Source of the DNA: Bugula neritina
Lineage: Eukaryota > Animalia > Bryozoa
Reading direction: 5' to 3'
NCBI GenBank assembly: GCA_964035545.1
Contig: OZ037765.1
Span: 11,418,698 to 11,482,697, forward strand
Length of the DNA: 64,000 nt
The notes under the pieces were generated by a model, which was given only the letters and a program-made list of their open reading frames with translations, was not told the origin of the DNA and searched no databases. The first letter of the stretch is position 1, and each line of letters starts with the position of its first letter. Shown here in pieces: positions 1 to 64,000 of the stretch. The translations under genes and the position numbers were made by a program.

Positions 1-3000
1 TCAGCAACAATCATTTGCTAGACAGGAATATAAACAACAGCAGCAATAGAAAACTTATTTTAAGACCATTTACTACTGTTTTGTGGCTATGACGTCAGTA
101 ATTAGATTATAGTCAAGTTAATAGTTCGTGGTCACGTATAGAGCAAACTATAAACAGGGCCAACAGTAAATTTATACCCACATATTAGTAGCATGCAATT
201 TATTAAAAAAATATTATAGCTTTGGTTTTGTCAACTTTTTACAAACTTAATCATTTATTAGTTATCATCAAATTGTAAAACAAATCTTAATCTGTAAATG
301 TAAATGTATATATTTCTTTGCATAATAGAAGCTGCAACTACATCATGATATAGTTTTTAGTTTTCATTTGGGATCCAACCTCATTCGCATGTTGAGCTTT
401 CTCATATTCTCGTATTTAGAAATAAGTGTAGATTTCCATCATCTTTCTCTAACCTCTGTTTGATCTAGAGAATACATTTTGCAGTGTGACAAGTTACCAT
501 TTTTGAAATTAAATTCGTTTCAATTTTGTAATCCTAACCAAAAAAGGTAGAAGTAAACAAAAAATTGTATATTTGTCATCAGTTGAAACACTGAGTTACA
601 TGTAGTACTTTTACATTTCAAGCACACGATTATATCAAAAACCTAACTGTATGAGACTATTGATAAAGGCTAATTCGAGTGATTTCTTACGAAACTTCAT
701 AACTACCATGATCTCTGCTGCGTATTAGAGAATTTACTAGTACACACAAGTATATATCTCATAAAAATATTTATAAGCTGTGTGTGTTGCACACCAACAC
801 CAAGCTGTGCTACCCAATTCTGCCTGTAAAATAGTAAAAAAGCTGGCAAAGCCTAACAAATTTACCCTTTTATGATCTCCATCTTATATTTCCTAACCAA
901 TAATGGTAGACAATGTAACTAAACACTGAGTATATAACACTGACCTAGGGCTAGTTGGAGATTTCTTATTTATTGTATTATGCATAGACTATGATTATAT
1001 ATAGAGCAGAAAGACTCATACACCGAAAGGTTACTGTGGTGGTTCAGGGGATAGCTAAAATGAGCAGTTGCCAGTATAAGCTAAATATTTATAACACAGA
1101 TTATTTCTTGAAAATTAACAGGTTACAAGCAAGCCTGCTGCTAAATTGTTGATATTTGAACCTAACTGAACGAATTTGTGCTGTAAATAGAATTTGCTGG
1201 CAGTCAGCTTTGCAAAGTAAAATATGAGAATTGGCGTCAAATGACTAGAGTTATCAGCAACAGACTTTATGGGAACTGGAATAATATAGAGCCTATACAG
1301 TTTATATCACATGCTTTATATGAATTAAAATAGCTACAAGCAAGCTTTTACACATGTGTATGGTCTACATGAAGTAGTGTTCACACTAATAGCAACTTAT
1401 TCATTACTATTAATCACTATAAGTTATATACAGATAAAAGTTACAGTAAAAAATATGTAAGAATATTATTCACCATTATATGTCATTTTGTTTGTTCATG
1501 CTGCATATAGATGCTGTAAATAAGTTATAGTCATGTAATATTATATTGAGAAAAAAGTTGGCAGCAATAGATCACATGCATGGTTCTTAGAACAGCAAAG
1601 GTTATAGAATATTACTTAATAACTATCTATTTGTGTAATATCCTTTAATAAATATTAAAACCCTGAATTTTTATTGTCTTTTTAAATCTTGATAATCATG
1701 ATTTTCAAAATTGCCATCTCTGTGAGAATCCCAATGGTAAGAGCTTTTATGCTGACTTCAAACTGTACCTCAAACTATGCCACTAACTGGCTTTAAATAT
1801 AGATTTAGAACGCTGCAAAGTTAATAATTTAGAAATTATTAAAGTTTTATTGTTGATTTTCATGTTGTTTAATTCAACAGTTTTATTGTTGGCTGTAATT
1901 TTTGTTGCTGAATAGTAAATGCATCAGTACTAGAAATTAGCTGGGCTTTAGAATAGCCTACTGTAGCAATAAAACTTTAAAGTCTGCAGAGGAGCATGCA
2001 AGTAAGCATGTAAAAAGAAGACAAGACTATACATTGCTTTTAATTTAGTAGCAGTTCTATAGAATATTGAGTTCCTTGGTGCTGATAAAAAATCCTTGAT
2101 TACCTGCAAACTACAAATGATCAAAGTTTTGAAGGAATCTAAACAAAAAGGCTTCAGTTTATATCATTATAAAAATTCATGCTGGAATTATCTGTCCAAG
2201 AGTAAATGATTCTGAAAAGTAGAAAATGGTGACTTCACATGGTACACATAAAAGGAAAAAGGCTTTTATCAACCTATGACATACCTAGCTCGCATTTAAA
2301 ACAGATATCTACACATGACAGCCTATTTCTGCATTGCCTCAAATAGAAGACAGCTAGAAGTTTTAACATAAACTCTCTTATCTTGATTATTTTTGTTAGT
2401 TGGAAAAATTCAGGATACGATTTTCTTTTGCTTATTGCGCAATGTAGAGCTGGAGCCAGCAACGGAATATGAATTTCACAACAAGAGGTGTGGCTGCAGC
2501 ATTAACATCAACGACAGTCATCAAGTTAATTTTAGAACAATTCCAGAAAAGATGTACACTCAGCTGTTATATAAATATTTAGGTATTAGTTTCAAAGAAA
2601 TATTTTAAATCGCTATATATGTATGTTAAGAAGGTCAATCTAGTTGAATTGGCATGCATTCATTGAAAACAGTATTCATAGACTTACTGTACAATTATTG
2701 TAGTTGCTACAAATAGGCCAAAGTATTAGATATATAATAAAATATGAATTATCATTGTTTTAATTTTTATACAATTGTGTTTTATTCTTTATAACTCCAA
2801 ATCTATTTAAAAGCTCTTTGCGTTTTGGAGTTGAATTTTAAACTTACAATTAGACTATATAGTAGGCTTATAAATAGCTTTAGGTGTAGGCATGGGTTTT
2901 TATACATGTGATTTTGTTTCCCCAATAATGGAATGTTTAATATGATATGTTTATCAGTTTGCAAGACCTAATAAATTCTAGGTAATTTATAAAGTTGATT

Positions 3001-3256
3001 TCTTTACTAAATCCTTTATCTTTATTCCTGGCATATCAGGAGAAAACATCAGTTCAATATAACTTAATACTTGATACAACTAATTAAAAGCTATTAAGCT
3101 TCATGTATTATGCTTATAGAAAATTAAACTGATCAGAATATGATTCATTCAACTTTAATGTTGAATGGGTTCAACAAAATTGTAGCTTTATTTTTAATTT
3201 TTGACTATTTTGTTTTTATCTCTTTTATTTAAATGGTCACATATATATACAAATAA

Positions 3257-3435
3257 GGGAGCAGCCGTGGTCTAGGGGTTACTGGTTAGGCTTAGTAAGC
3301 ATGAAGTCATGGGTTCGAGCCCAGACGTAATTGCTCCTGTACCGAATATGAATAAGTCTTTATCCCGATTTTTAAAAAACACCATTTCCATCATGGGGTT
3401 CTGACAGGGATAGTGACTATAAAACTTGTGTGAGT
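3257..3435 (+). mobile_element. tRNA-derived SINE copy (internally deleted)
   Basis: Head GGGAGCAGCCGTGGTCTAGGGGTTA (A box) and GGTTCGAGCCC (B box); tail ..CAGGGATAGTGACTATAAAA..GAGT shared with the other copies. Confidence 0.75.
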
Positions 3436-4235
3436 TTTATATGCATACAAACACATAAAAATTAATGTATTTGGCTATTGTTGAGGGTTGTATTTTAACA
3501 TTCAGTATTTAATATTTTGCTTCTTTATTAGATTAGTTTTAAATTATATCTTGCTTATGTTTATTTTTCAGTTGACACAGTATCACGTGGCCTTTCTTTT
3601 CATTTGCTAATCAGACTAGCTTGAACTAGAGCAAAGAGCAGATAATAGCTAGATATACCTACACACTTTTGTCCATAATGGATAGCTTTACAATTTACAC
3701 AATTCTACATTCGCCAGCACACACATGATTTGAAGGAGAGATAACTCTATCTCACACCTTACATCTGAAAGGAGAAAAAATCTAGCTATATTTATGAGCA
3801 TAACTTATAATTACTAACTATGCGACCATCATGTGTCTTTATCATAGAAGAATAAGTAGTTTTAAAAAAACTGTTGTAGTCTAGGCTTCAACACACTGTG
3901 CACATGTACATAACTTTAGAGTGAATTGACGAGTTGAAACACTTTGAACATAGACTTAGTATCGCCCCTAAGGCTAAAGATCTTTTCTCAGCTTATTGCT
4001 TTCCGGTTCCTGATAACATTAACTGTACAACAATCATTTTTGCAAAATGTTCAACTTTATGTTATATTAATATTATTTTCATTTTATTATGAAGCTAAAC
4101 TTTTTGTCACCACTATATTTGTCTGTTTCAATGTGGCTTTATTATTGTTCTTAATCTTTGCTTTGTTCATTGTCAACAAAACGATTGTTGATAGTGACGG
4201 TAAACTGTAGACAGTAGTGTAGACGTATCGCCCGT

Positions 4236-5100
4236 ATCGGTATTCATATTCATATTCATATTGCATTTCAATTTGCTTTCTATTAAACTCAATATTAATA
4301 ATATTGTTATTACTTTTAAACCTTAAAGTTAATCTCAATCTGTCAGTGTCAGTATCACTGCAGCTATGTAGTTTTACTATTAGTATTAGTATTACTATTA
4401 GTATTAGTATTAATATTTATAATCTAAATCTTAATCTACTCAAAGAAAATCAAAATGAAAATATAGCAAGTACAACATTAACTCAAACATACACTATACA
4501 TTATGATTATACACTTATACAGTGTGAGTGTACTGAAGTCTGAAACTGGAAGTGACTGTGAGCAAGTATGAGTATTAGTATTACTATCAGTATCAAGATG
4601 ACTATGACTATGAGTATTATCAGTGTCACTATGATAGGTGCTATGTCTGTAGTGTCAGTGTCACTATCACTATGAGCATGAAATTGAATATCTCATTTGT
4701 TTAATTTAAATTATTAAATGATTAATATTTATATTTAGTTGTAGTCTCACTTTATAACTATGCTATTTCATTGATTTGAAACAAATGATGCCCATCATAA
4801 TCATTGCTATAATAACAATGAATATGATAGTCACCTCTATTCTGATTCAGAAGTCTTTATGAATGGTGATTATTGGTGACTATCAGTATAACTGTGGACA
4901 TAAGATTAAGAGTCACATTAACTTTAAGACTGTGATTAATATTATTAAATATATTACATGTTATTAAAGACTTTCAGTATTACATTTTATTTTATGATTT
5001 AGTGTTAGTGTTATAACTTTTAGTTATAGTTATGCTTATTACTACTAGTCAAGTAAAAATCAGAATATTGGTAAATTATGTTTTGAATTTTGAGTAATTA
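4236..5100. repeat. Tract of heterogeneous hexamer-periodic micro-repeats upstream of ZDHHC6
   Basis: (TATTCA)3, AATCTC/AATCTG, TCAGTG/TCAGTA, (TATTAG)n, AAAATC/AAAATG/AAAATA, (ATGACT)2, (GTGTCA)2, (AGTTAT)2. Confidence 0.7.
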
Positions 5101-5502
5101 AACTTCGAGTTAGAAGTTCATTGTGATTATAGCTGTGGTAAATATAATGATTGATTATTGTTACATTTGAACTTGGTGAGTTATTGTTATTTGTAGTCCA
5201 GTAACTTTCAACTTTTCCGTGCCATTTATCTAGTATCTACTGATTAAATTTAAAGAAATAACGTAACTTGTTTTTTAATGTCTTCTACTGCTAGCTAGCC
5301 ACATTGGACATCAATTAGAACAACTTGTTATTTTCAAATTGTATACACATTATCCGAAGTTGTGACGAAAAAAATTTGCTGATAAATTATGAATTGCATA
5401 CATTTTTTTTAAATGCTGTGCTTTCTGCTAAAATGAAGGCTTTGCAGCTATAAAGAAGATATATATTTACTAATAAAATGTAAACTGCCCAAATGGAAGC
5501 AA

Positions 5503-5755
5503 CGATTTTAGGTAAAAATGGCACAGGTAATAATGGCAAAGCAGGTAAAAATAGCACACTAATGTTAAATTTTCCTAACCCCCAAACCCTCCACTCGAAA
5601 CCCAAGCCCCCAACCCTTAAACCCCAACCCCTAACTTTAACCCCCCATCCCCAAACCTAAACCTCTATTCCCAACCCCCCACCCCAAACCCTACTTTGCC
5701 ATTTGTGCCATTTTTACCTGTGCCATTTTTACCAGTGCCATTTTACCAGGCATCG
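5503..5755. mobile_element. Small foldback-like element with 15-bp tandem arms and a degenerate CCCTAA-like core
   Basis: Left arm (GGTAAAAATGGCACA)-like x3; right arm (TGTGCCATTTTTACC)-like x3; termini CGAT..ATCG; C-rich core 5574-5693. Confidence 0.7.
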
Positions 5756-6103
5756 AAAGTGACAGCTTTTTATTTAGTATTAAAGAAAAATGACAGTGTA
5801 TTATAGTTATGTATAGGCTGATAATAGTTGCATCAATAGCTCATATGATATATATGCAGCTTACAGTATTTTTCTGGTATTCCAGCTCGTTTTCTTTAGA
5901 TACTTGGCAGTTTATGAACAACACAAAATATAACATAATATTGCTGTGCTACACAAACATATAATGCTAAGATTATTTATGCATGGATTGTTGATATTTC
6001 AATTTGTATTTTTTTCTGGCTATACCTTGTGTTATAAGTAAAAGAGTATCAATAAATATATTATTTATTTTATACTGATAGTAATATTATAATTTCTTTG
6101 TAG

Positions 6104-9100
6104 ATGGAGGCATCAAAATCTCGTACAGAAGAGCCTGATTGTCGATTTTCAAGCTATTTGGGTCCCATCAGATTATTGCACTGGGGACCTATTATTGCCA
6201 TCATAATAATATTATGGATTTCTATATTTACAGTTTATTGCAACTTAATGTTTTGGCCTATCGATTCTAATGGGGGTATTACTAATCTTGCAATATTTCT
6301 TACATGGGTTAGTTGGATATAAGTATAGATAAACTATAAGCCGATTAATTCAAAAAAAGTGTCTGCATTCTATTACACATACATAAATACATGCCTACAG
6401 ATATACGTATAAAATATGTATGTGCATGTATGTAAGTGCATATGTATTTTAAATTGCTTTGATTCTTTTTTGGGATTCAAGTAAAATTATTTTGAAAGTC
6501 TTTAATATTTCTCATAATTATGGGGAATGCAAAAAACTTATCATGTATATAATGTCCCACTAACAATAACTCAATTAGGAACTAGTTCTTATAGCTAATT
6601 TTGTCTATATTTAAGGTGTTCCTAGTCTTCTATCATCATTACCGAGCTTCAGCTATTGGGCCTGGTTTCGTGCCATTAAAATGGAAGCCAAGAAACCCTA
6701 AAGATTGTGACAAGTTGCAGTTTTGCCTGACTTGTCAGGGCTACAAGGCCCCTCGGTCACACCATTGCCGCAAGTGTAATAGGTAATATTTATTGTGTCT
6801 TGTATATGTGTAATACTATAATAGGCGATATTTATTGTGTCTTGTATATGTGTAATGTTGCAATAGGTTATATTTATTGTGTCTTCTATATGTGTAATGA
6901 TGTAATGGTGATTTTTATTGTGTCTTCCAGGTGTATAGTATTTAGTTGTGAGTCTTGCTTATGGTTGGTAATACTTTGCAGAAACCTCAGTTTTAATAAC
7001 CCATGAATATATTATTAACACTGCAAAATTTGATTTCATTAGAGTTTTGGGCTTGCAAACTAAACTAAAATGAATAATTTACTTTTGAATTTGCGTTGTA
7101 GATGTGTGATGAAAATGGATCACCATTGCCCCTGGATCAATGTATGCTGTGGACACATGAACCATGCCAGTTTTACTTACTTTCTTTTCTTTGCACCAGT
7201 AGGATGTATTCACGCTTTTTATATATTGGCCATGTCCTTATACTATGGATTTAACATTGTAAGTCTGCTTGTTCAAATAAAACAACTTTTCAAGCATTGG
7301 TTAAAAATTAATTTGTTAATTTGAGTCTGTATTAATGATATTTTCTTGTGATTTTCAGCATCTGCTATTTTTATGTTGCAAAATTTTGAACTTCAATTAA
7401 ACTGCGTATTAATTGCATTCATAGAGAATGCAATTAATATGCAGTTTAAAAAATAAACACTCTCTATTTGTTATCTTTAAAGGAGCTAATTGACAATAAT
7501 TTAAAAAAAGCAAACTAGGAGAGATGTTACAGTTTTTAAATTAGCTTGCAGTTTTTGCTCTAAATATGGTGTTAAATCACCCACTGTTCTCATATGACTA
7601 AGTATAGTAACCCTGTGACGATACTGATGTTGTTCGTATGGGATGCCAGTACACCTGAAGCATGTATTTTCTTTCAGAGATGGTATATACAGTTTGGTGA
7701 CGGCACTGAGCCCAGGGTTATCTTCTCTCTGTACACATTGATAGGAAGCATGTTTGCTATTGGCTTAGCGTTTGGTATTATAGTATCCGTGGGTATTCTA
7801 TTAATTGTGCAAACTAAAGCAATATGGAGGAACAGGACAGGCATTGAAGATTGGATAGAGCAGAAGGTTGGCTACTAATCTGTAACTCTTGGTGTTCTAC
7901 TATTGTATACGTAGAATAAATTGTACTTGAGTAAATATGTTATTGCACAACAATTGCAAATGGATAATTATGTTTTTACTTTAAATTATTATAAAGAGCA
8001 AAAATTTAGCAAATTTCAATTTAATTTGCACATCTCCGATTTAGCCAATATACGTGTGAAATATGTCATATGACAGCACCAGCACATAAGTTTTTGCTTG
8101 ATTAATATGCACATGTTTTTAATATAAACTTAATATGGTTACCTTTCACCGCCGTGGTCCTGCGCGGGTGACGGGTTAATAATTTAATATATGCTTCATA
8201 TAATAAATTTGAATACTGAGAAGTTATAAATATACTGGAAATATGAGAGAAGACTTGAATTTTGTACATAAGTTTGTATTTAGTCAACCTACCGAGACAG
8301 GGATGATGACTTTGTGTACCCTTATGATCTCGGAGTCAGGCGAAACATCACGCAGGTATTATTCACTTCCAATGGATGGCCGAAATCGAATGGATTTTAT
8401 TGGGATGTTAGAGAAGGCTGCACTCAGTTTGATCTCACAGTAAGTTTATCTAAAGTAGAAATATATTTGTCCTTTGTCTAAGTGAATGTCAGTACATTCC
8501 AGTGTTGATATATGCAGTTTATTGTAGTAGGTAATAATAAATTCAAAATCATAAAAAGTTGACTCAAAAATTAAATGTTTTCGTAGAGGAATTTAACAGC
8601 CAAAATTTCCAAAATTCTGAAACATGATATAAAAAAATTTGCTAATTTTTCGAAAGGAAAAAGAATTTCATCAAAAATGTATTGTTTGGTTAATAAAAAA
8701 GATTTAACTAGAAAGTTATATAAAGACTACTTCTTGCTTACCTGATAACATTAGTGAACTCTGACCCCTGTTGACGTATAGCAGTTAAAAATGCTAATGT
8801 TACAGATTGAGCAGAAGCTGCAAAAAGCAGATAAGAAGGCAAGATCTCTAGAATATGTTGGTATAAAGAATTACTCTGGCTCTTTCTTTCCTATAACTCA
8901 CGGGCCGTGTGTCTGCTGTTGCTTTCCATGGTCAGATGAACCGAGGGTGCCGATCGCACCAGGTGATAAAATATCCGTCACCAGGTGGCGCAAGTGAGTC
9001 ATACTTTATTTTCATACTTTTTACTCATTAGCAAAGCTTTAAAGAGAAAATCTTTCGTCTGTATTAATTACAAAATTCAACCACTTTGCTCTTTCACACC

Positions 9101-10299
9101 TTTTCTGTGTATAGCTGAAATGGACAGCTATGGCCTTGCATGCATAAGGACACTTGCTTAGCTCACAATGCACTAGGCATGTAGTTTAGATCATATAAAT
9201 GATGATGTCTATAAAGCTCTTTAGTTACAAGTGTTGGGAACTCCTAAAGCCTTGTTTTCAGCATGGTTTAAGGCAAACAACCCTGGCATGGCAATTTAAT
9301 TTCAATGTAATCCAAACATGTGCATCAACTAGCGTAGCTATTTTTTTATCTAAAATTGTTTATAATTAACTCTATTATTGCTATATAATATATTATATCT
9401 ATGTTTAGTTGTCAACAGTTATAATGAACTTATATCTGTTATGAATATATTACATTATTTCACATCCATATTCATATATATGAATGGTATATGTAATGTA
9501 TTTTAGATGCTATAATGTTGTGCTTTGCGTACAATATTATTTTGAATTACACCTGATAAGTGCAAATGAGTGAAACCTGAAGTAGTGTTAGAACAAAAGT
9601 TTTATATTTAAAAGAATATATCATTCTTTATAAATTCTCTAGTTGAATTATTTAGCTATGTAGTAAATTTAGCTTTACAAACTCTAGTTTGTTTCACAAT
9701 ACAAGCACTAATTAAATTGAAATATAATTTATGAATTTAAATTTATTTTGTAGGAGATGGTTATATGGAGACAAGATTTTATCACAGTCTAAAAGAGGTA
9801 AATTACATTATAAATTTAAATAGTTGTAAGTCACAGTTGAAGTTCAACAGTGTTAGTTGAATAGTCACAATGCTTGTCTATAGTAAATTCAGCTTGGCTA
9901 AACCATGCTAATGTGTAATTAATTACATTTTGAAGTTGTACTCTCATTTTCTAGCAACAATGCAAATGGAATTGTTTTTTATTCTATTTATGGAAAAAGC
10001 GTTAACCTTTCTTTTTATTTATAGACTTGTTAATAAAAGCTATGCTTTATGTCATGCAGGAAAGTAAGACCATAGAAGTAATATTTAGTTTAAATTTATT
10101 ATTGACTATTGAGGCAATAGGCAAAGCTATAAAAAAAGCCCTTCAAGAAATTATTGGCTTGTAGTTCTAAGTTTCTTATGAATGTGTTTTAGGAGATAAC
10201 TCAGTGCCAAGGGAAAGAGGATGGTTCCCAAAGCATTGTGTTGCTAGTGTAGCTGAAAATAACGGCAGTGGTGATGGGAAATTTAAGAAAAATGAATGA
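6104..10299 (+). CDS. ZDHHC6: Palmitoyltransferase ZDHHC6 (DHHC-CRD plus C-terminal SH3-like domain), 8 coding exons, 403 aa
   Basis: Exons 6104-6307, 6616-6782, 7102-7258, 7678-7866, 8284-8439, 8806-8993, 9754-9797, 10193-10299; all GT-AG, in phase, 1212 nt in total. Motifs: [60 protein letters not shown], RGWFP, and a C-terminal KKNE (KKxx ER-retrieval signal, as in ZDHHC6). Confidence 0.95.
6775..6940 (+). repeat. 42-bp tandem repeat, ~4 copies, overlapping the ZDHHC6 exon-2 donor
   Basis: Unit approximately TGTAATAGGTAATATTTATTGTGTCTTGTATATGTGTAATAC, repeated with divergence. Confidence 0.85.
7397..7449. repeat. 24-bp-stem hairpin in ZDHHC6 intron 3
   Basis: TTAAACTGCGTATTAATTGCATTC-ATAGA-GAATGCAATTAATATGCAGTTTAA; one G:T pair. 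Confidence 0.8.
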
Positions 10300-10811
10300 A
10301 TACATTTTACAGTAAAAATATAGTTAATGAAAACTTAAAATAGCCATTATTTTGTTTTTACTTCTATCATCTCTATAATATATTAGGCATACTTAAGTTT
10401 TATCTGACTTATTCCTTATTTTCAATTCTATATCATTACCTCAGTTTTTTTAGCAAATTAATTCTCTTCTCTTCCACTATGCAAATTATATTGTAACTTT
10501 TAATTGAAATGTTCTATTTAACTAAAATGAATAGTAACACTCATAACGATTATGTAGTGTTTTTATTGTAGATATATTATTTTGACATGTTGAAAGTTAT
10601 CTGCTCCTGCAGTTTTTCATTTAGTTTATGATTAATAAATTCTCAAAGTTTTGACAATCAGGATTCATATCTCAAAGCTTTGCTCAAGGGGTGAATAACA
10701 ACCCTTGTGTGCTATAAATTGATAGGGTTGATACATATATTCTATTTATTGTTATGCATGCAGTCAGTCACCATTTTTCAAACTACTCTAGACACTTTGT
10801 GCCCTGCATGG

Positions 10812-12741
10812 CTATAAATAGTTCCTAGTGCATGTAATTTAATTCTCAAATAAATCTCTGGTTTCTTAGAATTATTTAAAACTGAAATTTTTACTTACTA
10901 CCATCTCTCTTTGGAAATTAACTTAATATAAAATATAAAAACTGACATATTTTTTACTCCTCCGTGTAAGCTAGCAGCCCTTAAACAAATCTCAATAAAA
11001 AATGTTGCTCATCACAGATGCAGAATAGAAATGGTGAGATTCGTGCTGAAAAGAGTCCAGCCTTCCTGTTTTCTCAGTAAAAGAGCATTGAGCTAGAGCC
11101 TGCAGTGTTGTTTTAGAAGACAATAGAACAAAAAGTTATTTTAAGTGCATTGGCTAGAAACAACTTTCATAACAATATAATTAGGAGCCTGCACTAATTA
11201 GCAAAACCTGAGAATTTTGATTGAGCCCATCCTAGCCTTAGCACATGTTGTATTACTCAGCCTTGCTGTACTTACTAATGGAGTTAACATCATCTAGCCT
11301 AAATAATTTCTTAGATTCCAAGCAGTAGAATCATTGCAGTAATGAGATATACAGAAAGCTTTATTTATGTAGAGTATTGCAGTAGTACAGCAGCTGTTGG
11401 CTATATACTAATCACTCGGTTACTGCTGCTGCGCCAACATGGTAAGTGATAATTTATGTTAATATACTAGTTACCTTGCAGTAAGCACACCCTAAACAAG
11501 AACTACATAGGTTGGTTGTGGGCTACAGAACATAATGCTTTGTGAGCAATATTTTAGAAGAAAATATATAATTGTAAAATTGATTGTTAATTAGAAATTT
11601 TTTGTATTAAATTTCTTTATAATTCGAAGGCAAATAGTTTATATTGCACAAGTTTTAAATTGACGGTCAACATTTTAATTTATAGGTTTTGGGTATACAC
11701 ACTACAGCTATAATTTATAGAAATACTTGGACCTGTAATGCTGCATTTTATATATTACACTTTTAGTAACATATTATATTATTGTTGAGCTTTTTCTACT
11801 CTTGACTTAAAGTTTATCTCTCTTACTACAATAAAAGCATCAGTACTGCTAAAGTAATTCAGTGGTTATTAATACAGTCCAAAACTAGCTAGCAAGCACA
11901 TGTATACCATATCATGCAGGAAGAGAAATTGGTCTTTATTGTTCTTGCACTTTACTTTACTCAATGCAACTATTACATGAACCTTTTTAACTCAAAATAA
12001 AATGATCGAAATTTTACATTATATATATAATCAAATATTATAAATGTGTTTTATATATGTATTTTAAAAAGCTACATGCATAGCTTGAGCTCCAAAATTT
12101 GATATTTGTGAAGAAGGGTATTTACTAATGTGATGATGGTTATCCATACATATGTCATACATGATGAATTATCTAAGATTCAATACTGATTGTAGGGTGA
12201 AGATGAGCAGCCCAAGTTAACCAAGCAACAGGAGGATGGTTAGTTGATATATAACAGTTGCGTTAGAGCTAGTAAGACCTGTGAAATGGCAATAGTGGTA
12301 ACGATTACACAGGATAATTATTTTCTAGTATAACTTCTTAGTTAATATATCTCTTAATCTTACATATTTTTAGATCTAGCTATAATGATGCCTATAAGCA
12401 ATGTAAAATGATTGCCAAAATAAAATTTGGTCTTTTAAATATCTACTAACTGCCTGACAGCAGTTAGTCTTTTGGACAACAAAAGTTCATGTAGTTGAGA
12501 TTGTTAATTATGTAGTTGTGTTAATTAAGGAGTGGGTTATTGAATGTCCCAACTCTTAGGTTGTTTATCTGCCACAAGATGCATATTGCAATTAATAAAC
12601 TCTCATAGGTGAGTGAGCTCTCTACTTGATGTTAATATAACTGCTAAGGCAGTGCAGTCACTCTAATGTATTAATGTGTTGCAGAATTTTATACACGCAG
12701 ATTAGCAGTGCATCCCTTCAGTCTAGTTAACCCATATAAGG
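10812..12741. promoter_or_regulatory. Candidate muscle cis-elements around the troponin C 5' end (MEF2, E-box, CArG)
   Basis: CTATAAATAG 10812-10821 (MEF2 consensus); CAGCTG 11391-11396 just before a TATA-like CTATATA; CCATATAAGG 12732-12741 (perfect CArG). Such motifs also occur by chance in AT-rich DNA. Confidence 0.3.
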
Positions 12742-15700
12742 AATATCAGTTCATTAGCAATATTAATTGGTTAGTATAGTTCAGCCATATGCATAGATCT
12801 GATGCCACAGAATTAAATTTTTTGCTGAAATTTGGTATCTACCTATACTCTACCTTTCATTTTTGTATTAGTAACTATTTTTTATTATTTAACTCAACTA
12901 CAATGATTTAGAGTTGTCTTTCTTTTGAGAACACTGATGAGGGGAGAGAGTTTTTTTTAGAGGGCTAAGGACTTAATTTCTATTGTGACAAAAGAGCAAT
13001 TATGGCTGAATGTCCTTCCTAACATCATCAATAGCCTATGCTGGGATTTGAGCCACTGACCTGCTATCTTATTTAACTATTCCTATATAATATGTATAAT
13101 AAACTTCCCAAGTCTACATAAAAATACGGTTAGAAGTTACAAATGTTTTAAGGACAGTATTGTGTTATTAGTGAGTGTATTCTTTAACAAAGTACATGTT
13201 CTCTGATTTTCATACAAATGCAATTCAATGCTGAGGCTTTGTGGGTAGAAATGCCCATATTGCCTGCACACCTGGTGAACTTAGTCTGGTGAACCCTCAA
13301 GATTATTGGTGATGTAAGCAGTGGCATTTAGTTAACATAGAAACATTAGGAAGTCATATTACCAGCGTTGTGTGAGGTGAACAGTTTATAGCCTACTAAA
13401 AAAACTCTTGCTACAGGAATCCTCAGTATCTGGCTACACAATACAAATAAAAATACCCATAAAATAACATGTCGAGGTTACATGCACAGTCTATTAGTTT
13501 ATTATTAATACTGCAATAAAAACAGTTATTTGCAATTATTATTAGTGAAATGTATATTGATGTATATGTAGTATTTTACGTTAGTCTATATAAGTATAAA
13601 TATTTACTATGCTGGATATACTCCCTGCATATATACACTGTACAAGTATAAAATACATATTTACCATACTTAATATTGCAAAAACTATAGATGCTCGTGG
13701 AGCCTTTTCTCTCTTTGACAAGAAAGATGCTGGATACCTTCCCATTAAAGACCTAGGTCAAGTGTTTCGTAGCTGTGCCATGACAGTAGACTCCGAACAG
13801 CTGAGTGACTGGCTTGGTGAGATGGGAGTAGAAGGTGAGCTTTTATATGGAAGATCCTAGTTGATTAACTCATTTGGAAATAAGAAAAGTGAAATTAAAT
13901 ATTTGAAAAAGGATGTCTAAAGCTAATAAAAGTAGTAATAATTGACAACTAGCAATTTGGCTTCATTCATTTAGGGGACTTAGATTAAAGTTTAATTTTC
14001 TACAACAGGACTTCTAATTAGTGAGTAGACAACTTCTTATGATGCAATTGAAGATAGGCTCAGCTTGTTTTATAACAACTTTTTAATAAATTATATCTAC
14101 TGGGAAAGTAGTAAAGAAAATTTTTGGATTTCTTAAGCAAAACTCAGCTGCGAGGAGGGGGGTTTGAGATTTCAAACCCTTAATTTGCTTTATAGAATAC
14201 TAAATGCTGATTTGCTTCTGTGTAACAAAGCAGAAAATGAACTATAGTGTTCTGACATTATTTTCTTTAGTTACATCTATATATTCTATAGTAACTATAT
14301 ACTAGAGTTATACATTATGTGTATAAAATATTATACATTATGATTGAATTAGAAATACTATATGCCACAGTTTCTATCTGTTTTGTTACAGTAAACACAT
14401 TGTTGGCTAGTACTTTATAAGGGTTAAGTCATACTATATGCTACCAACTTACATTGATTCTATTGTCTAATACTAACAAATAGGAAACTATAGGAGCATT
14501 CAGCATTTCTTTGATTAATTAAACTTGTTTTTGACAATATCAAAAATATTGTGTAACTGTGGTTTGGTGTGAAAAAGAACTTGTAAATTTCATAATATTG
14601 ATTATAGTATTATAATGATTAAGATAGCATTTTAATCCTATATTGCTATTTTATGAACAACTTACAGGATTTATTTGTTACATAAATACAAAATCTACAA
14701 CTGCAATATAGTAAATTTCATGTTTTATCGCCTACATGTTTTTAAGAGCAGTTTATTTTTTATGTAACTTGATAAATGTAACTGCTTGTACATGATTACA
14801 ATATGTTGCTTATGGTAGATCAGTGTGACAAGAACACGTTTGTCAAGCTTTATGCTCTTCAAAAGAAGAAAGATGAGGATGAAAAGGAAATAAAAGAAGC
14901 CTTCAGAGTTTTAGATAAAGAAAAAACTGGTGAAATACCTGTAGCAGAGTTGAAGTGAGTTCATAAACTGCTTTTTACTGAAAGATATTATATCACATAT
15001 ATACTAAGCAACTTAATGATAACTATGTCAAGTATATATGTTACGCAACTCACTTTTTTAATGTTTTTTCTACAAACACGATTCCTGTACTCTAACAATA
15101 ACTTGGATTAATAAGAAATTGTTTGTTTACTTACTTCAACAAATTGTCCATTTACACAACTAGTAACTTTATATATAGTGTGTTGCAGTGTAGTCTGACT
15201 TATAACATTAGGGGCATGCAGTACTAAATATAGCTCAGGTAAGCAGGTACCTGGCTGCTCACTCTAGTTCTCTAGTAAGGAGGCTAATTAGCTAGGTGTA
15301 TAATACAACATATGGCTTATATGGCTACTGCATACCAGATGCTGACTCTGCAAAATATATACGACTTTCTATAGTAAATTATTATCCACTTTATCACTTT
15401 GGCTTAACTCTTTATTAATCTAAAATGAGACATTTTTACAACTAAGCAAAATATAGTTTAATTTAATAATAATAGACCCTTTTCAAATGTCCCTCTAGGG
15501 GCTTTTATAATTTGAAGTTGTCTCCTCCCACCCGGTATATGGGGGAGTCTATATGATATATAGAAAGTCATAAAATCAGGAGAAATTTAAGGTTTGTGTG
15601 AGGACTATTGCTAGCATGAGTTTTTTCTTTTCTGAGATAAATATTTTGGCCTAAGCATACATAATAGCAGTTCCAGAAAATTTTTAAAAATTTTCTTTCT

Positions 15701-18700
15701 TGACAAATCTTGAGAAAAATAAACTTCAAAGCATGTTTGTGGTTTTGGTTACTGAGCAAGTTGAAGTGGTAACTATGATACAAGTCTCATTAATTATTTG
15801 TTATACTGGCTGTCATGTTCAATTCATAGCTGTTGACCTTTCAACTTTTTGGTCAGAATCTGCTGTTAGCACAGTCTTAGAGCTCTGCTAGTGAATGAGA
15901 CAGCAGATTAGCTGTGAGCATTTTCAATTAATTATATACTTATGCACTTATGTTATGAGAATAGCTAAACTACCTACCTCAATACCCATCATTTTCAAGA
16001 AGCATTCTCACAAAACTATAGATAAACGATATATTATTAAATAGACTGGTTAAATTTGTATCATCAAACGAATATGAAATGTGGATTAATACATGTCGTT
16101 TAATTTTCTAGCAGGTTAAATGCATCTATTGCACTTGCAACAATTGTGCTCAAATAAATATATCTAGATAAACCCCGATAGCCTTTTAGCTGTTGGCATT
16201 CAGGTTTTTGTGTTACAGTTTTGTTATTTCTTAATATTATGCCTGTGGCTTGTAGTATAGGAACAGTAGTGAAGAAATTGAGATAGCCTAAGTTTTTTGA
16301 ATTTCTTTATAAATTTTGGTGTTGCACATAATATAACTTCTTTTGCTACATTTCTAATCTAGAACAAAGGCTTTTCTCAATTTCTCCATTACTGCACCTA
16401 CCCGTGTGTAGTAGTCATCTCTGTCAGCTGCAGTAGACTCAAGGTCCTAGTTAATGTAGGTGGTAGGTTAAAACATAGTTATATAATGAAATAGGTAAAA
16501 GGCCAACCTAAGCCAGCCATTACTGAACCTGAAAACCCAAGTTTCTCAACTCATCAAATTGCAACATAGGTAAACTGAATTATCTGAAAACCGCTTCTGA
16601 AAGAATTTCTGGTTGAAAAGTATGAAGCAAATTCTGATAAAGGAAGCAGTGAAAGTATGTTGAAAATATTGAGTTATTAACTTTTTGCTTGGGTTTTCAG
16701 TGAAACCATTTAATGTTATAGCTTCTCAACTTCTCATGCTCTAAATATCTACATCAGCTAGTCTTATTGAAACTTAGCTGTAGTTTTACAGCTGGCTTGG
16801 CTGATCCTGGGTCACAAAATGTTATGCATAATCGAGGATAAGTTCACCCCAAGTATAACATATCGATCAATTAGAACTTTCAAATAAAACTATTAGACCT
16901 GTTGTAAAACATGCAATAAAGATATAGGGCAGACAAAATATTTCAAGATGATATTGAATTAAAAGATGTCTGCCTCTTGTAAATACTTTAAATGAGCTTC
17001 TATTTTAAATATTCCTACAGAGTTTTGACTTTTTTTTCATTCATTTTTGTTCATGCCTACTTATATTATAGCCAGTATTTACACTGAATTTCGCAACATG
17101 TTGTCATGTCTGTGATATGCAATAAATCAATCAACTATATAAAATATGTTAAATAAATTTTTGCCTAAACTGAGCTTTGCTTCTCTTAGTAATATTTTTC
17201 TTTTAAAAAAGTTTTGGCTATAACATGAAACTATGTAAAGCATTGACGGTCCTTTGAACATAATGTAGTACAAACTCTTCAAAGTATAATTATGTGTACA
17301 TGCTATAACACAGCTAAGCAGGCATGTGAGTAATTACATGTAACTAGCAGTGAAACTGGACCACTGCAGAGTTGAAAGGTCAATTCAGCTATAAATTGCA
17401 TGGCCATAACAGACAGGACAACAAATGATAATTGAGACTTAATCATAGTTGCTATTTCTGCATTGCCCAGCAACGGAAACCACAAAAATGCGTTCAAGCA
17501 TATTTTAGGCAACATTTTTGCATGTTGGGAGGACACAACTCTTAATTTTAGCGGGACATTGGAGACCACTGAAAAGGGTCAAAATAGACCATTCTTACTT
17601 ACAATTATTGTCAATCCACTGCAATTTTATGGTTTGAATAAGTTTACAAAAATATTTATAACATTGTTAAAATGTAATGTTTATAGTGATCAAAAACGAT
17701 AAAAAAGTTAAGGCTGTATTTAAAAGCTGGCAACATCATTTTTTCTTCATGTTTCAAGCTCTTCATAATATTAGTTTGAAATTAATGTTTATATAGTACT
17801 TTGTAGAATTAACAAATATCTGTACGCTGTGTGAATACTTATTGTATGTATAGTGAAGGCGATTAGTATGTACACTGTCGGTATATGTCTATAGATGGAT
17901 TCTAAGAGCTCTTGGAGATGACACAACTGATGAGGAAATTGATGATATCATCACTGCCATTGACACAGATGGTAGCGGCACTGTTGACTATAATGGTTAG
18001 TTGGTATATTTTTCTACAAGTTACTCTCAACTGATAAACTTTATATCTTAATAAAGAAGTTGGGATGTTGGTGCCAACAACTGTTCTAGTCAACCGTAAA
18101 TGTTGAGAGTAAAGTCTTGCCAATAAACTGCTTTCTAATCATTTTGGATGTCTTTTGTTTAAAAACGCACTAGAAAAGGATGCTTGCCTAGTCAAGTGCT
18201 CATGATAGGCTGGAACTGTATTTTGAGTACATTATTGCTGTTTTACAACATGAGTTGTTTTTGTGAGCTTAAATGAATTATTCACTAAGGTACTTAATAT
18301 TTGTGGCGACTAGTCTGTCAAATTTATCAGCTTTGAAACAATATTCTGCCAAAATTATTATGTTATGTATAAGTGCTACATTTTAATATTCATAAATATG
18401 AACCATCTAGTTTTATATAACCCTTGAGATTTAAAAATTAGTATAAATTCTTTCAAGTGTTGCAATGTTAATTATAACCATAAAAACAAGCACTGCTAAT
18501 TTTTACACACCTACTTGCCTTACTTAGTAATTACCTCAAATATTATACTGTAGCTTTAGAGCAGCCATGTGGCCCAGGGGTTAAAGCGCTTGCTTAGTAA
18601 GCACAAGATTTTAGCTGTTAAATCCCCAACATAAAGTCATTGGTGATGTTAGGAAGGGCATTCAGTTATAATTGCTCCTTTGCTACAACCGTGAAAAAGT

Positions 18701-19242
18701 TCTTAGCCCCTCTTTAAAACAACCCTTTCCATCAAGAATTTTCACAAGAGTGGCGACTATAAACCCAGATGAGTGAGTGAGTGAGTGATTGATTGATTGA
18801 TTGATTGATTGATTATACTGTAGTTTTGAGGTCTGAATACCCTGCCACCTCAAAATTTAATAAGACTCATCTTGTAAAGTTTAATGCAACTAAAACAGTG
18901 ATTTTTTTAATGCCTAATTGCAAACTCCATGAGTTCAGTTCAAAATCTATTTTCATTAAGCAAATTGTAATTATGAGTTTTAAAAAAGTTGAACACGTTA
19001 AATTTGCTTTCTTCAGGCATTATACAGAAATACAATAACAAGTTGTTCTCCTTTTATTGTGCAGTCAAACAAAAATTCTCTTTTGCAGTAATTATAGCAT
19101 ACATCATTTTCCCCAATGCTAGCTAGTGTAGGTTTAGCTAAGCTAATCATTAGAAAATAATTTTTTAGCTCTTATAGTATATTGCCAGTCTTTGTAATGC
19201 TTTGCTTCTGTTTTAGAGTTTGCCAAAGTCATGAATGGATAG
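11439..19242 (+). CDS. TnC: Troponin C (mollusc/lophotrochozoan type; only EF-hand IV canonical), 6 coding exons, 150 aa
   Basis: Exons 11439-11441 (ATG only, typical of the calmodulin superfamily), 12196-12238, 13691-13834, 14819-14954, 17895-17995, 19217-19242; 453 nt. Protein MGEDEQPKLTKQQEDDARGAFSLFDKKDAGYLPIKDLGQVF...EIKEAFRVLDKEKTGEIPVAELKWILRALGDDTTDEEIDDIITAIDTDGSGTVDYNEFAKVMNG. The segments EAFRVLDKEK, WIL-LGD and DTDGSGTVDY match molluscan troponin C as recalled. Confidence 0.85.
12908..13062 (-). mobile_element. SINE copy, 5'-truncated and diverged
   Basis: Shares GGGCTAAGGAC, GAGCAATTATG and CCTTCCTAACATCA.CAAT with the copies at 22668 and 47786. Confidence 0.65.
16258..16400. 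mobile_element. ~150-bp MITE family A, copy 1
   Basis: TIR-like ends (TAGG..CAGTAGTG.AGAAATTGAGA / TCTCAATTTCTCCATTACTGCACCTA); interior matches 20091-20249, 49679-49828 and 50590-50713. Confidence 0.7.
18559..18812 (+). mobile_element. Near full-length SINE copy with (GAGT)n/(GATT)n tail and TSD
   Basis: GAGCAGCC..AGGGGTTA head; core ATTGGTGATGTTAGGAAGGGCATTCAG; microsatellite tail; flanking direct repeat ATTATACTGTAG(C/T)TTT. Confidence 0.8.
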
Positions 19243-20090
19243 ACTATTTGGTCCACGTCTAATTCTGTGAAGAAATTTGACGATAAAAATACAAATCGAA
19301 CAGATGGTTTAAAATTATGTTATATCAATTTAAAAAAATGATAAATTAGCTGTCAACGTATCATTTTAAATATGCATTTTGTGATACCCACTATTTTCTT
19401 ACCCCAAGTTTGTATTTTTCATTATGTTGTACCTCAAATAAATGCGTCTGCTTATTCGCTAGAAGCTCATTTTTATTTGATATCTCATGCATCTCAAAAT
19501 TGACTACTGAAGACAATGATGTTCCTAAGCTCCTATAAACTATGGAATAATCTACAAAAACAGCACAACATTTGTATGAACATGCGATTCTGGTATAATA
19601 CTTTTCCTGAAAATTTTATACCAATGAAAATAAAAGAAATTATCTCATCCAATCATAACATCTCCTGCGTTACATAAAAAGTCCCTCTAGCTGTGTTGCC
19701 AGCATATCTTGGGGTAAACAGTCTATAGCTCACTCAAAAGCCCTTACCAGGGCCAATCTATAGAATTGTGACTATAAATAGATGTGAGTTTCATTATTAC
19801 CATTGTTCGTTATTGTTGAGTGCTACCTACACAAAATTTGACAAACATGTTTATGACAATTTTAGATTTATGTTAAACTTATACTGCATTATGAAATAAA
19901 AAAGTGTTTCATAATTTAAAACAATAGATTATACATTCCTGTTTTTTGCATCACACATTCATGCATAATTATAATGTATGCTTTAGCCATGTTTCTATCC
20001 ACACACTCACTCTTCCATATAGTCATGTCTAGATTGCTAATGTAAGAAAATACATCTGATTTTTAAATGATAAATGAAGAACTTTAAGGC

Positions 20091-20249
20091 GGGTGCAGTA
20101 ATGGAGAAATTGAGAAAAACCTGTGTTTTAGACAAGGAAAGTAGTAATAGAAGTTATATTCTTACAACAATTTCAATCCGTGCCCCAAACCAAAATTTAT
20201 TAAGAACATTAAAAACTTAGGCTATTGAAGTTTCTCCACTACTGCACCT
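20091..20249. mobile_element. MITE family A, copy 2 (opposite orientation)
   Basis: GGTGCAGTAATGGAGAAATT ... AGTTTCTCCACTACTGCACC inverted termini. Confidence 0.72.
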
Positions 20250-20366
20250 GAACGAAAAATTTAGCAAGTACTTGATCAAGCAGCTGGTGCATAGATTGCT
20301 TCTCTCCTTTGCATACCGCTGCTGCATGCATAAGCAGTTATAATTGAACATACAGAATTGTCACCA

Positions 20367-20422
20367 GGGAGCAGCTATGGTCTAGACTCTGTAGGGGTTT
20401 CTCACAGGGACGGCTGAGTTTG
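20367..20422 (+). mobile_element. Minimal SINE copy (head fused to tail) with TSD
   Basis: GGGAGCAGCTATGGTCTAG head followed directly by GGGGTTTCTCACAGGGA..GAGT tail; flanked by TA(C/T)AGAATTGTCACC. Confidence 0.65.
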
Positions 20423-22667
20423 TATAGAATTGTCACCCAATGCTCATAGTAATAATACTACGACATTAATTTTTAAGTTCTAGTTGTAACTGAGACTCAA
20501 AAGCTTTTGGAAATATATATTTAAATTTGGTGGTGGCATTACCATATCGCATAGCTGTTATATAAGCCTGCATTGTAACTTTCAAAGCCAGTTACATTAT
20601 ACTCATGAATAGGTAACATAATTATATGGTTTGAGCTCTGTTATAATATACATCAGTAATAATAATTGCATGCACTCAAAATTCTAACAAACAAATAAAA
20701 TAAAATATTTTATATCCTAATTGTATATATTAGGTACCACTATACAGTTAGTGGTAATACATTGATCTAGTGGCCAGTGTATATATGCATAAATTTTGCA
20801 ATAATGTAAATAATGTAAATACATATGCTCCCTTAAACTTGTACATTTATATATTATGACTACATTTTTCCAATTTTTAAGATATAGGTACATAGTATAC
20901 CACATTATGAAGCTTTTCATCTCGTGCATTTTGTCAACAGGCATTTACAAATCCAACAGTGATTAAATAATTGAATAATAATATAATTCAAAAAGATTAT
21001 TACATAGCCTTATTTTAATATTGCTCACAGTTTTTGTTTGATAAAGAAGTATTTCACTAGCAAAGCATAGTTCTAAAATAGTTATTATTTATTTGAAATA
21101 GTGCTCTCCTGTAAACATAGTAAGATAACTGCAATATTGTATGGTTATGCTAATTAAAATAACTTTGACTGCATTAACATCCACAAGATTTTTGATACTA
21201 AACAGCAAACATGTTCATGACCTTGGGAGTTCGAAGGGACAGTCACTACAAAAAGTTTGAATCTTGTTTGAAGATTCCATCTTTTTTACACTAAAAAGTC
21301 AAAAGTAATACTCGTTAGACTCCAGCTGCATTTTCAATGACGTATGAAATGTAACGTGATACTATAAGAAGTTGAAACAGAGGGCAAGTTGAATGCCTTT
21401 CATCAGTTATACAGTAATATTTAATGGGAAAAAACTGCTGGTAAAATATATGTGTGAAAAGCTTGTGCAGTCAAGTTATGTTCCCAAACAGACAAAAGGG
21501 TTTGTTAAAAATTCTTGTTTGAAATATATTAATCTTCAAATCCTTCATTTCTTTACTACCCAACACTAGCCAATCTCAATAACTCAACAAGCTCTTTATA
21601 AAATACCACATTCACCTACAAAGGATAGCACTATTTTTATTTCTGTTTTAGAAGTCATGAAGTTGTCCCCTATTATTGATCATGCATGCATGTGTGTTTT
21701 TTGTCACTAATCTGCTCCAGAATGAGATTATATCCTATGTACATATGTTTTACTGAACTTTGCTTAGTGATTTGGTAGCTGACAAGTGTTTTGACACTAC
21801 ATGACACATGCTAGTGTGAAACTGTTGCACATAATCATAGGATAAATCTTCCAACTTTGTTTTGTGAAGTTCAACTACTAGCTGACTAACAAAATTACAA
21901 ATAATTATATTGCAAATCAGCATTTCTGTACAAGTTGTCTAAAGCAGCTTTCAATTATAATATAAACATAGATCACAATGACATTTGTGTTGACTTGAAT
22001 AATGAAAACAAGATTTTGGTAGAATATAATAATAGATTGAGCTATTGCATCATCTTATACTTTGGCCAGGGCTATTGGCTAGTTGTATATCATAAAGATA
22101 GTGTATAATGAGATGTTTTATAATAATATTTGTTTATCGGTTATTGAGAAGCCTTATACAGCCAGGCAAAACATTTACAGAAATTATACTTTACTTTAGC
22201 TGATGGAGCGCATGGCTTCTAATCTTTGTCCTCCCATTCTTACAACATAATATCATCAAATAACTTAACCTCTTCCTGGGTTTCTTCAAAGTATATTATT
22301 CCATGTCCTTGGTCAAAGCTATGGTTGAGCTAAAACATGTACCAGTACAAAAGATGTTATTTATAAGAGTGCTTCATCACCATAATAATATGTTACTATG
22401 CAGTAACCCTGAATAGCAAGGGGGCAGAGTCAAACACCCTAGTGAGAAGTGTTGGTATTTGTTTGTTATTCAAAGCTATTTTTATTTTATACAAACTGCC
22501 TGCTATGAAGAACCCTTCAGTTGCGAAGTCAAGTGCTTACTTATATTCTGTTTCTAAATATAGTTCATATGTATATAACTATTGACTTAACATTACATTG
22601 TTCAGTAAATATAAACAGTCAATCACTCAGTAATTATAGATCTAGAAAGGAATAACAAAGCTCACCG

Positions 22668-22847
22668 AAGTTTATGGTCACTATCCCTTTGAGGACCCCT
22701 GATGGAAAAGGGTTTTTAAGGGGGCTAAGGACTCAGTCATAGTGTCACCGGAGCAACTATGACTGGATGCCCTTCCTAACATCACTAATGGTCTTTACCG
22801 CAGATTGAACCAAGCCAGTGCTCTAACCCCTAGACCCGGCTGCTCCC
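22668..22847 (-). mobile_element. SINE copy
   Basis: Ends in CTAACCCCTAGACCCGGCTGCTCCC (reverse complement of the head); core GACTGGATGCCCTTCCTAACATCACTAATGG. Confidence 0.78.
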
Positions 22848-23394
22848 TTTATCTGGAAATGAAGAACATAGGTGTAAAATGTTGTAGTTTGCACACACAT
22901 AGTTTTGGTAAAGATTTATTTGCTTGTATTATCTTTAAAACTTTTCACAAGTTAGACACTGTAGCCTCAACAGTCTATGCAACGCATCTCATAATATTAT
23001 CTGGATACTATGACCTTGACACTAAAAGTGTGAATGGTGCTTGAGATAGAAGATTATATAATCATCATTCATATAAACAACTAATTGGTTGTTAGCTGCT
23101 CTCTTTTACAATGCTAAATGTGCATAACAACTTTTCCACTCTCTTTCCCTTATTTAATTAATTAGGGATAAAATTTTGTGATGAGTTTATGACGTATTCC
23201 TTAATGAGTTTATTGTATAATGACGGAGTTGTCAAATGCCTAATGCTAATTTGCTATCCTTTATGTAATTGAACACGTTTATGTTTTAAGCTATAACACA
23301 GCCCTCACCAAATAACATCTTGTTTTTCTATTTTGTAAAATAGTGCTGGAAGGTGTAGGTAGTTTTATTTACATTTTAATCAACTTGATTAGCA

Positions 23395-23520
23395 ATATCA
23401 TTGGATAGGCAATCCGCATGGAATTTGTTACAAAACTGGCCGCATGTCAAAACAAACGCATTTGATTGGCTGAGAGCTCGGCATATTCACAAACGCTTTC
23501 ACGATAATTATTATTGACCG
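23395..23520 (+). promoter_or_regulatory. Likely tolloid promoter region with two inverted CCAAT boxes
   Basis: ATTGG at ~23400 and GATTGGCTG at ~23464 in a locally GC/CpG-richer patch 110-240 nt before ATG 23631. Confidence 0.35.
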
Positions 23521-23630
23521 TTATCACTGCAAGGTAGAGAAGTGTAGAGTGCAGGGCAACTGCTCTACTCTCTTTTAGTCTACTTGTTTCATTTTCCCAT
23601 CAACTGAAGGTTATCCAACAGCTATCAGAT

Positions 23631-26600
23631 ATGGTGAAGATACTTTACTGCTCATGGCTAGCCATAGTTACTCTAATCACATCTGCTTACACACAGGATC
23701 CCTGTAAAGCACGTAAGTTCTGCGTCTGTTATGCCTATCATTGAATACTCAATGCAATATGACATTCAGAATATGACTATTAACCTTTATGATACAAACT
23801 ACACCAGTTGTTGCTATTGTAACGAATGCAGCCTGTATTGATATTCATGTTATTGTGGTGTAGTAGTTATGCTAAGAGGAAACCTCAACCTATATTTAGA
23901 TACCTTATTTTTCATCCTTTGAGTTTGTAAGGAGGTTTATGCTTTAATTAGGGTTTTTAGCAGAGCCCCCCCCCCCCCCTGTTACAGCTACAATATCTGC
24001 TAATAGATCCCGATATCATAATTTCACCATCTTTAAGTTGCTTATCTTTTCTACATTCAGGTTATAGGAATCTAATCAGGTGTTTGAGCATATACATAAT
24101 AACATTGCAGTTAGTTAATAAATTCTGAAGATAATAGCATATATAGCAACACTTTCTACTGAGATAGGGCTACTAGCATGGCTAAAAAATGCTATGAATA
24201 GAAAGATAAAGCCTGTAGCCATAGGTTATCACCATTTCTAACTGTCAAAAGTAGTGAGTTGTTGATGTCAATTATTGTTGAGTTGTTTTAACCACATATT
24301 AAGTGAAATAGTTACCACACCACCTGGCTTCTATCTATAAGTTTCAAAGAAATCTGTTTTTCTCTCTCTAGTTGAATACATAGAAGTAGCCAAGTATAAG
24401 TTTAAATCAACCAATTAAAAATCCAACGACACATTTTTCAAGAATTTAACCCAATGCTTTGCAAGTAACAATACTAGAAGGTCAATAGGCTGCTCGCACA
24501 TCTGTTTAGATCTAACCCCTCATTCACACTTGCTGTAACAGCAAACATCAGCGATTTTTAATGTGTCCGGGTTGACGTTTTCAAATTCCGCTATTAGGTA
24601 CGATATATGACACTTTATTGGACAATTATATCCAATGAGTTGACGCAAAAGTTTTTCTGTCCAATAGGAGCCCGCCACAACTTCTTTGACCCGAGCAGTG
24701 CTCGATCCTAACGTACCGCAACGCCCTACAGGAAGCGCAGACATTTGTAAAAATGGCTGATATTCGCTGTTACGGCGTATGGTACGGCGTACGTGTAAAT
24801 GAGGGGAAAGTCTTCACCTGCCCGTAGTATTAGCCTTGTTCTTCTGTGTTGCACTCATCTCGTATTATAAATCATGCATATATGTCATAGGTATATACAA
24901 ACACGCCAAATGCTAGTAATTTGCTATTAGAAAGTTTAGGTAATACTAATTGCAAATTAAGCAACATTTGATTTTAAATCCATAATCAATGCAGTTTGAG
25001 ATTCCATTCAGTTGCTTGTCTATTCTTTAGGTTATGGCTACGTCTATAGTGTGTAGTGTAGTATTGTAGAGAATCTGTGCAGATTTTATACCTTTTCTCC
25101 ACAGCATCTGTATGGTGTGTGGTGTTACAGTAAGACACATTACACCATCTAAATTGATGCAGCAACCTAAACAAAAAGTTTTAGACACCTCAAAAATTGC
25201 TTTGTGGAGATGTCACAATGAAATTTTGGGTTTATTTTTAACAAAAGAGTTTCCAAAGCGAAGCATTCTCTCAGTTTATAGCATGAAAACTGGTGAGGCA
25301 TGTGCATTAAGGTAGCTGTTTAAAAGAAAGTTTAATAAAGAAGTTACTTTCTGGACGAAATATGATTATTTAGTGGGATGAGATACATTGGCATTTGTGG
25401 TTTAGTTATTGTTTATGTATAACAAAGGAAAGAACGGTTAAGCGTATAAGCTTCACACCTGATCCACTGAAATAACTTCACATTTTATTGTTTACTATCA
25501 ATTATAAGCAAATTTTGGAAAGTTTATAATAATAGCATGCTTAACCTTTCATATGATAATAATGTATCATTGCAATAAAACAAAAGCTGATTAGTCCATG
25601 TTTGGCCCCTGACAGCTTCTAAAGGGTCCCTTGTTTAGCTTTGTGTATTACCAATACAAATTATGGCCCTTTACCGTTGAGTCAATATGACAGACTGTGC
25701 CTGCAGGCGAATATGTCTGTATACCTGGTTTAGTTAGCAGCAAGTCAAAAGGGTTACGCTATCCAAATACAAACAATGATAAATCGGAGTACACTTTATT
25801 GCTTGTTATATAAAATTCCTTGGACTCACTCAAATGTGAAAATATTCAACGTTAACAATAGTTAACAGTTAGCTTTTCAGGGGCTGCAGCTGCTTAAACT
25901 TTGACGACTGTATACCACAATGGAGTTGCAGAACAAAAATTTCTTTATAATTTCTAATATTGAATTCTGATAATATCTACTCAAAATTTGAAAATATCTG
26001 CACTAATGTTAATGTCTGGCAACAACATTTTTAGTGGCAATAACAACTTTGGTGGTAATTTTTATTCAATATAACATAGCCTAAATTGTTTTACATTTAA
26101 TTATGTACATATTGAATTTCAAAAAAACATTCCTCCTTAATTACAAACAATTTGTTGAAAGTTTCATTAATAATTTATTAAACATATTTTAATGTTTATG
26201 ATATTGTAAAGTTTTCAATTCATAATAATTACCAGGTATAAATTTATTGTAGGTGGGTCTATGGGAGATATAGCTTTAACTGAAGATGATTACAACATCA
26301 GAATAGCTCAAGCTGTATCAATAGTAGAAAACCTAGATTACGCTGCAGATTTAGTCCAACGTAATCAAACTTTATCAAAAGTTCAAAAAGTAGATGAATT
26401 AGATATGCTTAGAAAGTTAAAACACAAATTAACGAAAGGTAATGAAGACATACGCCAAGAATTGCACAGAAGAAGAAGAGAAAGAAGGAAACAGAAGTGA
26501 GTTGCTTAAAGAATATCATAAAGTATCACAATCTTAAAAGATTCTTAAGTAAACAATGCTTATTAAATTAGCCGTACAGCCTGCACTATGACATCCTGTC

Positions 26601-29600
26601 TTTGCAAATTATTTTTAATTTGTATCTAATTTGATGCCATCTAGGAATTGAAACCGCCGCCTGAACTGTTCAAATAATTAAACACTGGTTGAGAAAAAGA
26701 ATAGAATTCCAACTGGCCTGACTATCGCTTAATTTTGTACTTGCTTTGACATCCTGAACTGTAGACTGCCTTTAGAAAGGTTATAAATAAATAATTCACA
26801 TGTGACCTGATGGGTGCATTTATTATTGAATGTTTAATGATGTTCTAATAAGTTAGCTTAAATAAGTTTTGTGTACTATAATTTGATTTAAAAATGCTTT
26901 AAACAGTTTTAACAAGTATTTTTTAACCAGTGCTTATTTAAGATTTGCAAAATTATGCAAATAGTCAACTTATGTGCCATATCAAGACCCACATCTGGAG
27001 CTTCATAAACTCTAAGCCTAGGGCCACACTGTGCGTATTTTCGCATGCGAAAATTGAAACTACAAGTAGCAAAGGTGTCCACTGTACGCGTTGAGAAAAC
27101 ATTCGCACTTGTCGCTCAGCATTCTCAACGCAAGTGCGAATCGTCTCTGTCGTCGTCACCTAATTGGCTGGTAGTTATTCAGCGAGCCCAATTTCTTTAT
27201 TTTAGTGCTACATTCCAGTAAATTGCGTTTTATTGAAAGCGAGTGCGATTTAAAAATGAAAGCTTTATTTATTACTGACGCTACAGTGGACACCTTTGCT
27301 ACTTGTAGTTTCAATTTTTGCATGCGAAAATACGCACAGTGTGGCCCTAGGCTAAGTCTATGTCAAATCCGCTAGAATTACCAAAAACTGTACTGAGAGC
27401 CATTTTACACTACATACTGCGCAACTTTTAGGATTTCATTTACAAATGAGAACAGTAGCAAAATAATTGAGTGGGTGAAATAAGTGATAGAGACTCAGTA
27501 GAAAGGGATGAGGTAGCTGCAAGAAGACCCAAACCTTTCTAGTATATCAAAGTAAATGTTGTGTTTTGTTCGCTCATTCATCTTGTTGGTTGGTAATAAA
27601 ACAACCACTTTTTATTGTCAAAATACATGTACATCAATTGCAGTAAAGTGGCTATTAATTGAAACCCGAACTGTCATCTTTTGAATCATCCAAAGTAAAA
27701 TATAATAGGAAACTCTACCAGTGAATATAAATATTATGATAACCTTATGAATCAAGAAACAAAATTACTATTAGCTTAACAACTATTCTAGTTCTTGTGA
27801 AAGCTCATGTTCCACCAACATTAACTTTTTTCTTTTCCTGTCATCTATAAAACATGCATTTCTTATTCGCGGAGAGCAGTAACTGAGTGAAGGGAATATA
27901 TTTTCTAATGCTGACTAATTTTGTGCAAATTGATAATGTGCTATATTAAACCATGTTCATTTTGACAAAAGCAATTTTAATGGTTATCAGTAGAATAAAG
28001 ATGCAAAAATGAAATTTATTCAAAATTTGCTAGTATTAGCAAAGAGAGATGTTGGAAAATCTATAGAATATATTATATGTAATATGCGTCTTCTAAAAAC
28101 TGTGCATCTGTACAACAATATTTTTGTTAGAGGTGTCTGAGCAGAGTGCCTGGTTAAAAAATACATCTGCCTAGCAGTGTAAACCCACAAAAGCCAACAC
28201 ATGTTAAATATCAGATGTAGGCTTATGCTGGTCACATACTGTTGGGAATACAGTTAGCCTGACTTTGAGAACATAAATTTATATGCATGAGTTGAGACTA
28301 TCATTTTACTATTCATTGAAAATGTGTAAGTTTAGACGGCAGCATTTCTTACACTGTTTTACTTTTATCAGATTGAAAGCTAAAACTTTACATCATTTCT
28401 TGATCAGATATTCTTTTCACAAAGCCTAGACAATACTTTCATATTTCAGGAAACACCAGACTGAAGTTAGAAGTAAAAGAGCTGCCACTGGTAAAAGAGA
28501 TCGCCTGTGGGATCATGCAGTTATTCCCTATGAGATCAACGCTACCTTTAGTGGTATGCAAAATCATTGAAATTTGATCTATGTTGTGACATCAGTGATG
28601 CTTCAAAATGTGTTTAGATTTTGAATTTCAATGTTAGTAAATGATCATTCCCTGTACTTAGACTTGGCATTGAATTGTTTCAGGTCAACACAAAGCTTTG
28701 TTTAGGAGAGCAATGCAGCACTGGGAGAACCATACATGTGTCACATTTGTAGAGAGAAATCCTGAGTTCCATTCCAATTACATTGTCTTCACAGAAAGAC
28801 CTTGTGGGTAGGTCCATTGAGATTAATAGAAATTATGTAAATTAAACACAATAGAGAATGATGATAGTTTGGTTGATAATGGCAGTCTTGGGCAATTCCC
28901 ATTGTCAGCATGTTTAAGACAGTTGGTGTGACACTTTAAATACATGTATTGCAAGCCTTGTTAACATAAATACAATGATTCTGACAGTATTATTGTATGT
29001 TTGGTTGGGTTATAAAATCTACCTGAATATATATACTGCATTTATAATTTTGTTTTGGAAAGCAAACACTGATGGCTGTGTGCTTGGCAGGACCTAACGC
29101 ATGATGATGGAATTCATTCATGATAGCAGATGTTAGTTTGTGGCATGTACCCTATGTTGCAAATATAACCATTGCTCTTCATATCTATTAGGTGTAGTGC
29201 ACGGTGGAAATCAATTTTTGGCATTTGGTGTTAATATTTCTTTCTATTGTTTATAACAATGTGAAATCAATGAAATAGCTCTACATTATCCCTGCCAGCC
29301 AGTTCAATACTATTTTACCCAATGATATTCTCAGTCTTTACAAAATAAAAACTGGGATTGGTTCTTTGCTTTTGTCCATTGACTCCAGCTAACTTGATAC
29401 AAAAGAAAGTGGCGGTATTTCTGTACTCAATACCGCTTCCCTCTAACCAGATTGGTTAGTTTTGTTGAGGTATTGTGCACAAGTGTGAAACCTCCCATGT
29501 GATTTGTCTACATATTCATATTTCTATACTGCATTGAATTATACATCGATATAGATATCAAATAACTAACATTGTTTTCTCTTCTCATTCATCTTGTGAA

Positions 29601-32600
29601 TGTCAATTCTGCATTCTATTTACATATATATGCAATATTGAAGAAACTAGTAACGTAATGTCATTCATTATTTATATTGTATAGTCAGTATGTCATCATA
29701 ATACACAAGCCCTGCAGCTGTGCTAATATCTATTATATGCAACCCACTCTCTTAAACTCAATACATACTTATGCCGGGCCCTGATTGGTCTGATTTTTTA
29801 TGTTTTCCTGCATATTTAGACTAATCCAGGTTAGTTTTGTTGCAACGAAGTTTAATAAATTTTGCAAAATTTCAATCGTTATGCTGTAAAAATTGCATTT
29901 TAAATAAAGTTTTATACTCGACAAAATGTGTTCTGCACATTCGTCTAACCCTTAAAGCTCTGCATTACAGCATTGAGCCATCTGCCTTACATGTTGACTT
30001 TGTAAGTCTTGCTTTAATTAGTCTGTCTGTTTGGTAGATGCTGTTCCTATGTTGGAAAGAGTGGCGAAGGCAGACAAGATGTTTCTATTGGTAAAAATTG
30101 TGATAAGTTTGGCATTGTAGTGCACGAGCTGGGACACGTTGTTGGTTTTTGGCATGAGCATACCAGGCCAGACCGAGATGAGTACATTGATATTGTCACT
30201 GAAAATGTTATGAATGGTAAGCATTATTGATTTCAGCCCTTGGTTATTATTCGTGCTTATGTCTTGCTATATTTACCATTTAATTAGCCATTGCATAACA
30301 ATAATAAATGATCTAATAATATAAAATCAGCTGACACAACAATGCAATATATCAGTCGCTGCTGACCTAACCCAGGTAATATTCTGCACTGAAAGCCCTC
30401 GTGCATTGGTCTTGGATTAACATTGTGTTTCATAGCTGGGAATATTTAGTACACACATATTGAAAGAAGACGTTGGCATTAGCTTAACAAACCAATAAGC
30501 CAAATCAAACATGTACTTTGCTATAAGATTTTATATTAATAGCAGAAGTTAGAAACTACAGGTTGATTTAACTATTAGTAAACCAATCATTTTATATATC
30601 TACCTGATGGATTGTGTTAAATGTCCATCTTTATGCACTTTGTAACCTCCCTAAGTAACTTTTACTGGTATATTGTAGTCGACTGAAAACATGGCTAGAC
30701 AGTTACTATATAAACATCGTGTAAATCAATTTTCAATAGTTTAACAGACAGCTGTCACTATACTTTGAGCTGCTACTTCTCAGTATAAGATTTGTTGCTA
30801 CAAAAACATTCACCACCCAATCTCTTGGACACCTAATTACTTAAGGCTGATCTCTACCTGTTAGCCGTACCAGCCATTATAGCATCTCAAATGTGAGTGT
30901 GTTTTTTAGGACAAGGTTACAATTTTAATAAGATGCCAGATAATGAAGTTAACTCTCTTGGAGAAGAGTACGATTATGAGTCAATTATGCATTATGCCCG
31001 CAACACATTTTCTGTTGGTGAGTACAGGTCCATCATCCATGGCAAAGAGATAACTGAGAATATGACATTTAATACGCCTGTGGCATTGTTCAATCGCTAA
31101 CAACTATAATTAGTTTTAGGATATCCCACAATCCTTTTTTTGATATTATATAGTTTGCTGAAATTGAAATTTTCTCTGAAATTGTTGAAGGCAAGAAAAG
31201 GTAACACGACACATGCATTTGTGTATACTGTAGGTCCGTACGATGATACTATTATACCTAAAAGAAAACTGCCCAATGGTAATCCAGTTGAAATCGGGCA
31301 GAGATTGCGTCTCAGTCCTGGAGATATTCGTCAGGCTAACAAACTCTACTCTTGTACAAGTAAGATTGTTATAACAGCTTTTAAATAATGTGTTTTAGCT
31401 GTAAGCAGAGCAATTTTTAATTTTTGTCATATTTCTATGCGGGTAAGGTGTAGATTGTGCGTACATGCACACCATGTATCAATGCAATTAACAGGATGTG
31501 TTGCCAGTGACGCACAAACATTTAATTATCATCTTGATTCTTGTAAAGTTGTTAAATGTTTGTGAAAATTACTTTCAGATGATTATTGTTTAGTTAATAC
31601 ACTGTAGGAGTATTCTAATGAAATCAAGATAAAAAGGGGTATCTTCTGTACAAACTGAGTAAAGTGCCCTGATTATGTGGAGGATTTACTAATTTAATAC
31701 AGTGTCTAGGTTTTGCAGTATTATCAAATTCTTACGATCATAAATCATTAGCCCCTGAGCCCATTTACATCTACTAAACACCTTTATTCCTGAATGTTTC
31801 AAGGCTTATATCCAAATTAAAGATGTGCGAAGACGTATAGCTCAATTATTCAAAAATAATGTGCTAGTATTTGACACCTTTATGGTACAAACACTGCGAT
31901 ATCTGGTAGTCTGATATCTTATCAGATGAGTAGCAGTTTTAACTTAATTCAACTTAACACTATCATCCTTATACCCAGTGTGTTAGCATTCCATTAGAAG
32001 ATTGAAGGATAAATATTATAAATTTTCTTTTACAAATTTAGTTTTTTCAATGTAAGGAAAGATGAAACTATGAAATGTTTGCTTTTGAATGATCTTTTTG
32101 TAACAATTTACAGCCTGTGGGAGAACGCTCCAGGAACCTAGTGGCGAGTTTGAATCTCCGACAGCTACAGAAGAAGCTCAGCACTGCCAATGGAAAATCT
32201 CCGCAACTCATGGAGAAAAGATTTATTTGAACTTGACCTCATTAAACATTCCTTCAACGGATGATTGTCGGACTAGCTACGTCGAAGTGAGAGATGGGTA
32301 TTACGAGCTGAGCCCACTCATTGGTAGGTACTTTGTGCTGATAAGACGATTCATTTCTAGATGATTGTCTTTCTCTGTAAGGATATTTCTTTGGAATTAA
32401 TTAAAGCAGCTTGCAAAACTCAGCTCCTAAAACTGACTCCACCAAATGCTGTAGTAAAATAACAAACTTGACTTCTGAACTTAGCAAAGTGTAAGTGATA
32501 TGCCATTGTCTAAAATTTTAAATGGTAGTATGTACAGATGCACATTGCTTTTATCTATAATGAGGCAAACTTTTTTAAATCTTTTACAAAACTAAATTTT

Positions 32601-35600
32601 AGGACGATATTGTGGAGGCACAGCCAACATTCCGCACACCCTAGTTTCCTCAGAGAGTCGCATGTGGATTGAATACAGGTCTTCTCAGTCTTTACTTTCA
32701 GCTTTCACTGCCCAGTACGAAGGTGCGCTTTTGTATCTTACCATAGATTACTGTTGAGCTTTTAGCCATCAAGATATTCATTAATGTAACCATGCAGTCT
32801 ATCAGCATTTACTTTGCTATGGTAATGCGGGCTACTTACTTAATTAGACTGTCATTATAGTGTAACCAATGCTAAGGCATGCAGCAAAATCTATGTCAAG
32901 TTTATTTTATTAGCTGTATGCGGAGGGTTGATTCAAAAGGAACATGGGTTCTTCTCCAGTCCCAACTACCCTGACGATTACAGACCAAACAAAGATTGCA
33001 TCTGGAAAATTGAAGTACCCGAGACGTTTACAGTTGCTGTTGAGTTTCAATCTTTTGAGGTAAAATGTTTTGGGGAAACACAAAAACAATGTTTTCTTCA
33101 AGATCTAATTTTAGAATCAAATCATTTGTAGATCAGTTTTAAATGTTCAAATACTTTAGAATTTAGAATTTATTAACAAACTGCCAATGCCTTAATATGG
33201 AGCAGACGAGATTTGGTAGCTGTGTTATAACTTGCACAAGTAATTTGATGGATTGGATAATCAGCTTTTATGGCAATGGCCGGGGCTAAAATTAGTTTTT
33301 TCAAACTGGAAATCTTTAGAATGATCATGCAAATAAAATATTATTTTATTTTGGTCAATAGTTTGCACCAAACCTAACATAATGATTGAACAGGATATGG
33401 TAATATGTAGTATAGATAACTCTTACATATAAATTAAAACCAGTTAGAAAATAAGGTAAAAAGTCTATTCAGGTGGCCGTTGTACTGGAGTTATAGTTTT
33501 TGGCTCAAGTCTAAAGCTACAGACTAAAGTTCTTAGTTGGCTACATGTTTTTTGTTTTTCTAGATTGAGAACCATGATAGCTGTGTATACGATTATCTTG
33601 AATTCCGAGACGGGCATGATGATGACTCTCCTATAATTGGTAAACATTGCGGATATAAAATACCACAAGGAATTAAATCTTCTAGCAACAAGCTCTGGGT
33701 TAGATTTAAATCTGATGGATCAGTGCAGAAACCTGGATTTGCTGCTAAATTCCTCAAAGGTATTTGCATGCACTTGTGTCTATCTTAAAGGCATTATAAT
33801 AATGGTATTCACGTAGTATTTGCTACTCAACTTGTTTAATTAATCATTGTAAAATATGGATATTTGACACGTTTTTTCTCTCTATATATATGCTTATATT
33901 AATAGAGGTTATTTCTAGTGTGCATATTAAGCAAAGATTTAAAATGTCGAAATTAATTACAATTGGGTTTATACCAATTTAGCTGTCAGATTTTTGGCGA
34001 CTCAATTTGGATAATTACCAGAAATTTCAAATTAACATAATTATTTGGGTTCAAATACACTTGTTAATCACATTCCTTTCTACATTGTTATTGTGTGATG
34101 AAGGCTGCTGGCACATTAACTATGTGTTATGTTATAATTACTTTTGACAGTAACTCAGTTGCAGAGCACATTAAAATATGAGTGAAGATTGCTGCTGCGA
34201 AATATTGCTGCTTGTGAAATGAGTCATGAAATGTACAGTAGTTGACTGTGTCTGCTGTAGAGTATGATGAGTGCCAGAGTGACAACCATGGCTGCCAACA
34301 CACATGCATAAATACTCTCGGCTCATATAGATGTGAGTGTCGAATCGGCTATGAGCTTCACTCTGATGGGAAAAAGTGTGAAGGTAACACAACTAGTAAT
34401 AACCAGAAATACAAGCAGTTAGAGTTAGATATGTATATTGATAGCAACTATTGATATGAGATTTTGCCTTGAAATCAATAGATCTTTACTAGAATGCTTT
34501 TTAAAAAAGTTAAATCTTACACTGAAAATTATCCATAAAAAAAGCAAAAGTAAATGTTAGCACAATTGAAATTTGTGATATTGTAATAACTATTTCATGT
34601 GGCTATGGAATCTGCTGTAAATACAAAAGTAGTGCAATAAAGCAACTGCTGCATAGACAAGCATCTTTTAATATAATATCTTTACTACTTGCTAGATGCC
34701 TGTGGTGGGTATTTGAAAGCTATGAATGGCACCCTCAAGTCACCTTCCTTCCCATCCACTTATCCTATGAATAAAAAATGTATTTGGCAAATCGTAGCTC
34801 CTGTAGACTACAGGATTACTTTAAACTTTACTTACTTTGATCTGGAAGGTAACAATGTAAGTATGCAGTATGTGTATGTAGTAATCAAGGAATGTAAATT
34901 AAAATAATACAGGATGCATTACTGTTTAATAATTCTGTACCAAGATGTAATTTACAGTGGTTAACCTAAAAATTCTGCTTTTAAATAATTTTTCCACATC
35001 AGATTTGGTATAATATTAAATAATTGGAGCTTTAAAGTCACCTTATAAGTATGTATCAAGGTTTACGGTGTAAGCAATCACATGTAGTATGTTTATATTT
35101 TAGCATGACTGTGAGTATGATAGCGTGAAAATAAGAAAGAATGTGGGAGATAATGCCGAAACCCTCGGTGTGTTCTGTGGTACCAAAAGGCCTTCACCTA
35201 TAACTTCTCATGGTAACACTTTGCTAGTTGAATTCACATCTGACAACACTGTTCAACGAACTGGCTTTGAAGCTTACTTTTTTACTGGTAAGAATTCACG
35301 GCATTATATCTTCAGCAGTACATTTTCTTTATCATTTTTGTTGTAAAAAGAGTAATTTCAAAAGTAATATACTCAACATCTTGTAAATTATTACTTGATA
35401 ATAAATTTAAATAGCTTAGCACAATTTGATCTTTTATTATTGTTTTCTACCCATTTTTGCGTTTTGTATTTTTTAGATAAAGATGAATGTGTCTCAAATA
35501 ATGGAGGCTGTCAACACGTGTGTAAGAACACAATTGGTTCTTATGTTTGCTCGTGTCATAGCGGTTTTACTCTACATGAAAATGGACATGACTGCAAGGA

Positions 35601-37322
35601 AGGGGGTTGCAAACATGAAGTTATGGGAACTGGTGGCTCTATTCGCAGTCCGAATTTTCCCGACTCATATCCTAGTAGACAGAGCTGCGTGTGGCATTTC
35701 CTCACTACCCCTGGACATAAAATCATCTTAGTTAGTACTTAAAACAATCAGAATAAAATAAACAATTCAATGATGATTCACTTTATATGCATAACATTAT
35801 AATATAAATTGAGATTCTATAGGCCATTTAGTTTAATGTATACAATGCCGTAATGATTTTGTGGTGTTATAGACATTCGAAGAATTTGAATTGGAGCCAC
35901 ACCAAGATTGCTCATATGACAATGTTGAAATATACGATGGAGCTAACAAAAGTTCATTAACTCTGGGCAAGTTTTGTGGTAGCAGAAGGCCTAAACCAAT
36001 ATCTGCCAGCGCTAATGAGATGTATATGGAGTTCTTCTCAGACGCATCTGTGCAAAGGAGGGGCTTCAGAGCTCATTACACTACAGGTATTTGTTAGTCA
36101 AATGTTGTTTTTAGAAATGTGAAAGCCCAAGGCAATAAACAGCCTACACTACTCTGCATGTTAATTAGTAAAACCAACTAGTAATTTCAAAACAATAACT
36201 TGTTGTTTATGTCACAAAACTAAAACAATTCAATTTTCTAACACAAGCATGAAGGCATTTTCTAATGTTTTTTTTTCTGTCTGGGCTTTCGTTTGGAACA
36301 AAATTTGTATAAGTAGCAAATGACTGTTAGAAACTGTTATTAGAAACCCATATAATACTTAATATCTCTATCAAAGTCATTGCATTCTTTTTTATAGTAA
36401 AAAGTTTTGTTGCACTTGTTGCAATGCGGTAGTTTTGGTGAATTGTTTTAGCATGTGGTGGGCGATTGATTGCTACAGAAGAACCGAAGTTTATCTATTC
36501 TCATGCTAAGTATGGAGATCAGCCTTATGATACTACTGAAGATTGTGACTGGCGTATACATGCTCCCAGCAATAAGCTTGTTCGTCTCGAGTTTATAGCT
36601 TTTGCCATTGAAGCAGAAACAGATTGCGGGTAAGAGATGTCTGTATTATTACAGATTATTGATTTAAAAGAATTTGGCAAACATAATATTTTGTTGTTTG
36701 GTAGATTTAAAACGTTGTAGCAATAATTTCTGATACTCATTTATGTAAGCAGTGCAAAATAATATCGTCTTTTTAGAGTAGTAAAACCCTAAGGCTAATC
36801 GGGTATAGTATTTCTTGTATTTTGTAACTACTTACTCATATATTTTTTAACAGATATGACTACATTGAAGTATATGATGGTATAGAAGAACTATCTGATA
36901 AAATGGGAAAGTTTTGTGGTACAACGAAGCCGTCGCCATTTGTATCTACAGGAAATGAGTTGCTGCTGAAGTTTCGTTCAGATGACACGGTAAACTGGAA
37001 GGGGTTTCATGCCATGTACAAGCTAGTTGATCTTTATAGTGAAGAATCAATTGCTCCCACTCAAATTCCATCAAACCATATGCTGGTGTCCGCCAAGAAT
37101 AAAAGTGAGATAGAAGATGCAGATACACAAAACAATGCTGACTCGGCAGCTTCAGCTACAGATACAAGTCAGGACGGACCTGTACAAACTGCGCAAGCTT
37201 CAGTACTAGTACCTCAGTCACAACTGAGCAATCGAGCTAATGTAGTTAACCGCCGACAATATTTAAGACAGTTGAGGCGCAATAACAGGCTTAGACAACA
37301 ATCTCGGTCTCAGGCCAAATAA
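23631..37322 (+). CDS. BMP1/tld: BMP1/tolloid astacin metalloprotease (signal peptide, prodomain, astacin, CUB-CUB-EGF-CUB-EGF-CUB-CUB, C-terminal tail), 18 exons, 1073 aa
   Basis: Exons 23631-23712, 26253-26496, 28450-28553, 28684-28807, 30038-30216, 30910-31017, 31234-31359, 32114-32323, 32603-32722, 32914-33059, 33564-33759, 34261-34383, 34696-34856, 35104-35287, 35477-35730, 35873-36086, 36452-36629, 36854-37322; 3222 nt, in frame. Motifs: DPCKA..GDIAL prodomain, furin site RSKR/AAT, zinc motif [19 protein letters not shown], Met-turn [10 protein letters not shown], five CUB and two Ca-EGF domains. Confidence 0.97.
24516..24806. mobile_element. Diverged MITE (Harbinger-like), GC-rich
   Basis: CCCCTCATTCACAC..GTAACAGCAAACATCAGCGATTTTTA pairs with TAAAAATGGCTGATATTCGCTGTTAC..GTGTAAATGAGGGG; flanks TAA / AAA. 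Confidence 0.65.
27016..27352. mobile_element. Tourist/PIF-Harbinger-like MITE, ~71-bp TIRs, TAA TSD
   Basis: GCCTAGGGCCACACTGTGCG...GTGTCCACTGTA is mirrored at 27282-27352 with one mismatch; TAA at 27013-27015 and 27353-27355. Confidence 0.88.
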
Positions 37323-38170
37323 GCAAAATCTCTAAATAGACTTCTCAACTTGGTCCAAGCTATGCCATTGCCATTTTACAAGTACATAAATATTTTTGTG
37401 TTTTATATGACAGTTATAATAACTCACTGTATACAATCTCATGTACCTCGTGTGATTATGCTATGTTGGCTTATGAGAATGGTTTATTTTAGATTAGTTT
37501 AAACAATTTCTTTGTAGAAAATTATTTCTTGCTTAGAATTATAAATAAAACTTGGTGATGATATTTAGCCTGTATATCATTTAAAGTTGCCATAGTTTCA
37601 GAACCCAGCTATGCTAATAATACAATAAACTTAATCCAGATTTTTTAATCTAGTTTACAAATCATTAACAAATCATTTTATGTGTTACGTGCCATGGTTT
37701 TATTTTTATTTTACCAATTTGTAGTACAGTAGGAAAAAGTATGCTTTGTAGTTATCAAATAAACCTACATTTGCTGTAAATATCATAATTTAATATTTCT
37801 TTAAAATATCATTTATATTATTATATTAGAGTGCATATATATTATATTGAAGTGTGTGTATATTTTTTTAAATTCTAATATTTATTTTTACAAAACAATA
37901 AAACAAAGTATATAAGTTAATGAATCAACACTGTTTTATACAATTATTAATGTTAATAACAAGAATAACAGTTTTGTTTATATAATTATAGTTGCAATTT
38001 AACTAATGGAAATGGTGAAATAGTATGTTGAGACTTGTTTATATGTAAAAAATTCTTCTGTGCACTATTAGCAGGTTTATTCTATCTGTTAATTACATAA
38101 TTAAGGTGATTAAAGAGACATCATACTACATATAGGTAAATACTACCTGTGATCACTAAGCTCTATGACA

Positions 38171-42500
<4,330 letters not shown>

Positions 42501-43637
42501 GCTCAGTATTTGATGCTTGCAGACTGTCAACTGAGCTCGTAAGCCATTATCTCACTAAAGAACCTAGCCATAGTACCATACAATAGACTAAAATCTAACA
42601 AACCTTTAAGTAGATTTCACTGCGCAACTCAGTACTAGTCCCTATAGCATCCTAGCCATATGAAATCCTGCAGTGATATCCTTCAAGTTGCAGACAATAG
42701 AAGACATTTTACATTATGCATATGCAATATTTGCAAAACAGCTTATTTTAGTTTACTTTTATATATATGAAAATCTGGAAACCCATACACAAAAATAGAT
42801 CAAATATAGTCTATGAATGTAATATATACTAGCATACAACTCAGATGTTAACATACACATGCTAATATTTAACTTAATCTGCCTTTTTTCATTCACCCAG
42901 CCACCCTATATGGAGTTGGCTCTGTAGATGCTGTGTTTCTGATATCTAAATTATTGGTCTGATAATGACATTATCATCAGCAATAAGGGAACAGATGTTT
43001 AATCACAAGTCAGTACTTATAAAATATTGTTTATGTATTATAAAACATTCTCGAACAGGACAGAGCAGAGATAGGTGAGAAGGATATTATCAAATAGTAA
43101 TAGCTGATCAACCCACTGTTAGTAGGCTATTACTTGGAATTTGTGTTAGATATTAGACACCAGCAAATTTATCTAAGAACTTATGAACTTTGATTATGAC
43201 ATATCTAATGTGTTTATTAGAATCAATTTGCAAGAAGTGTACAACTTCTAAGTATTAATGATCATTCTTGCAAAAACTTTTTGTATGGTTTTACTTATAA
43301 AATTGATCAGGTTCCCAACTAAATGACATTTCCTGCAGTTTTTATTGCTTTATGTACTTGAATTAATTATTATTTTAGCTTATTATTAATTATTACACGT
43401 ACATACTTCTCATTTGAAATGTGTTTTTAGATTGCCATATAATAAATATATTGCACATGACGTTATGTATGCACAACTACTTTTATCATAGTACAAATAA
43501 TTGAGCTTGGAGTTGTATTCTCATTCAACTAAAATACATCGGAAACTTTTCGAAGACTTGTTTTAAATCCTGATTCGTTTGTATAATGTAGCATCCTTAG
43601 AAAGCTCCATGAGAACCAAGATTGAAACAAAACCATT

Positions 43638-44780
43638 CATACTCGTAGTCGTAGTGATAATCATAATGTCACAATGAGAATGGTAATATTTTCATTTAGT
43701 TTTACTCGTAATATTGCATAAGAAAAATTTAAAATATGCATATTTTGTCATTCTATATTTATATAGTTGTATACATGTTTATTTGTTAAAACTACAGTTT
43801 TACAAAAAGTAAAGGCAAAGTGAAAGCTGTAGCCGTAGGCGTAGGGGTGTAGCAGAGGCCTCTGCATAGTATTACTATTACTAGTATTAGTATTAGCCAT
43901 AGTGACAGTGCATAGTCATAATGACTGTCAGTGTCGCTGTAACTGTTGGAGTAAACTCGATTTGATTAATCTATTCGATTAAGTTTAATTTTAAATAGTA
44001 AATTTAATCTTTGGCCATAAGTTAAAACGGTAAGGTATAAACTAAAACTTTAATAATAATACTAATAGTAATAGTATAAGTATAAAGTATAAACTTAAAG
44101 CATAAAATAAATAAATGCTTAACTTCAAGACGTAAGACTAAAAGTAACACAAACTGTAAGTTAAGCTAAAATTAAGATCGGATGGAAACACTAAACTTGA
44201 AGTAGCTGTAAAAAATCAAGGATTGAAAATAAATGTTACTTGACAAATGAAAATTAAAAACTTTTACTTTTAGTTTTACTCTAAGTTTAAATCATAAGAA
44301 ATGCCAGCACAATTTGAATTACAATTACAATACGAATATGGACTGAAATGATTATGAGGTTCAAACTGAACCTTTACCTAGGGGCTAAGACTGTGGCACT
44401 TAGAGTTAGTTTTACAGTTACACTTACTGTTACTCAGATCGAGTCTGATTAAGTCTGTAACTGTTAGTGTTTCTCATTACATTTACTACATTTCTTTTAT
44501 GAGTAATAGTATTTTTATTATCAGCATCAGATTATAAGTAGCAGTATAATACCCTAAGTTATGCCTATGGCTATCGGTCTAAGTATCAGTATAGCCATAG
44601 GTATTAATGTAGTTATGTTTATGATGGTGGGAACCTTTATACGGCTATCATTATCACTAAGTCTAGCTCTAACCAACAACAACGAAATTACTATTTGCAT
44701 AATTTGAAGTAATGTAAATTTTTAAAGTTAGTAAAACTATAAAGTCTAAAGATTCTGATACTAGTTGAATTGTTCTCGTT
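43638..44780. repeat. Tract of heterogeneous hexamer-periodic micro-repeats between the divergent EF-hand and catenin genes
   Basis: (TCGTAG)2, GCTGTA/GCCGTA/GGCGTA, (TATTAG)2, (TAATAG)2, (ACTTTT)2, (AATTAC)2, GTTATG/CCTATG/GCTATC. Confidence 0.7.
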
Positions 44781-45464
44781 TACTTTTGTACTCATATTCA
44801 TTCAGTTAATCACCATCATAGTCTTTTTGTGTTTTCAGAGATAGTTGAACTGGTAGACCAAAGCTGGGTCATTGTCATGTTACTTGAGTACTTAACTTTA
44901 TTGGCCGAGAAGACATGCTAACTTATGACTTGGCTATTTTAATTGACTTCCGAAACTTTTGAAATTTAGACTTGTCTCATTGCTTGATTTCGTTTTTTGG
45001 AATTACAATTTAGCATTTGTTTAAACAAATTAGATACACCATTAGGATATATCAGTGTTTTTATGAAAATTAGGCAAAGTTATTATAGCAATAATCTATA
45101 AATTTAAACTATATCACTAATAAGATATTGAGGGTAAGCTGTTTTTGTTTTTTTTTTATAAATCAAGTTAAGCTCTGAAAATGATTGCAGTGCTGCAAGC
45201 ATAAAATAAAAAATTGTTGATCTTTTAGTTTTATAATTTTTATTATTAGATTTTTCAGTCTCTTATTTAGTTAGTCTAAGTCTTATTGTTAACAATTCCA
45301 GTATCCATTTTCTTATATTTTTAAGAATCTTTCATTAAAGACATAGTTCCAATATGATTTTATTCATTTTATTTTTATGGGGATTTAAATTTATTTTAAG
45401 GGGCTTATGCGCAGTTAATTTATTTACTCCTTTTCTACTTCTCCTATTGAACATTCTTTTGTAG

Positions 45465-45538
45465 GAGCATGACAAATTGGCTAGCTTGAAATCCTGCAAC
45501 AGGAATAACTAAGTGTCAGCTCTTGGGGGTGATCAGAG
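45465..45538 (+). other. Putative 5' UTR exon of the catenin gene, containing a short uORF (MTNWLA*)
   Basis: ttttgtag acceptor ending at 45464 and gag|gtaaat donor at 45538/45539. ATG 45469, TGA 45487-45489. A further candidate leader exon lies at ~44839-45133 (ttttcag ... gagg|gtaagc). Confidence 0.45.
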
Positions 45539-46731
45539 GTAAATAAGTAATATTTCAAGATTCCTTACCCCTGTATTGCGCATTGAATAATGTATTTAAT
45601 TTCAATTCCATTGCATAAACATATTGCAAGATCCTAGTAAGGTATTGTTATTAAAACTTAACTTTTGAGCAATGAATAATGATACTATAAGGGATGCTAG
45701 GTTGTTACTAATAGGGGGGGGGGGGGGGGGGTTGCATTCAAAGGAATAAATAAATACTTGGTTATTTACTTGCAGAAGTTTTCAATTTCCTCAACAAATT
45801 TGTTATCAGTCTTTGTATTTGTGCAAGTTGCAAGGCTGCACCTTATGAAATTTTTATATGTGTACGTATTTGCAGTTTTGCTAGATATATCATTTGTTTA
45901 GCTCTTAATTTTCAGATAATAAACACTGATAAGATGATGGTATGTGTGTAAATAGCAATCAATTTTTCTAGTAAAATATCACTTTAAAGTCAGGCTTTTA
46001 CTTCCTTCATTTTTCTATTGAAATACTGTTATCTAATCCTAAGGAACATAAGTTTAGCTATTTAAAATCTTGTTAGTTAAGAGAGATTTTTCTAACTTGC
46101 TACTAACAGGTAGTCTACACGTTGATGTAAACAAATTTATTATTTTTCAGCATTAAAAATTGTTCTTATTCTGCACATTGATCACAGAATGCCTTCTATT
46201 ACAGCTGCAATTAACTAGATAAAGCTTATTTCAACTTCTTTCTGGTTTAATCTAGATTGTAAGCTAATTAGACAAAGTCCTTGAAAGTGCATTTAAATAT
46301 TTTGTGTTCTTTTAAGCACTTGAAAGTGTACAATAGTTGAATCATACACCTCCCTTTGTCTTAGTGCTCTCAGAGTAACTGTTGTTTTCACTCCTCAAGT
46401 TGTATGTGGACTAGTAATGTCTTCATTATATGATAATCTCTAGTATCTAAGGGTCTGAATACTTCTAAATGCGTAGCTGTTCTGTCAAACTAAAGATGAT
46501 GTTATTTTAGATCAACTGTTTGAACTGTCCAGTACACAGATATGCTGGAATTTGATAAATGAACTGTCTAAAGCACAAACTATCGGCTATTCTTTCCCTT
46601 GCAGTTGACACCTCTAACCAGCTATACAAATTCAATGTTATCCTATACACAGAATTGAATCAAAATTAGGTTGTCACAGTTTAGTTTAGAAAGAAAAGTC
46701 AATGCAGGTAATTATGTGTATTGTAGGTGAG

Positions 46732-49700
46732 ATGTCTGGTAGCCTCATGACTCATGTGCAGCAGGAGGGGGTGTATTCCTGCTCCTCAAACTACGGCTAT
46801 TACAGGGACACTCTGAAAGACTCCTACTCTACTATTTCGACACACAGCATTACTACAGTAGCAGAAGCAGATACCATGATCTCTCCAGTAGCTGGACATA
46901 CTGTACAGTCAGACTGTAACTTGACCTCTACTAGCGAGAAAGTCGGCGAGTCAGCCAGCAGTATTCTTCAATCTGTTAAAGAGCAAGAGGCTCAGTTTGA
47001 GAGGTTAACTCGGGAGTTAGAGGCTGAAAGACGGAGTGTAGCTGATCAACTGGAGCAGGTTTGTAAACCAGGAACTGTGACCTCTGACCTACTTGCTGAC
47101 TCTGGAGTTTTCTCTCTCCATTCGAATGGATTTTTCATTCTTTGTTCTGAACTAGTTGCCCAACCACAACCACAACCACAAATTCATTCGTAGGAGCATT
47201 CTTTACTGTAGTTCGAAGCAATGGAAACGAAGTGTTTGAGTTGTGTTCATTTCTTATTGATTCAGCAACTGTAAGAAAAGCTGCATCTTTTCACTAATAT
47301 TCATACTTTTCACCATTTTCATACTGTCAACATGTATAAAGTTTAAACAGCCTTTTTCCAACTTGGAGGGAGGGTGTTAAATCCTGTTATTATGATTTAA
47401 CAATTATTGATTGTTTGACAGCTGCACCACATATTACCTGGTGAAGTTATGCAATTAATCTCCTGGTGGAGGAACTTCAAATAAACACGGATAATCTTCT
47501 ATTGCTGCTAGACTTTAAAAATGATAGGAAATGCATTCCTATATAAGAATGGTAGTTTATTTGTTGACTTCATAATGTAGTGTGTTGTAGTGTAAAATCA
47601 ATAGTCGAACTGGCTCAGTGCACAGCTTAGTGCCTAGTGATAATGGCCCTGGTTATATAGAACAAGGTGCAGATTTTTCCTCTCTTGATCAGGACCACAA
47701 TGATTCACACTTGGTAGATTCCTGTTTGTAAGTATCTTAGTATTTCTCTATATTCGGTGTTTTTAATCTTCTCAATACAGTGATACTCATGCACGTTTAT
47801 AGTTGCCATTCCTGTGAGAACCCCTGATGGAAAGGGTTTTGTTAAATCGGGCTAAGGACTTATTCATATGTGGCGCATGAGCAAATAAGACTGGATGCTC
47901 TTCCTAACATCACCAATGGCCTTTACTGGGGTTCAAACCCATGACTTAGTGTTTACTAGGCAACCCCTCTAAAGTCTAACCCCTAGACCACGGCTGCTCC
48001 CTCTTCTCTATACAGTGATAGTTTATTAATTGTTGCAGCATTCGTTGTAATATCTACTTCATCATGTTATCATTATTCTAAAGTTGTCATTTATATTTGG
48101 CTGTATGCCAAGTATCTGTTCTACACCCAGCTGCTATGCTATATTGACATGAGAATTAGCATGTTTTTGTAAATGAGATTTATATTGTGTTGTAATTAAT
48201 TACTACATATTAATTATTGTTGCAACTACTCTGCTACCATATACTACACTGTAATATACTTACAGTACATTACACTGTAATGCAGTTGCAGTACATTACA
48301 CAGTAATGTAGTTTCGTCTATTCTAATATGCTTAGCAATAGTGATAATTAAAATGAGTTGTAATTATGTGGGCTTAGCTTAGTTTTATTGGATTTTTAAA
48401 GTAAGTTTTCAATTTATCTGCTACTCTGAGCGGCTACTCTATAATTCATACAGTTGGTGTTCGCACACTTAGTGCTTTTCACTTCCATCTCACTTGCAAT
48501 ATATTCACCAGCTTGTAATAATGGTTTTACACCTAAATGTAGTCTTAGAGGGTTCAGATTCACTAACCTCGTTCTATATAAACTACAGAATATATTTGCT
48601 TGAATGCTTTTAGCTGTTATTGCGAGCAGGTTTTATAAATGGTTCTACCATAAAAAATATTGAGTAGTTTTTTCTACCGCTAAGTCATATCGTTTATGAA
48701 ATGCTATATAGAATTAGTATTGAATATTTACAGAATTCAGTTTTTTATATATAGCTATATTTTTTACTTTGCCGGAATAGTTCAGTTGAGTTGCTTTCTA
48801 CTTTAACTACAAATACCCCTACCTGTCCTAGCCTGCAAGGTGTGGCAGTAGAAATAAAGTCGGATAAGCTCCTTAGAAAGATTAACTTGGAATAACTGCT
48901 AAAAGCTATTAATGTATTGAATTTCAGTTAGCACAGTCACTATAGCCTTATGGACTCTGTTTGTGACTGTTGTTGAGACTTTAGAGTTTAGGAGTTTAGA
49001 CTATTGTTAGCAAAAGTTAAAAGAGGACAACTCTAGATATTTGAGTACTGCTGAGAAAGGAATTTATAGGCAGTCACATTTTAAGCTGGCCATTGTTAAC
49101 TTATTTGTCGGATATTCAATGGCTGTTCAAGCCTAACTGAATACATACAGTAACAAGTGAAATTGCGGAATAATCCATAAAAGCATTATTATAAAGACGC
49201 TATGGAATGTTCACACTGAGTATTGTTAGAATTGTTAGCAGTAAATGTAGGATAAACAGAATGAGGAATGATTGGATTGATTCAATAATAGTACCATTCA
49301 ATAGCAATTAGCGTTATTCTAGATTTGGGCAGCCCAGCCTACGTTACTCTGACCTAATACCAAGGAGGCTTTGCTCTAATCACTTTATATTTTTATTTTT
49401 ACTAACTTGTTTGCTCTTTATTTGCTAATGGTTCATATTCCTCTGTTGACAGAAAGGTCTTACAAGAGCGTGGAATAATGCAAAGGTAAGCGTGACCTAA
49501 CGGTGTTGTTGGCAAAAATCGTTTTGTTTAGTATAGATTGTTTGTTTAACATCGTAATAAGTGTTTGTTGATTGCAAAGGTGTAGTTCCCTTCAATACGG
49601 CTACCTTTGCCTTGCTTCTAATAGTATAGTATTATGGTTGTGTTTGATGATTTTCCTCACATGTATGTTCCTGCCATTTAGAATCAGTGGTGGAGAGTTT

Positions 49701-52700
49701 GAGATAGGCTAAGTTCTATAATTGTTTTATTAAATTTTGGTTTGGGGCGTGGACTGAACATAACTTCTTTTGCTACATTTCTACTCTAGAACACATGCTT
49801 TTCTCAATTTCTCCATTTCTTCACCTACCTGAATGATCACTAATATGCAGCTGTATATACTACTTAGTCGTGTATGGTAGCATTAACTTACTATAGACTA
49901 TTGGTACTACTTCAGCCATTATCTGACATATTAACTTGTCATAATTGATTAGTTTAAGAGACTATATGAAATCTTTATTTCTGTTTGTACTGAAGTTCTT
50001 ATTACCCAACAGGGCATGTAATTATATACCAGGTGATACAGCTCTTAGTGTATTTGTATACTAAGTAGATTGTAACATGCTCTATCTTGAGTTCTGCAAA
50101 TTGTCAGTTGGTAGGCAGGGCACAGGCCTATATAACTCAGCCCAGCGGCATGTCCTGTAGTTTTTATGTTGGGTTTACGGCATCCAACTTAGAAGAGAAG
50201 GAAAATTTTCTGGGGCTTAATATTTTTGACTGCTTTATTTTGCACTATTGCTGAGGTTGATGGGGGAGGGGAGTGTTGACCTAATAATAAAGGCACTTTC
50301 ATCAAAAGTACCTTTTAGTAATTCGATTTCATTGGTTGGTAAACTTGAGGATTTCGGATTAAGCATGGCTAAGCATCCCTAAGTAAATTTTTATGACACC
50401 CCATGAATGTGAAGTATGACCTTGGCCAGCTGAAAGATGCACCTAAGTTGCTCCGTTGAACTAGCATAATAGATAGTATTGGAATTACCTTGAAATGTGT
50501 GGAGCCTGGGAACAGCAACTTTTCTGATGACAGAGGGATTGTAGAATCTGCATCATTTGGTTGCATTAAGGGAGAAATTTCAGTAGCCACAGGTCTCTTT
50601 ATCTCTATGAATTTTAGTTTAGGGTACAGGTTGAAAACCTGGTTGGAACATAAGTTCTTTTACAATGTTTCTCATCTACAACAAAGGTTTTTCCTAATTT
50701 CTCCATCACTATTCTCACCTATCTCCGCTTTGTCCTGTTCCTTTGTCCTGTTCCGGTAGCAGTGGCTGCCGTAGGTCTAGCTCAATTAGGCTTCTCCACC
50801 TAACCCTGTCCTGAGCGTCCTCTTAGTTGAGGGAACAGGATTGGAACCCTTTTTTCTGATCGAATCGTGCCATCTATGCTCTGGGTGTCCCGATTTCTCT
50901 TTCCTGTAACTTTCATCTCATGCACTCTTCTAATATCATCCTCTTTCTCTATTCTGCATAAATGTCCAAACCACTGTAGCCTTCTTCTTTTCATCAGTTC
51001 TAACATATTCATTACTTTCGCTTCTTGCCTTATGCTTTCGTTGATCTTGTGCTCTTCAAAAGTAATTCCTAGGCAGTAGCGTAGCATTCTCATTTCCATA
51101 CGCTCACTCTCTCCTATTTTAAAATGTTAGGCTGGAGTAACCAAAATTCTATGGAATGCAATTTGACTTTGAGTTTAATAGAATCAATTACTTAAACAAA
51201 GTTTTCCTTCTAGCCTTTCATGTAAATTACATTAGACTTGGTCCTGGAATTTCAAATTAATTGAAAATAATACAATAGTTTAAATAAATGTAGATTACTC
51301 TAATATAATGAAGTATAGTTATCTCCTATTCAGTTGGGCCTCTACTTTAACTGCAAGGAGTTGTCAGATTGTGTTTGTAGTATAACCCTAGCAGTTAGTA
51401 CTGTTTAGCTGCGATAGTATTTCATGAACTTTGAATCTGGTCTTCCCTGGTTATTGCAGTGATGATCTCAGAGGCAAATATGGCACCTGGACAGATGAGA
51501 ACAGTAGACAGAGCAAGTATGGCAGCAGGGAGATGCCTTCTGTCCACTCCTCCAGACAGAACAGCTACAGACACCCAGAGGTATGCGATCAGCTTGCTAC
51601 TCAGTATGCAATGCTGTAAATTTTTCACCTGCATTTGGCTTCTAAAAATAGATCTGCTATAACTAATCAGATGAGGAGTATTAGGAGACATGCATTCAAC
51701 TCCCCTGTGACTCCCCTAAGATTCTATGCCAAGTATAAATACTGCAGGGTACTGTTGATACTTTGTGTGATTGTATGCAGGAATAAGAACAGCTATTATT
51801 TACAGTTTGTTTAATATAAACAAATACTGAATGTTAATCAACTAGTGGATCTAGTATTTTAGTATTGTTTAACAGCATCAAGTTGAGTTTAGTTGAGCTC
51901 AGGTTAAAGATGTAGATCTGATGTGATAGACTCAGTGCATAGCATCTGCCTGCTAACTAAATGTCTCTAATGTGTAGGGTGGGGGTATGACTAGATCTCA
52001 GGCTAATTACTCTCTCAACACTGCTGCTGTTGATAACTATGGCTCGTACTCAGAGTTGAATCAGTCACCACTCTGGAGTCAGCAGCAACAGTCACAAGAT
52101 TGGCAGCAGTATCAAAACACATATACTGGATACAATAAGCAGGGCGATGGTCTAGCAGGCACACCACTTAGGTGAGTAATTACAGTCTATTCAATGTACC
52201 AATAACTGCTGTTGAAACCTTGCTGGGGATGAGAGGATCACATACGTAAATAATATTTGGAAAGTCTGCAAACATCAACAATGAGTATTTATTCTCATTC
52301 CCCTCGTTTCCATTATTAGCACTATGTGATTCGCACTAGTTTTGATTAATCAGTGCAGGCATCCATTCCCATAATGTCTTGAAACAGTGTTACAGATGTC
52401 TAGAGATTTTCATATAGACATTTATATATATTATATATTAACTATATATATTATATATTAAGATTTCTGAGGCTTATTCTTTGTTTTGTATAAAAATGGC
52501 ATTCTACTGTTACTTTATAAGAAATGAACACCTTGGAAATTTAGATGTGGGTTGAAAGTAGCAATGATGTGCCTACATATTTCAGTGAAGGCGATTACAT
52601 AGAATCATCAGCTGCAGCTGGGTATTTGAACAGTCACGGAGACTATATAGAAAATTCAGGGGGTCCCACTGCCCCACCCCATTACTCTTTTGACCAACCA

Positions 52701-55700
52701 CCCCAAAACAGCTACTCTTATTCTCAGAGTGACTCTCAAGCTAACGGCACCCACTTTGATGGTGGATACAATAAACAGGGCTATTACAAACCTGACGTAT
52801 CACAGCAGCCATCCAATCACACGCAAGGATATGCTGACTACGATAGCTTGGCAGCAGCTAATCAAGAGGCAGAACTGAGTAGAAGGGAACTGGTTGCTAG
52901 TCGGGAGCAACTTGCTCAGAGTAGAGAACATTTGGCCCACAGTCTAGACAATTTATCTCAAAACGAAAAGCTTCTAAGCAGCAGTCAGGAGCATTTGGTA
53001 ACCGCTGACCCACCCAACATGTACCACAGTAATCCTGCCTATGAAGACGAGCAGCCATTTTCTAACACCAACAATCGGCAAGAAGATACTAGCAGGTGAG
53101 AAGATTGAGGGTTAATTTTTAATTGAATGTGCTTTGCATTTCTTTTATCGCTTAGAATTTATCTTCACACATTTGTCCCAGTTGTTCAGCCTTAAACTCT
53201 AGGAATTTTAAATTACTCAGTTGTATAGTTGTAACTTTTAGTGGCCATCTAGAGTAAGATAGACAAGTTCCCTATAAGCTATCTAGTTGACAGCTCAAAC
53301 TGATCAAAACAATGTCTTCCATATTAAAGCCTAGATATGCAGATTAACAAGTTTTATTGGAATAGCCGCCAAGTTTAATCCTTCTGAAATTATGGTGATT
53401 TAGGTTTAACAGCTATAGTAATGGTGAGCACACATACGAGAACAGCCATCTAGAGGATAAAGAGCCTTATGGTAAGTGTGTATTTATATTTTATACACTC
53501 TAGTGATGACACCTTCCTGATAAAGAAGTTCTAATGTTATTTTAGTTTATTACAAACAATATATTGTATGTATGTAATAAAAATGAAACGGAACTGTTCA
53601 GATGTAAAATCTATTTTTTAACTACATAGTCGAACTGCTAACCATAGTGTAAAAGGCTTCAACTGCTGTACAATTCTTCTTAAAAAGAGATCATTATTCA
53701 CACAGCTTTTAAAATTTGTCATGAAGAGGAGAAGCTTGGTTCACTTTAACTGCAATCTTCACCAGGATTGTTTTTTCAAGCTTTTTTTTCGAGTTCTGCA
53801 TCACATTTGATAAAGTAATATAAAACTTTTCTGCATATTGACTATTGTATACTTTCTGTCAACCTGGTAAACTTGTTTTACATTTTCTGACCAAATTTTG
53901 GCTGTCACTGCTGATTTATCTGAAACAATTAGGTTGACTTCGGTAAGCTTTAAGTTTGCATCATTTCGCAAATAGTTGATCTTCAGCAAGTGGTAGTAAA
54001 ACTTTTTCAACTCTAAAAACCATTGTTTAGGGTCTGCTGAAAAACTGGATTTCTAAACACACATAGAAGTACAACTTTTCTCATGCCACTGGTAAAAAAA
54101 TAATATTTTGCTTTTGCCACTAAAGCATATTGCATAAAATCCAACATTTCAATTTCGAGTTGCTGAGTGTACACAACTCCTCAAACTTATTTTTAGGATG
54201 GTATGTTGATTAAAAACTGAGACTGGGATATATAGATATTATTTATTTTAAATTTTTTATCATATATCACTTAATGTTTGTATAATAGAACAAGGACAAC
54301 GTAATCCAAGTTGGGGGCTTGCAATTCATTAGCGCCCCAAATACCCACTTATTCTTATATTTTTACTTCTGTAATAACTCTTACTTGCTTACTTCTAGTT
54401 TATTCTCTATGTACAGGGCAGAGGCTGGCTTCAGGGTCTATGTAACATAAATTAAAGAAGCTAACCAGGAAATACATCAACTTTGTTGATATTAATTGAA
54501 TAATTTTCACATTTACCTCTATAGTAGCACTAATCATTGCTGTACCTAATGGAGAATGGAAGTTTCTTACCGACTAAAACATCTTGCAGTCTGCAAACTA
54601 AATTTAAACCAGCATTTTTATAACTTTTAAAAAATTGTATTTCAAAAGTCTAGAGCCAGTTACTGTTGATTAGGAAATATTTACTTGAAAGGAATTTTTT
54701 TACAAAGTCTATGCTTATCAAGACTGGTGAGTGTAGGATAAATGCCGCGCCTTTATTCTCTCTGTCCAAAAAGAAAAAGAACTTTCAAAGAGCATATCTG
54801 ACATGAAGTAATAACTCCAATGTTGTAACTTTACTAGTTGCAAATTGCTGTCAGTGACTCAGTGTACAGCTGTGTAGACAGTGTTTGACAACGTAATTAT
54901 TACAGCTAATCAAATGTTTTTCACTAATTTAGTCAAGTGCTCCCTTCAGCTAAATAGACTCAGTGTTTAAAGCTAACTCCTTGTACAGGAGAAAGGGTGG
55001 GTTTTCTTCCTACACCCACCTAGTAATGGTTAAAGCTTTCAGCAATAGGCCATGCCTGTTCTTCAAGTCTCAGCAGTCTCTCAGCTTCTCTTTATTGCAG
55101 TATCAGCTGCTGTGTTGTGGGTTGTTATACTGTTGCTGCGAAGGGTTACAGAGCATACATGGATTACTGTTACAGAGATAAACCTGTATATAGTTACGAG
55201 TATATTCATTACTCACTATTGGCTAGAAAAGATGCCCCAGCATCATCTATCCATTTACTCTCAGCTGGTATATTGAGTTTTCATGCTTAGCACTGAACGT
55301 GAATATTTTAAGAACTTTGCATCCGCTGTTTGTTTTATGGGGGACTGAAAAGCTGGAAGATATTTATGTATTTTTGTGTTCAATATTCATCCTTTATCTG
55401 CTTCAACATAGTTGTTTGTACTATTTGCAGGCACCTATGGAGATCGGCCACCATCTCGTAGTGACAGGCATCCTTCATTTGCTGACCAGTCATCACACAA
55501 CGACCGGCCACCATCACGTAATGTAAGCAGGGTTTTCATTTAGCAACAGTTTTGATCAACTTAAAAAAACTTATACTCGTTACTTTTTACAACAAGTTTT
55601 GTCAATTTAAACCATCATCTTATAAACTTTTGTATTATAATAGCCACAAAACACATTTTCCAATTTACGGCTAAAGCCTTAATTCTGGCAGAGCATCAAA

Positions 55701-58700
55701 CATACATCAAACAGACGTACTTGTTATGTACTCTTTAATACAGTTGAGAAATTCCTGTAGGTTTGGCCATCTATTAAAGATAGTCCAGCCTACCAGTCTT
55801 CAGGCAGTCATCCCATGCTGACGGACTTGAATGGACTGTACGGCAGCAGACACTCGGTGGCTAGTAGAGCCAACGCTGACCTTGACCAACATTGGCGACC
55901 TCCAGACTTGCCGGAGGTCATCGAGTTCCTTAGCCATCCCAACGATGCCATCAAAGCAAACGCTGCCGCTTATCTCCAGCACCTTTCCTATGGAAACAAT
56001 GAAATCAAAACTAAGACCAGGTATGATTAGTTTTTCAACTTTTAATTGCTTTCTTTTACAGAATTGGGTTTCTTTGGATTTGAAATAAAGATGAGTATGA
56101 GTATAAAATTGTCTAACATAGCCTCATTTTCAAACAATGGAACTGTGGGAAGTTTATCATAGTATTAACTGTGGATACTGTATAGAAATGATTCATTGTT
56201 ATAGTTTAGAATAATGATATGACAGTAAATAGACCATGTAAAACTCAGCCAATCAGCGAAGTGTACCAGGTCAATGTCTTACCATTGTAACTGATATAAA
56301 ATTCTGCAAGTTCAATTGCAAAATGCATGCTTCTAAAAGCTAGTTGTGCAACTTTTTTTTCATGCATTATTTAATTTCATATCTTAAATTGATGACTCTT
56401 GAAATGAATTTTTAAAATGTCTAAATTAAGTGTTTATAAAATGCAATTAAAAATTTCATGTCTAGAAAAATGACCTGGTACACTTTTGCAACTTAAGGCC
56501 AATTATTACATAACTGTCAGCTTAGTAGTTATTTGTTGTTGCAGCTTGAATGGCTTATTGTTTAGCATTGGAAGCTTGCAGTAAACATCTGTGAATTTGG
56601 TACATGACTTTGATTGGCTGGTTTTTGAATGGCCCTTTAGTATATGCATCTGGATGGCTAAGTAGTGTAGACTCCGCCTACATCTAGCTAATGTACAGTA
56701 GCCAATCCACAGTAGTATTACAAAATTTCTGTTTAACAAATGAAATATTCTGGTCATTTGTCTTGTACTTTACAATAGTAAATATTCTATTCAACTAGAA
56801 TTTTATTGTATGTAAGCCATGAGAACTACTAAGAGGTTAAATCAACCACCCATGCTAGTAATATTGTAGCTCGCAGTAATAGCAAGTCCACACCATATAA
56901 ATATACACATAAGCTATTATGTGCAGCTTATGAATGCTGAAATGACCCCATTTCTTACCATCAATTTGAAAAAAATTGTATTACATATTCTGCCACTTCT
57001 GCACCAGGAACTTGTTTTCCTTTTAAATTTTGAAAATAGTGGTCAGTTTCTGCAGCAGTCAACATCCACAATAAACAACGTAAGCTTTCAAATAAACTAT
57101 AAATATATGAAATATTAGTGTGGAAACAATGTAATTTATTCATTGCTATGATGAAAAATTATAAGAATATTATATAAAAGCTAGATATAGATTTCTAGTA
57201 AAATGGCACAGGTAAAAATAACACATTTTTACTTCAAATTCTAAATTTCATCAGTCACCAATGGTGGCTGTAGATTACAGAGAGCACAGCAAACTATCAT
57301 AATCTTGTCTAATAGAGGTGCCAACACCAAGTTCACACCTCCAGGACCATTTAAAATATTGAACTCCTTTATTCTTTTGATTGCTCTTTTGACATGGATT
57401 CGAAGGTTAGCAATCAACTTTGTTTGCAGTAACTTAATTTAGAGATATAAAAAAGGCCAGCAAGCATTTGAAACTGTAAATCTTGACGCAGCTTCATCAA
57501 AGCCAATAAAAGTTTATCTTGTCCTGCTAACTTTTTTTCTGAAAATGAGAACTTTCATCTTCGGACATATAAATCTAAATATAGTAAACAAAGAATGAAA
57601 ATTAAATTATGATTCAAATTATAATGTATGTGCTAAATAAATTTTGTGCTTAGTTTGTATTCATTCAGCAGTTTTTACCCTCTGGTAAGTAGCTTCAGTT
57701 ATATTTTGCAAGAACTATGAAGTTCAAGAACTGCTAGTTGAAGGCTTGACCCAATATATCACCATCCAAACAGAATGTAATGTGTGTCAACATGTGTTAC
57801 ATAATACTGTAACAGTACATAATAAGCTAGTTGTATGAATACATCCTTTGAATGAAGTCATGAGTTTAAACAAATACTGTGGACAAACAATTATTACTTC
57901 ATTTTATAATTATACTATAACTAATTCAAACCCATATTATTTCTAGAATAGCATTTAATAATGCTTGTGAATAAGTGAAACTAGTAACAAGTGTAAACCA
58001 TTTTAGTTTTAAACACTGAGTTAGTTTCAGCTAAAAATTAGATAAGGAGGCCACTTTTGATAAGCTTTAAAATAACCAAGGAAAATTTAAGTCAAAACAA
58101 TTTACTTTTCCTGGAGAAAATGAGTCAATTTGTCCACAAATAAAAGACTGCTGCTTGTTTAAATAAAACCCTAAACTAAATAAATCAAAGCATGCAGATG
58201 ACCACTGTGGTATTTATGAATATCTTACATAAAACAACATCTTTAATAAGAAATGTATGAATGATACACTCATACTGCAACAAATTTAATTAAAATGACA
58301 GTTTTACTACACATCAAATTTAATCAATGTACAGATTTTAGCATAGTGAAACTTGCATTGTTTATTTGTAATAAACCATAGTCTATCTTTGCAATAAGAA
58401 AATCATAATTTTTACCTTGCTAAAAAATAGTATAGAGAACGTGTAGGAATTCCAGTATAGAATTTAGTTCGCTCATCTGTAGTGGTGAAAGTTTTAAAAA
58501 CTTTTACTTTTTCAATAGTTGCTTTTTGTTTAAAAACTTTTACTTTTTCAATAGTTGCTTTTTGTTTAAACGTGGAACTTTTTGAGGCTTTTCTTCCAAC
58601 TTTTGATTTTCGTCTATCAATAGAATGTGCAGATCTTTTTTTCTGAGTAGTTGATGATTCTGGTAACTCAGTTACTTCTGATGAAGTCTGACTATGAGGA

Positions 58701-61700
58701 TGGCTGTCAGATGAGTTCTGTTGCTCTATATCAGCTGACTCTGTTGAAGACGTTTTCTGTTCGCTTCTTTCACATGTTTCATTAAAACCACTGTTTTTTT
58801 GTGCGTCTTACATTATATGCTTTAGTGCATTGGTAACCCAAATGAAGGGTTGGAGTTGAATTTTGCTCAGTGGGCTGACCATCCTTATGATTATGATTAT
58901 GATAATCTGCTGTGCTCTCTGTAATCTACAGCCACCATTGGTGACTGATGAAATTTAGAATTTGAAGTAAAAATGTGTTCTTTTTACCTGTGCCATTTTA
59001 CTAGAAATCTATATCTAGCTTTTATATAATATTCTTGTAATTTTTTCACCATAGCAATGAATAAATGACATTGTTTCCACACTAATATTTCATATATTTA
59101 TAGTTTATTTGAAAGCTTACGTTGTTTATTGTGGATGTTGACTGCTGCAGAAACTGACCACTATTTTCAAAATTTAAAAGGAAAACAAGTTCCTGGTGCA
59201 GAAGTGGCAGAATATGTAATACAATTTTTTTCAAATTGATGGTAAGAAATGGGGTCATTTCAGCATTCATAAGCTGCACATAATAGCTTATGTGTATATT
59301 TATATGGTGTGGACTTGCTATTACTGCGAGCTACAATATTACTAGCATGGGTGGTTGATTTAACCTCTTAGTAGTTCTCATGGCTTACATACAATAAAAT
59401 TCTAGTTGAATAGAATATTTACTATTGTAAAGTACAAGACAAATGACCAGAATATTTCATTTGTTAAACAGAAATTTTGTAATACTACTGTGGATTGGCT
59501 ACTGTACATTAGCTAGATGTAGGCGGAGTCTACACTACTTAGCCATCCAGATGCATATACTAAAGGGCCATTCAAAAACCAGCCAATCAAAGTCATGTAC
59601 CAAATTCACAGATGTTTACTGCAAGCTTCCAATGCTAAACAATAAGCCATTCAAGCTGCAACAACAAATAACTACTAAGCTGGCAGTTATGTAATAATTG
59701 GCCTTAAGTTGCAAAAGTGTACCAGGTCATTTTTCTAGACATGAAATTTTTAATTGCATTTTATAAACACTTAATTTAGACATTTTAAAAATTCATTTCA
59801 AGAGTCATCAATTTAAGATATGAAATTAAATAATGCATGAAAAAAAAGTTGCACAACTAGCTTTTAGAAGCATGCATTTTGCAATTGAACTTGCAGAATT
59901 TTATATCAGTTACAATGGTAAGACATTGACCTGGTACACTTCGCTGATTGGCTGAGTTTTACATGGTCTAATAGACTTAGTGTTACTAATAGTTATACAG
60001 AAATACTACTAAGTGAGATCTCTTTATGCTGCCCTTACCCCTCTCTTATACATGCCTGTCTGTGTAACTCCCATAATTAATGAGTAGTCTCTAGATACTG
60101 AATGTTTCATTTAGTAGGTTTTTTATAAACAATTTAACCAGTTTCACCTCAGCCTACGAAGTATTATCACAGTGTAATGGACAAGCAGACTAAATGCATT
60201 ACAGGATTTAACAGGCCTATTCTATGTTACAGAACTCTAAGGGGGATACATGCTTTAGTCAATCTTCTGCACAATGATATTCCAGAAGTTCATAGGAATG
60301 CATTAGGAGCTCTGCTCAACCTCTCCAGGGGATATGAGAATGATGATAATAAGAGAGCTATGAAGAATTGTGGAGGTTTAGAGTCACTGGCACAACTACT
60401 CGAGAGATCTCGAGATAATGATGTTAGGGAGCTTATTACTGGAATACTATGGAATATAAGTTCCTTAGGGGTATGTGACATTTTTTGTTTCCAAATTATC
60501 TAAAATTACGTGTATGCCATCTTATATCAAATTTATAGATGGGTATGAAGATTTGTTTATACTTTCACTTGAATCTTTAGTCAATGAAAGAACTTTACCA
60601 AACTGCTTTGTCTTTCAATCCCTTTCTGTGATCATTACCTGCACACAGCTAACAAGAGTAATTAATATTTTTAGCTGTAGATGTTTAATACTTGCTGCCT
60701 CTTCTAAATGACTTTTAAAATGTGTAATTCTATTAGTTACCATTCTTACTATCACTACTGTGCAATTCACTTTGACACAACACACTAATTTTTCAAGTGG
60801 CATCAAGAGGCAGTGAAGTGAGTCATATTTTGTTATTAGAGATTGATCTTCCACATCAATGTGATTTCAACTCGTTTCAGTGTAGCTAACAATAACTGAA
60901 ACCTAGCACTTTACTTTCAGAAAAGGTATAAAAGCTTGTGAGACTTTCATGACAGGACACAACTTTAATTTCAGAATCTTAGGAAATAAGTTTTTCTTGT
61001 CTTAAGTTGTCACATTCTACTATAAGTACTCGTGTGTATCAAACTGCACTTTATATACACACAGCTCATACTTGCCCAATGTTGTAATGGTTATTTGGTT
61101 GCTTTGCAGGAGTTGAAGAAAGCTGTCATCTCCTCTGTTCTAAAGACTCTGGTAAACTGCGTGATAGTGCCGGCAACTGGTGCGTCTGGCAGGTCTCCGT
61201 ATAAAGTAGATGCTGGGGACATCAGCTGGTCTACAGAGTTTAGAAACGCCACTGGTGTGCTGAGGTTTGAGTTTATCTTCTGTGGCTTTTCTTGGAGCTT
61301 TATTTCACAGTGATAAAAAGTTATTTCTATGTGTACTCTTTAAATTCTTCAACAGTGTTTAGAAATACAGTAAGGAGTTGAAACTTCTTGTAAAAAACCC
61401 TTTGACCAAGTTTTTGGGTTCTCAAGTGAGATAAAATATTAAAGATATTACTATTGGTATGTAAGCTAGGGTACCTGTAATATAAGTTTTAATTTCCATA
61501 CTGTTTACCTGTAATATTCTTAATATAGAAATGTTAGCTCTGATGGACCATATGCTAGAAAGCAGCTCAGGGAATGCCCCGGATTAATTGAGGCATTACT
61601 AAAAGTTGCTAATGCTGTCAATGGAGCTTCTGAAATGGGTGAGTTTGAAGAGTTCTTTGCAGTCGAGTCAGTTTCTTTGACGTCTGCATTTTTGTCGAAT

Positions 61701-63492
61701 TACTTTATGGCTAGCTGAAGAAAAAGCTCGAGAGTCGTTTAGTGCTAATGAAATAGTTTATTTTAAAAACAGTTTTTTTGTACTTGAAATTGTTTGGTTG
61801 AATTGTTTTTAGAAAAAGATATAATCAGGTATAGATTTTACGTAGACATCGTTGCTAGTGATGGGTATAAAAGTAGTTTGGAAGTTTGGAAAAATCACTT
61901 TGCAGTTGCACATGGTTCTATAAATTAGAGAATAAAGGGGAACTTTTTATTAGTATTTACAATTACCAATACTCACAGTGATGTATGTTTGTCAATAATT
62001 TAGATAATAAGCCTGTGGAAAATATTATCTGCACTCTTCGCAACCTCTCCTTCCGACTAATGGAGGTTGACTATCCTGATCACTACGACAAGAAATCGAC
62101 TGAACAGCGTCCCTCTGACAAGAAACCATCAGGCCAGGAGACACTGGCCCTATTAGGATGTTTTGGCAAGTCAAAGGAGCCAGTAGAAGTCAATACTGTG
62201 TATCCATGGTGAGTTATAATTATTGTACAACTATCTGAGAATATAAAATTTTTGACATATTTTTCTTCATATTACATGTAAAATTTTTAACATTCACCCA
62301 TGTTTATTAAAATGAATGAAATGGTTTAAAAAGTATTTAAAAATTAATTTTATTTGAACAGCTTTGCTAGAAGCAATGCCATTTGATTATATTCAATTCT
62401 TAACACAAGAAAATGTGTTGATTGCTAAAAATAGTATGGTGTCAAAATAGCATAATTGTGACATTCTAAATACACTCAGGTTGATTACCATTCAGTAGTG
62501 ATGCTTGGCTTTACCACAAAATATTATGTGACAATTGTCACTCGTACATGTAAAATATAGTAGCAAAATGGTGGAATCTTTGCACCGTTTATTAAAAGGG
62601 AAATTTTGATATAAAACCCATGCATTTTATGATAAAATTTACTGATTTTCTGGATTTAAAATTGCAGATTGCTTTTTGTTTCTAGCACAATTCAGCATTA
62701 AACTGTATCACTATTATAGCCGAACTCCTTTGGGCCGAGGGAAAGGGGAGCAGCTGTGGCAGAGAGAGCTGGTGCACACATATGTACCAATCATATCTGA
62801 CTGCTCCAACACTGATACTTTAGAGGCAGCTGTTGGTGCCATACAAAACTTGACGGCGTGTGAATGGCAACCTTCTAAAGATTTCAGTGAACAGGTATAT
62901 AATAGTATAATGCACTTGTGGAATGGAAACTGTTAGTTGCATTTCTGTATAAGCAGTATTCATGGTATATACGGAAATATAAATTATTAATTTTGGTCAT
63001 ATCGCAACAGTTAACTTCTAAATATCAAGTCAACCCAGCTATTAGCTTGTTGACTGTATTTTGCTAGTATTGTATTTTCCTCCTCATACTTTAGATGCGA
63101 AAGGGACGAGGCTTACCAAAGATTGTGGAGTTACTGGGCTTAGAGGAAGCAGATAATGTAGTGTGTGGAGCAGCTATAGCCTTGAGGAATTTGGCGTTAG
63201 ACAAGAGCAACAGAGTTCTAATTGGTAAACTGATGTCATTAGATATTTTCAATAACATTAATGCTAACATCATTGAAATGCGTGTACTAAAATGAGATGG
63301 CTAATACACGTGTCTCGATTGTATATTCACAGGTAAATATGCCACAGAGCATTTGGTGTCCAAGTTACCGTTGCCTGGTAGCAGGAATGCTGGTGACAGA
63401 GCCAGAGCTTCTGAAGAAACTATACGTGCAGTTTTAGCTGCGCTGTATGGTGTGCTGAAAGAAAGAGATGCAGAAAGTCTGCAGCATGCCAG
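46732..63492 (+). CDS. CTNND2: p120/delta-catenin family armadillo-repeat protein (CTNND2/PKP4-like); 3' end lies beyond the window
   Basis: Exons 46732-47058, 47591-47727, 49453-49485, 51460-51580, 51978-52171, 52586-53095, 53413-53471, 55431-55522, 55761-56020, 60233-60470, 61110-61264, 61529-61638, 62004-62208, 62720-62894, 63095-63224, 63333-63492; phases consistent. N-terminal coiled coil [28 protein letters not shown]; ARM motifs [76 protein letters not shown]. Confidence 0.93.
47786..48001 (-). mobile_element. Full-length SINE copy with 19-bp TSD
   Basis: Head (reverse complement) CTAACCCCTAGACCACGGCTGCTCCC; B-box region GGGTTCAAACCC; core CTGGATGCTCTTCCTAACATCACCAATGG; flanks TCTTCTC(A/T)ATACAGTGATA on both sides. 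Confidence 0.82.
49679..49828. mobile_element. MITE family A, copy 3
   Basis: Interior ATAACTTCTTTTGCTACATTTCTA.TCTAGAACA...GCTTTTCTCAATTTCTCCATT is nearly identical to 16332-16390. Confidence 0.7.
50714..51108 (-). mobile_element. RTE-clade LINE 3' fragment (5'-truncated)
   Basis: ORF 50800-51099 [58 protein letters not shown], then frameshifted [13 protein letters not shown]; these are typical RTE C-terminal motifs. Tail GAACAGGACAAAGCGGAGATAGGTGAGAA, with a tiny related remnant at ~43053-43081. Confidence 0.85.
55159..55267 (+). CDS. Putative alternative first coding exon of the catenin gene
   Basis: ATG 55159 opens [36 protein letters not shown] and ends at a phase-1 donor (g|gtatat) matching the phase-1 acceptor at 55431. 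The same gtatat donor is used at 62895. Confidence 0.5.
56230..59970. mobile_element. Foldback-like non-autonomous DNA transposon derived from an ISL2EU/PIF-Harbinger-type element; ~1.07 kb inverted arms
   Basis: 56230-57304 is the near-perfect reverse complement of 58895-59970 (termini TAGACCATGTAAAACTCAGCC / GGCTGAGTTTTACATGGTCTA; mirrored ORFs 56506/59443 and 56921/59082). The flanks read as an AAT TSD (element AGACC..GGTCT) or a TA TSD (element GACC..GGTC). The spacer carries transposase remnants. Confidence 0.9.
57241..58790 (-). pseudogene. Disrupted DDE_Tnp_4 (ISL2EU/Harbinger-type) transposase
   Basis: Minus-strand exon ~58790-58416 (..[20 protein letters not shown]), GT-AG intron 58415-57575, then [15 protein letters not shown]/frameshift/[31 protein letters not shown] (HTH_Tnp_4-like), joined directly to [51 protein letters not shown] (DDE_Tnp_4 C-terminus). 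Most of the DDE core is deleted. Confidence 0.8.
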
Positions 63493-64000
63493 GTAGATAT
63501 GGTGCTCTTTCTCGGTGGTTTGAAATCAACTCTGGAAATTTATAGTTAGGAAACTGCTTAGCAGGTTTCAAGTTGCTAAACAATGCTATAACCCTAGTTT
63601 ATTACTGATAAGTCATTGGTGAGAAGCATATAATATACAAGTTGCTTATCGTCAAATGTTGTGATCTTTCGCTGTAAACTAATACAATTTTCTTGTTAGT
63701 ATCTGCAATTGTCATTAGTTTTTTCTCTGAAGAATGATTAAAAAGTTATCAGCTTGCCGACTTGGTTTTTTCACTGTCTATTGTGTTATACATAGTTTCA
63801 TAGACAATAGTATTTTAATTTGTATTCTATTTCTTTTTGAATGTATATTAAGTATTTTATATGCTTTGATATATTACTAAATGTCAATCTCAACAACAAA
63901 TATTTCAAACTAGAACTATTAGTCAGTATTGGCATAGCTCCCAGGTCAGTAGGAAATACAGATCCTGTCCTATAATTGCAGTACATTAGTAAATGACTGT

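Follow-up and report, generated by a model that had tools for sequence, protein, structure and literature searches.

The question raised by this locus is how the end of a transposon comes to lie twice, in opposite orientations, within a single element, with the last codons of the transposase included in both copies. The window analyzed is a 64,000-nt stretch of Bugula neritina DNA (contig OZ037765.1, positions 11,418,698 to 11,482,697). Its positions 56230-59970 were read in the initial annotation as a foldback element, in which the 5′ side of an ISL2EU/Harbinger-type transposon had been replaced by an inverted copy of its 3′ end. The origin of very long TIRs in DNA transposons has mostly been argued from end products, and TIR extension by recruited internal sequence is already known from Galileo (PMC3573991). 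Here, a parent-type copy, a base-exact junction and amplified descendants occur in one genome, so that the step from 637-bp to 1,075-bp TIRs can be read directly. The element at 56230-59970 very probably belongs, as a non-autonomous copy, to a cut-and-paste family of the ISL2EU type (PHIS superfamily) in this AT-rich animal genome, the founder of which would have been formed by the repair event proposed below.

Arms and coding remnants of the window copy

Inverted-repeat comparison of the window element gave two arms, 56230-57304 and 58895-59970, of about 1,075 nt each, which account for 2,150 of its 3,741 bp. The outer arm blocks (56230-57158 and 59042-59970, 929 nt) are 100% identical and the inner ones (57154-57304 and 58895-59045, 151 nt) are 97% identical, the mismatches being confined to the inner ends, as had been noticed at first reading. 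Both arms contain the end of a DDE_Tnp_4 transposase ORF, namely its final 20 codons with the stop. The ORF ends at 57241 on the minus strand, and the final 64 nt of this minus-strand ORF (57241-57417) are mirrored, as a non-functional tail, at 58895-58958. The C-terminal remnant at 57241-57417 comprises 58 codons plus stop, includes the E-helix motif and matches positions 113-158 of the Pfam DDE_Tnp_4 profile (E 2e-9), which bears out the identification of the coding end within the arms.

Each arm is made of two parts. The outer 637 nt (56230-56866 on the left and 59334-59970 on the right) are common to both ends of the two-gene element described below and are taken as the ancestral TIR; on the left, two pairs of inverted motifs (56234-56268/56598-56632 and 56259-56273/56471-56485) lie in this subterminal region. 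Further inward, the left arm continues for 438 nt (U, 56867-57304, minus strand) with the transposase 3′ UTR, the stop and the last 20 codons (57241-57304), a stretch that aligns colinearly with the left part of the two-gene element. The inner part of the right arm (U′, 58895-59333, plus strand) is the inverted duplicate of 56867-57304. The structure is that of foldback or extended-TIR elements, in which TIRs occupy most of the length; here they owe their extension to the inner 438 nt recruited from the opposite subterminal region. The 1-kb hairpin of these arms would lie in an intron of an Arm-repeat gene.

Further remnants of the minus-strand transposase gene were recognized by searching exons 1 and 2 separately for Pfam domains and checking the splice frame by script. 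The start of exon 2, at 57423-57548, is an HTH_Tnp_4 fragment, out of frame because an A-run has changed in length; the HTH_Tnp_4 match itself was obtained with the 4.18-kb copy, which matches DDE_Tnp_4 as well. It is followed by a predicted intron at 57549-58414, with a putative donor AG/GTAAAA at about 58414, and by an exon 1 remnant at 58415-58887, which corresponds to parent codons 74-218, lacks the start codon, contains an in-frame stop and carries a private 36-bp tandem duplication at 58493-58564. The transposase N-terminus had been described as absent, which holds only in part: what is missing is the first 73 THAP codons, and exon 1 from codon 74 to codon 218 survives together with the intron and a portion of the HTH. 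The DDE core was removed by a 455-bp deletion with its junction at 57436-57441, which shows a 2-nt TA filler and is flanked by the imperfect direct repeats GCATTTTAG and GCAATTTAG. So, the window copy is a secondary 455-bp deletion derivative; it has no capacity to encode a transposase and would have moved in trans, with the enzyme presumably supplied by another element.

A two-gene relative with shorter TIRs

The sole two-gene relative of the subfamily, found through a YqaJ search, is a 7.5-kb ISL2EU element at C5:8897007-8904546. Its transposase contains, according to Pfam, THAP (E 9.5e-8), HTH_Tnp_4 (E 2e-11) and full DDE_Tnp_4 (E 3.7e-46) domains. The second gene, on the opposite strand and within the same TIR pair, encodes a YqaJ exonuclease (PF09588 match at C5:8902827-8903306, E 8e-17); it is missing from the window copy and from all the 3.5-4.2-kb derivatives. 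The THAP-HTH-DDE plus YqaJ arrangement of this relative, together with the DDE C-terminus and partial HTH retained in the window, confirms the ISL2EU type originally proposed for the transposase.

The TIRs of the C5 element are about 637 bp long and end before the ORF end: its arms align with each other over arm positions 6-637 only, with 97.3% identity. The left side of the C5 element and the derivative run colinearly from position 1 to past 2,136, and the right side matches the derivative over the outer 632-638 nt only, as seen directly by boundary alignment. On the YqaJ side, the 3′ UTR of this gene is in immediate contact with arm position 637, and nothing of U′ is seen between them. The C5 element is the parent type of the derivative family; the final 5 nt of its right end are missing, so that it cannot be the literal progenitor. 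The two C5 arms disagree at 16 sites, and at 14 of these the C5-left allele is found in both arms of the derivative, a pattern compatible both with inner extension and later conversion and with replacement of the complete arm.

The 4.18-kb copies were considered as an autonomous parent with a native 1-kb TIR, a reading that would have contradicted the initial annotation, and were dropped after the two-gene copy was found and given that they have neither the start codon nor THAP codons 1-73. Autonomous relatives natively provided with 1-kb TIRs that include the ORF end, regarded in the initial annotation as incompatible with its own reading, were not found, since the TIRs of the only two-gene relative, about 637 bp in length, do not reach the ORF end.

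The founding junction and the proposed repair event

The homology between parent and derivative stops at window position 58887, equivalent to C5:8900095, after THAP residue 73. Past this point, 3.8 kb of the parent are swapped for an inverted copy of the 438 nt lying internal to the other TIR. At the founding junction (58888-58903), parental ...CCATCCTTA is joined to the inverted duplicate via TGATTA units, with 1-2 units across copies. The (ATGATT) micro-repeat previously taken to mark the junction is located exactly where the homology to the two-gene relative ends, and the same junction is present in classes A, B and C of the derivatives. The idea that inverted 3′-end sequence, ORF tail included, took the place of the gene's 5′ side stands. 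The extent of the replacement is smaller than proposed: with TIRs of 637 bp already present in the parent, new duplication can be demonstrated for the inner 438 nt only.

A single repair event probably accounts for the origin of the founder. The starting layout would have been a TIR of about 637 bp, a THAP-HTH-DDE transposase, a divergently transcribed SAP/YqaJ exonuclease gene and a second TIR. Synthesis starting in one TIR would have proceeded on the other, identical arm as the template and overrun the edge of the TIR by 438 nt, taking in the 3′ UTR and the final 20 codons of the transposase, before the product was rejoined within THAP codon 73. The outcome would be an increase of the TIRs from 637 to 1,075 bp and the loss of 3.8 kb, including the THAP N-terminus, the promoter region and the YqaJ gene. 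The product would then have been amplified to roughly 115 copies, trans-mobilized via the terminal and subterminal sites present in the common outer 637 bp.

The direction of this event rests on parsimony and on the single surviving two-gene copy, and could be reversed if the 1,075-bp TIR with its ORF-tail mirror were ancestral in the two-gene element. The YqaJ-side arm of the C5 copy would then have been shortened secondarily by its inner 438 nt, and a plain internal deletion, with its right breakpoint at or inside that arm, would explain the 4.2-kb family. The features of the junction fit both histories alike, and the only two-gene copy of the subfamily to survive has a damaged right tip. 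However, the reverse history requires three events (an early inverted duplication, the C5 loss and the founder deletion) instead of one, and the direct contact of the YqaJ 3′ UTR with arm position 637, with U′ untraceable, goes against it. In addition, a tblastn search for a mirrored transposase C-terminus on the YqaJ side in a family of 83% identity gave only noise, although the loci concerned (L046-L049) end before the termini of that family. On balance, an ancestral 1,075-bp TIR is considered improbable.

If a single repair event founded the family, the TIRs grew longer in the very step by which the element lost its autonomy, and coding sequence can become part of a TIR. From the viewpoint of annotation, mirrored ORF tails within TIRs should be taken as repair relics, not as genes.

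Copy number, size classes and mobilization

There are 233 termini in the genome, which correspond to roughly 115 copies. Structures and flanks were compared in a sample of 28 copies with distinct flanks. Three size classes of 4.18, 3.7 and 3.49 kb were found, with the same arms and junction, so the foldback is not a one-off of this locus and the event is ancestral to the whole family. The window copy belongs to class B, represented by six sampled copies with the further loss of 455 bp of DDE core. These six copies, at different loci, are 98.5-100% identical, and two copies of 3,707 bp from separate loci do not differ at all (100% identity), in agreement with the recent mobilization in trans that had been suggested. 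The search of the genome for other copies with the same structure and for their parent, which had been proposed as a check, yielded at least 28 loci with different flanks and the C5 parent type.

Concerning the source of transposase, some of the 4.2-kb THAP-less copies might be self-sufficient, producing an HTH+DDE protein from an internal ATG in a Spy-like single-ORF layout, in which case the family would not depend purely on a two-gene element. In copy L043, exon 2 is open for 274 codons, and the private codon changes are 7 synonymous and 6 non-synonymous (dN/dS about 0.24, with 3.55 non-synonymous sites per synonymous site). Several copies of 4.17-kb size, with 86-89% amino-acid identity, have open frames of 244-276 codons. 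But the substitution counts of L043 are tiny, most class A copies share a nonsense codon (GGRA followed by stop), the deletion has taken away the start codon and the THAP DNA-binding domain, and the signal of selection could stem from time spent within two-gene copies or from conversion by them. Self-sufficiency of some copies is thus very unlikely, and it is not applicable to the window copy, because this lacks the DDE core. The related proposal that the THAP-less 4.2-kb founder was itself a compact, single-ORF, kilobase-TIR element made by one repair event and spreading alone, with some copies still encoding a working transposase from the internal start, is judged unlikely; if true, it would offer a possible model for the origin of Spy-like single-ORF lineages and of giant-TIR foldback elements within PHIS. 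Finally, a local one-off, either two adjacent and opposite truncated insertions or a rearrangement or assembly artifact restricted to this locus, could be imagined from the window alone, which displays just two inverted 3′ ends, but it has a negligible probability and was rejected by the multi-locus census, as 28 or more loci with unrelated flanks have this structure in common, each copy with a single pair of ends and with the internal junctions identical.

Target site

The left flank is AA in 28/28 copies and the right flank is TT in 27/28, adjoining TAGACC...GGTCTA, and the paralogous empty sites of three insertions show uninterrupted AATT. At the family level, this amounts to an A/AT/T target with a 2-bp AT duplication, like that of ISL2EU (PMC4482050). 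The family target thus appears to be AATT with AT duplicated, the sequences being also compatible with no duplication and element tips T...A. In the window copy, the left flank AAT (56228-56230) follows the rule, i.e., A plus the duplicated AT adjoining the element end AGACC..., and the right flank AAT (59970-59972) is atypical, the other copies having ATT (27/28). The clean short duplication noted initially is real in the sense that AAT occurs on both sides of this copy. As readings for the family, both TA and AAT were rejected from the flanks of the 28 copies and the AATT empty sites. No empty allele or haplotig of the window locus was found in the assembly; an empty allele reading CAGTAAATAGACTTAG would mean a 3-bp AAT duplication at a non-canonical site.

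Homogenization of the arms

The identity between arms is 99.16% within a copy versus 97.6% between copies. Variants were present in both arms in 240 copy-by-variant cases and in one arm in 208. Moreover, 31 single-copy variants are present in both arms, two of them belonging to the window copy. The arms of each copy are kept alike by sporadic intra-element gene conversion. Conversion does not accompany every transposition, because 100%-identical daughter copies retain arms that are just 98.4% alike. The family provides a system to ask whether longer arms aid or hinder mobilization and how inverted arms homogenize.

Comparison with known systems

The family resembles ISL2EU (PMC4482050; PMC4122938) in its animal host, in the A/AT/T target with AT duplication and, in the parent copy, in the THAP + HTH + DDE_Tnp_4 transposase with YqaJ as second gene. 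In the survey of Han et al. (2015, PMC4482050), ISL2EU TIRs are 6-259 bp long and usually begin with GG, a description and not a strict criterion. In contrast, the TIRs studied here measure 637 bp in the two-gene element and reach 1,075 bp in the derivatives, extending about four-fold the recorded range (maximum 259 bp in the 2015 survey), and they begin with AG. Unlike ISL2EU, the derivative TIR includes a mirrored coding piece, and the window copy lacks the THAP N-terminus, the DDE core and the YqaJ gene.

Spy, another PHIS group, inserts at AAA/TTT, which is read as duplication-free, and has one ORF without THAP and, in some cases, TIRs of up to 474 bp (Han et al. 2014, PMC4122938). Its transposase is related (DDE_Tnp_4-type), its target is an AT-rich palindrome, uninterrupted at empty sites, some of its families have long TIRs, and its consensus GGANNNNG resembles the terminal octamer found here, AGACCATG. 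However, positions -3/+3 are variable here, the site is AATT and the parent has THAP and YqaJ; neither insertion between AAA/TTT without duplication nor a single THAP-less ORF characterizes the family. Concerning PIF/Harbinger, its 3-bp TWA duplication is absent in 27/28 copies and the second gene is YqaJ, not Myb/SANT.

Internally deleted DNA transposons arise from abortive gap repair, as Ds from Ac and the deletion derivatives of P-element and Tc1/mariner. The family shares with them junctions with short microhomology, small filler and slippage, mobilization in trans and a greater abundance than the parent, but here the same event would also have created the inverted duplication that lengthened the TIRs.

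In Galileo (P superfamily, Drosophila mojavensis), copies with extended or recombinant TIRs (2RT) recruit internal sequence into the TIRs, and the proposed cause is repair of one TIR with the other as template, the copied tract exceeding the TIR (PMC3573991). Both cases have TIRs of 600 bp or more, lengthened by adjacent internal sequence, and arms 98-100% identical within a copy. They differ in superfamily and target site, and only here are a parent-type copy and a base-exact junction both available, does the recruited piece include the transposase ORF end and did one extended founder produce an entire abundant family. The resemblance to Galileo 2RT copies is one of structure and process, not of family.

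Structure and Setting of the Window Copy

The element at window 56230-59970 carries inverted arms of about 1,075 nt, separated by 1,590 nt. A repeat search of 55000-61500 resolved them into two adjoining inverted pairs, 56230-57158/59042-59970 (929 nt, 100% identical) and 57154-57304/58895-59045 (151 nt, 97%), with mismatches confined to the inner ends; this confirms what the initial annotation had observed of the arms. On the minus strand, an ORF at 57241-57417 aligns with Pfam DDE_Tnp_4 over the 46 positions that end the profile (E = 2e-9), and the final 64 nt of the ORF lie inside the left arm, with a mirror at 58895-58958. Downstream of an exon-like frame remnant (58415-58807, minus strand) come a GT donor, non-coding sequence of about 0.85 kb, a short coding fragment and, immediately after it, the C-terminal piece. 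Since 455 bp present at window ~57436 in the largest relatives (class A, below) are missing, the window copy is an internal-deletion derivative without the catalytic core; two imperfect repeats, GCATTTTAG and GCAATTTAG, border the deletion, and a TA filler is present. A 36-bp perfect tandem duplication within the exon 1 remnant (58493-58564), private to this copy among those sampled, explains its length of 3,741 bp versus 3,706-3,707 bp in others.

The window DNA is AT-rich and eukaryotic (GC 0.30-0.39). Armadillo-repeat exons on the plus strand (Pfam Arm, E = 4e-16) lie on either side of the element, at 55815-56030 and 60177-60503, so that its position is intronic and antisense to the host gene. 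By eye, these exons look p120-catenin/plakophilin-type. The 1,075-nt inverted arms would give a long hairpin in the host-gene pre-mRNA. Elsewhere in the window, a 987-bp microsatellite, perfect (AC)493 (39398-40384), and the (AT)144 after it (40469-40756) together account for the GC skew between 38 and 42 kb, which is -0.5.

Family Members and Size Classes

With the element as query against the whole 216-Mb assembly, the same structure was found at many loci, which excludes an assembly artefact or a local rearrangement. A 29-nt terminus pattern occurred 233 times in the genome, against 0 for the reversed control, and therefore roughly 115 copies are present. BLAST of fetched loci distinguished three size classes, all with long arms: class A (~4.18 kb), class B (~3.7 kb; six copies sampled, the window copy among them) and class C (~3.49 kb, with the left arm cut at position 880). 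The extra 455 bp of class A restore IIDCTE...GGRA(S)D...VMADRGF, with Pfam matches to HTH_Tnp_4 (E = 2e-9) and DDE_Tnp_4. A nonsense codon (GGRA*D) is common to most class A copies; in locus L043 (C1:13501730-13505881) exon 2 is open over 274 codons. Locus L042 (G000:C2:813469-820241, G000 being the assembly) contains a class C and a class A copy, compound or nested, with termini that pair over 11 kb (C2:804395-815680).

A Two-Gene Relative on Contig C5

Nine matches to YqaJ (PF09588) were found in the genome, five of them located 4-5 kb from DDE matches on the opposite strand. One of these five pairs lies on contig C5 and is of the same subfamily as the window copy, of which it is the sole two-gene member among the nine; its exon 2 protein is 95% identical to that of L043. 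The region C5:8895512-8906046 was read whole from overlapping loci (L052/L056/L055/L051). The element occupies C5:8897007-8904546 (7,540 bp) and all its reading frames are open: exon 1 has an ATG start, 218 codons and a THAP domain (E = 9.5e-8), while exon 2 runs over 274 codons and contains HTH_Tnp_4 as well as the whole of DDE_Tnp_4 (E = 3.7e-46), and GT...AG splicing between them is predicted to keep the frame. The second gene, on the strand opposite to the transposase, includes one SAP-like exon and another that encodes YqaJ (E = 8e-17), with a (TA)n-rich microsatellite between them (L051:560-846). Codon changes on the C5 branch were 14 synonymous versus 7 non-synonymous (dN/dS about 0.14). 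The C5 arms match each other over positions 6-637 only (97.3%), and the right tip is without the last 5 nt.

A sister two-gene ISL2EU family was also seen, in four copies 99.5-99.8% alike (C1:14664676-14669908, C1:21303958-21309202, C7:6555686-6560972 and C8:2188590-2193873; L046-L049). Its protein is 83% identical to the query in the N-terminal part of exon 2 (HTH and DDE start); its arm DNA gave no blastn match to the window family's arms, in loci that stop short of that family's termini.

The Founding Junction and a Proposed Origin of the Long Arms

On its left side the C5 element runs colinear with class A, starting at position 1 and continuing past 2,136 (TIR, 3' UTR, ORF tail and exon 2); on its right side the match is limited to the outermost 632-638 nt of the derivative arm. 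In the boundary alignment, past position 637 both derivative arms track the C5 left arm, and the C5 right arm runs into the YqaJ 3' UTR. Homology between parent and derivative ends at C5:8900095, equivalent to window 58887. The parent reads ...GACCATCCTTA|AAATGTATTG... and the derivative ...GACCATCCTTA|TGATTA(TGATTA)TGATAGTCTGCTGTGC..., the remainder of the latter string being the reverse complement of the ORF-tail ...GATTATGATAGTTTGCTGTGC... The THAP sequence is broken after residue 73 (...VCSIHF|KDGQPTEQ). In the founder of the derivatives, 3,815 bp (C5:8900096-8903910) are thus gone: the start codon and the rest of the THAP N-terminus, the intergenic region and the YqaJ gene. In their place is an inverted duplicate of the 438 nt that adjoin the opposite TIR on its inner side.

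Classes A, B and C share one junction, in which TGATTA is present once or twice; the event therefore happened once and is ancestral to the family, not specific to the window locus. The micro-repeat had been correctly taken to mark the junction, as the TGATTA units sit where parent homology stops. Replacement of the 5' part by an inverted 3'-end copy is upheld by the parent/derivative alignment, although its scale and detail were not as described: the parent type already had 637-bp TIRs, as the C5 arm comparison indicates; of the transposase N-terminus reported absent, the founding step removed no more than the THAP N-terminal part; and the window copy has a second deletion.

It is very improbable that the long TIR is ancestral and that C5 later lost 438 nt, since this inverse history takes three events versus one and finds no support in C5, although the case against it rests on one surviving two-gene copy. 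For the derivation of the long arms from the parent type, the simplest reading would be abortive double-strand-gap repair with a template switch between identical arms, an idea stated in general form elsewhere (PMC4168063). A strand primed in one TIR would continue on the other arm, copying would overrun the end of the TIR and take in the unique sequence next to it, and rejoining would take place at short microhomology or filler, with slippage of the 6-nt unit. The C5 arms differ at 16 sites, and both derivative arms carry the C5-left allele at 14 of these, which fits whole-arm copying or later conversion equally.

Arm Homogenisation and Mobilisation

Over positions 1-870, identity between the two arms of a copy averages 99.16%, while between arms of different copies it is 97.6-97.7%, left-left, right-right or left-right alike. 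A variant was present in both arms of the carrier copy in 240 copy-by-variant cases and in one arm only in 208, and 31 single-copy variants, two of them in the window copy, were present in both arms of that copy. Sequence therefore moves between arms, and the concentration of mismatches towards the inner ends is consistent with conversion tracts fading near the homology edge. Conversion is not part of each transposition, because two class B copies, L002 (G000:C4:10756541-10760247) and L003 (G000:C1:6624142-6627848), are 100% identical over 3,707 bp in unrelated flanks and each has arms only 98.4% alike. Their identity suggests that the DDE-less form transposed very recently.

Concerning the class B copies as a whole, they are 98.5-100% identical in unrelated flanks, so the DDE-less form moved in trans, and recently, as the initial annotation had proposed. 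The C5 copy is the best candidate transposase source, although its own right tip is damaged: it is likely immobile because the last 5 nt of that terminus are missing, and possibly still a source. Candidate binding sites are inverted copies of the terminal motif in subterminal positions, inside the outer 637 bp that parent and derivatives share. Several copies of 4.17-kb size, at 86-89% identity, have open exon-2 frames, and the private changes of L043 are 7 synonymous versus 6 non-synonymous; some copies might, with low probability, encode a THAP-less HTH+DDE protein from an internal ATG, the numbers being small.

Target Site

Around TAGACCATG...CATGGTCTA, the left flank ends in AA in 28/28 sampled copies and the right flank starts with TT in 27/28. 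A single repeat family harbours three class C copies (L022, L024 and L027), whose insertion points in it differ, so that each gives an empty site for the others; this repeat family is dispersed, with members 79-88% alike. In 4/4 such comparisons the flanks join gaplessly as ...AATT... The target described for ISL2EU is A|AT|T with AT duplication, the element proper running AGACC...GGTCT (PMC4482050). Judged by flanks, the target of the family is of this type, a reading that sequence does not distinguish, as in the literature, from one with no duplication and T...A as element tips. The flanks of the 28 copies and the paralogous empty sites thus replace the earlier choice between AAT and TA duplications by AT in AATT. 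The window copy is exceptional in having AAT on both sides, which means either that one nucleotide changed or that 3 bp of a non-canonical site were duplicated; the assembly contains neither an empty allele nor a haplotig of its locus.

Relation to Known Systems

Its transposase domains, second gene and target site identify the family as ISL2EU. The targets of Harbinger (TWA), Spy (AAA|TTT) and Pangu (ANT) differ from that of the window family and were rejected, as flanks and empty sites read AATT. Compared with the ISL2EU TIRs of 6-259 bp in a 2015 survey (PMC4482050), those of the family are longer (637 bp in the parent, 1,075 bp in derivatives) and also differ in starting with AG. In Galileo, which belongs to another superfamily, 'extended TIRs' recruit internal sequence, and the same repair idea has been proposed (PMC3573991); its TIR extension corresponds to the same process as that of the window family, for which the parent-derivative pair and the exact junction are new.
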